64,000 bases of DNA from Patescibacteria group bacterium. Its GTDB lineage: Bacteria; Patescibacteriota; Minisyncoccia; Moranbacterales; UBA2206. Positions 1 through 64,000 of the stretch are shown piece after piece. A program made the position numbers and the translations under genes. How positions within the stretch are numbered: the first letter of the stretch is position 1; each line of letters starts with the position of its first letter. The notes under the pieces are model-generated. The model saw only the letters and a program-made list of their open reading frames with translations, searched no databases and had not been told where the DNA came from. The stretch lies in contig JAKLIG010000001.1 in the NCBI GenBank assembly GCA_022709735.1, forward strand, positions 256,586 through 320,585. Direction: 5' to 3'.

Positions 1-160
1 GCATTCATAATAACTTTTCTTTTCCGCTTCTGGAAAAAGTGTAGCCTTTAGTCCGATATTGAGTAATCTTCCTACTCCAACGGCTGTAAAAATAAGGCTG
101 ATTGTGACGGCCAAATACAAATAAATTGTTTTAATTAGTTGTGTTGTTTTTATTGTCATA
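1..160 (-). CDS. hypothetical membrane protein, N-terminal part (continues beyond window start)
   Basis: Minus-strand ATG at 158-160. Translation MTIKTTQLIKTIYLYLAVTISLIFTAVGVGRLL... is hydrophobic. The ORF runs off the window edge. Confidence 0.3.
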
Positions 161-163
161 TTG

Positions 164-892
164 TTATTTATTAATAATTATTTTTATTGGAAAAATTATT
201 ATTGCATTAAATATCCTCTTAAATCTATATCGTGGCTCAAGAATTAACCGCCAAAGCCATTCTAGGCCGATTAATCGCATGAATTTTGGAGCACGGCGGA
301 TTTTTTTAGTTATAAAATCAAAACTTCCACCGACTCCTATGGCTAGTCTAATTGTATCATTTTTTTGGGAATTTATGAATAGCTCTTGAAAAGGAGCGCC
401 GAAGTTGCAAAATAAAACCCATTTGTCATCCTGAACTTGGTTCAGGATCTTATGAGATGCCGAAACAAGTTCGGCATGACAATTAAAATTCAAATTTTCT
501 CCATTAATTTCTAAATCGGGGTAATTTTTTAAAATAGCATCTCTGGTTTCTTCCCAATTGCTTAGCCCATCTTTTTTTGCGGCTAAAAATACAGAAAGTT
601 TTTGTTCATTCGCAATTTTTAGAATTTCTAGCATCAAATCGGCTCCGGCAAAACGGCATTTTAAATTTTTTCCAAATCGCCAAAAAGCTAATCGGATTCC
701 AAATCCATCCGCCACATTCAGATCACAATTATTTAAAATATTTTTAAATTCCTGGTTTTTTTGGGCTTCTAAAATAATTTCTGGATTAATCGTGGCGATT
801 TGGTGAAATTTTGGTCCGGCCAAAAAACTTCTGACTTTTTCCAGAATTTCTTTTTTCGAAAAATTATCAATTTTAATATTTAAAATATGCAT
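164..892 (-). CDS. WecB/TagA/CpsF-family glycosyltransferase carrying an in-frame palindromic-repeat insertion
   Basis: C-terminal motif GVGGSFDF...RAP...GLEWLWRL..EPRYRFKR is typical of the WecB/TagA/CpsF family. Residues CHAELVSASHKILNQVQDDKW are encoded by repeat D1 (425-482). Confidence 0.75.
   Translation of the reverse strand: MHILNIKIDNFSKKEILEKVRSFLAGPKFHQIATINPEIILEAQKNQEFKNILNNCDLNVADGFGIRLAFWRFGKNLKCRFAGADLMLEILKIANEQKLSVFLAAKKDGLSNWEETRDAILKNYPDLEINGENLNFNCHAELVSASHKILNQVQDDKWVLFCNFGAPFQELFINSQKNDTIRLAIGVGGSFDFITKKIRRAPKFMRLIGLEWLWRLILEPRYRFKRIFNAIIIFPIKIIINK
425..482. repeat. MITE-like palindromic element copy D1 (tgtcat-hairpin1-hairpin2-atgaca), inside a CDS
   Basis: tgtcatcctgaacttggttcaggatc...atgccgaaacaagttcggcatgaca. 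Terminal inverted repeats tgtcat/atgaca enclose two internal hairpins. Related copies lie at 13544-13609 and 62904-62945. Confidence 0.6.
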
Positions 893-903
893 AGATCCTT
901 CGC

Positions 904-940
904 TTCCTGCCTGCCGGCAGGCAGGCGCTCAGGATGACGG
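904..940. repeat. Palindrome E copy (cctgcctgccggcaggcagg) plus a truncated D end (gctcaggatgacgg)
   Basis: 20-nt perfect palindrome ctgcctgccggcaggcag. The same composite is present at 62884-62945 and this copy looks like an internal-deletion derivative of it. Confidence 0.5.
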
Positions 941-942
941 AC

Positions 943-1485
943 TTATTTTAACGGGCAAGATTCTAAAACAGTATAATTACTTCCGTTTTCGCCAAGTTCG
1001 CTGGAAATTATCTCAATATTTTCAACAGAAATATTTGATAAAAACTTTTCTTTAATTTCTGGTTTGTTTTCCAGCTCTTCCCATTTATATTTTCTAATTC
1101 TCCCTAAAGTAATATGCGCTCTGAAAGATTTTTTTGGAGCATTGGAAATTTCCAATTCTTTTTCAATATTATTAACTAAATTTTTCAGTTCTTCGCTGGG
1201 CTTTCCAGTGAGAGCAACTGATCTTGGTTCCTCAACTAATGGAAAAAGCTCAATCTGATCAAATTCGATATCAAAAACATTTGCTTCTTCGCAAACTTTG
1301 CGTGTTTTTTCGCAAATTTCCAAAATTGCTTCTTCCAAAACAAAGCCTAAAAAAACCAAAGTGATGTGCAAATTAGCTTCTTTTATCCATTTTACGGGTA
1401 AATCTTGCCATTTTTCGGTCGCTAAAATGAGTTTTTTCTTGGTTTTTTCGGGGATATTAATACTTATAAAAATTCTTCTTTGCAT
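943..1485 (-). CDS. thpR: RNA 2',3'-cyclic phosphodiesterase (2H phosphoesterase, LigT/ThpR family)
   Basis: Two H-x-T-x motifs (NLHITLVFLG and RAHITLGRI) at the spacing expected for the 2H family. Length about 180 aa. Confidence 0.75.
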   Translation of the reverse strand: MQRRIFISINIPEKTKKKLILATEKWQDLPVKWIKEANLHITLVFLGFVLEEAILEICEKTRKVCEEANVFDIEFDQIELFPLVEEPRSVALTGKPSEELKNLVNNIEKELEISNAPKKSFRAHITLGRIRKYKWEELENKPEIKEKFLSNISVENIEIISSELGENGSNYTVLESCPLK

Positions 1486-3546
1486 AATAAGCGAATAAGG
1501 ATGAATTATGATACAATATTATCAATGAAAGCTAAAAATAACAAGCATATTATTGATGTCGTTCCACTCACTAAAATTCCCCTGACTAGTCATCAGTCTT
1601 TTTCATATTTATCCGAAACAGAAATTCCAGCCGGAACCTTAGTATCCATTCCCCTCTTTCGAAGAAATTTAGAAGGGATTGTTTTGGGAGTGAGAAAAGA
1701 TTTTCCGCGGTTTAATGCAGGAATAGAATTAAAAAAAATCGATAAAATAATTGAAGAAAAATTTTTAACTCCCGATCAAATAGAATTGGCAAAAGTTATT
1801 TCGGATTATTATATAAGCCCGCTTGGGGTGGTAATGAAAAATTTCGTGCCAAAACGGGTAAAACCAAGAATTAGAAATCAGGAATTAGGAATTAAGAAAA
1901 GAAAAAATATTATTTTAACCAAAGAACAAAATGATTCAGTAGAAAAAATTTCTAAAACAAATTGTAAATTGAAAATTGTAAATTGTAAATTTCTTTTGTA
2001 TGGTCCTTCTGGTTCTGGAAAAACCGAAGTGTATATTAATGCAATCTCGCAGATCGCAGATCGTAACCCACAACTTCAATTCCTAATTCTTATTCCGGAA
2101 AAAACTTTGACTCCGCAGGCTATCGAAAGATACGGCGCATATTTTAAGTCGGAAGAAATTGCAGTTATTTCAAGTAATATTTCTAAAGGGCAATTATATT
2201 CCACTTGGCAGAAAATAAAGTCCGGAGAGATAAAAATAGTTATTGGCACGAGAATGGCGATTTTTGCGCCATTTAGAAATCTTGGGCTTATTGTAATTGA
2301 TGAAGAACAGGACATGTCATATAAACAATGGGATATGAATCCGCGATATGACGCGAGGAAAGTTGCAGAAAAATTGGCGGAAATTCATAAGTGTAAAATT
2401 GTTAGAGGTTCGGCCACGCCTAGTGTAGAAAGTTATTGGAGAGCATTAAATAAAGAATATGGACTTATTGAATTGCCAAAGCTAAACTTAAAGGAATTAG
2501 GAATTAGGAATTATGAATTAGGAAAAACAAATACGACTATTGTTGATATGAAGCGTGAGCGCTGGGATAAAAACTACACTTCAATAAGCAAAAAATTAAA
2601 ATCTGAAATTGCTTATGCGCTAAAATATAATCAGCAAATCATTTTATTTATCAACCGCCAAGGAATGAGTAGTTTTTCCATTTGCGAAGCGTGCAAAACA
2701 GTTCTTCGCTGTCCGAAATGCGATCGAGCTTTAATTTATGAAAAAGGCGGATTTTATCAATGCAATCATTGTAATTATAAAACTGATATTTTTCCAAAAT
2801 GTAAAAAATGCGGAGGGATAAATTTTAAAAATATTGGACTCGGAACGCAGAAAGTGGAAAAAGAAATTTTGAATTTTTTTCCTTTGGCCAAAATTCTTGT
2901 GGCTGACAGTGCAAATTCAAAGAAAAAAAATTTCCAGGAGGAAATATATTCTAAATTTTCCAAGGGCGAAGCAGATATTTTGATTGGCACCCAGATGATT
3001 TCTAAGGGTTGGGATTTGCCCCGGGTGTCACTAATTGGTATAATAGATGCAGATAATTTGTTGTCACTGCCTGATTTTTTTGCCGAAGAAAAGGCTTTTC
3101 AGTCGATAGTTCAGGTTTCCGGAAGGGCAAATCGTCCGGGCGCAAAGTTTCCGGGCGTAGTAGTCATTCAAACATTCCAACCGGAGAATAAAATTGTCCA
3201 ACTCTCTGCGGAAAATAATTTTCAAAATTTCTTTGAAAAAGTTGTCGAAGAAAGAAAAGCTCTGAATCTTCCGCCGTTTGGAAGCATTGTGAAATTAGTT
3301 TTTCAAGATTATAATTTTCAAAGAGTAGAAAAGGAAGTTTCGGACGCATTTGAAAAACTCGAATCAATTTTGGGAGTAAAATTATCCGAGCCACACATTC
3401 CTTTGGTGCCAAAAATACGAGGAAGATTTCGAAAGCAAATTATAATTAAATTTCCCAAAAATAAAATTCCGGAAAAATTGGAGAAAGAGCTAAAAAAACT
3501 CGGATCAGGCTGGATAATTGACAGAGATCCAATATCCATAATATAG
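1480..3546 (+). CDS. priA: primosomal protein N' (PriA helicase)
   Basis: Walker A GPSGSGKTEVY, DEEQD box, and a CxxC...CxxC Zn-binding insertion (CEACKTVLRCPKCD...CNHCNY...CKKCGG). Helicase C motifs are present. Confidence 0.9.
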   Translation: MHNKRIRMNYDTILSMKAKNNKHIIDVVPLTKIPLTSHQSFSYLSETEIPAGTLVSIPLFRRNLEGIVLGVRKDFPRFNAGIELKKIDKIIEEKFLTPDQIELAKVISDYYISPLGVVMKNFVPKRVKPRIRNQELGIKKRKNIILTKEQNDSVEKISKTNCKLKIVNCKFLLYGPSGSGKTEVYINAISQIADRNPQLQFLILIPEKTLTPQAIERYGAYFKSEEIAVISSNISKGQLYSTWQKIKSGEIKIVIGTRMAIFAPFRNLGLIVIDEEQDMSYKQWDMNPRYDARKVAEKLAEIHKCKIVRGSATPSVESYWRALNKEYGLIELPKLNLKELGIRNYELGKTNTTIVDMKRERWDKNYTSISKKLKSEIAYALKYNQQIILFINRQGMSSFSICEACKTVLRCPKCDRALIYEKGGFYQCNHCNYKTDIFPKCKKCGGINFKNIGLGTQKVEKEILNFFPLAKILVADSANSKKKNFQEEIYSKFSKGEADILIGTQMISKGWDLPRVSLIGIIDADNLLSLPDFFAEEKAFQSIVQVSGRANRPGAKFPGVVVIQTFQPENKIVQLSAENNFQNFFEKVVEERKALNLPPFGSIVKLVFQDYNFQRVEKEVSDAFEKLESILGVKLSEPHIPLVPKIRGRFRKQIIIKFPKNKIPEKLEKELKKLGSGWIIDRDPISII

Positions 3547-3629
3547 CGACTCTAATTTACGAATAAACATTCGAATGATTCGAATAAATTCGAGACATTC
3601 GGGTGAAAATTCGAGTTATTCGAGTCGCC
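3546..3629. repeat. Intergenic palindromic repeat B1 (gcgactc...tcgaat-rich...gagtcgc)
   Basis: gcgactctaatttacgaat...attcgagttattcgagtcgcc. Perfect 7-nt terminal inverted repeats. A shortened inverted copy lies at 40216-40262. Confidence 0.55.
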
Positions 3630-3636
3630 TAAAAAA

Positions 3637-4074
3637 ATGATTTTACCAATTATAACTTATCCCAATGAAATTCTTCGCCAGAAGGCGAAGAAAATAAAAA
3701 ATCCCAAAGACAAGGAAATTAAGGATTTGATTTTAGATATGATTGAGACTATGGAAAAAAGCGGAAACGCTCTGGGTTTGGCGGCTCCGCAAGTTGGACA
3801 GTCGATTCGTCTTTGCATCATAAAACTCGATGGAAAAACATACATTCTCATTAATCCGAAAATTAGTCGCAAATCTTGGAAAAAAGAAACAACAGAAGAA
3901 GGCTGTCTTTCTTTTCCAGGAAAATTTATTCCAATAAAAAGAAGCAGAAAAGTTACCGTCAAGGCTTTGGATAAAAATGGAGAAGAAATTATCATCAAAG
4001 CGGAAGGACTTTTAGCGCGCGCTTTTCAGCACGAAATTGATCACTTGGACGGGGTGCTTTTTATAGATAGATAA
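3637..4074 (+). CDS. def: peptide deformylase
   Basis: Motifs GLAAPQVG, EGCLSFPG and HEIDHLDG (the three canonical PDF motifs). Confidence 0.9.
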   Translation: MILPIITYPNEILRQKAKKIKNPKDKEIKDLILDMIETMEKSGNALGLAAPQVGQSIRLCIIKLDGKTYILINPKISRKSWKKETTEEGCLSFPGKFIPIKRSRKVTVKALDKNGEEIIIKAEGLLARAFQHEIDHLDGVLFIDR

Positions 4075-4077
4075 TAA

Positions 4078-4168
4078 TTACGAACTACGGAATTTACGAA
4101 CTACGAAACATACAAACTCCCTTTTCGTACTTTCGTATCTAGTATTTATTTTTGTAGTTCGTAAAGAA
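4078..4168. repeat. Intergenic palindromic repeat A1 (ttacgaactac...gtagttcgtaa; acgaa-rich)
   Basis: Terminal inverted repeats ttacgaactac/gtagttcgtaa. Copies lie at 10811-10897 and 54682-54790. Confidence 0.55.
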
Positions 4169-4175
4169 AGAGATT

Positions 4176-5135
4176 ATGCAAAATAAAATAAGACCAAGGA
4201 TACTTTTTATGGGGACGCCGGATTTTTCGGCGGAAGTTCTTGGCGCGTTGATTCAAAACAATTTTAATATTATTTCTGTTTATACCCAGGGAGACAAAAA
4301 AGTCGGGCGAAAACAAATATTGGAAAAATCAGCGGTGAAAATAGTTGCCGAAAAATCCGGAATCAAAGTCTTTGAGCCGAAAAAATTTGATGAAGATGCG
4401 GTTTTGGAACTAAAAAATCAAAATCCTGATCTTATTATTGTGGTGGCTTATGGAAAAATTCTACCCAAGAGCGTTTTGGAAATTCCGAAATATGGCGTAA
4501 TAAACACTCACCCTTCCCTTCTCCCGAAATACCGCGGAGCCTCTCCAATTCAAAATGCAATTTTAAACGGAGAGAAAGAAACGGCGGCGACAATTATGCT
4601 AATTTCCGAAAAAGTGGACGCGGGAGAAATTTTGATTCAGGAAAAAGTTGAAATCGGAGAAGATGAAACATATCTGGAACTTTCCAAAAGACTTTCTGAA
4701 ATTTCCGCCAAGCTTCTTGTGAAAATTATTCCGCTTTGGACGGAGGGAAAAATTAAATCAGAAAAGCAGGATGATTCAGAGGCGACTTTTTGTCAGATGA
4801 TCAAAAAAGAAGACGGGAAAATAAACTGGCAAGATGAAGCGCGCGCTATTTATAATCGTTATCGGGCTTATGTTTCATGGCCGGGAATTTTTTCTTATTT
4901 TGAAAAAGATGGACGAGAAGTGAGGCTTAAATTAGGCAAAATCAGCCTAGATAAAAATGAAACGAAAAATGATTTTGAAGCGGGAAAAATATTTTTGGAA
5001 AATGAAAAAATAAAAGTGAAAACCGGCGAAGGGAATATCGTTTTGGAAGAAGTGCAATTAGAAGGAAAAAATAAAACTGGGATACCAGAATTTGTTCGCG
5101 GTTATCCTAAATTTATCGGAAGCGTGCTAAAATAA
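4176..5135 (+). CDS. fmt: methionyl-tRNA formyltransferase
   Basis: N-terminal FMGTPDF, HPSLLPKYRG(A)SPIQ formyltransferase motif, and a C-terminal Fmt domain. Confidence 0.9.
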   Translation: MQNKIRPRILFMGTPDFSAEVLGALIQNNFNIISVYTQGDKKVGRKQILEKSAVKIVAEKSGIKVFEPKKFDEDAVLELKNQNPDLIIVVAYGKILPKSVLEIPKYGVINTHPSLLPKYRGASPIQNAILNGEKETAATIMLISEKVDAGEILIQEKVEIGEDETYLELSKRLSEISAKLLVKIIPLWTEGKIKSEKQDDSEATFCQMIKKEDGKINWQDEARAIYNRYRAYVSWPGIFSYFEKDGREVRLKLGKISLDKNETKNDFEAGKIFLENEKIKVKTGEGNIVLEEVQLEGKNKTGIPEFVRGYPKFIGSVLK

Positions 5136-5139
5136 AAAT

Positions 5140-5982
5140 ATGAACGGAGGAAACAATCAGCCGAAAAATAATTTGACCGCTATCACAGTCGGATTTTTTC
5201 TGATTGTTTTGGTAACAGCTTTATTTTTTTTGAAATCCTCCTTTTCCAGCAAAAAAAATGCAGATAATTTCGCCAAGGAACAAGCGCAGGAAGAAGCGGA
5301 TGATTTGAAAAAATATTCTAGTATAAGCGCCAAGGAACTTCTGGGAAAGATAAACAATCGCGAAAATTTGGAAATTGTCGATCTTCGGGATGCGCAAAAT
5401 TTTTCCGAAAAACATATTGTGGATTCCAAAAATATTTCTTTAGATGAGCTGGAAAAAAATTTCTCCTTTTCCGACAAGAATAAAAATTATTTTATAGTGG
5501 ATGAATTAGGACTCACTCCAAATGAAAAACAAGCGATGGATATCTTTATTGAAAAAGGTCTAAAAAATGTAGCTTATCTTGAAGGTGGAATTTATAATTG
5601 GACTAATGAACTCAATCCCCTAGTGCAAGTTGGAAATCCCAATTCTCTTTCTGACCAATCCAAAGTAAATTATATAAAAAGCGAAGACCTTAAAAAAACA
5701 ATTGAGCAGGAAAGCAATCTTTTGTATATCATTGATCTTCGAAAAACAAATGATTATGCAAATGGTCATATTAAAAATGCAATAAATATTCCCTTAGAAA
5801 ATTTGGAGGCGCGCCGAAAGGAAATTTCTTCATACAAAAAAATCATCCTTTACGATGATGTTGGAACGCTTGCTTTCCAAGGGGCGGTTCGATTGTTTGA
5901 TATGGGAATCTTGAATGTCTATGCTCTTTCCGACGGACTAAATACTTGGAAACAAAAAGGATTTGAAGTGGTAAAACAATAA
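5140..5982 (+). CDS. membrane-anchored tandem rhodanese-domain protein
   Basis: N-terminal TM helix followed by two rhodanese-like modules (IVDLRDAQNFSEKHIVDSKNISL.. and IIDLRKTNDYANGHIKNAINIPL..). Confidence 0.6.
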   Translation: MNGGNNQPKNNLTAITVGFFLIVLVTALFFLKSSFSSKKNADNFAKEQAQEEADDLKKYSSISAKELLGKINNRENLEIVDLRDAQNFSEKHIVDSKNISLDELEKNFSFSDKNKNYFIVDELGLTPNEKQAMDIFIEKGLKNVAYLEGGIYNWTNELNPLVQVGNPNSLSDQSKVNYIKSEDLKKTIEQESNLLYIIDLRKTNDYANGHIKNAINIPLENLEARRKEISSYKKIILYDDVGTLAFQGAVRLFDMGILNVYALSDGLNTWKQKGFEVVKQ

Positions 5983-6007
5983 TGTGCAAAAATATTTTTA
6001 GAAGGAT

Positions 6008-6033
6008 AAGGGGAAGTGAATTCACTCCCCCTT
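6008..6033. terminator. bidirectional intrinsic terminator hairpin
   Basis: aaggggaagtgaattcactccccctt lies between the convergent genes 5140-5982(+) and 6047-6256(-). Confidence 0.55.
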
Positions 6034-6046
6034 ATAACAAATTTGT

Positions 6047-6256
6047 TTAGTTCTTAAATTTTTTTAGCCAGACATCTTTTGCTGCCTCTTCTAATGTTTC
6101 TCCGTATCCACAAATGTCCTTAGAATTTGAACCCCGAATGTTATCAAGAATTCCCACGCCATCGCCTGTGAGTCGGGCCTCAAAAGGTTTTTTGCAATTA
6201 GGACTATGATGGATTGAATAAGTAAGCCCAGCCATTTTTTTAAGATAACTTTTCAT
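6047..6256 (-). CDS. small protein, possibly a HicB/UPF0150-like antitoxin fold (orphan)
   Basis: 69 aa. The ...CGYGETLEEAAKDVW segment resembles the GxTLEEAxxNxxEAI segment of HicB/UPF0150 proteins. No HicA-like partner ORF was seen. Confidence 0.3.
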   Translation of the reverse strand: MKSYLKKMAGLTYSIHHSPNCKKPFEARLTGDGVGILDNIRGSNSKDICGYGETLEEAAKDVWLKKFKN

Positions 6257-6345
6257 GCTAGATAACCTCCCTATCTGTTTGGTTAAATACTCTAAAAATA
6301 TTTTTTAAAAGGACAATATTTTAATGAATCTATCACTAGTGTTTT

Positions 6346-7053
6346 TTAGGATTTATTATTTGTATGCGTATAGGAATATAAAAATAAAGCTTGGGAAGCA
6401 AAGACTTTCAAAATTTCCATATTTTTCGGGTTTTTTTCCTCTTCTTCGTCGAACCCGCAAATAATCAGATAGCTTCTTATCTGATTTATTTTTTGTCCGG
6501 AAGAAACAATTAAACAATCCTCATATCTTTTTACATTCAAATTTTCTTTCATATCAGCTAGCGCGCTGTTTTTCAAAACTTTGCCTTTTTCCTCCGAGCG
6601 AAATTCTGTTTTAGTTTTGAAATTTTCCGTGTTCACAAAACGGAGCGCTGTGCAATCGGCTTTCAAAAGAAAGCTGGACGCACTCACAATTGACTGATAA
6701 GTTTCTTTTTCGTGCGTCGTATCCAAAACCGATCGGTCAGAAAGCCCAAGTGCGATATTCATAAGGATATCCATTTTTCGGTTTACTTCGCCGATATAGC
6801 TATATGATTCAACGAGATCCTTTACTGTTTGCTCAATTTTCTTTTCATCTTTTTCCTTTTCTTTTTTATGGAAAATAAGCTGTTGCTCGTTTTTCATAAA
6901 AATTATAAAAGCCATTGCGCCCATCAAAAAAATCAAAACTTCTTCCAGTCGTTCTTCTGAAACAAAATAAAAATTTGTGCGAACGACGTCCGGTATGATG
7001 ACCGTTAATATGAAAATGATTAGAAAAATCCAGTACATAAGTTTACCCCGCAC
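6346..7053 (-). CDS. hypothetical membrane-anchored protein
   Basis: N-terminal hydrophobic segment, then a soluble region with no recognisable motifs. Confidence 0.35.
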   Translation of the reverse strand: MRGKLMYWIFLIIFILTVIIPDVVRTNFYFVSEERLEEVLIFLMGAMAFIIFMKNEQQLIFHKKEKEKDEKKIEQTVKDLVESYSYIGEVNRKMDILMNIALGLSDRSVLDTTHEKETYQSIVSASSFLLKADCTALRFVNTENFKTKTEFRSEEKGKVLKNSALADMKENLNVKRYEDCLIVSSGQKINQIRSYLIICGFDEEEEKNPKNMEILKVFASQALFLYSYTHTNNKS

Positions 7054-7322
7054 TAACTTTTGCTCAAAGACTTTTTAATTCTTCTTTTTAATTGAGCCAA
7101 AGCTTGCCCGTATTGTTTCAATTGTTTTTCCCTATTCCAAGCATCGCTTTCTTCTAAATATGCTTCGTAATAAACTAATTTCCAGTGATGATTTTTGGTT
7201 GAAAATGATTTATCATTATTATGTTCAAAAAGTCTTTTTCTTAAATTGTTTGTGCAACCATAATATAATTCTTCCAGCTCATTTTTTACCACATAAACAT
7301 AGTGCATACTTTTAAAAAGCAA
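7053..7322 (-). CDS. GIY-YIG nuclease family protein (UPF0213-like)
   Basis: YVYVVKNE..LYYGCTNNLRKRLFEHN matches the GIY...YIG...R..EH core. Length 89 aa. Confidence 0.8.
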   Translation of the reverse strand: MLFKSMHYVYVVKNELEELYYGCTNNLRKRLFEHNNDKSFSTKNHHWKLVYYEAYLEESDAWNREKQLKQYGQALAQLKRRIKKSLSKS

Positions 7323-7337
7323 AAGTTAGTGCGGGGT

Positions 7338-7541
7338 TCATTTTAGCGGAAAATTTTTAGCGTCTTTTTTTTCGGAAAAAATAAAAATATATAAAATTTC
7401 TAAAATTGCTAGAGTATTTACCAAAAGCAAAATAATAAACCAAATACTGTCTCCTCTGCGCGCTGATTTCCAAAGCGCAAAGCCCTTCCAAGGCAATGTC
7501 CAGATAACCGCAATCATTATTAGGATTATTTCTCTACTCAT
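7338..7541 (-). CDS. small membrane protein, unknown function
   Basis: 67 aa with two predicted TM helices. Overlaps its neighbours in an operon-like arrangement. Confidence 0.3.
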   Translation of the reverse strand: MSREIILIMIAVIWTLPWKGFALWKSARRGDSIWFIILLLVNTLAILEILYIFIFSEKKDAKNFPLK

Positions 7542-7935
7542 TATTTTTATTTATAATTTTTAAGATTTTATCAATTTTGTCTTTTTCTATTCGATTTAAC
7601 TGCAATTTTATTTCTTCAATTTCTCTTTCTGCTTTTCTGTCGGTTGCCAAATCTAGGGCTTCTTTTCTTCGATCTCTTTCGGCTTGTCTATTTTCACTCA
7701 TAAGAATTATCGGAGCGGTATAGCAAGATTGAAGACCAAGAATTAAGTTGAGAAAAATAAATGGATATGGATCCCAATGATTTATCCAGGCGGAAATGTT
7801 AAGAATAATCCAAAGGGCAAAAAGTATGCTTTGAAAAATAATAAACTTCCAGCTTCCTACAATTTGCGCTATTTTATCAGCTGATTTTTGACCTAAATTT
7901 GGTTTTGTTTTTATCATAATTTTACTATACCACAA
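7534..7935 (-). CDS. DUF1003-family membrane protein
   Basis: HWDPYPFIFLNLILGLQSCYTAPIILMSENRQAERDR matches the DUF1003 signature (PYPFILLNL...APIIMMSQNRQ). Confidence 0.6.
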   Translation of the reverse strand: MWYSKIMIKTKPNLGQKSADKIAQIVGSWKFIIFQSILFALWIILNISAWINHWDPYPFIFLNLILGLQSCYTAPIILMSENRQAERDRRKEALDLATDRKAEREIEEIKLQLNRIEKDKIDKILKIINKNNE

Positions 7936-7953
7936 ACGGCAAAATCATTGCAA

Positions 7954-8916
7954 CTACTTGGAAAGTAGAGTGGATAATTTTTTCTTAAACGCTTCAATTT
8001 CTTCGAAATTATGAATCGAAATCGGCAAAACATCCTGCTTAATTTTTGTTTTGATTTCTTTGATTTTTTTCTTCAAATCTTTTGGGGAAACTAAATCGCT
8101 TTTTGTTAGAAGCACAAGCTCTTTCTTTTTTAGAAGCTCTGTATTATAACTACTCAATTCTTTCCGAATTATTTCATAATCTTTCAAAATATTATTCGAT
8201 TCCAAAGACAAACAGTGGACCAAAATTTTTGTTCTTTGGATGTGGCGAAGGAATTTTATTCCAAGACCCTTGCCGGAAGACGCGCCTTCGATGAGGCCTG
8301 GAATATCAGCGATGATAAAATCATCCATCGCGCCTAAATTCGGTTCAAGCGTCGTGAAATGATAGGCGCCGACCTTGGCGTTGGCAGAAGTGAGTTCATT
8401 GAGAAGTGAAGATTTTCCGGCGCTTGGAAGGCCGATAAGGCCAACATCAGCAATAAGGCGAAGCTCCAGAGAAAAATTAAATTCTTCGCCAGGCCTTCCT
8501 TCTTCAAATTCTTCGGGGGTGGTGTTTTTGGAAGAACGAAAATAGAAATTTCCTCGTCCGCCTATTCCGCCTTTGGCCGCGAGAATTTTTTGTCCGACTT
8601 CGGTGATTTCCAAACTTTCTTTGGTTTCTAGACTTTGAATAACCGTCCCAATTGGAACAGTGAGAAATAGATCTTTTCCGGCTGGACCATCTGAACGGTT
8701 AGCTCGGCCTTTTTTTCCGTCCTCGGCATAATGATCTTTGAGATGGCGATATTTATTCAAGGCAAAAATATCAGCGACGCCTTCGAAATAGACGCTTCCG
8801 CCGTTTCCGCCTCGTCCACCAGTTGGTCCAAGCGCCATTTTGATTTTGTCAAAAGTGACGATTCCATCGCCTCCTTTGCCAGCTTCGACCTTAATTTTTG
8901 CTTCATCAGTGAGCAT
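7954..8916 (-). CDS. obg: GTPase Obg
   Basis: Gly-rich Obg fold (GGKGGDGIVTF, GGRGGNGG), G-domain motifs GLIGLPSAGKSSLL and DIPGLIEGA, and TKSD. Confidence 0.9.
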   Translation of the reverse strand: MLTDEAKIKVEAGKGGDGIVTFDKIKMALGPTGGRGGNGGSVYFEGVADIFALNKYRHLKDHYAEDGKKGRANRSDGPAGKDLFLTVPIGTVIQSLETKESLEITEVGQKILAAKGGIGGRGNFYFRSSKNTTPEEFEEGRPGEEFNFSLELRLIADVGLIGLPSAGKSSLLNELTSANAKVGAYHFTTLEPNLGAMDDFIIADIPGLIEGASSGKGLGIKFLRHIQRTKILVHCLSLESNNILKDYEIIRKELSSYNTELLKKKELVLLTKSDLVSPKDLKKKIKEIKTKIKQDVLPISIHNFEEIEAFKKKLSTLLSK

Positions 8917-18144: not shown

Positions 18145-19158
18145 TTATCTATTTTTGTAATTATTTTTATAATAATTCTGGTATTCGCCAGATTTTATTT
18201 TTTTCCACCAATCTTCATTTTCTTTGTACCATTCAATGGTTTTCTTAATTCCATCTTCAAAATTGGTTTTGGGTATCCAGCCGAGTTCTCGTTGAATTTT
18301 TGTTGAATCAATGGCATAGCGCCGGTCATGTCCTTTTCGATCTTCCACAAATTCAATCATCTCTTCTCCCCTGCTCATTATTTCCAAAATTTTATAAGTA
18401 ATTTCTTTGTTGGTTTTTTCCGAGTTTCCTCCGATGCAATATGTTTCGCCGATTTTTCCTTTTTTCAAAATCAGGTCAATTGCTGATGAGTGATCTTCAA
18501 CATAAAGCCAATCGCGGACATTCATTCCATCGCCATAAAGTGGAATTTTTTTATCTTCAATTAAATTAGTTATAAAAAGCGGGATTAATTTTTCTGGAAA
18601 TTGATACGGACCGAAATTATTCGAACAATTGGAAATGGTAATTGGCAAATTAAAAGTGTGGAAATATGCCCTAACCAGATGGTCAGAAGACGCTTTAGAA
18701 GCGCTGTACGGGCTCCTAGGGTCATAGGGCGTGGTTTCATTAAATAACGCGTCATTTGGCCCTAACGAGCCAAAAACTTCATCTGTAGAAATGTGATGAA
18801 AGCGAATGTTTCCGTTTTGGCGAGCGCTTTCAAGCAAATTGAATGTTCCGAGAATATTCGTTCGGACAAATTCTTCCGGGCCGAGAATTGATCGATCAAC
18901 ATGCGACTCGGCTGCAAAATGAACAATTGCATCCGGCTTTTCTTCCGAAATAATTTTGTTTACTTCAACTTTGTCGGCGATATCAGCTTTTGTAAATTTA
19001 TAATTTTGATTGTCTTGAATATCCTTAAGATTTTCTAAATTTCCAGCATAAGTCAAAAGATCCAGATTGACAATTTTGTCCTCCGGATATTTTTTGAGCC
19101 AATAGTGAATGAAATTTGAACCAATAAACCCCGCACCACCTGTGATTAATAGTTTCAT
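18145..19158 (-). CDS. rfbB: dTDP-glucose 4,6-dehydratase
   Basis: TGGAGFIGSNF Rossmann motif, YSASKASSDHLVRAY (the YxxxK catalytic pair) and RfbB length. Confidence 0.9.
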   Translation of the reverse strand: MKLLITGGAGFIGSNFIHYWLKKYPEDKIVNLDLLTYAGNLENLKDIQDNQNYKFTKADIADKVEVNKIISEEKPDAIVHFAAESHVDRSILGPEEFVRTNILGTFNLLESARQNGNIRFHHISTDEVFGSLGPNDALFNETTPYDPRSPYSASKASSDHLVRAYFHTFNLPITISNCSNNFGPYQFPEKLIPLFITNLIEDKKIPLYGDGMNVRDWLYVEDHSSAIDLILKKGKIGETYCIGGNSEKTNKEITYKILEIMSRGEEMIEFVEDRKGHDRRYAIDSTKIQRELGWIPKTNFEDGIKKTIEWYKENEDWWKKIKSGEYQNYYKNNYKNR

Positions 19159-19178
19159 ATGGTTGGTAAATTATTTTT

Positions 19179-19583
19179 TTATATAATTTCAGCTAAAATT
19201 CTATCAGGATTTTTCGGATTATATTTTTGGTTAGTAAATGCACAAACATAAATATCATGGCTGTCGATATTTTTTATTGCATGCGGACACCTCGGTTCAA
19301 CTTCAAATAAGAAATGATCCTTTAAATTTAAGGTTTGTTTTTTATTTTTTCCTCCTTCTTTCCAAGAAAAAATTCCCTTACCTCCAAAAATAAAAACCCA
19401 TTCTTTTTGTTTTCTATGCAGGTGGTTTCCTCTTATTTTTCCAGGGCTGATAGAGCCTGTATGAATATTTTTTATTTTGTATCCTTTCTTTGTAGCAAAC
19501 TCTGCAATTGAAACAATCCAGCCTCTTTCGTCGCTACGGTTTATATTTAATTTGTCTAAATTATAAATTTTGACAGTTGGCAT
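19179..19583 (-). CDS. cupin-fold protein, possibly a FdtA/WxcM-like dTDP-sugar isomerase
   Basis: 134 aa small cupin (HLHRKQKEWVFIFGGKG...) located inside the dTDP-sugar locus. The family assignment is tentative. Confidence 0.35.
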   Translation of the reverse strand: MPTVKIYNLDKLNINRSDERGWIVSIAEFATKKGYKIKNIHTGSISPGKIRGNHLHRKQKEWVFIFGGKGIFSWKEGGKNKKQTLNLKDHFLFEVEPRCPHAIKNIDSHDIYVCAFTNQKYNPKNPDRILAEII

Positions 19584-19584
19584 A

Positions 19585-20040
19585 TTATCCCATTTTTATT
19601 TCCCAATTATATGGAATTTTCGGATCATCAAATGGCAGACGATATTCATCTGGTTCTTTATAATTATAAGCTTCAGTTGGAGCGCTTATGGCAATTGCTT
19701 CGCATTCGCCAATATTTTTCCAGCCATGATAAACGCCAGCAGGAATAGTAATTAGCATAGGATTATGTTCTCCGATAAAAAACTCATTTAATTCACCCTT
19801 AGTTGAAGAATTTTCTCGGTCATCAAATAGAACAATTTTTAGCATTCCGTGCACGCAAGTAACATTATCGGTTTGAATTTTGTGATAATGCCAAGCTTTT
19901 ACAACTCCAGGATAATTTGTAGTCATATAGACTTGGCCAAATTTTTCAAAACATTCATCGTCGTTTCTTAATATTTCCATAAGGCGTCCCCGCTCATCAG
20001 GGATAACTTTTAGCTTCTTGATTTTTGCTCCTTCAATCAT
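19585..20040 (-). CDS. dTDP-4-dehydrorhamnose 3,5-epimerase family protein (RfbC-like cupin)
   Basis: ...ITIPAGVYHGWKNIGECEAIAISAPTEAYNYKEPDEYRLPFDDPKI matches the RfbC C-terminal pattern (IP.GFAHGF...Y...E.G...ND). Confidence 0.65.
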   Translation of the reverse strand: MIEGAKIKKLKVIPDERGRLMEILRNDDECFEKFGQVYMTTNYPGVVKAWHYHKIQTDNVTCVHGMLKIVLFDDRENSSTKGELNEFFIGEHNPMLITIPAGVYHGWKNIGECEAIAISAPTEAYNYKEPDEYRLPFDDPKIPYNWEIKMG

Positions 20041-20161
20041 ATTTTTTTCTTAATTTTTAACATTTTAAATGACTTCTATATTTTACCACACTCTAAAATT
20101 AAATAAAGCCCACTCAAGAAAGCGGACTCTATTTATAAAAAACTTTAATATTTTAATCATT

Positions 20162-21076
20162 TTATATCTTCCCTGCTAGCAATTTATTCAGCCTTTCCTT
20201 GGCTTCTTCTGAAGAGATACGCTTATTTGATAATTTTTCTATTCTTTCCTTGACCTCTTCTTTTGTAGCTTCGTGAGTAAGCACGACACTTTCTGTTTCA
20301 ATTATCTCATCTACCTTGGAGATTGGAAAAATTTCATTTTCCGCAATTGGTAAATTATCCGGCGCAGCGGCTTTTTTGCCAAAAGACATCTTGGGTGTTT
20401 TGGAAATTTGCCAGGGTTTTTCTTCCGGCATAATTTCCGGTGCTTTCTCTTTCTTATATGTCCATGATAAAGCTGTTTCCGCTTGTTTTTTAGGTTTATT
20501 TTTTCCTGACAAAATTACAAAGTAGCTCAAAAGAAAAGCTAAAACAAATCCCAAAATCAAACTTTCAATAAATGAATAGAGATAAGAACCGGAAAAGGAA
20601 AGTTTTGTTATAGGCTTGTCAATTATTCGGATATCAATGTCATTTTGAATATCATAAAAAGTGCCGGCAACACCAATAAGGCTTTTGACTGTTTGCGCAT
20701 TCAGCGTTTCGGCCGCATATTGATTTTCGCCCAGAGCGGTAATTTTAAAACTGGAACTCTCCCTTATCTTTTCAATGTTAACTTCCTCATTCCAATATTT
20801 TTTCTTTTTATAATCCGGTAGCTCCATTATTTTTGCATTTCCGAGATTTGGATTATCCAAGAGCATTCGGTTATAAAAAGAGAGAGATTTTACAATCACT
20901 TCTAAATTTCCCAGAATTTGATCGGAATTCTGAGAAGCTTTTTCGCTTTTAAAAATAATCATTATCTCTTCTTGGGATTTATAACTTCTATTTGAATTTA
21001 CAAGCGCCAAAAAAATAAGGGCGATTGTAAAAATCAAAAGGATATAGAATTTTTTGAGTTTAAATATTTCTTTCAT
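20162..21076 (-). CDS. polysaccharide chain-length-determinant-like (Wzz/PCP-topology) membrane protein
   Basis: TM1 at the N-terminus, an extracytoplasmic loop of about 135 aa, a second TM (ILGFVLAFLLSYFVILSG) and a charged cytoplasmic tail. Confidence 0.4.
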   Translation of the reverse strand: MKEIFKLKKFYILLIFTIALIFLALVNSNRSYKSQEEIMIIFKSEKASQNSDQILGNLEVIVKSLSFYNRMLLDNPNLGNAKIMELPDYKKKKYWNEEVNIEKIRESSSFKITALGENQYAAETLNAQTVKSLIGVAGTFYDIQNDIDIRIIDKPITKLSFSGSYLYSFIESLILGFVLAFLLSYFVILSGKNKPKKQAETALSWTYKKEKAPEIMPEEKPWQISKTPKMSFGKKAAAPDNLPIAENEIFPISKVDEIIETESVVLTHEATKEEVKERIEKLSNKRISSEEAKERLNKLLAGKI

Positions 21077-21959
21077 ATGATTTGTTTAAAACTTTTCCTT
21101 TTTGCAAAATGGCATCTTCATAAGCTGTTTCAATTTGATTGGTTATTTTTTCCCAGCTGAATTCCATCTTGGCTTTGAACATTGCCTTTTCTCCTATCTT
21201 CTTGGCAATCACCGGATTATTTATTAAAAATACCAATTTTTCTTCCAAGTCATGCGCATTGTCCAAGCGAAAAATCAAACCGGCTTCATCTCTAAGCGCT
21301 TCAATATTTTTTTTAGTACCCCTAGAAAGCACCGCTTTACCATATCCCATCGCTTCTAAAAGTGCGAAAGGAGTTTTTTCTGACTCCGATGATTCAACAA
21401 AACAATAAGCATGCGAAAAAAGTTGGCGGCTAATTTCATCGGTTTGATCTGCCACAAAAATAATATTTTCCCGACCTCTGGCGCAATCTTTGAGTTCTTT
21501 GAAATACTCATCTTTAGATGAACCGTTGCCAATGATGATTAATTTTTTTTCACGCGACAAATGTTTGTCTTCAAGATTCTTGAAAGCCAAAATCAGATTA
21601 TGAATGCCGGATTTCTTGTTTAGCCGGCCGGAAGACAAAATATAACTGCCTTTTTGCAAATTGAATTTTTTCAAATATTCAGAATTTTCATCATAGGAGA
21701 CATCTACTCCTTGCGGAATTTTTATTCTAATGCAAGCTGTTTTTCTTTTGAAAATTGAAATGAAAAAAATAAATGTTTTGGAAAAGGAAAATGGAAAATG
21801 AATCACATCAAAATTTTGAAATAATGCGCGCAGTAGCGGTGGAAACAGAAAAACTTCATGTCCTTTCTTGGTAAGTCTAATGGCAACTTCTTCCATATGT
21901 TTTTCTACTCCATTGGATTTTGCGGGTATTCCTTTTTGGCCTAAAAATGCGATTTTCAT
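21060..21959 (-). CDS. GT4-family glycosyltransferase with an unusually short N-terminal domain
   Basis: The C-terminal domain has E...KTPFALLEAMGYGKAVL (an EX7E-like motif). The N-terminal domain is compressed and may be degenerate. Confidence 0.6.
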   Translation of the reverse strand: MKIAFLGQKGIPAKSNGVEKHMEEVAIRLTKKGHEVFLFPPLLRALFQNFDVIHFPFSFSKTFIFFISIFKRKTACIRIKIPQGVDVSYDENSEYLKKFNLQKGSYILSSGRLNKKSGIHNLILAFKNLEDKHLSREKKLIIIGNGSSKDEYFKELKDCARGRENIIFVADQTDEISRQLFSHAYCFVESSESEKTPFALLEAMGYGKAVLSRGTKKNIEALRDEAGLIFRLDNAHDLEEKLVFLINNPVIAKKIGEKAMFKAKMEFSWEKITNQIETAYEDAILQKGKVLNKSYERNI

Positions 21960-22053
21960 AGCTAAAACTTCAATATTTTTTAACTTAAAATGATAGCATT
22001 TATAGTAAAAAAAGTCAATAGCTATATTTTGCCTGATTTAAGCCAAATAAAAA

Positions 22054-22086
22054 GGGGCAGAGTAGTGTTAAACACTTCTCTGCCCC
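22054..22086 (-). terminator. intrinsic terminator downstream of the deacetylase gene
   Basis: ggggcagag...ctctgcccc stem flanked by A/T runs, immediately 3' of 22103-22894(-). Confidence 0.5.
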
Positions 22087-22102
22087 TTTGCTTTTGCCCG
22101 TT

Positions 22103-22894
22103 TTAGGGCAGCTTTTTATAGTATTGGAGTTGCCGGACTCCCATGCTAATCGTTTCGATGTCAATTTTCCCGGCCGCCCGCAAATTAAATAAATATGCAA
22201 GCGTTTTTTCAAATTCGATTGAATTTAATTGATACGCTCCTGGCGTTCCTGAAACAATATCATGCAAAACAATGCTTAGAGCAACTTTGTTAAGAACAGC
22301 TTCATCTATGTATTGCTTCATCTGCACAAAATTGCTCGTCTTGGTAAATGCTCGGAAACTAAGAGACTCAATCCACCAGGGGTCAAAATTTGCCACATAA
22401 TTGAATTGGTCGTTCTCATCCCAAGCTCCTCGGCCGCAAATCAACTCTTTGATACTTTTCAAGGCCTGAACAGCAGCATCGGTCGCAATGCCGAATGGAT
22501 AAGCAAAGCTGGTAACAACGAATCCATACTGTTTTAGCTTAGCTTGGGCATCGCTTATGTATTTGGAGATTTGGACCACAGTTTTTCCTGTAAAATCCTG
22601 ATGGTCGGCGTGGTTTCCAATTTCCACGCCATTAAAATACATCTCTTTAGTTTGCGCTAAAGTTATATGCTTTCCGTCATTAATATAACTCGGTGGAATA
22701 AAAGCCGTGAACGGAATCCCATACTTTTTAACAGCCAAAGGATAAACGACCTTATAAACAGATGGGAGGCCATCGTCCACAGAAAGCATGACGATCGCTC
22801 TTTTCAATCCGGCCGCTTGTGCATGTGGCGGGATCGGGATTACGAAAAAAAACATAACTGCCATAATTGCCAATACTGTAAAAAATCTTTTCAT
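22103..22894 (-). CDS. secreted polysaccharide deacetylase (NodB homology domain)
   Basis: Signal peptide ...PPHAQAAG, NodB motifs AIVMLSVDDG and H..H, and the C-terminal LHD segment. Confidence 0.8.
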   Translation of the reverse strand: MKRFFTVLAIMAVMFFFVIPIPPHAQAAGLKRAIVMLSVDDGLPSVYKVVYPLAVKKYGIPFTAFIPPSYINDGKHITLAQTKEMYFNGVEIGNHADHQDFTGKTVVQISKYISDAQAKLKQYGFVVTSFAYPFGIATDAAVQALKSIKELICGRGAWDENDQFNYVANFDPWWIESLSFRAFTKTSNFVQMKQYIDEAVLNKVALSIVLHDIVSGTPGAYQLNSIEFEKTLAYLFNLRAAGKIDIETISMGVRQLQYYKKLP

Positions 22895-23046
22895 AATTAC
22901 CTCCTCAAGAAATTGAATAAAAGTTATACTACCTTATTTTGCATATCTAAGCTCACCATGAGCTATTTTTTAATGTTCTATTGTCCTCCTAAACACAACG
23001 AAAAAAAATAAATAAAAATTTCTCGTTTTGTTTAAAATAACAAAAA

Positions 23047-23922
23047 TTATTGCTCGATAATTTTATAATCTCTAAACTTCACATCCATAAAATCCGTTCG
23101 AATTCCGACATAACCTTCTTTCAAAAAGGGCGCTTTTCCATATTTATCTCCCTTATCTTTAGCTTCCAGAACTAGCTCCCACTCTCCTTTTCCGCTCCTA
23201 TCCACATATAGCTTTATATTCACCGCATTTCCAATGCCATTTTCCACTTCGCTTTTTATTCCAACCCAGCTATTAAGCGGTAAAAAATTGGGACTTTTTA
23301 CTCTATCATACTTTTGATTATTTGTAAAGAGGCGTCCTTCCTTAAGGGTATAATATTTATCTTTGATTTTTTTCTTAATTACTGCATCTCCATCTACTCG
23401 CACTCCGGTATAATAAAGATTATCCCCATCTTGGTAGCGATTAAAAAGTAAAACGCCATTTGATTCATTTCGGTATTCACTTTCACTTAAATTAATTTTT
23501 TCAATGTTAAAATAAACCTCTTGAGAAAAATTCTGCCATTGGCTTTTTGAAACTAAACGAAAAATATTTTGCGGATAATAACCTTGATCAGTATCGCGGG
23601 AATTATTTTTGTTATAGAGCTTTCTCCATTTAGAATTTTCTGGAAGTTTTCCAAGATTTGTGCTAAAATCATTTGCGCTGATATTCATAATTCCGCCAGA
23701 ATTCAACCACCAATCCGGGTTTTTACTATCCTTCATTGTTTTTCCTGATTCTTCGAGCATCATTCCGCCATTCACGCTGGAATTAGGAAAATAAAATTCA
23801 GTTCTTCGGAAAAAATTATAATTTTTATTGTAATATATAGCAACAATAAAAAAAATGATAAAAAAAGCAATAATTACCAACCGATATTTTTTATAAATAT
23901 TTTTTTCTTCTAACGTTTCCAT
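23047..23922 (-). CDS. membrane-anchored protein with a concanavalin/DUF1080-like carbohydrate-binding domain
   Basis: N-terminal TM helix. The C-terminal about 150 aa is paralogous to the C-terminus of 23940-25625 (..GYVGIRTDFMDVKFRDYKI vs ..GGVGFKVWDTLEKGSALIIRNFKAE). Confidence 0.4.
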   Translation of the reverse strand: METLEEKNIYKKYRLVIIAFFIIFFIVAIYYNKNYNFFRRTEFYFPNSSVNGGMMLEESGKTMKDSKNPDWWLNSGGIMNISANDFSTNLGKLPENSKWRKLYNKNNSRDTDQGYYPQNIFRLVSKSQWQNFSQEVYFNIEKINLSESEYRNESNGVLLFNRYQDGDNLYYTGVRVDGDAVIKKKIKDKYYTLKEGRLFTNNQKYDRVKSPNFLPLNSWVGIKSEVENGIGNAVNIKLYVDRSGKGEWELVLEAKDKGDKYGKAPFLKEGYVGIRTDFMDVKFRDYKIIEQ

Positions 23923-23939
23923 TTTTATTAAGAAAATTA

Positions 23940-25625
23940 TTAAGTTGTACCGTCAATAGAAGAAATCTTTTCAGCTTTAAAATTTCTAATAATCAAAGCG
24001 CTTCCTTTCTCTAAAGTATCCCAAACTTTAAAACCAACTCCTCCATGCGAGAGACTGGAATCAATTGTTCCGTTTACAATTGCTTTTCCATCCAAAAAGC
24101 AACTTGCTTCATCGCCATTTACTAATATTCCTATTTCAGCTTCCCGCCCGCTAGATAAGGAGGTTTCCGTTGAATTTCTTATGTCCAATATTTCTTTGGA
24201 ATTTATATTTTGGACTAGTGAAATATAATGATCTGAAAATACGCAGGAAACATTATTGTTTTGGTCATGATATCTGGCAGTGAGAGCCAAAGAATCAGTT
24301 TTTTCAACTCTGATATTAGCTTTGACAGAATAATTATCCCACAAATACGAACCGCCTAAAAAAGCGATGCTACTACCTTCCAATTCAGAATCTTTTAATC
24401 TTAACGATCCATTGTTTATTTCGATAAATCCCCGGCCAGCCATCCAGCCGTTATTTTTTAAAAAATAGTCTTGATAATTAAGTAATTTCTCTTGATTATA
24501 TTCAAAAAGATTAACTATATCTTGCGCGCTAATTTGTGAACTAATCGCAATTCTTTTGGCAAGAAAAGAACTTTCTGGATAATTTGTAGGAAAATCACTG
24601 CTGGATGCTTGGCAAAAAGACAATGGATAAACTTTTCTAGCTTCATCAACTATAAGGCCTTTACTTTCTGGAAAATTTTCAGTTGTCATGCCAAAATCAC
24701 CAAAAGGATAAGCAAAAGAAAGAACACTGGTGTTTAATTTTCTTTCAATATCTTTTTTTGATTCCAAGAGGTCCAAAGCAATTCTAGCTTTATGCTCTTC
24801 TTCCGTTTCAATTTTTTCAAGAGATGTAAGCCACATCTGATTGCTCAAAAAATGCCCCTTATCCCCATTGGCGTTAATTTGAATTGAATCGTGGTCGTTT
24901 TTTCCGTGGGATTCAATTCTCCAGTGTCCGCTGGCAATCATTTTCTGAAGCTCCTCTTCGGAGAGATGAAAAACCTCTTGACTACTGTTTGGACCAAGTG
25001 AACGATTGGTTATGACAAACATTACGGCATTATAATCCAGTACTCGCAAAATTGGATCAACTGTATAAAAGCTATCCTTTCTTCCATCGTCGAAAGTTAA
25101 GATAAATGATTTTTCTGGCAATATTTTTTCACCCTTCGTAAATAATACATAATCAGAGAGTGTTATTGTTTGATAACCATTTTTTTTAAGTGCAAACATC
25201 TGCTCTCTAAAATCATTAAGGCTTATATTTACATCGTCAGCATGCCAATTGGTGTTATCAATCACGCCATGATAAAGCAAAACGGGGATAGCAGTAGCTG
25301 TTTTTGATTGTTCTAATTTAATAGGTTCTGGATTTTTAAAAGATTTCAACCAATTACTAATTCCACCATGCTCATATTTGGCAAATAAGAATTCCTCTTT
25401 GAGATAATCATATTGCATAGCGAAATATGGAGTTCGCCAATAATAATTATTTTTTAAAATATTTATCCCGCTTAGCATATCTAAAACAACCGCTGCTATC
25501 AGAATAATTAAAATTATTTTTATCATTTTTAGATTTAAATCATGCATAGTTGTAATTTTATCTTGTTCCCCATCCTCTATCTTGAATTTTAACAGCTGCC
25601 CAAAAAAATATAAAGGGGAAAACAA
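23940..25625 (-). CDS. membrane-anchored polysaccharide deacetylase (PgaB-like NodB domain) with a C-terminal lectin-like domain
   Basis: NodB motifs (TFDDGRKDSF, HG.NDHD) and an N-terminal TM helix. The C-terminal beta-sandwich is paralogous to 23047-23922. Confidence 0.7.
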   Translation of the reverse strand: MFSPLYFFGQLLKFKIEDGEQDKITTMHDLNLKMIKIILIILIAAVVLDMLSGINILKNNYYWRTPYFAMQYDYLKEEFLFAKYEHGGISNWLKSFKNPEPIKLEQSKTATAIPVLLYHGVIDNTNWHADDVNISLNDFREQMFALKKNGYQTITLSDYVLFTKGEKILPEKSFILTFDDGRKDSFYTVDPILRVLDYNAVMFVITNRSLGPNSSQEVFHLSEEELQKMIASGHWRIESHGKNDHDSIQINANGDKGHFLSNQMWLTSLEKIETEEEHKARIALDLLESKKDIERKLNTSVLSFAYPFGDFGMTTENFPESKGLIVDEARKVYPLSFCQASSSDFPTNYPESSFLAKRIAISSQISAQDIVNLFEYNQEKLLNYQDYFLKNNGWMAGRGFIEINNGSLRLKDSELEGSSIAFLGGSYLWDNYSVKANIRVEKTDSLALTARYHDQNNNVSCVFSDHYISLVQNINSKEILDIRNSTETSLSSGREAEIGILVNGDEASCFLDGKAIVNGTIDSSLSHGGVGFKVWDTLEKGSALIIRNFKAEKISSIDGTT

Positions 25626-26973
25626 ATAAAGTTAAAAGCGACCAAAGAAAAAGATACGGCCAAAATTTATTTTTTTTATCCACATAGCGATAAAATACAG
25701 CTATTAGAGCTGTCACTAAAATTACTCCAATGATGTAACAAAGAGGCAAAGATCCTTTTAGAAATGGAGCATAGATAAGTGCGTAAATAGTTATAAAGGG
25801 CGCCAAAAAAGAAATAAAAACTAATGGGAAATAATAAAAGAAAGCAACGAAGGGCTGTTTTTTCCAAATAAAACGACTAGTGAGTATAGCATTTATTATC
25901 CAGGATTTTTTCCAGCGAAGCTGTTGAGTAAATAGTTGTTTCCAACTGCTTGGCACTACAGTATAAGCGATCGCCTCGCTATTATAGATAGTTCTCTTTC
26001 CGCTTTTTAAAAGCCAGCTAGTAAGCGCTCGGTCATCTCCCCATGTTGCTGGTTTTCCTAAAAAATGTTCAGAAAGCCAATCGTAAATTATCGGCATAAC
26101 ATCACTTCTCCGATAGGCACTGCAACAACCGGAAAGACAAAAAACAGTTTCAAAAGTTGATTCAGCTGCTTTCAAGATGCGAAATGACATAAAATAGTAA
26201 GCTGATTGCATTCTGGTTATAATATTTTGATTGGCATTTTTTGGTTCTCCATGAGCGCAAACTGCGGATATTTTTTTATTTCTAAAAGGAGCGATTAAAT
26301 TCCGGAAGCTTTTCGGATCAACACAGCTATCGCTATCTAGCTGAACAATAATTTCTGCGGCAGAAATTTTGAAACCAGCCGCCATCGCCCATCTTTTTCC
26401 TTGATTTTCCCAATCGACAATCTTAAGACTAGGATAATTTTTTTTGAGTTCTTTAAGAACAAGTAATGTTTTGTCGGTACTTCCGTCATTTATTACAATA
26501 ACTTCTATTTTTTCTTTTGGATAATCAACCTGATAACATCGCATGACTGCATCACTTATATTCATTTCTTCATTTTTACATGGTATAACAAAAGCTACCG
26601 TTGGTTCATAATCTTCCGGATGCATCTGGCCAAGATTAGCTGATTCGCTTAAAATATTTTCAAAAGAAACTCTATACAGCATAGCGGAAATAATTCGAGA
26701 TATCGCAAAGGCTGTCACAAAAATCGCATAGGAAAAAAATAGTGGGTTGGCAGAAAAATTGGAAGTAGTTTTTGATTTTAAGAGAACCACGAAAAACACT
26801 AAAATCGCTCCAGTAAAAACTAGGCTAGTTTTATAAAAAAATTCTTTCCAGGCGAATCTTTCGTGATAATCTGCAACTGGCCAAATAATCACTCCTTCTT
26901 TTAATTGATCTCTATTTTCACTCATTTCTTTTAAATTTATCTTAGGCTTTATTAAAACATTGTAAATTAGCAT
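25558..26973 (-). CDS. processive family-2 glycosyltransferase (PgaC/IcaA/cellulose-synthase-like polysaccharide synthase)
   Basis: DxD (INDGSTD, QLDSDS) and QxxRW (QQLRWKKSW) motifs in a GT2 domain flanked by N- and C-terminal TM bundles. Confidence 0.85.
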   Translation of the reverse strand: MLIYNVLIKPKINLKEMSENRDQLKEGVIIWPVADYHERFAWKEFFYKTSLVFTGAILVFFVVLLKSKTTSNFSANPLFFSYAIFVTAFAISRIISAMLYRVSFENILSESANLGQMHPEDYEPTVAFVIPCKNEEMNISDAVMRCYQVDYPKEKIEVIVINDGSTDKTLLVLKELKKNYPSLKIVDWENQGKRWAMAAGFKISAAEIIVQLDSDSCVDPKSFRNLIAPFRNKKISAVCAHGEPKNANQNIITRMQSAYYFMSFRILKAAESTFETVFCLSGCCSAYRRSDVMPIIYDWLSEHFLGKPATWGDDRALTSWLLKSGKRTIYNSEAIAYTVVPSSWKQLFTQQLRWKKSWIINAILTSRFIWKKQPFVAFFYYFPLVFISFLAPFITIYALIYAPFLKGSLPLCYIIGVILVTALIAVFYRYVDKKNKFWPYLFLWSLLTLFVFPFIFFWAAVKIQDRGWGTR

Positions 26974-26985
26974 AAAATATTATCC

Positions 26986-27026
26986 TTGTCAAGTGTTGTA
27001 AAATACATTATAATTATGTTATAATT
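26986..27026 (+). promoter_or_regulatory. near-consensus sigma70-type promoter for the ABC transporter operon
   Basis: TTGTCA (26986-26991), a 17-nt spacer, then TATAAT (27009-27014). A second extended -10, tgttataat, lies at 27018-27026. The element is about 35-75 nt upstream of the start at 27060. Confidence 0.5.
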
Positions 27027-27059
27027 TAGTCATCAACAAATCTTAAAACAAAATAAAAA

Positions 27060-28433
27060 ATGGAACTAAAAGAAAAATTAGTTGAGATGGAAAAAGTCAA
27101 TCTCACCTATAATCGCGGAAAAGATAATGCCTTCCAAGCTCTTTTTGATGTAAATGTCACTATCAAAAAAGGAGAGTTTGTGGTAATTCTTGGACCATCC
27201 GGTTGCGGAAAATCATCTCTTTTGAATATTATCGCCGGTCTGGAAGCGCCTGACACTGGTTCAGTGAAAATAAATGATGTAGATGTTTTGAAAATGAAAG
27301 CCACAGAACGAATTCAATTCCACCGAAGCAAGATTGGAATGGTTTTCCAATCATATAACTTAATAACAACTTTGTCAGTTTTGGATAATGTGGCTTTGCC
27401 ACAGATTTTTATTAATACACGAAAGAGTGAGCGAGAAAGAAAAGTTATGGTGCTTTTGGAAAGATTCGGCATAAAAGAACAATGGAAAAAAATTCCAAGC
27501 CAATTATCTGGTGGACAACAACAAAGAATCGGCATTGCGCGCGCGATTGTCAATGATCCGTTTTTGATTTTAGCTGACGAGCCGGTTGGAAACTTGGATA
27601 GCGCTTCGGCCAATAATGTGATGCAGATTATGGGAGAACTGAACAAACAAGAGGGCCGAACAATTGTTTTGGTCACTCACAATCCAGAAAATGCCGCTTG
27701 GGGATCGCATATTATTTATATGAAAGACGGAAAAATTACTAAAGAAGAATGGAAGGATGCTTCAGGCGTTTCTCATGAAGCTGAATCGAGAGTGGAAGAA
27801 GGAAAATCTGTCTTCGACAAAATTATGGAAAAATTCCGCGGACTTTCAGAAAAACAAATTGGTTTTCTTATGGAGCCCCTCAAGGCTAAATTAGTAGCTG
27901 AATCATTTTTCATCCCTTACGAAGAAAGCCAGATGAAAATAATCGAAGAAAGTATCCGGCTGAAAATGTCTGGAGTTTATAATGAACAAGCTTTCTTTGA
28001 ACAATTGGATAAACCCGTAGAAAAAGGTGGGGCCGGACTTGACCAGCGTATCGCTAAAAGTTTTACTGTAGAACTGGAAGCTTTGGCGCAAGTTGCCGGA
28101 AAAGTATTTGGAAAATATTCTTCGGAGGAAAAAGCTAAGTTTGTTATTGAATATTTTACTAAGAAAAGAGAAATTCATATAAACGAAGAATCTATTGGAA
28201 AAGTAACAGATCTCATAAAGAAAAGAGTTAATGACGAAATTCCATTTATCGATTTCAAAAAAATGCTGGATACTCCTCAAAATTTAGGCGGAGCCGGATT
28301 AGATAAAAGAACGGTACATAAAATTCTTCGAGAACTGGATCTAGTTTTAATTGTCGGATTTGGCCTTAAGCTTGAACCAGAAAAAAAAGAAGAAGCTCGC
28401 ATAGTAAAAAGTAATCAGCCTAAAATAATTTAA
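27060..28433 (+). CDS. ABC transporter ATP-binding protein (FtsE/MacB/LolD-like) with a C-terminal extension of about 230 aa carrying two GGAGLD repeats
   Basis: Walker A GPSGCGKSS, Q-loop, signature LSGGQQQR, Walker B ILADEP and an H-loop. The C-terminus has KGGAGLDQRIAKSF and LGGAGLDKRTVHKIL repeats. Confidence 0.85.
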   Translation: MELKEKLVEMEKVNLTYNRGKDNAFQALFDVNVTIKKGEFVVILGPSGCGKSSLLNIIAGLEAPDTGSVKINDVDVLKMKATERIQFHRSKIGMVFQSYNLITTLSVLDNVALPQIFINTRKSERERKVMVLLERFGIKEQWKKIPSQLSGGQQQRIGIARAIVNDPFLILADEPVGNLDSASANNVMQIMGELNKQEGRTIVLVTHNPENAAWGSHIIYMKDGKITKEEWKDASGVSHEAESRVEEGKSVFDKIMEKFRGLSEKQIGFLMEPLKAKLVAESFFIPYEESQMKIIEESIRLKMSGVYNEQAFFEQLDKPVEKGGAGLDQRIAKSFTVELEALAQVAGKVFGKYSSEEKAKFVIEYFTKKREIHINEESIGKVTDLIKKRVNDEIPFIDFKKMLDTPQNLGGAGLDKRTVHKILRELDLVLIVGFGLKLEPEKKEEARIVKSNQPKII

Positions 28434-28437
28434 TAAT

Positions 28438-29679
28438 ATGCTATCAATTGATGTTTTTAGAATTTCAACCAGATCATTCAAAAATAACCGGCTTCGAACG
28501 ATGCTAACTATTTTAGGAATCAGCATTGGTATCGGAACTATTTTCTTTTTGGTTTCTTTGGGTTATGGCCTTCAAACGCTTATTTTGGAAAATATTGCCA
28601 CACAAGACTCCCTTTTAGCACTGGACGTTACACAAAAAAATGAAGCGGTAAATTTAGACCAAGAAAGCATTGCTTCCATTAAAGAAATTGGAGAAATAAC
28701 TGATGTTTTCCCCTTAATAAGCCAGGATGCGCAAATATCCGGAAACAGCCTTACTTCTTCAGCTAAAATAAATATTGTTAATCCGCGATTTTTGAATCTA
28801 GAAGGCATAGAAGTAAAAAATGGGAAAATTTTTAAGGATGGAGAAAATGACAAGATGATAATCTCTTTGGCCACCCTTCAGCTTTTAGATATAAACATAG
28901 CGAATTTTTCCAACACCGATATCACCATAAAGATTGCAAAAAATCCACCCAGGCAAAATAATCAAACAATTCCAGAGGGAGATAACCCAACCGAAGAAGA
29001 GACAGAAAAATTAGCTGCGCCTATCGAATATAGTAATAAAACTTATAAAATATCAGGGGTTGTTGAGGACGCTGCTAATGCTTTCATTTATATTCCCGAC
29101 TCTTCTGTTTCTGAAATATCTTTCAATAGTTTTGATAAGTTAAAAGTTCGAGTGAACTCTACTGGTAATCTCGAACAAGCGAGGAATCATATTATTGAAA
29201 AAGGTTTTTTTGTAAGTTCTGTTTCAGAAACGGTAGATCAAGCTAAGCAAATTTTCGGCATTGCCCAAATAGTTCTAGCGCTTTTTGGAGTAGTCGCTCT
29301 CGTTGTCAGCGCCATCGGAATGTTCAACACTATGACCATTGCTCTTTTGGAAAGAACTCAAGAAATTGGCATAATGAAAACAATTGGCGCTTCTTCATTT
29401 GATATTTGGAAAATGTTTTTAACTGAATCGATGCTAATCGGATTTTTTGGAGGCTTTTTTGGAGTTATTACCGGATTTATCATAAGTAGCCTAGTAAATT
29501 ATGGCATAAATTGGTTGGCGGGAATGTTTGGTGGAAATCAAGTGTCTTTGTTTGCCCGGCCGTCTTGGTTTATTATTTTCATAATTATCTTTTCCACCGT
29601 GGTTGGCGTTATCACTGGAATTTATCCAGCCAGACGCGCTGCTAAGTTGAATGCTTTGGAAGCGCTTCGATATAAATAA
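28438..29679 (+). CDS. FtsX/MacB-type ABC permease
   Basis: TM1, a large extracytoplasmic domain, then three C-terminal TM helices carrying the FtsX-family motif (MKTIGASSFDIWKMF...). Confidence 0.85.
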   Translation: MLSIDVFRISTRSFKNNRLRTMLTILGISIGIGTIFFLVSLGYGLQTLILENIATQDSLLALDVTQKNEAVNLDQESIASIKEIGEITDVFPLISQDAQISGNSLTSSAKINIVNPRFLNLEGIEVKNGKIFKDGENDKMIISLATLQLLDINIANFSNTDITIKIAKNPPRQNNQTIPEGDNPTEEETEKLAAPIEYSNKTYKISGVVEDAANAFIYIPDSSVSEISFNSFDKLKVRVNSTGNLEQARNHIIEKGFFVSSVSETVDQAKQIFGIAQIVLALFGVVALVVSAIGMFNTMTIALLERTQEIGIMKTIGASSFDIWKMFLTESMLIGFFGGFFGVITGFIISSLVNYGINWLAGMFGGNQVSLFARPSWFIIFIIIFSTVVGVITGIYPARRAAKLNALEALRYK

Positions 29680-29755
29680 TCTTAAAAATATTAAGGACAA
29701 TTAAAAAACTTCCCCTAAAGGAAGTTTTTTAATGTTTATTTTTAGAAAATATTAT

Positions 29756-30898
29756 TTAGAGTTGCACTTCTATTTTTATTTCGTCCTTTGATCGCAAAAC
29801 AGTAAATTCAACTTTATCCCCTTTTTTATATTTATATAAGATATCGGACAAATTATTTTTTAAATTTATTTCTTCTTCAAAAACTTTTGTTATAATGTCA
29901 TTTATCTTCATTCCCGCCTTATCTGCCGGAGATCCGGAAATAACAGAAAGTCCTTGCTGGCCCGAAGCAGAATAAATCAATGCTCCGTGCTCCACGGATA
30001 AATCATTAGCGAGCGCTAAAGTTTTATTTATCGGTAGATAATAAATTCCCAAAGAAATATTCGAATCAAGCGCGTTATTTATTTCTTTATCCAAAACCAT
30101 CTTTGCCTTATTTGCAGGAATTTGAAAATATTCTATTTTTCCATTTTTAATTGTTGATCCGGTAATACCCAATACTTGTCCGGCATAATCTACAATTGGT
30201 CCGCCAGCCGACATATTTTCCATATTAAAATCAGCCATAAATACTCCTTCTATTTTTTCTGCTCTGGAAAGTGCTTCACCGGAAATGTTATAAGACGAAT
30301 CAAAACTCCTTAGAAGCCCGGCAGCAAATTTATTTTGATATTCCGGCGAATTATTGCTTATCGCGATTAATTTTTCGCCGAGATTATATTCGTTGGAATT
30401 GCCAAATGATACAACTGGAAGATTGCTGGCATTGATTTTCAGAAGAGCCAAATTGCTCCAAGAGTCAACGCCCAAAAGATTAGCATCGTATACATTGCCA
30501 TTGCTGGTTATGACCTTATAAATTCTTTCGAAATCAACTGGTGCTCCCAAATAAGTCATAATTATTCCATCACTAGTGACAATTTCTCCGGTTGAATTAG
30601 TGCTAACGACGATTTTTTTGGGCAAAGAATTTTTAAGAGTCTCTTTGGGATAAGAAACAATATTCACAACTGCCGGAACAATTTGATTGGTTATTTTGTT
30701 TATGGAAGAATCTTCATTAATATAAACTTGTTCTGTTTTATTGATAACCGTTACATTTTCAGAAGCTTTCTTGAAAAACTCATTTTTCGAAAAAAGCCGG
30801 CTAGTGGCCAGATGCGGAAATAAATAGCGGTCAAAAATTATACCACTTAGCCCTCCAATTATAACTATTCCCACGATAAAAAGTATTTTTTTTAGCAT
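29756..30898 (-). CDS. HtrA-like trypsin-fold plus PDZ protein with a degenerate catalytic triad (predicted pseudoprotease)
   Basis: Aligns to the adjacent-locus htrA (38648-39925). TNRHV becomes TYLGA (His lost), DIAVIKI becomes NLALLKI (Asp to Asn), and GNSGGPL becomes NMSAGGPI. A C-terminal PDZ domain and N-terminal TM helix are retained. Confidence 0.6.
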   Translation of the reverse strand: MLKKILFIVGIVIIGGLSGIIFDRYLFPHLATSRLFSKNEFFKKASENVTVINKTEQVYINEDSSINKITNQIVPAVVNIVSYPKETLKNSLPKKIVVSTNSTGEIVTSDGIIMTYLGAPVDFERIYKVITSNGNVYDANLLGVDSWSNLALLKINASNLPVVSFGNSNEYNLGEKLIAISNNSPEYQNKFAAGLLRSFDSSYNISGEALSRAEKIEGVFMADFNMENMSAGGPIVDYAGQVLGITGSTIKNGKIEYFQIPANKAKMVLDKEINNALDSNISLGIYYLPINKTLALANDLSVEHGALIYSASGQQGLSVISGSPADKAGMKINDIITKVFEEEINLKNNLSDILYKYKKGDKVEFTVLRSKDEIKIEVQL

Positions 30899-30909
30899 AA
30901 TGATTCAAA

Positions 30910-31647
30910 TTAAATTACCGGGATCCATTTGGAAGTAGCTAGAACCAAACCAATTACAAGTGAAAAGAAAATAATATTAGCAATTGCCCTTCTTTTATTC
31001 AGGATGTTTAGAAAATAGCTCTGAATGATATCCCAAAGCACGAAATACAGTATAAGCGCAACCACGCCACTCGTCAAATATCCAAAGGGCCAAAAATTTA
31101 TTGTCCAAATAATTTCTGCCATTACTAAAGAGATAAGAAAACTATAAGCCCAAACTATTTTTTTATCGTGATAGATAATTGAAAAGAATTGGTAGCTCAC
31201 AAAAAGAGTAGCAAAAAGAAAAACAAGCATTAAATAATAAAGCGGAACTAAAAAATTCAAATATAAGCCATAAGCGCTGGCATAAGTGAAAAAAATAGTG
31301 GAAACACTGGCCGCCATATTCATTCCACGAGCCGTTTGGTCGCCTTCATAAAGACTCAAGCGATAAGCGCCCAAAAGAGAAAGATAATACATGGCCGAAG
31401 CAAGAATTATAAAAGCTTGCTGTTCATAAAATATAGTTACCAAATAAAGAAGCGCCACTGAAGAAATCACAAAAAAAATCGGCAGGACGGAAAATTTCCA
31501 TCTATGTCCAATTTTCCAACCCTGAAAAAGAGCCATAAAAAGCAAGAAAAACACTATAAAAATAACATGTCGATGGAAAAAAACGATCAGTTCCAGACCT
31601 ATGAAGAAAAATATACTGTAAATTAACGGCTGAAGTTTTAAAAACAT
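30910..31647 (-). CDS. polytopic integral membrane protein, unknown function
   Basis: About 8 predicted TM helices and no recognisable motifs. Confidence 0.3.
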   Translation of the reverse strand: MFLKLQPLIYSIFFFIGLELIVFFHRHVIFIVFFLLFMALFQGWKIGHRWKFSVLPIFFVISSVALLYLVTIFYEQQAFIILASAMYYLSLLGAYRLSLYEGDQTARGMNMAASVSTIFFTYASAYGLYLNFLVPLYYLMLVFLFATLFVSYQFFSIIYHDKKIVWAYSFLISLVMAEIIWTINFWPFGYLTSGVVALILYFVLWDIIQSYFLNILNKRRAIANIIFFSLVIGLVLATSKWIPVI

Positions 31648-31681
31648 ATATCTTTAGTATAACACAACTCGCGTCTAAAAA

Positions 31682-33181
31682 TTAACCTTTTCCCAAAATT
31701 TTTACAATCCCCTTATCCGCATCAACTTCCACTAAATCCCCGTCATGCAGGACTTTCGTGGCAATTTTTGTGCCGATGATGCAGGGTTTTTTCATTTCCC
31801 GCGAAATTATAGCCGCATGGCACAATATGCCTCCCTGCTCAGTAATAAACGCTGAGGCTTTTTCCATCGCATGAATATAATTAGGATCTGTCATCGATAC
31901 CACAATAATATCCCCCTTGCTCACTTTTATTATCTCTTCGGGCGAATTTAGAACCTTGGCAGTTCCCGTGATAATACCTGGAAACGCAGTTTGCCCTTTG
32001 AAAATATTTCCTTTGACTTCATCTTTCGGAAAATTTATATAAGGCACAACTTTATCAGTTTCCTCTCCAAATAATTCATAACGCTCATCAGCGATGGCAA
32101 TCCCTAGTAAATTGTTTTTTCTTTTTTTTATTAAATCTTTATAATCAATTCTATTTTCTAACGCTAATTTAATTTCCCTGGAAGATAAATCTCTAATTTC
32201 AATAGTTTTTATTCCTAATCTCCAAGTAATCTCCCTAACAAGATCCCAAGCATTATGAAATGCGATGAAGGGAGTATCAACTCTAAATGATCTCAAAAAT
32301 CCGAAAGTTTGCACAGCTTGTGCAATAAGCCCAAAATTTCCATCATCTTTAATTTTTTTCATTAATTCTTTTTGCTTTTTTCTTAGAGATATTTCATTAT
32401 TGACTATCTTATCATATTCCATTTTATAATCTTCCTTCATTATATTTTTAAGTTTTCTAAGAAAAAAAGATTCTTCTAATGGAAGGTTGCCGAAATTTGG
32501 TATACTCATCCATCCATATTTTTGAGTATGTTTTTTTATTTTTGATAAAACTTTTTTATCAATTTCAGATATTTTTTTAGCAGCTATAGCTATTCTTAAC
32601 ATATCTAATCTCTCTTCTAGGGCAAAAATTTTTCTAGCTGGCAGCGTTAGAGCTGTTTCATATTCAAAATACTCGCTTTTTGATAGTTTATTCTTTTTGG
32701 TATATTTATTTAACAATTCATAAAATTTTCTTGATAAAAATTCATCCACCAAATGCATACTAAACATAAAAGGCGTATATTTTTTGATTTCTTCTATCAG
32801 TTCAATTATTTTTTTTGACAAATCATCATTGCTTAATTTTTTGGGTCTTATTTTTCTATATCCTTTTGAAAAATTTATTACATATTCTCCACGCTTCAAA
32901 CAATCCTTAGCATATTTATTTAGGTAATTTTTATCCTTTTTGTATTCAATACAAATCTTTTTATCCAAAGCATTCCATTCTTTTTCTAGGTCAAAATAGT
33001 CATTTTCATAATAAAATTGTTTTGTTTTCTTAAAAGGATGTCCTATTTTTTTCTGAAATTTAGTCATTTCTCCTTCAGCACAAATTTCATGTATAAGAAC
33101 ATTTTGGTTCCATGTCCCGCGTTTATGCCATTTTTCATTTTTTATTGAATTTATTATTTCTTTCAATTGGTTATTATGCAT
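31682..33181 (-). CDS. PEP-utilising-enzyme mobile (phospho-His swivel) domain protein, paralog A
   Basis: C-terminal GDIIVVSMTDPNYIHAMEKASAFITEQGGILCHAAIISREMKKPCIIG matches the PpsA/PPDK/RPH His-domain pattern. The N-terminal about 380 aa is Lys-rich and unassigned. Confidence 0.7.
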   Translation of the reverse strand: MHNNQLKEIINSIKNEKWHKRGTWNQNVLIHEICAEGEMTKFQKKIGHPFKKTKQFYYENDYFDLEKEWNALDKKICIEYKKDKNYLNKYAKDCLKRGEYVINFSKGYRKIRPKKLSNDDLSKKIIELIEEIKKYTPFMFSMHLVDEFLSRKFYELLNKYTKKNKLSKSEYFEYETALTLPARKIFALEERLDMLRIAIAAKKISEIDKKVLSKIKKHTQKYGWMSIPNFGNLPLEESFFLRKLKNIMKEDYKMEYDKIVNNEISLRKKQKELMKKIKDDGNFGLIAQAVQTFGFLRSFRVDTPFIAFHNAWDLVREITWRLGIKTIEIRDLSSREIKLALENRIDYKDLIKKRKNNLLGIAIADERYELFGEETDKVVPYINFPKDEVKGNIFKGQTAFPGIITGTAKVLNSPEEIIKVSKGDIIVVSMTDPNYIHAMEKASAFITEQGGILCHAAIISREMKKPCIIGTKIATKVLHDGDLVEVDADKGIVKILGKG

Positions 33182-33319
33182 ATTGTATCTAATTTATTGT
33201 ATTATTTTAAATGCTTGACTCCCGCTCAATTATATGCTAAAATGTTTAGTTCGAAATTGTTCCTACTATTTATTAAAAACTACCACAACTATAACCGCAA
33301 AACAAGGAGGAAAAAAACC

Positions 33320-33787
33320 GTGGAAAATCCAAAGGAAAGAAGAGTGCTGTGTGTGTGCTTTGGGAATTCTTGCCGATCTCCAATGATACAGGGATTGGCA
33401 AGGCAGGTGTTTAATGAAGCCTGTATGGGTCACATTAAATTCGAATCGGCTGGCACCAGCAAAGAGTTTGCCTCAAAAGGTGTTCCCGCAACTGATAAGT
33501 CGGTGATAGCTATGAATGCGCATAGCATCGACATATCCAAGCACATTAACCGTTACGCGGGCGACCTGCAACTCTCAGGATTTGATCTTTTTCTTACAAC
33601 CGGCCAGGATATAAATGATAGTCTTATTGAATTAGGTGTTTTACCTGATAAGATTATGGTGGTCGGAGGCGCAAATGGCATCCCTAATCCTTGGCAAAAG
33701 GATCAGGATGCCTACAGTGAATGCGCCGAAGCTATCAGGGGATGGCTGAACACAAACACTTGGAAAATCGTCAGCAAAGTCTTTTGA
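33320..33787 (+). CDS. low-molecular-weight protein tyrosine phosphatase / ArsC-type phosphatase
   Basis: P-loop VLCVCFGNSCRSPM (CX5R-S). The GTG start at 33320 is preceded by AGGAGG at 33305-33310. The track ORF (33167-) is an upstream extension. G+C is visibly higher than in neighbouring genes. Confidence 0.7.
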   Translation: MENPKERRVLCVCFGNSCRSPMIQGLARQVFNEACMGHIKFESAGTSKEFASKGVPATDKSVIAMNAHSIDISKHINRYAGDLQLSGFDLFLTTGQDINDSLIELGVLPDKIMVVGGANGIPNPWQKDQDAYSECAEAIRGWLNTNTWKIVSKVF

Positions 33788-33804
33788 TTTCCAGCCAATC
33801 AAGC

Positions 33805-33847
33805 GGATTGCTACTCCTCTCATGGGGTGGCAATCCGTCTTTTTTTA
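33805..33847 (+). terminator. intrinsic terminator after the LMW-PTP gene
   Basis: ggattgc...gcaatcc stem followed by gtcttttttta. Confidence 0.6.
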
Positions 33848-34929
33848 TCCAAAATTCTAACTATCCCTTTATTTGCATCAACTTCTACTAAATCACCATT
33901 TTTTATAATTTTAGTAGAATTAGTTACCTGAATAACACAGGGGATTTTTCTTTCTCGGCTGACCACTGCCGCATGAGATAAAAGTCCGCTTTGTTCCGCT
34001 ACTATTGCCGCCGCTTTATTGCAAAGCATAAGAGTATCTGGGCTGGTTGTTTCGGCAATTAAAATGTCTCCCTTTTTCATTTTTTTATTAATTTTTTCTA
34101 TAGCCTTATCATCATCTAGCATAGGAGAAATGATCGCTCTTCCAATAGCCCTTCCAGGACTAGCAACAATTCCTCCAATCATATTAGTGTCTTTATATTC
34201 AGTAAATTCTTTATTCAGCTTTATAGCCTTTTTGTATGAAAAAATTATTAGTTCTCCATTTATACTTGTAGCGCTATAACACTTGCTTCTTTCTTGCATA
34301 AGTTTTTTGTTTGGTCTCCAGCCATCAAAAGTTTTTAACAATTCTTCTATAAAAAGATAATCCGCGCCATTTTTTGATTCTAATATGTTATTTGATACAT
34401 AAGATACAAGATTTTCAATGACTCCCTTTTTGAAAAAAAATTTATTCATCAATTTTCTTGCTGTAAATTTATATTCACCTGCTAAATTTAGTCGCCTTTT
34501 CATAGCTTTATTATTTTCTTTTTCTGCTTTTTTATAGGCCATATCCTGATATGGAAATTCAGACATTCCATATAAATACCAAAATTTTTGAAGGTAATTA
34601 AAGGCTTCCTGAAATTGTTTCTTGGTCAATTTTTTTATCGGCTTTCCAAATCTAGCAACGAAAATTTTATTCCCATAATCAACGGATTTTCTAAATTCTT
34701 CCGAATATTTTTTATATCTTTTTTCACTGCTATAAATTTTTATTCCCTCTTTTCCGCAAATTATTTCTTTATTTTTATTAATATAAATTTCAAATTGACA
34801 TTTTTTATAAGTTAAAAAAACATCTGCTTTGGCTATTGAACTTCGCAAGAGAAAACTAGCATTAAAACACCTGACTTTTACTGGTGTTGAAAAAAATTTC
34901 TTAAAATCTTTCGGATTTAAATTTTTCAT
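33820..34929 (-). CDS. PEP-utilising-enzyme mobile domain protein, paralog B
   Basis: Carries GGIVASPGRAIGRAI...GDILIAETTSPDTLMLCNKAAAIVAEQSGLLSHAAVVSRERKIPCVI. Confidence 0.7.
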   Translation of the reverse strand: MKNLNPKDFKKFFSTPVKVRCFNASFLLRSSIAKADVFLTYKKCQFEIYINKNKEIICGKEGIKIYSSEKRYKKYSEEFRKSVDYGNKIFVARFGKPIKKLTKKQFQEAFNYLQKFWYLYGMSEFPYQDMAYKKAEKENNKAMKRRLNLAGEYKFTARKLMNKFFFKKGVIENLVSYVSNNILESKNGADYLFIEELLKTFDGWRPNKKLMQERSKCYSATSINGELIIFSYKKAIKLNKEFTEYKDTNMIGGIVASPGRAIGRAIISPMLDDDKAIEKINKKMKKGDILIAETTSPDTLMLCNKAAAIVAEQSGLLSHAAVVSRERKIPCVIQVTNSTKIIKNGDLVEVDANKGIVRILDKKRRIATP

Positions 34930-36026
34930 TTTAATATTTTAACAATCCCCTTATTCGCATCGACTTCTACTAAATCACCATCTTTTAAGACTTTCGTGGC
35001 GATTTTAGTGCCGATGATACAGGGGATATTCAGCTCTCGGGAAATAATAGCTGCATGAGAAGTGATCCCACCTTCATTAGTAATTATAGCACCCGCTTTT
35101 TTTATAGCTGTTATAATTTCAGGACCAGTAGTCGCTGCCACTAAAATATCCCCTTTTTTAACCTTTTTTATTTCGTTAACTATATTATCGCTAAAAATTG
35201 TTTTTATAACAATAACCCTTCCTTTTATAATACTACCTTTATTGGCGACATGACCCTTTATTATTGTTATTTTTTTATTAAAAAAATAATCATCCAATTT
35301 TTCCATTAATCTTTTGGCTTTTTCTCCTTCAATTAACTGCCAATTATTTTTTTGAGCCAATACCCAATATTTTCTATCTCGTTTTGATTGAATAATGCAT
35401 TTCCCATTCCCATCAATGATATCCGCTATTTCTTTGAAGCTAAGCCAAGGGAGATCCTTGCGACCAATCCTAGCAATCATTTCGACTATATAAGGCTTGA
35501 AGATAATATTATAATTGTAGAAACTATTCAGAATATTCCTAGCCTTAAATTTAATTTTACCAACTTCCCTTAGATGGTCAGTTAATTTATTTGACTTGCT
35601 TGTTATTTTTTCAATTTCATCCAAAAAGAAGAATTCTGTGTAAAAATAATTTCCTCCCAACTTCTGGAATAAAGCAACTCGTTTTAAAAATTCATTTTTT
35701 ATTTTATCATTTGTAAAATATTTTATCTTATTTTTGTTTTTCTTTGTTTCGGCGATTAATTTTTTTCCATTTTTTATATCATTTAAAATTTTTAGACGCC
35801 AACTTAGAAATTCCTTTCCTGAATTAAAAAATCTCAAGCCTAAGCGTGAGAATTTTTTTCTTTGATTCCTTGAAAGGTAAAATTTTAATCCTTTATCTTT
35901 ATAATCATATACTAAAATAATATCTGATTTTCTGAATTCCTCAAACAAATAACAAGATGTAAAAATAAAATTTACATCATGGTCTGTCCATAAATAATCA
36001 TAATTTTTCGGGCTTATTTGATTCAT
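34926..36026 (-). CDS. PEP-utilising-enzyme mobile domain protein, paralog C
   Basis: Carries GDILVAATTGPEIITAIKKAGAIITNEGGITSHAAIISRELNIPCIIG. The stop overlaps the start of paralog B (ATGA). Confidence 0.7.
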   Translation of the reverse strand: MNQISPKNYDYLWTDHDVNFIFTSCYLFEEFRKSDIILVYDYKDKGLKFYLSRNQRKKFSRLGLRFFNSGKEFLSWRLKILNDIKNGKKLIAETKKNKNKIKYFTNDKIKNEFLKRVALFQKLGGNYFYTEFFFLDEIEKITSKSNKLTDHLREVGKIKFKARNILNSFYNYNIIFKPYIVEMIARIGRKDLPWLSFKEIADIIDGNGKCIIQSKRDRKYWVLAQKNNWQLIEGEKAKRLMEKLDDYFFNKKITIIKGHVANKGSIIKGRVIVIKTIFSDNIVNEIKKVKKGDILVAATTGPEIITAIKKAGAIITNEGGITSHAAIISRELNIPCIIGTKIATKVLKDGDLVEVDANKGIVKILK

Positions 36027-36035
36027 TTTATTTCA

Positions 36036-38648
36036 TTATTTTCCAAAAACCAGTTTTTCCTTTTTTAAGTCAATTCTCACTTTTTCACCTTCCTTAATTT
36101 TTCCTTCAATCATTTCCATTGCCAATTCGTCCAAAATTTCATTTTGAATGACTCTTTTCAGCGGTCTCGCGCCATAGGCGGGATCAAAACCTTTTTTGGA
36201 AAGATATTTTTTAGCTTCCCCAGTAAAAGAAATTCGAATATTTTTTTCTTTGAGACGATTTTGGATTTTTTTAATTTCCAAATCAGTAATGAGGCGAAGC
36301 ATTTTTGGAGTGATTGGATGAAAAATAATTATTTCATCCAGACGATTTAAAAATTCCGGCTTGAAATTTTCGCGAAGGGAAATCAGGACTTTTTCTTTCA
36401 TTTCTTCTTCGCCTAAAATTTCATTCTCTCCCAATTCCTTAAAGCCCAATCCGCTTTTATAAATTATTTCCGAACCGACATTGGAAGTCATGATAATCAC
36501 GGTATTTTTAAAATTCACTTTTCGCCCCTTAGCATCAGTCAGATGCCCTTCATCCAAAATTTGGAGCATTAAATTGAAAACTTGCGGATTAGCTTTTTCA
36601 ATTTCGTCAAAAAGAATTACACTGTATGGTTTTTTGCGAATGATTTCTGAAAGCTGTCCCCCTTCCTCATAACCGACATAACCGGGAGGCGAACCGATCA
36701 TTTTTGAAATACTGTGCGATTCCATATATTCACTCATATCCACTCGAATCATCGCCGATTCATCATCGAAAAGAAATTCCGCTAAAGTTTTGGCCAATTC
36801 TGTTTTGCCTACTCCCGTTGGACCTAGGAATATAAATGAACCGATCGGTCGATTAGTCTGCGAAATTCCGCTTCGCGATCTCCTGATTGCATTCGCCACT
36901 GCTTTGATTGCTTCAGTTTGCCCTACCACTCTTTCGGAAAGTTCTTCTTCCATTTTCACTAGTTTTTCTGATTCATCTTGAAGCATTTTGAACACTGGGA
37001 TTCCAGTCCAGCGCGAAACAACCTTGGCAATATCTTCCGGCATCACTTCTTCTTTGAGAATTGGATTTTTGCTTTGAATATTATCCAGCTTGTTTTTTTC
37101 GGCTTTTATTTTTTTCTCCAGTTCCGGAATTTTTCCATAACGAATTTCTGCTACCTTATCCAATTCCATTTTTCGTTCGGAAATTTCAGCCACTGATTTT
37201 AATTTTTCAATTTCTGCCGAATGAGCGCGAATGTTTGTGATAAGATCTTTTTCGGTTTTCCACTGAAGGATTATTTTTTGTGATTGCTCTTTGACTTCCG
37301 CTAATTTTTTATTCAATTCTTTTATTCTTTTCTTTGCTTCTGAATTATCTTCTTTTTCCAAAGCCTTTTTTTCAATCGCCATTCGGCGCATCAATCTTTC
37401 AGTTGAATCAATTTCAGACGGCATAGAATCGATTTCCATTCGCATCGCGCTGGTCGCTTCATCAATAAGATCCACTGCCTTGTCCGGCAAAAAGCGGTCA
37501 GTAATATAGCGATCAGACAATTTTACCGCCTCTTGAATAGCCGCATCAGTTATTTTTACTCCGTGATGTACTTCATATTTTTCTTTGAGCCCGCGAAGAA
37601 TTGCCACAGTATCTTCAATCGAAGGTTCATTCACCATAATCGGCTGAAATCGGCGCTCCAGCGCGGTATCTTTTTCAATATATTTTTGATATTCTCTAGT
37701 CGTGGTTGCGCCAATCATTCTAATTCTTCCCCGCGCCAGCGCTGGTTTTAGCATATTAGAAGCATCCAGCGCGCCTTCAATTGCGCCAGCGCCGACAAGA
37801 GTGTGCAATTCATCAATAAAAAGAATATATTTACCAGCGGCGCGATCTATTTCATTTATAATAGCTTTGAGGCGCTCTTCAAATTCTCCGCGAAATTTTG
37901 TTCCGGCCAGAAGCGACCCAAGATCCAAAGAAACAATAATTTTGTCCTTGAGTGTTTCCGGCACATCGCCATCAGCAATTCTTTGGGCCAATCCTTCTAC
38001 AATTGCAGTCTTACCTGTTCCGGCTTCACCAATAAGCACGGGATTATTTTTCGTTCTTCGGCTCAACACTTGCATCACGCGCCGAATTTCATTATCCCGG
38101 CCAATAACTGGATCAAGTTTTTTATTTCTGGCAAGTTCCGTGAGATTGAGGGCATATTTTTCCATCACTTGAAATTTAGTTTCCGGTTCTGGCGTATCAA
38201 TTCTTTGTCCGCCTCTGATTTCTGAAAGCATTTTTAGAACTACTTCATAATTTATGTTTCTTTTTTCCAAAAAATCTTTTAGCGGAGTTTTGACTGACAA
38301 AAAAGAAAGCAAAATATGTTCGGTTGAAATATATTCGTCGCCGATTTTTTTCGCTTCTTGTTCAGCGCCGTTCAAAATAACAATAACCTCCGGCGTGATA
38401 AAAATTTGCGCTAGATTGCCTTTTAAATTTTTTGGAGAACTGTCTAAAATCGCCGATATTTCTTCTTTGATTTTTTCCAGATTTATTTCCATTTTTTTCA
38501 AAACTAGCGGGACAGAAGAATTTTCCTGATCAATGAGAGAAAACAACAAATGAAAACCTTCCACTTGCTGTTGGTTTTTTATTATTGCCAATTCTTGCGA
38601 ATCGCGCAAAACTTCTTGGGATTTGGTTGTGAGCTTGTTTAGATCCAT
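36036..38648 (-). CDS. clpB: chaperone ClpB (AAA+ disaggregase)
   Basis: Clp N domain, two AAA+ modules ([15 protein letters not shown] and [15 protein letters not shown]), a middle coiled coil, and 870 aa. Confidence 0.95.
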
Positions 38649-39925
38649 TATTTTTTCTCTGCTAATACTACTTTTACCTCTTTTTCTGTTCCTTTATGCC
38701 AAATTTTAAGCGAAATTTCATCACCGGCGCTGTGATCAGAAATTATGGTTGATAACTGGTTTTTATCATCAATTTTCTGACCATCCGCCTCTAAAATTAT
38801 ATCATTTTCCACTATTCCTGCCTTATCTGCAGGCGAACCGGGAATAACAGCAAAGTCGGTAATTTTGTCTCCGCGAGCAACTAGCGCTCCATAATTATAC
38901 GGTAAACTATTTTCCTTTTGCAAGACGCTATCCACTGGAATGTAGCGGACACCGATAAACGGCGTGGAAATTTTTCCGGTTTTTTTGACTTGGTCTGTAA
39001 TTTTCTTAACTTGATTTACCGGAATAGCAAAGCCAATATTTTGCGCACCCTGGGCAATCGCTACATTTATCCCAATCACTTGGCCATTTATATCCAAAAG
39101 CGGTCCACCAGAATTGCCCGGATTAATTGCTGCGTCAGTTTGAATTATATTATTTAATTTTTCCGCTTGTCCCATTCCGTCTCCAGCCGTTAAATTTCTC
39201 TTGAGTCCGGAAATTATGCCCCGACTCACTGTATTGGAAAATTCTCCCAAGGAATTGCCGATAGCCACAACTGTTTGTCCAATTTGAGCCAAATCAGAAT
39301 CACCTAATTCCAAAACTGGGTAATCTTTTCCATCAATTTTTATCACTGCAATATCATTATTTGAATCAATTGCTAAAACTTTAGCCGGGTGTTCCTTATC
39401 ATCATTTGTTACTACTGTATAATCCGCCGAGGAATCATCTACCACATGGCGATTAGTAACAATCATGCCGTCATCGGTTATGAAAAATCCTGTTCCGCCT
39501 CCAATGGTCTGTTTTTTTGTCCCTCCCTGAGAATTATCATTTATCCCTCCACTCTCCGGACCGAAATAAAAATCAAAAGGGGTTCCAAAAAAATTCGGCA
39601 GATTGCCAAAATTTTGAATTTTTGGAACATCTTTGGAAATTACAATACTTACTACCGCTGGTGCAGAATTTTTGACCACATCAATTACCGCTGAATCTTC
39701 TTGAATTATTTTTTGTTTAACCACTTCGGGATCATTTTGAGTATTTTTATTTTTTGAAAATAATTGCAGACTTCCCTTGGAGGCTAGAAAGCCAAAAATA
39801 GCGCCTGTTCCGGCCGAAACAAAAATAATTAAAACTAAAACTACTGCGACAAAAAATACTTTGCCGTGCTTGGTTTTTTTTTCTTGGGAATCAGCTTCAA
39901 TGTTTTGATTTTCTATATTTTCCAT
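38648..39925 (-). CDS. htrA: serine protease HtrA/DegP with a PDZ domain
   Basis: Intact triad context ([21 protein letters not shown]), an N-terminal TM helix and a C-terminal PDZ domain. Confidence 0.9.
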
Positions 39926-40026
39926 ATTTTTATTTTTTCACTCCAAACATTCCACTGAAGTATTTGGAGTGGTTTTTAATAATTATCTATTAAGAACACA
40001 GAAAATAATACAAGCTTTCGCAATTT

Positions 40027-40206
40027 TTATTCCATCGAAATTGCGCTCACTGGACAGCTGTCAATCACTTCCTGGCAATTGCAATCTCCACAGTCATCAG
40101 CAATCACTTTTGATTTTCCCTCTTCTAGCTTGAAAACTTTCGGGCAAAGAGATTCGCAGGTTCCACAACCGATGCAAAGCTCTTCATTTACTTTTGCTTT
40201 TGGCAT
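40027..40206 (-). CDS. 4Fe-4S ferredoxin
   Basis: CIGCGTCESLCP and CGDCNCQEVIDSCP cluster motifs. The start is taken as the MPKAKV Met, because the 13 upstream codons of the track ORF are encoded by palindromic repeat B2. Confidence 0.7.
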   Translation of the reverse strand: MPKAKVNEELCIGCGTCESLCPKVFKLEEGKSKVIADDCGDCNCQEVIDSCPVSAISME

Positions 40207-40215
40207 TTTTTTATG

Positions 40216-40262
40216 GCGACTCGAATAACTCGAACGAGTTTTCATTCGTAAATTAGAGTCGC
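40216..40262. repeat. Intergenic palindromic repeat B2 (shortened inverted copy of B1)
   Basis: gcgactcgaataactcgaacgagttttcattcgtaaattagagtcgc. Its ends are the reverse complement of the B1 ends (3546-3629). Confidence 0.55.
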
Positions 40263-40267
40263 TTATA

Positions 40268-41335
40268 TTAAAAAATTATCGACGGATCGTTAATCGGATT
40301 TTTCAGTAAATCAGCTTCATAATCTTTGAGCGTTTTGTCACGAAATTCCACTTGCCTGGTCTCATTATTCCAAAAAAATCTCCTGATTGGAACAAACATC
40401 TTATAATTTTTCTTCACTCCGGAAAGCCAATCATTGAGAGTTTCGGTAGGAATAAATATCTGGCTTATTTTAGCCATATTTTCGCCATTTTGCACTTTTT
40501 TATCCTCCAATTTAACAATATGAAATCCAATAGGACTTTCGATTATTTCGCTTTGCTTATTTTTTTCTAGAGAAAAAATTACCTCGGCTACCTCTGGGAG
40601 CATTTGCTCTGAACTAAACCAGCCAAGCGCTCCTCCATTCTTAGCGCTCTCCCCTTTTGAATATTTTTTAGCAACTTCAGAAAAAATTACGCCTTTCTTG
40701 AGATCACTTTGGGCTTCTTCGATTTTTTTCTTTGCTTCCGCAAAAGAAGAATCAGTTTTCTTAATATCGGCAAAAAGTTTTTCCTGATATAAATCCGGCT
40801 TGACTATATTTTTTTTGAAATCATCAATGCTCCAGCCATACAGTTTTTCTAAATTATCCTTGAGATATTCACCTGTTCCATATTCCTTGAGTTTTCTATC
40901 CACTTCTTGGTCAATCAGCTCCTCTGTTATTTTAATGCCTCTTTTTTTCGCTTCTGTTTCCACGATAGAATCGTCAATCAATTTATTCAAAATATTTTTT
41001 TCCTTAATTGCCAGTCTTTTCTTGCCATCTTCCGTTGAAAAATCAACTCGCAGGCCGACTTGGGAAAAATCCTGGTTTTCATAAAACTTTTTAGCGCTTA
41101 AGAGTTGGCTAGAAAGCTTACTTTCTGTGACGATTCCGGATTTTGAAATTGCCACCGGATACGGAATGATTGAAGCAGTTATTCGGACAATCTTATTTTC
41201 ATTTTTTGGAAAAAAATAGATAATCGCGCCGATAGCCAGAATATAAATGACCAGAAGAATCGCGATTGTTTTAAAGATAGTTTTTAGTTGTATTATTTTT
41301 TCTTTTTTATTATTCATATTTTTATTTCTTAGCAA
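40268..41335 (-). CDS. membrane-anchored parvulin-type peptidyl-prolyl isomerase (PrsA/SurA-like)
   Basis: N-terminal TM helix, a chaperone-like region, and a PpiC domain (GGALGWFSSEQMLPEVAEVIF...GFHIVKLED). Confidence 0.7.
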   Translation of the reverse strand: MLRNKNMNNKKEKIIQLKTIFKTIAILLVIYILAIGAIIYFFPKNENKIVRITASIIPYPVAISKSGIVTESKLSSQLLSAKKFYENQDFSQVGLRVDFSTEDGKKRLAIKEKNILNKLIDDSIVETEAKKRGIKITEELIDQEVDRKLKEYGTGEYLKDNLEKLYGWSIDDFKKNIVKPDLYQEKLFADIKKTDSSFAEAKKKIEEAQSDLKKGVIFSEVAKKYSKGESAKNGGALGWFSSEQMLPEVAEVIFSLEKNKQSEIIESPIGFHIVKLEDKKVQNGENMAKISQIFIPTETLNDWLSGVKKNYKMFVPIRRFFWNNETRQVEFRDKTLKDYEADLLKNPINDPSIIF

Positions 41336-41735
41336 AAAAATAATTCCACCATTTCAAAAAAATTGAACTTTTTTGATTGGAATATTGAATCGGATTATTA
41401 TTTTCAGTATTTAATCCCTCTTCTTTCTGTTTTGCTACAATTGAATCTTGCGTTATCGCCACCACATTTTCTCCGGGATCTTGCAGATCAAGCTTGTCTT
41501 TGGCTTGAATTTTTTGATAATCTTCGCTTCCAAGATAGGCTATCCTCTCTTCCAGGCTCATATTTTCCTGTTTTATTTTTTCCGCTTGTTTCTTGAGCAA
41601 TTCTATTTCGCTTTCCACTTGCTTATTTTTGGAAAATTCCCTGTATGCGGAGTATCCCAGAAAACCTAAAAATATAACAGCTATAAAAATAATAGGCCAA
41701 ATTATCCAGGAACCGGTTAAATTTTTATTTTTCAT
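41322..41735 (-). CDS. FtsB/DivIC-like septum formation initiator (TM plus coiled coil)
   Basis: Single N-terminal TM helix, then a heptad-rich coiled coil (EIELLKKQAEKIKQENMSLEERIAYL). Confidence 0.4.
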   Translation of the reverse strand: MKNKNLTGSWIIWPIIFIAVIFLGFLGYSAYREFSKNKQVESEIELLKKQAEKIKQENMSLEERIAYLGSEDYQKIQAKDKLDLQDPGENVVAITQDSIVAKQKEEGLNTENNNPIQYSNQKSSIFLKWWNYFFAKK

Positions 41736-41886
41736 TTTAATACATCAGAGCCGGGGCAACAGTAAAAGCTACCATTGCCAAAACTGCAATGATTGTGATA
41801 ACAAGCCAAATTCTTTGTATCCATTTTCGTCCTTTTCTTGTTCGCATGAATATATTTTAGCAAAATTTTAAATTTTAGACAAATTG

Positions 41887-43668
41887 CTATTTTTTCAGCA
41901 CCGACAAAAACGCTTCGGGTGGAATGGAAACTCGGCCAATATTCTTCATTTTTTTCTTGCCTTTTTTCTGCTTTTCCAAAAGCTTTTTCTTTCGCGTCAC
42001 ATCTCCTCCATAAAGCTTGGCAATCACATCTTTTCTAAAAGCTTTGATGGTTTCGCGCGCAATAACTTTGGCGCCTAGCGCTGCCTGAAGAGCAATTTGA
42101 AAATTCTGTTTGGGAATAACGTCTTTCAATTTTTCCACTATTCTTTTACCTTCAGAAAAGGCTTTTTCTCTGGGAACAATTCGAGAAAATGCATCTACTT
42201 TTTCTTCTGCAATTAAGATATCTAATTTAACCAAATCATACGGCCGATAATCTTTGACTTCATAATTCATTGAAGCATAGCCAGAAGAGGCACTTTTCAA
42301 ATCATCGTGCAAATTAGTTACCACATCAGTAAGTGGGCAATCAAATTTTATGATCATTCTTTCGCTGTCAAGATATTGCGTATCCAGATACTCGGCGCGA
42401 GTATTTTTCATCACTTCCATAATCGCCCCAAGATAACTTGATGGCGAAACGATTTCCAAAGCAACAAAAGGTTCAAAAATTTCTTCAATTTCTGAAGGAT
42501 CAGGAAATTCTGATGGAGAATATATTTTTATCCGCTCTCTTTTATTTTTTCCGCTCGCCAGTTGCACTTCATAAACAACGCTTGGCGTAGTGATAGTTGG
42601 ATTTATTCCAAATTCCCGCTCTAGTCGAGACTGGATTATTTCGAGATGAAGCAGTCCTAAAAATCCGCAACGAAAACCTCTTCCTAAAGCCAGATTGGAT
42701 TCTGGTTCAAAAACAAAAGCGGCATCATTGAGCTTCAATTTTTCCAAAGCATCCCGCATAAAATTATAATCATCGCCTTCCAGCGGATAGAATGACGCAT
42801 AAACCATTGGCTGGACTTCTTTGTATCCTGGAAGTGGTTCCACTTTTGTATTTAGGGTTGTAATTGTGTCGCCTACTCGACATTCTTCAACACTTCGCAG
42901 TCCTGTGGCGATATAACCAATTTCACCGGCGGAAAGCTTGTCTGATTTTTGCAAGTTCGGTTTGAAATATCCCACTTCAATTACATCGCTCTGCGTTTTA
43001 TTCATCATCATTTCAATTTTTTCTTCTGCTTTGATTTCTCCGTCAAAAATTCTAACATGCGCTAGCACGCCTTTGTATGTATCGTATTTTGAATCAAAAA
43101 TTAGGGCGCGAAGCGGTTTTTCTTTTTCGCCCTTTGGAAAAGGAACTTTTTCCACAATTTTTTCCAAAAGTTGAAGAACATTTTGACCGGTTTTTCCGGA
43201 AACTTCCAAAATTTCTTCCTCCTTGCACCCAAGAATTTGAATAATTTCCCGTTTAGATTTTTCAACATTAGCATTCGGCAAATCAATTTTGTTGACCACT
43301 GGGATTATTTCCAAATTATGCTCGATGGCTTGGTATAAATTAGCCAGTGTCTGCGCCTGCACGCCTTTGGTTGCATCCACCAAAAGTACCGCGCCTTCCA
43401 CTGCCGCAAGCGATCTTGAAACTTCATAGCCAAAATCAACATGCCCCGGAGTGTCAATCAGATTCAAAATATATTCCTTATAATTCATACGGACTGGTTG
43501 CATTTTGATCGTTATTCCCCTCTCTCTTTCCAAATCCATAGTATCCAGAAGCTGTTCTTTCATTTTGCGCTTCTCAATCGTTCCAGTCATTTCCAACATC
43601 CGATCGGCAAGGGTTGACTTTCCGTGATCAATATGGGCAATTATGCAGAAATTTCGAATATTATTCAT
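41887..43668 (-). CDS. lepA: elongation factor 4 (LepA)
   Basis: G-domain AHIDHGKSTLADR, DTPGHVDF and NKID motifs, the LepA-specific C-terminal domain, and 593 aa. Confidence 0.95.
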   Translation of the reverse strand: MNNIRNFCIIAHIDHGKSTLADRMLEMTGTIEKRKMKEQLLDTMDLERERGITIKMQPVRMNYKEYILNLIDTPGHVDFGYEVSRSLAAVEGAVLLVDATKGVQAQTLANLYQAIEHNLEIIPVVNKIDLPNANVEKSKREIIQILGCKEEEILEVSGKTGQNVLQLLEKIVEKVPFPKGEKEKPLRALIFDSKYDTYKGVLAHVRIFDGEIKAEEKIEMMMNKTQSDVIEVGYFKPNLQKSDKLSAGEIGYIATGLRSVEECRVGDTITTLNTKVEPLPGYKEVQPMVYASFYPLEGDDYNFMRDALEKLKLNDAAFVFEPESNLALGRGFRCGFLGLLHLEIIQSRLEREFGINPTITTPSVVYEVQLASGKNKRERIKIYSPSEFPDPSEIEEIFEPFVALEIVSPSSYLGAIMEVMKNTRAEYLDTQYLDSERMIIKFDCPLTDVVTNLHDDLKSASSGYASMNYEVKDYRPYDLVKLDILIAEEKVDAFSRIVPREKAFSEGKRIVEKLKDVIPKQNFQIALQAALGAKVIARETIKAFRKDVIAKLYGGDVTRKKKLLEKQKKGKKKMKNIGRVSIPPEAFLSVLKK

Positions 43669-43911
43669 AAATATTGAGGTTTAACAGTTTTTATGCTACA
43701 CTTTTCTTAGAAACAATATAGCTAATCATACCAAAACTTCGTATAATATACAAATTTTTGTCATTGTTTAGCATAAAGTTCGTATATAAAAGAGTTATAC
43801 GCCATTTTGAAAAGCCCCTTTTATTTTTTAATAATTTTGGCAATTCATTTTTGGGGTCGAGGTATAACTGAAATTTATAGATAAGCATTAAAAAAAATTA
43901 ACATTAAAATT

Positions 43912-44175
43912 ATGGGAGAAGGAAAAAACATAAACATGCCCCCAGTAGTTGAAAAATCTGAAAAAACAGAATGGGAAGAATTACTAAAAAAAGATTTGAT
44001 GTGCAGACAATATGGTGACAAGGAATTAGCACGAGCTTTAGAATTACATGATAAATTTTGCGAAGGTGAGATTGAAACATTTAATAAAGTGGACGGGGCG
44101 GCGGGCGAATCAATAACAAAGCATCATTGTGATGATTGTGGTTTTTGGGGTTCTGAATGGGAAGAAGAAAAATAA
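43912..44175 (+). CDS. small acidic Cys/His-containing protein, unknown function
   Basis: 87 aa with Cys in MCRQ, KFCEG and HHCDDCG (a possible Zn ribbon). Lies within the GC-richer island. Confidence 0.35.
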   Translation: MGEGKNINMPPVVEKSEKTEWEELLKKDLMCRQYGDKELARALELHDKFCEGEIETFNKVDGAAGESITKHHCDDCGFWGSEWEEEK

Positions 44176-44245
44176 ATTGACAAAATTAAATACGATAAGA
44201 CAGGGGTTTTTCAAAACAGCGTATAACAACGCATATCTGGCTACA

Positions 44246-44336
44246 GGAAATTGACGCTATTAAAAACAATATTGAGTGTCAATTTCCCTCCGCCCAAATT
44301 TTCATCCCTTAGGTTGATGAAAGTTTAGGCGGAGAT
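44246..44336 (+). promoter_or_regulatory. highly structured leader element upstream of 44429-45055
   Basis: 10-bp inverted repeat ggaaattgac/gtcaatttcc, then nested stems ctccgcc[ttttcatc...gatgaaag]ggcggag. Further hairpins follow up to about 44425. Confidence 0.35.
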
Positions 44337-44428
44337 AATTAAACAAAGCATTGTCTGAAATCAAACGTTTATCCTGCTAAGTCGGGATGAAAACTTCAGA
44401 TGATGCGTAAACGTTGTGACGAAATATT

Positions 44429-45055
44429 TTGCCGATTATCAACTATATGAAAATACTTAAACCAGTTACTGAACACGAGGTAACCGCCCTACTCTTCAAG
44501 TATAATTACAGCTCTTTTCGTTTTGGAGAAAAGTTAAAGGCTATTATAAAAGAACGGGGTATCAATAAAAATATTATTATTAACCCTAATACCCAAAACG
44601 AAAAGGAAAATATAATACGCGAGAAATTAATGCGCTCGTTCGATGGTGATGATATCGGCGGTTATCTATCGCAAGATTTTCCAAATAACGTACAATGGAA
44701 GCTAGTAAGAATTAATAAACAAGAAATTCAACAGATTAAATATCTCAACTACAGCTACTGGAACGAGTTATCTAATCATAAGAGATATATCGCCGAGGGG
44801 GTTAAAACAATCAAAAAAGGAGTTGAAATATTTAGTCAAAGCAATGATATATTCTTCAAGGCATTCGAGGCTTTAAAACAAGGTGCGAAATTTCCTCCAC
44901 CTGTTCTTATCGCCAAGAATGAGCAGTCTGACCTTGTGGCAGTTGATGGACATTTACGGCTTACCTGCTACTTGCTTGATTCGAAATATACTCCGAAGGA
45001 AATAGATGCTTACATCGGTTATTCGGAAAATTTTGCTAACTGGGATCTTTACTAA
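44429..45055 (+). CDS. ParB/Srx-fold (DGHxR motif) protein, unknown function
   Basis: ...PPPVLIAKNEQSDLVAVDGHLRLTCYLL resembles the ParB/sulfiredoxin/DUF262 DG(H/Q)(H/Q)R nucleotide-binding core. The track start is a TTG; an ATG 6 codons downstream (MKILKP) is an alternative. Confidence 0.35.
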   Translation: MPIINYMKILKPVTEHEVTALLFKYNYSSFRFGEKLKAIIKERGINKNIIINPNTQNEKENIIREKLMRSFDGDDIGGYLSQDFPNNVQWKLVRINKQEIQQIKYLNYSYWNELSNHKRYIAEGVKTIKKGVEIFSQSNDIFFKAFEALKQGAKFPPPVLIAKNEQSDLVAVDGHLRLTCYLLDSKYTPKEIDAYIGYSENFANWDLY

Positions 45056-45121
45056 TCGGCAAAATACATCGCACAACAAGGAATATCTGATTCATCCCGC
45101 CTTTAATATATAAATTAAGGT

Positions 45122-45628
45122 ATGGCGGGATTCACCCAAATCCCGCACTTTTTCGCAATTATATTTATAAATATGATAATCAAAGTTTTCATCGAAAATG
45201 AATCCTCCTCTGACCAAAAAAATATATTCGACGAAAAAACTCTCGAATATAGCCGATCGCATAAAGTTTCAAGAAAATATCCCTACCCTTATGGATTTAT
45301 TTTAGATTCAAATAGCGAGGATGGCGGCAATATAGACTGTTTTGTAATAACAGCAAAAAAGCTAAAAAGTGGTGAAATCGTAGAGTGCAAGCCAATCGGA
45401 ATTTTAGAACAATTTGAAAATTCATGGGACCCAAAAAAATATGGCATAGAGGAAATTGATCATAATATATTGGCCGCCCTAAGCGACGAAGAAGTAAATA
45501 TTGATGATGAAGTTAAAGGTAGGCTCTCCGATTTCATTGTTCATGTTTTTGACCATTTACCAAACAAAAAAGTACGGGTAGGGAATTTTCTCGATGAAAA
45601 CTTTGCTTTAAAATACCTAAGAAAATAA
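45122..45628 (+). CDS. family-I inorganic pyrophosphatase homolog with substituted active-site Asp (likely the true start is at MIIKVF, about 45173)
   Basis: YPYPYGFI aligns to PPase YPxNYGFI. EDGGNIDCFV aligns to DGDPLDVLV, with the second Asp changed to Gly. A later Asp-rich segment is also altered (FENSWDPKK). Confidence 0.6.
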   Translation: MAGFTQIPHFFAIIFINMIIKVFIENESSSDQKNIFDEKTLEYSRSHKVSRKYPYPYGFILDSNSEDGGNIDCFVITAKKLKSGEIVECKPIGILEQFENSWDPKKYGIEEIDHNILAALSDEEVNIDDEVKGRLSDFIVHVFDHLPNKKVRVGNFLDENFALKYLRK

Positions 45629-45697
45629 TTGCGAAAAAGTGCGAGACTTCAGATATTCCTAAACGTTGTACGAAATAAATTTTTATTTATTTAATAG

Positions 45698-47131
45698 ATG
45701 GATAAAAGGTGTCTTTTTTGCTCCTGGAATCGCAAAAAAGACGGATTAATTTTATATATGAAGAGGCAAATGGAATTAATACAAAATAATGAAACTAGTC
45801 TTGATAAATTGCTTAACAAAGTGAAGCAATCTTTTGAAGCACAAACTCTTGATGAAAGTTGCGCAGGAAAATTTGATGTATATATCCTTCCAGATAAACA
45901 ATTCATAGACCAAAATTGCGAAAAAAATACTTCAATAGAAAACGAGTTATCAAAAGTTGAAGTGATAGATTCGCTTTATATTCATTTTGGCTATTGTCCA
46001 AGTCTTTGCAAAGTCTGCCCTTATCCCAAAATGGATGATAAAGAAAAGGCGGAAGACTTATTAACCAAGGAGTTAGCGCACAACATTGAGTTAGTTAAAG
46101 GAAAAAAATTGAAATCCTTGCTCTTTGGAGGAGGAACGCCTAACGATATGAGCATGGCGACTTTCGCAACACTTATTCAGGAAGTTAAAAAATGCGATTT
46201 AGAAGAATTTGAACAGGTTGGAATAGAAATTCACCCCGGATTAGATTATCAAAAATATATCGAATTACTTGCTGAAAATTTTGGCCCGGAAAAAGTTCAT
46301 GTCAGCATTGGTTTACAATCGACAAATGATGAAAAAATTTCTCAATGGCGTGAATCAAAAAACAATAACCCGTTTTTATATACCAATGAACAAGTCGAAG
46401 GTATTATCAAGGACTTACAAGCTCAAGGGATTTATCAGATCAATATTGATTTACTTTTAGCTTCTTTCCCGGATTGGGAAAAAGAAAAGAAAGGAATTGA
46501 AAAATTAATCAGACAAGGCGTCCCGAAATTTACTCTATATCCCATATACGGAAAATACATGCATGGACAAGTTATACAGAAATGGAGCGCGGAGGAATTG
46601 ATTAAAATCCGTAAGGAGGCTTTGGAATTTTTTAAGAAAAGCGGATTTTATCATGCAATTAACCCAAATTATTTTGTTAAAAACGGCGATATTGCAAACC
46701 AGGAATCAATTGTGCAATTTGACGGAGGAACATTAGTTGCGGTTGGTCTGGGCGCAAGAGGAAAAGTTCGAAGCAGTAAAAAGGATATTGTATATGAGAA
46801 TCATCGTAGTTTGAATGAATATGAAAAAAGCATAAACAATGGATTATTACCTACCAATAAGATATATGGACAAAATAAAAATCTAGCGCTTTCCAACGAA
46901 GTTCGTCGATTAGTTTTTCCAGAACACAAAATATCTAAAGAATCAGTCGAATTGCTAATAGAATTGGCCGCAGAAAACAAAGAAAAAGTGCTTAAAATAT
47001 TTAATGATTATTTTGTTGAAGAAAATGGTGAGTATGATTTAACAGAGGAAGGAAAATTGATTTTGGATATTATTCAAGGAAGCCTCTGGGAATGCATAAA
47101 GAATAATTTTAAAAATGTAAATACAAAATAA
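45698..47131 (+). CDS. HemN/HemW-like (class C) radical SAM protein with an N-terminal extension of about 100 aa
   Basis: LYIHFGYCPSLCKVCPY (CX3CX2C), LLFGGGTPN and a HemN C-terminal domain. No other heme-pathway genes are nearby. Confidence 0.8.
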   Translation: MDKRCLFCSWNRKKDGLILYMKRQMELIQNNETSLDKLLNKVKQSFEAQTLDESCAGKFDVYILPDKQFIDQNCEKNTSIENELSKVEVIDSLYIHFGYCPSLCKVCPYPKMDDKEKAEDLLTKELAHNIELVKGKKLKSLLFGGGTPNDMSMATFATLIQEVKKCDLEEFEQVGIEIHPGLDYQKYIELLAENFGPEKVHVSIGLQSTNDEKISQWRESKNNNPFLYTNEQVEGIIKDLQAQGIYQINIDLLLASFPDWEKEKKGIEKLIRQGVPKFTLYPIYGKYMHGQVIQKWSAEELIKIRKEALEFFKKSGFYHAINPNYFVKNGDIANQESIVQFDGGTLVAVGLGARGKVRSSKKDIVYENHRSLNEYEKSINNGLLPTNKIYGQNKNLALSNEVRRLVFPEHKISKESVELLIELAAENKEKVLKIFNDYFVEENGEYDLTEEGKLILDIIQGSLWECIKNNFKNVNTK

Positions 47132-47188
47132 GGGATTTTTGGTTCAAAATAATTACAACAGTTAATAAAATAAAAAAGATTAAACTTT

Positions 47189-48361
47189 ATGAAACTAAAC
47201 AAACATTCTGTTACTAATAAAAAAATCCTGCAACTTTTCTTTGTTAGTTTTTTGTTGCTAACTTTACTAGTCTGTCTTCACAACACAGCGAAAGCGGCTC
47301 CAAGACAAATGCTCAAAGGCGAGGCCACGGGAAAAGTTTTGCTAAATGGTGAGCCGTGGGGCACTGGCAAAGTAACCTTCACTAATGTATCTGGCGATGC
47401 ATCTTTTATAGTGACCTGCGAAAAAGACATTTCTGCTGGAGCAAATAGCGCTAGTTGTACAGGAACCAATGTCAATGGATTTTTTTCTGGCGGGCCTAAT
47501 GGTTATGCGACATTTGGCTCCGGCAGTGAACTTATTACTCTACAACTTACTGATGGTAAAAAATTTACCTATGCACAGAGCGGAGTGACCGCGGAACTTG
47601 AAGTTGACGATTCATCTATTTTTGATAACTGGGATTCGGTGGATGAAGAAGAAAATACATATGAGCCAGAAGAATATGACCCAAATGCGCCACTGACGGA
47701 TTCAGGCGTGCGCGTTGCAGAAATTGATGGCCAGGCAGAAATCGCCTGTCCACCAGACTTTGACGCTTGGAATGTTCTAAAACACAATACAGTGATTTAT
47801 AACCATTGCCGTCTAAAGACCGGCGAGAATAGCACTCTTAAGATTTCTTTCAGCAGTATGGCAACTTTTGTAATGAGACCCGAGACAGAAATTGGAGTTA
47901 ATGAAGCAACCAAAGAAAAAAGTAATTTTCAATTATTTTTCGGGGGCGTTTGGACTAATGTTAAAAAAATGGCTAAAGGAGAAGAATTCGGATTCAAAGG
48001 AAGCCAAGCAGTTGCTGGTATCAAGGGCACTACTTTTATCATGGAAGATACTGGCGAAATAACCACGCTAAAAGTAATTGAAGGGCTGGTTAATTATAAG
48101 CCTAATACGAATGGAGAAGGCGTAGATGTGGAAGGCGGAAAAATGATATCCGCCACTAAAGAAGGTTTAGGGACACAGCAAGCTTTTAATGTTGAAACAG
48201 AGAATATATTCTGGGATAACTTGTCAGATTCAAATAATGCTCCGGAAACAAAGGCAGAACGCAAAGACAAATCAAAATATCTATATATCGGCGGGGCCAG
48301 TATATTAGTTGTTATTATTGTGGCTCTTGGCTTATTTATATCAAAGAAAAAAAAGTCTTAA
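47189..48361 (+). CDS. cell-surface protein with signal peptide, FecR-like beta domain and a C-terminal TM anchor
   Basis: Signal peptide ...NTAKA-AP, a FecR-like segment (GIKGTTFIMEDTGEITTLKVIEGLVNYKP), and C-terminal ILVVIIVALGLFISKKKKS. Confidence 0.45.
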   Translation: MKLNKHSVTNKKILQLFFVSFLLLTLLVCLHNTAKAAPRQMLKGEATGKVLLNGEPWGTGKVTFTNVSGDASFIVTCEKDISAGANSASCTGTNVNGFFSGGPNGYATFGSGSELITLQLTDGKKFTYAQSGVTAELEVDDSSIFDNWDSVDEEENTYEPEEYDPNAPLTDSGVRVAEIDGQAEIACPPDFDAWNVLKHNTVIYNHCRLKTGENSTLKISFSSMATFVMRPETEIGVNEATKEKSNFQLFFGGVWTNVKKMAKGEEFGFKGSQAVAGIKGTTFIMEDTGEITTLKVIEGLVNYKPNTNGEGVDVEGGKMISATKEGLGTQQAFNVETENIFWDNLSDSNNAPETKAERKDKSKYLYIGGASILVVIIVALGLFISKKKKS

Positions 48362-48371
48362 ATAAAAAACC

Positions 48372-48896
48372 ATGCATCAGCCAACCATATCCGAAATTGA
48401 TCAAATTCGCGCTGAAGGTTTTCGACCACAAATAGTCGGCTGTTTTTTGTGTGATAAAAAAATAATTTTTGTTTATAAAAAGAAACATGATCTTTGGCAG
48501 TTTCCGCAAGGAGGCATTGATAATGGCGAGGATGTTGAAATGGCTTTTTTTAGAGAAATGACCGAAGAACTTGGAAACGATTTTCTCAATTCTTGTGATA
48601 AAAATGTTTCAATAATCGGCGAAGATGAAATAGTTTTTCCTGCTCAAAGCCAAAATTCGCGCGAACTGAAAAATGATGCCGGGGAAGAAATTTTTATGAA
48701 AGGGAAAAAATATTTTTTTGTCTGCGCTGATGTTAAGAATAATATTTTAGATATCTCGCAATCAGAATTTGATGACTTCCGGTGGGTTTCATTTCAAGAA
48801 GGCTTGGCTTTGTGCGAAAAAATTTACCAACCAGGGAAAAAACGCATCACGATTGACATTCTTAATCAACTTAAGAAATTAAATAAAATTATATGA
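48372..48896 (+). CDS. NUDIX hydrolase
   Basis: Nudix box GGIDNGEDVEMAFFREMTEELG (Gx5Ex7REUxEExGU). Confidence 0.8.
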   Translation: MHQPTISEIDQIRAEGFRPQIVGCFLCDKKIIFVYKKKHDLWQFPQGGIDNGEDVEMAFFREMTEELGNDFLNSCDKNVSIIGEDEIVFPAQSQNSRELKNDAGEEIFMKGKKYFFVCADVKNNILDISQSEFDDFRWVSFQEGLALCEKIYQPGKKRITIDILNQLKKLNKII

Positions 48897-49210
48897 TTCC
48901 GATTGAATTTTTGAGACAATTTCGCATTGGGGAATACGCTATTTTTGACTTTGTGGTTGCATTTTTAGGAATTTATCTACTCTCCCCTCTTTTATCAAAA
49001 ATATTTTTGAAGCTCCGAATTGATATACCTAAGAAAAATTGGCTATTTTTGACTTTGCCAATTGGAATTATTGCTCATCTTATTGTTGGAAAGATGACTC
49101 CCCTGACCAGAAATTTTATGGACATTCACGGCCATTATGTTTTGAAAATAATAATTTTTGGGTTGCTATTTCTTGGATTAAGAAATATAACTATAATTAA
49201 GAAAAAATAA
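48893..49210 (+). CDS. small membrane protein, unknown function
   Basis: 105 aa with 3 predicted TM helices. Start overlaps the NUDIX stop (ATGA). Confidence 0.35.
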   Translation: MIPIEFLRQFRIGEYAIFDFVVAFLGIYLLSPLLSKIFLKLRIDIPKKNWLFLTLPIGIIAHLIVGKMTPLTRNFMDIHGHYVLKIIIFGLLFLGLRNITIIKKK

Positions 49211-49228
49211 TTAAATAAATATAATTTT

Positions 49229-49441
49229 ATGAAAAAAACAAAAGTGCAAGGAATGTTAATGATTATTTCGGCATCAATTCTAATTATCCTGACAATTTTT
49301 TATGCCGTTATATTTTCTATTTTTGGCCTAAAATCAGGCGGATCGATCCTGATGATTATTCCCCTTCTAATTCTCGCAATTATTCTAATCGTTGCTTTTT
49401 CTTTTCTTTTTTATACCGGAATAAAATATATAAAAAAATAA
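49229..49441 (+). CDS. small two-TM membrane protein, unknown function
   Basis: 70 aa, two hydrophobic helices. Confidence 0.3.
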   Translation: MKKTKVQGMLMIISASILIILTIFYAVIFSIFGLKSGGSILMIIPLLILAIILIVAFSFLFYTGIKYIKK

Positions 49442-49450
49442 GCCTTTAAA

Positions 49451-51127
49451 TTACATCCCACTTACTTCTCCAGTATCTTCTTCCAAAACAATTTTGGTCT
49501 TTTTGAAAATTCGCTTTGTGATGGAATCCCTAAACATCATAAACTCTTCTGATTTCAAAAGATAACTGATAAGAAGAAAAACTAGCGCGCCTAAAACAGC
49601 TGCCACGGAGAGTTGGAAGAAAACCCCCAAGAAAGTATTGAGGCTTACAAAACTTGTTACTACATATTTTGATCCTTGAATCACTGCTCCGCTAAACAAT
49701 GTAGCGATAACTATTTTTCCAACTGAAATAACAATTTCTCTGTCATCTAAATTATCGTAGCGGAACCGCAAAACAGAAAGAAGCAAAAACATCTGCACAA
49801 TACTGGCCAAAGAAAAAGCAATCGCCAATCCCAAAATATTATATTTTCCAATCAAAAGAACCACCGCTGAAATATTCACTGCTTCACTCACAAGCGCAAT
49901 ATAAAAAGGAGTCTTGGTATCGTGAGCGGCATAAAAAGCTCTGGCCAAAAGAGGAACAGCGCTTTGAGCAAAAAGACTTAGGGAAAAAATTCCCAAGCAT
50001 TGGAAAGTGAGCCGAGTATCTTCCCAGTCGAATTCTCCTGCGCCCAGGACTACTCGAACGATTTGCGCTCGAAAAAGAAAAATAAAAACGCTTAGGGGAA
50101 TTATGAAAAAAAGAATTTGCCGGAATGTTTCAGAAAAAGTTTTGGCAAAATTTTCATTATCATTTTTCGACGAAAAAGCACTAAGTGTCGGGAAAACTGC
50201 AATTGCGAATGACACTCCGATAATTCCGAGCGGAACAGCTTGCAGATTTTGGGCAAAATTAAAAATCGCGAGAGATCCAGGTGCGAGAAGTGAGGCAAAA
50301 ATAGTAATCACAAAAAGATTGATTTGATTTACGGCAATTCCAAGCGTCCGCGGAATCATAAGCCGAAAAACTTTCCGCACCTCATGATCAAAAATATGCA
50401 TTATGAATAACGGGCTATATTTGAAACCTAACTGGCGCGAAGACGGATATTGCGTGAGCATATGAAGAAATGCTCCCAAAACCACTCCCCAAGCCAATCC
50501 AATTGGTCCCCAAAATCTGACAAAAACTAAAATTCCAAAAATTATCCCGAGATTATAAAAAATAGGAGCCAGCGAATAAATAAAAAACCGTTTAAAAGAA
50601 GTGAGGACTCCGCCAAAAATTCCGCTTATTCCCAAAAACAACGGGCTTAGAAACATAATTCTCGTGAACATCACAACTTGTTCCATTTTTTCCGGAGAAA
50701 AACCAGGAGTAATTGCTTTCATAAGAAATGGGGAAAAAATGCAAAAAAGCGCCGAAAAAATAATAATGAGCCCGACGGCCAAATTCATTATTCCTCCCGC
50801 CAATTGCCACGCTTCTTTTTCTTTTTCATTGCTGATAAGACCGGTAAAAACCGGGATAAAAGCTGCACTAAGCGCGCCCAAAATCAAAAGATTATAAATC
50901 AAATCCGGTATGCGAAAAGCGGCATAATAAATGTCCAATGTATCTCCCGCGCCGAAAGTAGAAGCAAGCAGTCTGTCTCTAAAAAGCCCCAAGAGCCGGC
51001 TTAGAAGCCCTGCAATAGTGATGAGGCAGGCCGCGCTCAAAACAGAGGAAGGAACATGGGAATTTAAGAATGTATTTTTTATAATTCTATGGATCATATT
51101 ATTTTTTCGAAAAAGCCAGTCCGACAA
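49451..51127 (-). CDS. murJ: lipid II flippase MurJ (MviN)
   Basis: 14-TM MOP-superfamily protein with an N-terminal MurJ pattern (..LLSRLLGLFRDRLLASTFGAGDTLDIYYAAFRIPDL..). Confidence 0.85.
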   Translation of the reverse strand: MSDWLFRKNNMIHRIIKNTFLNSHVPSSVLSAACLITIAGLLSRLLGLFRDRLLASTFGAGDTLDIYYAAFRIPDLIYNLLILGALSAAFIPVFTGLISNEKEKEAWQLAGGIMNLAVGLIIIFSALFCIFSPFLMKAITPGFSPEKMEQVVMFTRIMFLSPLFLGISGIFGGVLTSFKRFFIYSLAPIFYNLGIIFGILVFVRFWGPIGLAWGVVLGAFLHMLTQYPSSRQLGFKYSPLFIMHIFDHEVRKVFRLMIPRTLGIAVNQINLFVITIFASLLAPGSLAIFNFAQNLQAVPLGIIGVSFAIAVFPTLSAFSSKNDNENFAKTFSETFRQILFFIIPLSVFIFLFRAQIVRVVLGAGEFDWEDTRLTFQCLGIFSLSLFAQSAVPLLARAFYAAHDTKTPFYIALVSEAVNISAVVLLIGKYNILGLAIAFSLASIVQMFLLLSVLRFRYDNLDDREIVISVGKIVIATLFSGAVIQGSKYVVTSFVSLNTFLGVFFQLSVAAVLGALVFLLISYLLKSEEFMMFRDSITKRIFKKTKIVLEEDTGEVSGM

Positions 51128-53543
51128 ATTTATCCGTAATCAAACTATCTTCCATCCTAGCTTCCTCTCGTTCATTTGGCAAATTTATTGTTTTTAAATT
51201 ATCCCCTTCCGGATATTGCCAGGAAATTTTATATGAATCAGGATAACTTATTTTTGAAATAAATTTACTTCCAAAACTCCCGGCTTGTTTTTGCGCTAAA
51301 AGCGAATAAGCCCCCGTAGCATAGGGCGTATTTAAATTTATTGTAAACGGCAAAGCGTAGACATATTTGATTGTAACTGTTTCTTTTGGACTCACATATG
51401 CCCAGTTGGCAAAAACTGTTTTTCCGCCATCTTCATAAATTCTTGTTCCGCTTTCCTCATCAATTTTCATTGAGTCTTCTTCCATTTGAATTTGCGGATC
51501 ACGCTTGAAACCCAGTGCATTATAATCCAAAGGCGGAGTGTTAAATTCCCTCGTTTGGCCTTCAACACTGATTAACCGCGAGCCTTTCGGCACATAAACG
51601 CGCATATAATTTGCATTGACCTTATTCCACCAGTCAAATTGAGAATCTCCTCCATTATGATGCCGAGTGATTGTGAGCGTATCAATAATTGTTCCGTCTT
51701 CCTGGATGCTCGCTTCGTGAGTTATATTTTCATCAACAATCCCGTCCGTCTTGAATCCGTTTATATTGGTATTTATCACACTCACATAATCCTTAGGCGT
51801 ATCCAAAATTTCTCCCGACCAGCCATTTTTTGATAATATTTTTTCAATTTCAAAATTTTTGGAATAAATTAAAATTTGTTTTTCATTAAGACTCTCCAAA
51901 AGAATATTGGCTGTTTTTGAAATATCGGAAAAATTATTAGAGTTAAATATTTTATCCAGAACTTTTGGCGCAAGATCAGAAAGAATTTTTTTCGGCTGAT
52001 TCAATTCTTTGTCATAATCGACTTCTACTTCATATTGAATTTTTTCCACAAAATTATCCTTGTCTACTATAACATCATATTCCGGCATTTCAATCGGACC
52101 GGTAATTTCCAAAAGCTTTTGCATAACTGTCGGCGTCATAGCAATCACGCCGTCCACTGTCGGCCCACCGGTTTTTTCATAAAAAGAAGAAGCTTTTTCA
52201 GCAGAAACCGGAAAATCCGGAAACCAGTTGCTGTCATGCAAACTCCAAGCAGCGCTGATTTTTTGAATTGGAGTCGGCGGAACAATTTTTTCTTTTAGTT
52301 GCCCGTCCGGATTGAAAATCCCGTCAATGAAAAATTTTCTAACTCGGCCGTTGAAAATATCCAACATTCCATAACTTCCGATAAATCCGCCCGTTGCTCG
52401 CATTTCCTGATTATTTTGGAATAAGAATAAATATTTTCTTGGACCGTTTCCGCCCAAAATATCTACCAATATTCTTTCCTGATCTAAAAGTTTTTCGAGT
52501 GAATTGTTGGCAATAGGAAGTTGATTTTTTACTCGCATAAATTCAACGCGATTATTTTCGGGAATATCATCCAAATTCACACTTTCCAAAGAATCCTCCG
52601 CTTCACGAAGCAGAATAGAAATTTTTTTGAGTTTCACTTCATTATTTTGGAATAATTCTAGATATGACACACTCTCATTTTGATTTGCTCCTTTTTTTAT
52701 ATCATCCAAATTTTTCAGAATTTCTGAAATTAATTTTCCAGCTTCGGAAATATTTTTCCCGCCTTTAATTATATTACTACCAGAAGAAACTTTAGACAGA
52801 TATGGAATGTATTTGGTAAAATTAGCCAGTGTTCCACCTAAAACTCCCAAGTCTTCGGAGACTTGAGTTAATTTTTCATTCGCATTGCTAAATTTTATAT
52901 AAGATTCATCGAAGTTCCCTTTTTTTATATCATCCTTAGCAGATGCCAATTCCGCCATGGCCGATTGCCCTTTGGCTAATCCCCCGTTTTTCATCTTAAG
53001 CGCGGTGTTGGCAGAAACAAAAAGAATAATTATGATAGCGCCTGCCAAAGAAATTTTTCCCAAGAAAAAAAAGTTTTTCTTGAATGTTTCACTAATCGGA
53101 AGATGCAAAGATTTTTCTTTTGTATAATCTTGCTCCGGAGTTTCAAAATTATTTTCCTGATATTCTGCTGTTTCTGGAAAAAAATCATTCTCCTTGCCGA
53201 CACTCTCAAATTCTACCGAAATATTTTTGACATTTTCAATATCCTCTCCACTTATTTCAATTCTCCTTTTCTTTTTTCGACGGTCTTCTTCCTCTTTTCT
53301 CATCATTTCATGAAATCTTTTGAGTTCATCGTCAAAAATATCCGGCCTTCTTAAATCCTCCATCTTTTTTATCTCTTTTTGCTCACCAAAATAAACATTT
53401 TCTATTTCTTCTTTTTTAGAAATTTCCACAATTCTTTCAATTTTTTCTATTTTTTCCAAATCCAAATTACCAAGCTCATCAGTCGGCCGGACATCGAACA
53501 TTTGCGGAAATATTTGTTTTTTCGGGTTTTTATTTTCCCCCAT
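51099..53543 (-). CDS. large membrane-anchored extracytoplasmic protein (DUF4012-like architecture), unknown function
   Basis: Acidic/basic cytoplasmic N-terminus, a single TM helix (ISLAGAIIIILFVSA), and an extracellular domain of about 620 aa. Sits in an envelope locus next to murJ. Confidence 0.35.
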   Translation of the reverse strand: MGENKNPKKQIFPQMFDVRPTDELGNLDLEKIEKIERIVEISKKEEIENVYFGEQKEIKKMEDLRRPDIFDDELKRFHEMMRKEEEDRRKKKRRIEISGEDIENVKNISVEFESVGKENDFFPETAEYQENNFETPEQDYTKEKSLHLPISETFKKNFFFLGKISLAGAIIIILFVSANTALKMKNGGLAKGQSAMAELASAKDDIKKGNFDESYIKFSNANEKLTQVSEDLGVLGGTLANFTKYIPYLSKVSSGSNIIKGGKNISEAGKLISEILKNLDDIKKGANQNESVSYLELFQNNEVKLKKISILLREAEDSLESVNLDDIPENNRVEFMRVKNQLPIANNSLEKLLDQERILVDILGGNGPRKYLFLFQNNQEMRATGGFIGSYGMLDIFNGRVRKFFIDGIFNPDGQLKEKIVPPTPIQKISAAWSLHDSNWFPDFPVSAEKASSFYEKTGGPTVDGVIAMTPTVMQKLLEITGPIEMPEYDVIVDKDNFVEKIQYEVEVDYDKELNQPKKILSDLAPKVLDKIFNSNNFSDISKTANILLESLNEKQILIYSKNFEIEKILSKNGWSGEILDTPKDYVSVINTNINGFKTDGIVDENITHEASIQEDGTIIDTLTITRHHNGGDSQFDWWNKVNANYMRVYVPKGSRLISVEGQTREFNTPPLDYNALGFKRDPQIQMEEDSMKIDEESGTRIYEDGGKTVFANWAYVSPKETVTIKYVYALPFTINLNTPYATGAYSLLAQKQAGSFGSKFISKISYPDSYKISWQYPEGDNLKTINLPNEREEARMEDSLITDKFVGLAFSKK

Positions 53544-53545
53544 TT

Positions 53546-54679
53546 TTATATTTTATTTTTTGCGCTTTGGTATAATTCCAAAGTTTTTTGCGCCATTCTT
53601 TTCCAGCTATATTTTTTTGCTTGATCATATCCTTTTTTAATAAGCTCGTCTCGCAATTTTTCATTGCGTAAAATTTCTTTGATAGCTCTGGCTATATCAG
53701 AAATATCCTCCCCATCAAAATAATAAGCACTGTCTCCCAAAATTTCTTTGGAACATTCATATTCAGCCGCCACCACTGGCACGCCTCTTGCCATCGCTTC
53801 CAGCGCCGGAAGCTCAAATCCTTCATGAAGAGACGGCCGAATGTAAGCCAGCGAATTTCGAAAAATTGCATCCAAATCATAGTCGGGAACAAATCCGGAA
53901 AAAATGATATTCTGAATGTTTTGTTTTCTTATCAATTCTTTCAGCCTTCGATAAAAATAATCTTCTCCGCCCACAAAAACCAGTTTTAATTCCGGAAATT
54001 CTTTTGCCACTTCTTTTGTTGCCAAAATAAGTCTTTCCGGATTTTTATGCGGATAGACATTTCCAACATACAAAATATACGGTCTTATTATACCATAAAG
54101 AGCGGATAGTTGCTCATATTTTTTAGGATTAAAAAAACAAAAATCATCACAAGCCTCATAAGTCACAAAAATTTTTTCCTTCAAGATTTTCGGATATTTC
54201 TTTAATATGTCATTTTTGGTAAAATTAGAAACTCCGATAATGGTACAGGCACGGCGAATAGCTAAATTAATAACCACTTTATACGCCATAAACTTAAACC
54301 AATATGCCAAAGGCGAAAGCGTCGAACTTCGGATAGTGGGAAAGCGAAGAAGAATGAGATCATGAATCGTGACAATAAATTTTCCAAAATATAAAAGTGG
54401 CACATTAAAATGCGGAAAATGCACCAAATCAAGTTTATATTTTCTAAGAAGAAATGGCATTTTTATCTGCTCGGCAAAAGTATACCAGCGGTAATTCGCC
54501 AGAACTTTTTGGAAATTTTTGTTTTTCGGCTGATATTCGTCAAAATTTTCGGCTTTGAGAAAAATAAAATACTCGTTGGTATCATCCACTTTTTCCAAGT
54601 TTTCTATTAATTTTTGGGTGTAGCGTCCCAGTCCTTTTCCGATAGGTCCAAAAAACCGGGCATCAATACCGATTCTCAT
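53546..54679 (-). CDS. GT4-family glycosyltransferase
   Basis: C-terminal EGFELPALEAMARGVPVV (EX7E) and a GT-B fold. Confidence 0.85.
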   Translation of the reverse strand: MRIGIDARFFGPIGKGLGRYTQKLIENLEKVDDTNEYFIFLKAENFDEYQPKNKNFQKVLANYRWYTFAEQIKMPFLLRKYKLDLVHFPHFNVPLLYFGKFIVTIHDLILLRFPTIRSSTLSPLAYWFKFMAYKVVINLAIRRACTIIGVSNFTKNDILKKYPKILKEKIFVTYEACDDFCFFNPKKYEQLSALYGIIRPYILYVGNVYPHKNPERLILATKEVAKEFPELKLVFVGGEDYFYRRLKELIRKQNIQNIIFSGFVPDYDLDAIFRNSLAYIRPSLHEGFELPALEAMARGVPVVAAEYECSKEILGDSAYYFDGEDISDIARAIKEILRNEKLRDELIKKGYDQAKKYSWKRMAQKTLELYQSAKNKI

Positions 54680-54681
54680 AA

Positions 54682-54790
54682 TTACGAAATACGAAATTAA
54701 TACCTGCCTACCGGCAGGCAGGCTAAATACGAAAGTACGAAAAGAAAGCTTAAATGTTTCGTAGTTCGCTTATTTCGTAGTTCGTAAATT
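54682..54790. repeat. Intergenic palindromic repeat A3 carrying a nested 20-nt palindrome E insertion (54704-54723)
   Basis: Identical to A2 except that taatac|taaatac is interrupted by ctgcctaccggcaggcaggc. Confidence 0.6.
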
Positions 54791-54800
54791 TATTATACCA

Positions 54801-55958
54801 TTAAGACTCCAAAACTTCCAAAGTCTTTTTGGCGGTTTTTTGCCAATCAAATTCTCGTGATTTTTCCAGTCCTTTTTTGATTAAATCGTTTTTTAATTCT
54901 GGGTTTTCCAAAATTTCTTTCATGGCTTCAAAAATTTCATCCGGCTTGTCTGAATCAATAAGAATTCCGGCATTGCCGACCACTTCCGGAAGTGATGAAT
55001 TATTAGAAGCAATCACCGGCACTCCGCATTTCATGGCTTCAAGAGGCGGAAATCCAAAACCTTCAAAAAAAGACGGATAAACAAAAAGCGAAGAAAGATT
55101 ATAAAAATATGGCTTGTCTTCGTCCGGAACAGAATGTATTACTTGAATTTTTTCTCGAAAAGGAGAATTTTCAATTTCCTCAAATATTTTTTCATTCATC
55201 CAGCCATATTCTCCGGCAATTACTAATTTATATTTTTCCAAATCATTCTTATTTTCATCGGCATATTTTTGCAATTGATTAAAAGCTCGCACCAACCCGA
55301 TTATGTTTTTTCGCGGTTCGATTGTGCCAAAAAAAAGAATAAACTTATACGGCAGTGAATATTTTTCTTTGATCTTAACCAGTTTTTCACTATTTCGATC
55401 TAAGACACAAAAATTATCCGAAACAGCACTCGGAATAACTATTATTTTTTCCGATTTTATTTTATATAAATTAATCAGATCATTTTTTGAAGACTCGGAA
55501 ACGGCAATAATTTTGTGAGCCTTCTGGCAGATTTTTTTGGGACTAATAAAAATATGCCACCATTTTCTTTTCAGTGAAAAATATTCACGGTGGCGTTCAA
55601 AAGAAAGATCATGAATCGTTGCAATTAGTTTGGCTTTTGAGCTTATACTTCCAAAAATAATGTTCGGAAGAAAAACTATGTCCGCATCCCCAACCATTTT
55701 ATCAATTTTCGGCCAACCCAAATACCAAAACATAAAATTCAAGAGTTTATTGGGAAATCTAAATTTTTTGAGCGTTACATTTGGATATTTTTTTGTCCAA
55801 GAAAAATCCGCCTGTGTTTTTTTCCAAGAATTTAAAAAAAGAACATATTCGTTCTTTTGATCAATCGCAAAAAGATTATCGAGAAGATAGCGAGTATATT
55901 CCTCGACTCCCGTCCTCCTTCCTTCAATAAGGCATCGCGCATCAATACAAATCTTCAT
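54801..55958 (-). CDS. GT4-family glycosyltransferase
   Basis: EGFGFPPLEAMKCGVPVIAS. Confidence 0.85.
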   Translation of the reverse strand: MKICIDARCLIEGRRTGVEEYTRYLLDNLFAIDQKNEYVLFLNSWKKTQADFSWTKKYPNVTLKKFRFPNKLLNFMFWYLGWPKIDKMVGDADIVFLPNIIFGSISSKAKLIATIHDLSFERHREYFSLKRKWWHIFISPKKICQKAHKIIAVSESSKNDLINLYKIKSEKIIVIPSAVSDNFCVLDRNSEKLVKIKEKYSLPYKFILFFGTIEPRKNIIGLVRAFNQLQKYADENKNDLEKYKLVIAGEYGWMNEKIFEEIENSPFREKIQVIHSVPDEDKPYFYNLSSLFVYPSFFEGFGFPPLEAMKCGVPVIASNNSSLPEVVGNAGILIDSDKPDEIFEAMKEILENPELKNDLIKKGLEKSREFDWQKTAKKTLEVLES

Positions 55959-55969
55959 GGTCTTTTTTC

Positions 55970-64000: not shown

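What the first reader, a model, noticed from the sequence alone, without database searches (positions are those of the whole stretch)
31682..36026. Tandem triplication of PEP-utiliser phospho-His swivel-domain proteins with divergent N-terminal domains, interrupted by a compositionally foreign LMW-PTP gene
Three adjacent minus-strand paralogs (499, 369 and 366 aa) share only a C-terminal domain of about 110 aa. It carries the ...ASPG.A.G...GDIL...T.P....AAAI.TE.GG..SHAA(I/V)(I/V)SRE..IPC(I/V)(I/V)G pattern of the swivelling phosphohistidine domain of PEP synthase, PPDK and rifampin phosphotransferase. None has a PEP/pyruvate TIM-barrel domain. The N-terminal 250-380 aa are Lys-rich, mutually divergent and unassigned. 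This His-domain-at-C-terminus layout resembles rifampin phosphotransferase (RPH) without its substrate-binding middle domain, which suggests small-molecule or protein phosphotransferases of unknown substrate. Between paralogs A and B, on the opposite strand, sits a CX5R-S low-molecular-weight phosphatase gene. It has clearly higher G+C than its surroundings, its own SD-preceded GTG start and its own terminator (33805-33847), so it looks like a later insertion into the array.
Basis: partly seen in the sequence, partly recalled or inferred. Interest (0 to 1): 0.65.

Follow-up and report, generated by a model that had tools for sequence, protein, structure and literature searches.

The report
Orphan acceptor subunits of split dikinases
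Three neighbouring genes in a Candidatus Moranbacteria genome encode the substrate-binding and phosphate-carrying half of rifampin-phosphotransferase-like kinases without the ATP-binding half, and the small phosphatase-like gene among them is an old, conserved partner rather than a foreign insertion.

Summary
The sequence observation holds. Three minus-strand ORFs (A 499 aa, B 369 aa, C 366 aa) each end in a PF00391 phosphohistidine swivel domain. None has a PEP/pyruvate barrel. A GC-rich LMW-PTP gene with its own SD, GTG start and terminator sits between A and B.

The interpretation needs two corrections.

1. The N-terminal domains can be assigned. They are the rifampin-binding-type middle domain of RPH. 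AF2 models have pLDDT 95, and Foldseek puts Listeria RPH on top over up to 569 columns. The missing part is therefore the ATP-grasp domain, not the substrate domain. This is the architecture of the acceptor component of two-component dikinases (HpeHI, CreHI, PpsAB). Orthologous arrays elsewhere hold up to 12 units or more and carry a stand-alone PPDK_N gene. B-type relatives are fused to PPDK_N. No PPDK_N lies within about 82 kb here.

2. The PTP is not a later insertion. In 15 of 21 loci fetched by PTP homology it lies convergent to a B-type dikinase. The two stops are 26-32 bp apart in 10 of 11 loci measured, around a hairpin. dS is the same as for B (1.33 against 1.26). The catalytic Asp is always Asn, and the high GC3 recurs in most loci.

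Verdict: a new variant of a known kind. The substrate and the role of the PTP remain unknown.

The parts
34926..36026 (-). Gene C (366 aa). It has a short RIF-binding-like helical domain of about 255 aa and a C-terminal swivel domain (nt 34929-35255). The catalytic His324 codon is 35055-35057 and the motif is GGITSH. C is a typical member of a family conserved in CPR bacteria and DPANN archaea. It starts 9 bp after the clpB stop.
33820..34929 (-). Gene B (369 aa). Same architecture as C, with the swivel domain at nt 33823-34182, the His319 codon at 33973-33975 and the motif SGLLSH. Its start overlaps the stop of C (ATGA). It is the ATP-grasp-less counterpart of the PTP-linked single-chain dikinases: 33% identity to residues 374-672 of the 673-aa protein in L022.
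33803..33848 (+). Hairpin with a 15-bp stem plus a T-run, lying in the 32-bp gap between the convergent PTP and B stops and running into the 3' end of B. An equivalent GC-rich hairpin sits in the junction in all 11 related loci measured; the gap is 26-32 bp in 10 of them and 64 bp in L020.
33320..33787 (+). LMW-PTP-like gene (155 aa, GTG start). The P-loop C13-X5-R19-S20 is at nt 33356-33379, with an extra Cys at position -2 (LCVCFGNSCRS). Asn123 replaces the general-acid Asp (IPNPW, nt 33680-33694). It has the highest GC and GC3 in the window.
33215..33311 (+). Promoter-like site (TTGACT-17-TAAAAT with TG, 33215-33243) and Shine-Dalgarno AAGGAGG (33305-33311) for the PTP gene, in the 138-bp divergent region shared with gene A.
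31682..33181 (-). Gene A (499 aa). It has a full-size RIF-binding-like helical domain of about 390 aa and a swivel domain (nt 31685-32014). The His455 codon is 31817-31819 and the motif is GGILCH. Its family has 4,947 clusters at 50% identity in the library.

Best explanation
A, B and C are three anciently diverged acceptor/carrier subunits of RPH-type ATP-dependent small-molecule dikinases. Each has a helical RIF-binding-like substrate domain followed by a phosphohistidine swivel domain, and none has its own ATP-grasp domain. This is the 'H/A' half of two-component dikinases such as HpeHI, CreHI and PpsAB.

Proposed mechanism, which is inferred and not shown:
1. A separately encoded PPDK_N-type ATP-grasp protein, not present in this window, binds ATP and phosphorylates the conserved His (A H455, B H319, C H324).
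2. The swivel domain then turns to the N-terminal domain of its own protein.
3. It passes the phosphoryl group to a bound small-molecule acceptor. The acceptor differs for each paralogue and is unknown.

The LMW-PTP-like gene is an integral, co-inherited partner of the B-type unit. It is transcribed convergently and shares a terminator hairpin with B. It has an intact Cys-X5-Arg P-loop but Asn in place of the general-acid Asp. It most likely removes or accepts the phosphoryl group from the product or from the phospho-His carrier, as a reset or counter-activity.
For: Shown:
- PF00391 with the catalytic His motif is present in all three proteins.
- High-confidence models (pLDDT 94.7 and 95.5) have Listeria RPH as top Foldseek hits, well beyond the swivel domain.
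- The A-type domain occupies the middle of a PPDK_N + middle domain + swivel protein (P0142).
- The B-type unit is fused behind PPDK_N in the 673-aa ORF of L022 and the 1046-aa ORF of L010.
- Orthologous arrays carry a stand-alone PPDK_N gene: L006 has 12 swivel units plus a 315-aa PPDK_N; L111 has 8 units plus a 347-aa PPDK_N; in L112 the A orthologue is followed directly by a 325-aa PPDK_N.
- The two-component mechanism is established experimentally for HpeHI (PMC12167813).
- B is under purifying selection, dN/dS 0.12.

PTP partnership:
- 15 of 21 PTP-homologue loci have a convergent swivel or PPDK_N gene.
- The junction hairpin is conserved.
- Asn replaces Asp in every PTP that has a swivel gene next to it and whose motif is on the contig, while the one Asp-containing homologue (L027) has no dikinase nearby.
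- dS is equal to that of B.
Against: - No PPDK_N is encoded in the 64-kb window, in 10 kb further left, or in 7.8 kb further right (tblastn, phmmer and a 14-sequence HMM with best E 0.47, plus Pfam lists). The required partner is therefore unverified in this genome.
- The middle domains show no sequence similarity to PpsA/HpeH-type proteins. NCBIfam PRK08296 matches cover only the swivel domain.
- The A-domain profile finds no PDB chain by sequence.
- C-type genes often stand alone without a nearby PPDK_N (L001-L003).
- No substrate is known.
- Convergent, separate transcription of the PTP does not prove a functional link.
Confidence: 0.68

Rival explanations
1. Orphaned carriers that work without an ATP-grasp partner. 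The proteins move phosphoryl groups between phosphorylated metabolites and acceptors (phosphomutase or transphosphorylase mode), or they are charged by another donor system, for example the organism's own PPDK or PEP synthase.
For: No PPDK_N lies within about 82 kb. C-type genes are commonly solitary in CPR and DPANN genomes. HpeH alone catalyses phosphotransfer from 4-phosphoacetophenone to acetovanillone (PMC12167813).
Against: All closer relatives of A and B are fused to a PPDK_N or sit next to one. Only about a quarter of the 326-kb contig, and none of the rest of the genome, could be inspected.
Confidence: 0.15
2. A His-to-Cys phosphorelay. The PTP-like protein lacks the general acid and acts as a Cys-phosphocarrier, as PTS EIIB-cellobiose does with the same fold, downstream of the swivel His, rather than as a hydrolase.
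For: Asn replaces the catalytic Asp in every PTP with an adjacent swivel gene whose motif is on the contig, while the Cys-X5-Arg-Ser loop and an extra Cys at -2 are kept. The pairing with a His-carrier enzyme is tight. That EIIB-cellobiose has an LMW-PTP-like fold, and that Asp-to-Asn/Ala LMW-PTP mutants trap the Cys-phosphate intermediate, rests on my own knowledge and was not checked here.
Against: No fusion, interaction or downstream acceptor was found. No other gene is conserved around the module. The intact Arg-Ser P-loop is equally compatible with a phosphatase acting on good leaving groups.
Confidence: 0.1
3. One reading: RPH-like proteins that lack the substrate-binding middle domain, with a compositionally foreign LMW-PTP gene inserted later into the array.
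For: Pfam assigns nothing to the N-terminal regions. The PTP is the GC and GC3 outlier of the window at about +3 sd.
Against: Structure and sequence place the N-domains in the RPH middle domain. PTP synteny is conserved across about 8 lineages, dS is equal to that of B, and the GC3 excess recurs in most loci.
Confidence: 0.02
4. A protein-directed kinase and phosphatase pair tied to proteostasis. C and B follow htrA-clpB in one transcription unit, and the PTP would reverse phosphorylation of a protein residue, by analogy with McsB/YwlE/ClpC.
For: htrA overlaps clpB, clpB ends 9 bp before C, and C overlaps B by 4 bp. A second htrA-like gene and a PpiC-type gene are nearby.
Against: The clpB/htrA context is not seen in any related locus. 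Only the dikinase and the PTP are conserved neighbours. The fold relatives bind small molecules.
Confidence: 0.05

Closest known systems
Two-component small-molecule dikinases HpeHI, CreHI and PpsAB (phenylphosphate synthase)
   Same: The acceptor component is a RIF-binding-like domain plus a C-terminal swivel His domain, and the ATP-grasp is a separate polypeptide (PMC12167813). Orthologous arrays here have exactly such a stand-alone PPDK_N.
   Different: There is no detectable sequence similarity in the middle domain; PRK08296 models match only the swivel. The proteins are smaller (366-499 aa against about 600-640). There are many paralogues per ATP-grasp gene. No ATP-grasp gene lies near the triplet in this genome. 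A conserved LMW-PTP-like partner is present. The hosts are CPR and DPANN organisms, and there is no aromatic-catabolism context.
Rifampin phosphotransferase RPH (Listeria; PDB 5FBS/5FBT/5FBU/5HV1) and the PRK06241, PigC and RedH relatives
   Same: Best structural match for A and C, covering both the middle domain and the swivel domain. B aligns to RPH residues 662-867 by sequence. The swivel domain is at the C-terminus.
   Different: The ATP-grasp domain is absent. NCBIfam RPH scores are 48-67 bits against a cut-off of 999. The middle domain of B and C is only about 250 aa.
PEP synthase and pyruvate phosphate dikinase
   Same: The swivel domain is 40-50% identical, and C keeps the GGxTSH motif.
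   Different: There is no ATP-grasp and no PEP/pyruvate TIM barrel, and the swivel domain is terminal rather than central.
Low-molecular-weight protein tyrosine phosphatases (Wzb, PtpA, YwlE) and LMW-PTP-type ArsC
   Same: PF01451 match, the CX5R(S) P-loop, and overall alignment to Wzb and to a PDB chain labelled RpiB (4EGS).
   Different: The general-acid Asp of the DPY loop is Asn in this whole subfamily. There is an extra Cys two residues before the nucleophile. The partner is a dikinase, not a BY-kinase. Scores are far below the NCBIfam equivalog cut-offs.

Membership tests
PEP-utiliser mobile (swivel) phosphohistidine domain, PF00391 | Pfam match above the gathering score | tested here: met
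   76-87 bits against a cut-off of 23.1 in A, B and C
PEP-utiliser mobile (swivel) phosphohistidine domain, PF00391 | Conserved catalytic His in a G-G-x-x-(S/C)-H-A-A motif | tested here: met
   A has GGILCH455, B has SGLLSH319 and C has GGITSH324. In B the first Gly is Ser, as in its orthologues.
PEP synthase / PPDK | N-terminal PPDK_N ATP-grasp domain | tested here: not met
   No PF01326 hit in A, B or C
PEP synthase / PPDK | PEP/pyruvate-binding TIM barrel (PEP-utilizers_C) | tested here: not met
   No hit in A, B or C or in neighbouring genes. NCBIfam scores are 72-111 bits against cut-offs of 598-740.
RPH-type single-chain dikinase | RIF-binding-like helical middle domain | tested here: met
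   Foldseek: A against 5FBT/5HV1/5FBU, E 3e-14, 461-569 columns, TMq 0.54-0.58. C against 5FBU, E 5e-10, 284 columns. B aligns to RPH 662-867 by phmmer.
RPH-type single-chain dikinase | ATP-grasp domain in the same polypeptide | tested here: not met
   Absent from A, B and C. Present in relatives P0142, L022 and L010.
RPH-type single-chain dikinase | NCBIfam equivalog score (NF041857) | tested here: not met
   48-67 bits against a cut-off of 999
Two-component dikinase, acceptor (H/A) component | Middle domain plus swivel, without ATP-grasp | tested here: met
Two-component dikinase, acceptor (H/A) component | Cognate stand-alone ATP-grasp (I/B) component encoded in the genome, usually adjacent | tested here: inconclusive
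   None in the window or in about 18 kb of flanks. Present beside orthologous arrays L006, L111 and L112.
Two-component dikinase, acceptor (H/A) component | Sequence membership in the PpsA/HpeH/CreH clade (about 45% mutual identity) | tested here: not met
   PRK08296 models match only the swivel region
Two-component dikinase, acceptor (H/A) component | ATP-dependent, His-dependent phosphorylation of a small molecule that needs both components | not testable with these tools
   Biochemical assay required
LMW-PTP (PF01451) | Pfam match and CX5R(S/T) P-loop | tested here: met
   54 bits against a cut-off of 23.2; C13-FGNSC-R19-S20
LMW-PTP (PF01451) | General-acid Asp in the D-P-Y loop | tested here: not met
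   Asn123 (IPNPW) aligns with the Asp of 4EGS, 1P8A and Wzb. Asn is also found in every PTP with an adjacent swivel gene whose motif is on the contig.
PTS EIIB-cellobiose-type Cys phosphocarrier | Stable Cys-phosphate that receives the phosphoryl group from a His carrier | not tested
   A hypothesis drawn from the missing general acid. No structure or assay was available.

The most novel reading that the evidence does not exclude
CPR bacteria carry a previously undescribed three-part phosphoryl-transfer module. One PPDK_N ATP-grasp unit charges many interchangeable subunits, each made of an acceptor domain and a swivel His domain. These subunits form arrays of 3 to more than 12 paralogues, and the A-type family alone has about 5,000 clusters at 50% identity. 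The B-type core is locked to a convergently transcribed LMW-PTP-like protein that has lost its general acid. That protein would act as a dedicated phospho-His or aryl-phosphate reset enzyme, or as a Cys-phosphocarrier. The paralogue arrays would give these episymbionts a combinatorial repertoire for phosphorylating small molecules, for example to inactivate antibiotics or phenolic compounds.
Probability: 0.3. Interest if true: 0.8.

Novelty: new variant of a known kind. Interest (0 to 1): 0.62.

Why it matters
Split RPH-like dikinases were recognised as a subfamily only in 2025, and only for aromatic catabolism in free-living bacteria. This locus and its relatives show three further things.
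- The same two-part logic is greatly expanded in CPR bacteria, which have small genomes, and one subfamily is shared with DPANN archaea.
- One ATP-grasp gene often accompanies many acceptor subunits.
- One subfamily has a conserved LMW-PTP-like partner that lacks its general acid.

If the model holds, it gives a concrete, testable biochemical function to thousands of proteins now annotated only as 'PEP-utilizing enzyme' in organisms whose metabolism is poorly understood. It would also define a new kinase/phosphatase or His-to-Cys relay pairing. For genome annotation, it warns that a GC outlier is not necessarily a foreign gene.

Tried and rejected
The exhaustive HMMER search was needed instead.
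- The A-domain profile against PDB sequences gave no meaningful hit. Only the structure comparison linked it to RPH.
- Viral contigs: the A-type query recovered, with one exception (L105, query residues 242-491), only generic swivel domains of phage and giant-virus PEP-synthase-like genes, and the PTP query recovered nothing. There is no sign of a viral origin.
- PADLOC: no defence-system match.
- PPDK_N was searched for in the window by tblastn, phmmer and a 14-sequence HMM, and in both flanks. None was found.
- Gene conversion between the A and C swivel domains (62% identity) was rejected. The shared C-terminal motif is the consensus of both families.
- 'Foreign insertion' of the PTP was rejected on synteny, dS and the recurring GC3 excess.
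- The clpB/htrA functional link is judged weak, because that context is not conserved.
- Literature searches found no description of these arrays or of a dikinase-PTP pairing. One resistome survey only counts rph-like genes in CPR genomes (PMC8651080).

Full report
ORGANISM AND OBSERVATION

The window (GC 0.351) comes from a Candidatus Moranbacteria (CPR/Patescibacteria) contig of 326 kb.

Each has a single Pfam hit, PF00391, at the C-terminus (E 1e-21 to 7e-25). None has PPDK_N or a PEP/pyruvate barrel. NCBIfam scores are far below every equivalog cut-off. The catalytic His sits in GGILCH (A), SGLLSH (B) and GGITSH (C).

The LMW-PTP gene has these features:
- PF01451, E 2e-14.
- A promoter-like site at 33215-33243.
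- AAGGAGG 9 nt before GTG 33320.
- A 15-bp hairpin with a T-run at 33803-33848, which runs into the 3' end of B.

It is the GC and GC3 maximum among 53 ORFs (0.453 and 0.455, about +3 sd). A, B and C are near the minimum. The raw observation therefore stands. The exception is the claim that the paralogues share only the C-terminus. B and C align end to end (30% identity, E 2e-41).

WHAT THE N-TERMINAL DOMAINS ARE

B residues 149-361 align to Listeria RPH residues 662-867 and to positions 650-868 of RPH/PRK06241 models. That reaches well upstream of the swivel domain.

AF2 models built on family alignments are very confident: C has pLDDT 94.7 and A has 95.5. Foldseek against the PDB puts RPH structures on top in both cases:
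- C: E 5e-10 over 269-288 columns.
- A: E 3e-14 over 445-569 columns, TMq 0.53-0.58.

All other hits cover only the roughly 110-residue swivel domain.

An HMM of the A-type N-domain finds 4,947 clusters at 50% identity in 1.84 billion representatives. Among them is P0142 (829 aa), which reads PPDK_N 17-315, A-type domain 317-713, swivel 752-822. That is the RPH layout.

The N-domains are thus the RIF-binding-type substrate domain, and the missing part is the ATP-grasp. This is the architecture of the acceptor component of the two-component dikinases HpeHI, CreHI and PpsAB. In those enzymes a separate ATP-grasp protein charges the swivel His (PMC12167813).

THREE OLD SUBFAMILIES, NOT A RECENT TRIPLICATION

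A has few close orthologues (64%, 44% and 39% identity) inside the very large A-type family.

C is a typical member (52-63% identity) of a family of roughly 350-390-aa proteins. That family occurs in CPR bacteria and in Woesearchaeota. Locus L002 carries archaeal ribosomal proteins, while L003 carries murG/ftsW.

B belongs to a small divergent branch, with P0008 at 72% and P0009 at 61% identity. The C-terminal motif shared by A and C is the consensus of both families, so gene conversion need not be invoked.

CONTEXT ELSEWHERE

The closest relative is L004/L006, where the B orthologue is 76% identical. It has 12 swivel units within the 21.5-kb locus, and the array continues beyond it. The same PTP lies on the opposite strand inside the array, and a stand-alone 315-aa PPDK_N follows.

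Other arrays:
- L111 (A orthologue, 39% identity): 8 units and a 347-aa PPDK_N.
- L112 (A orthologue, 44% identity): the A orthologue is followed directly by a 325-aa PPDK_N.
- L007: 6 units among KilA-N, Bro-N and Phd/ParE genes, with no PPDK_N in 21 kb.

Some database entries fuse 2-4 units, for example P0060 with four swivel domains and one PPDK_N.

In the window itself no PPDK_N exists, nor in 10 kb further left or 7.8 kb further right. That is the main gap in the model for this genome.

THE PTP IS A CONSERVED PARTNER

I used the PTP itself as the query. In 15 of 21 loci from GTDB genomes and JGI metagenomes, the PTP is convergent with one to four B-type middle-plus-swivel units preceded by PPDK_N. 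These loci include Saccharibacteria, have locus GC of 0.39-0.56, and represent about 8 distinct lineages.

Often the dikinase is a single ORF: 673 aa in L022 (PPDK_N + middle domain + swivel) and 1046 aa in L010 (PPDK_N + two units). B residues 60-360 are 33% identical to L022 residues 374-672 (E 9e-49). The loci without a dikinase are mostly too short to tell.

Further points:
- The two stop codons are 26-32 bp apart (64 bp in L020), and a GC-rich hairpin fills the gap in all 11 loci measured.
- Every PTP with an adjacent swivel gene whose motif is on the contig has Asn where LMW-PTPs have the general-acid Asp ([PSLT]-N-P-[YWF]). All keep LCVCFGN(S/T)CRSP. The one homologue with Asp (L027) has no dikinase nearby.
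- No other gene family is conserved around the module.
- Between the window and L006, dS is 1.26 for B and 1.33 for the PTP, with dN/dS 0.12 and 0.22. The two genes have therefore diverged together under purifying selection.
- The PTP's GC and GC3 excess over the adjacent dikinase genes recurs in most loci, for example GC3 0.657 against 0.24-0.27 in L016.

High GC is thus a maintained, unexplained property of this gene and not evidence of recent import.

MECHANISM

Shown: the domain composition, the fold relationship to RPH, the conserved His, the co-occurrence with PPDK_N in relatives, and the conserved PTP synteny.

Inferred:
- An ATP-grasp protein encoded elsewhere phosphorylates the His.
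- The swivel domain delivers the phosphoryl group to a small molecule bound in the N-domain.
- The paralogues differ in their acceptor.
- The PTP-like protein reverses or relays the phosphorylation.

Characterised two-component members all phosphorylate phenolic hydroxyls, and LMW-PTPs hydrolyse aryl phosphates. A cycle of phenol or tyrosine-like phosphorylation and dephosphorylation is therefore chemically coherent, but it is untested. The Asp-to-Asn change would be expected to cripple classical turnover and to stabilise a Cys-phosphate. This expectation rests on my own knowledge of LMW-PTP mutants and of the LMW-PTP-like fold of PTS EIIB-cellobiose. A His-to-Cys relay therefore remains open.

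LOCAL OPERON STRUCTURE

htrA overlaps clpB. clpB ends 9 bp before C. C and B overlap by ATGA. A is followed by a DUF5656 membrane protein and a second htrA-like gene. This proteostasis context is not conserved elsewhere, so I give it little weight.

VERDICT

I file it as a new variant of a known kind (split RPH-like dikinases). It has three features I could not find described:
- large paralogue arrays in CPR genomes;
- a conserved LMW-PTP-like partner that lacks its general acid;
- here, an array with no ATP-grasp gene nearby.

Noticed in passing
window 9085-9520, minus strand: A non-coding stretch of about 450 nt with GC 0.41-0.61, flanked by spacers of GC 0.11-0.18, between yidD (9570-9830) and obg (7954-8916). 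RNAfold gives -173.8 kcal/mol, z = -6.4, and the stretch ends in a 15-bp hairpin plus a U-run. There is no Rfam family match and ARAGORN does not call it tmRNA. It is a candidate unclassified structured RNA.
   Followed up: partly
window 33320-33787 and loci L006, L013-L029: The PTP gene has GC3 0.1-0.4 above the adjacent dikinase genes in most loci, although synonymous sites are saturated (dS about 1.3). This gene-specific compositional anomaly is conserved and unexplained.
   Followed up: partly
window 34926-36026; L001, L002 (Woesearchaeota); L003 (CPR): The C-type protein is 54-58% identical between this CPR bacterium and DPANN archaea. That suggests transfer of a conserved single-copy gene between the two domains of life.
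   Followed up: partly
proteins P0059-P0061, P0071, P0086 and others (library hits): ORFs of 900-2300 aa contain 2-4 fused middle-plus-swivel units, and one (P0060) has an internal PPDK_N. They may be real polyproteins or artefacts of gene calling or genetic code.
   Followed up: no
L007 16237-20631: KilA-N, Bro-N and Phd/ParE toxin-antitoxin genes are interspersed in an A-type array of a Patescibacteria genome. This hints that arrays sit in variable or mobile regions.
   Followed up: no
L006 16945-17601, minus strand: A 218-aa ORF with no Pfam hit and GC 0.495 in a locus of GC 0.33, lying between the array and the PPDK_N gene. It is a second GC outlier on the opposite strand.
   Followed up: no
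window 58497-58835, minus strand: Bacterial RNase P RNA class A (RF00010, 129.6 bits). No tRNA gene was found anywhere in the 64 kb.
   Followed up: yes
L001 9405-12579: In a Woesearchaeota genome the C-type gene overlaps the end of a Metallophos phosphatase gene and is followed by a second 423-aa swivel protein. This is another pairing of a phosphatase with swivel proteins, using an unrelated phosphatase fold.
   Followed up: no
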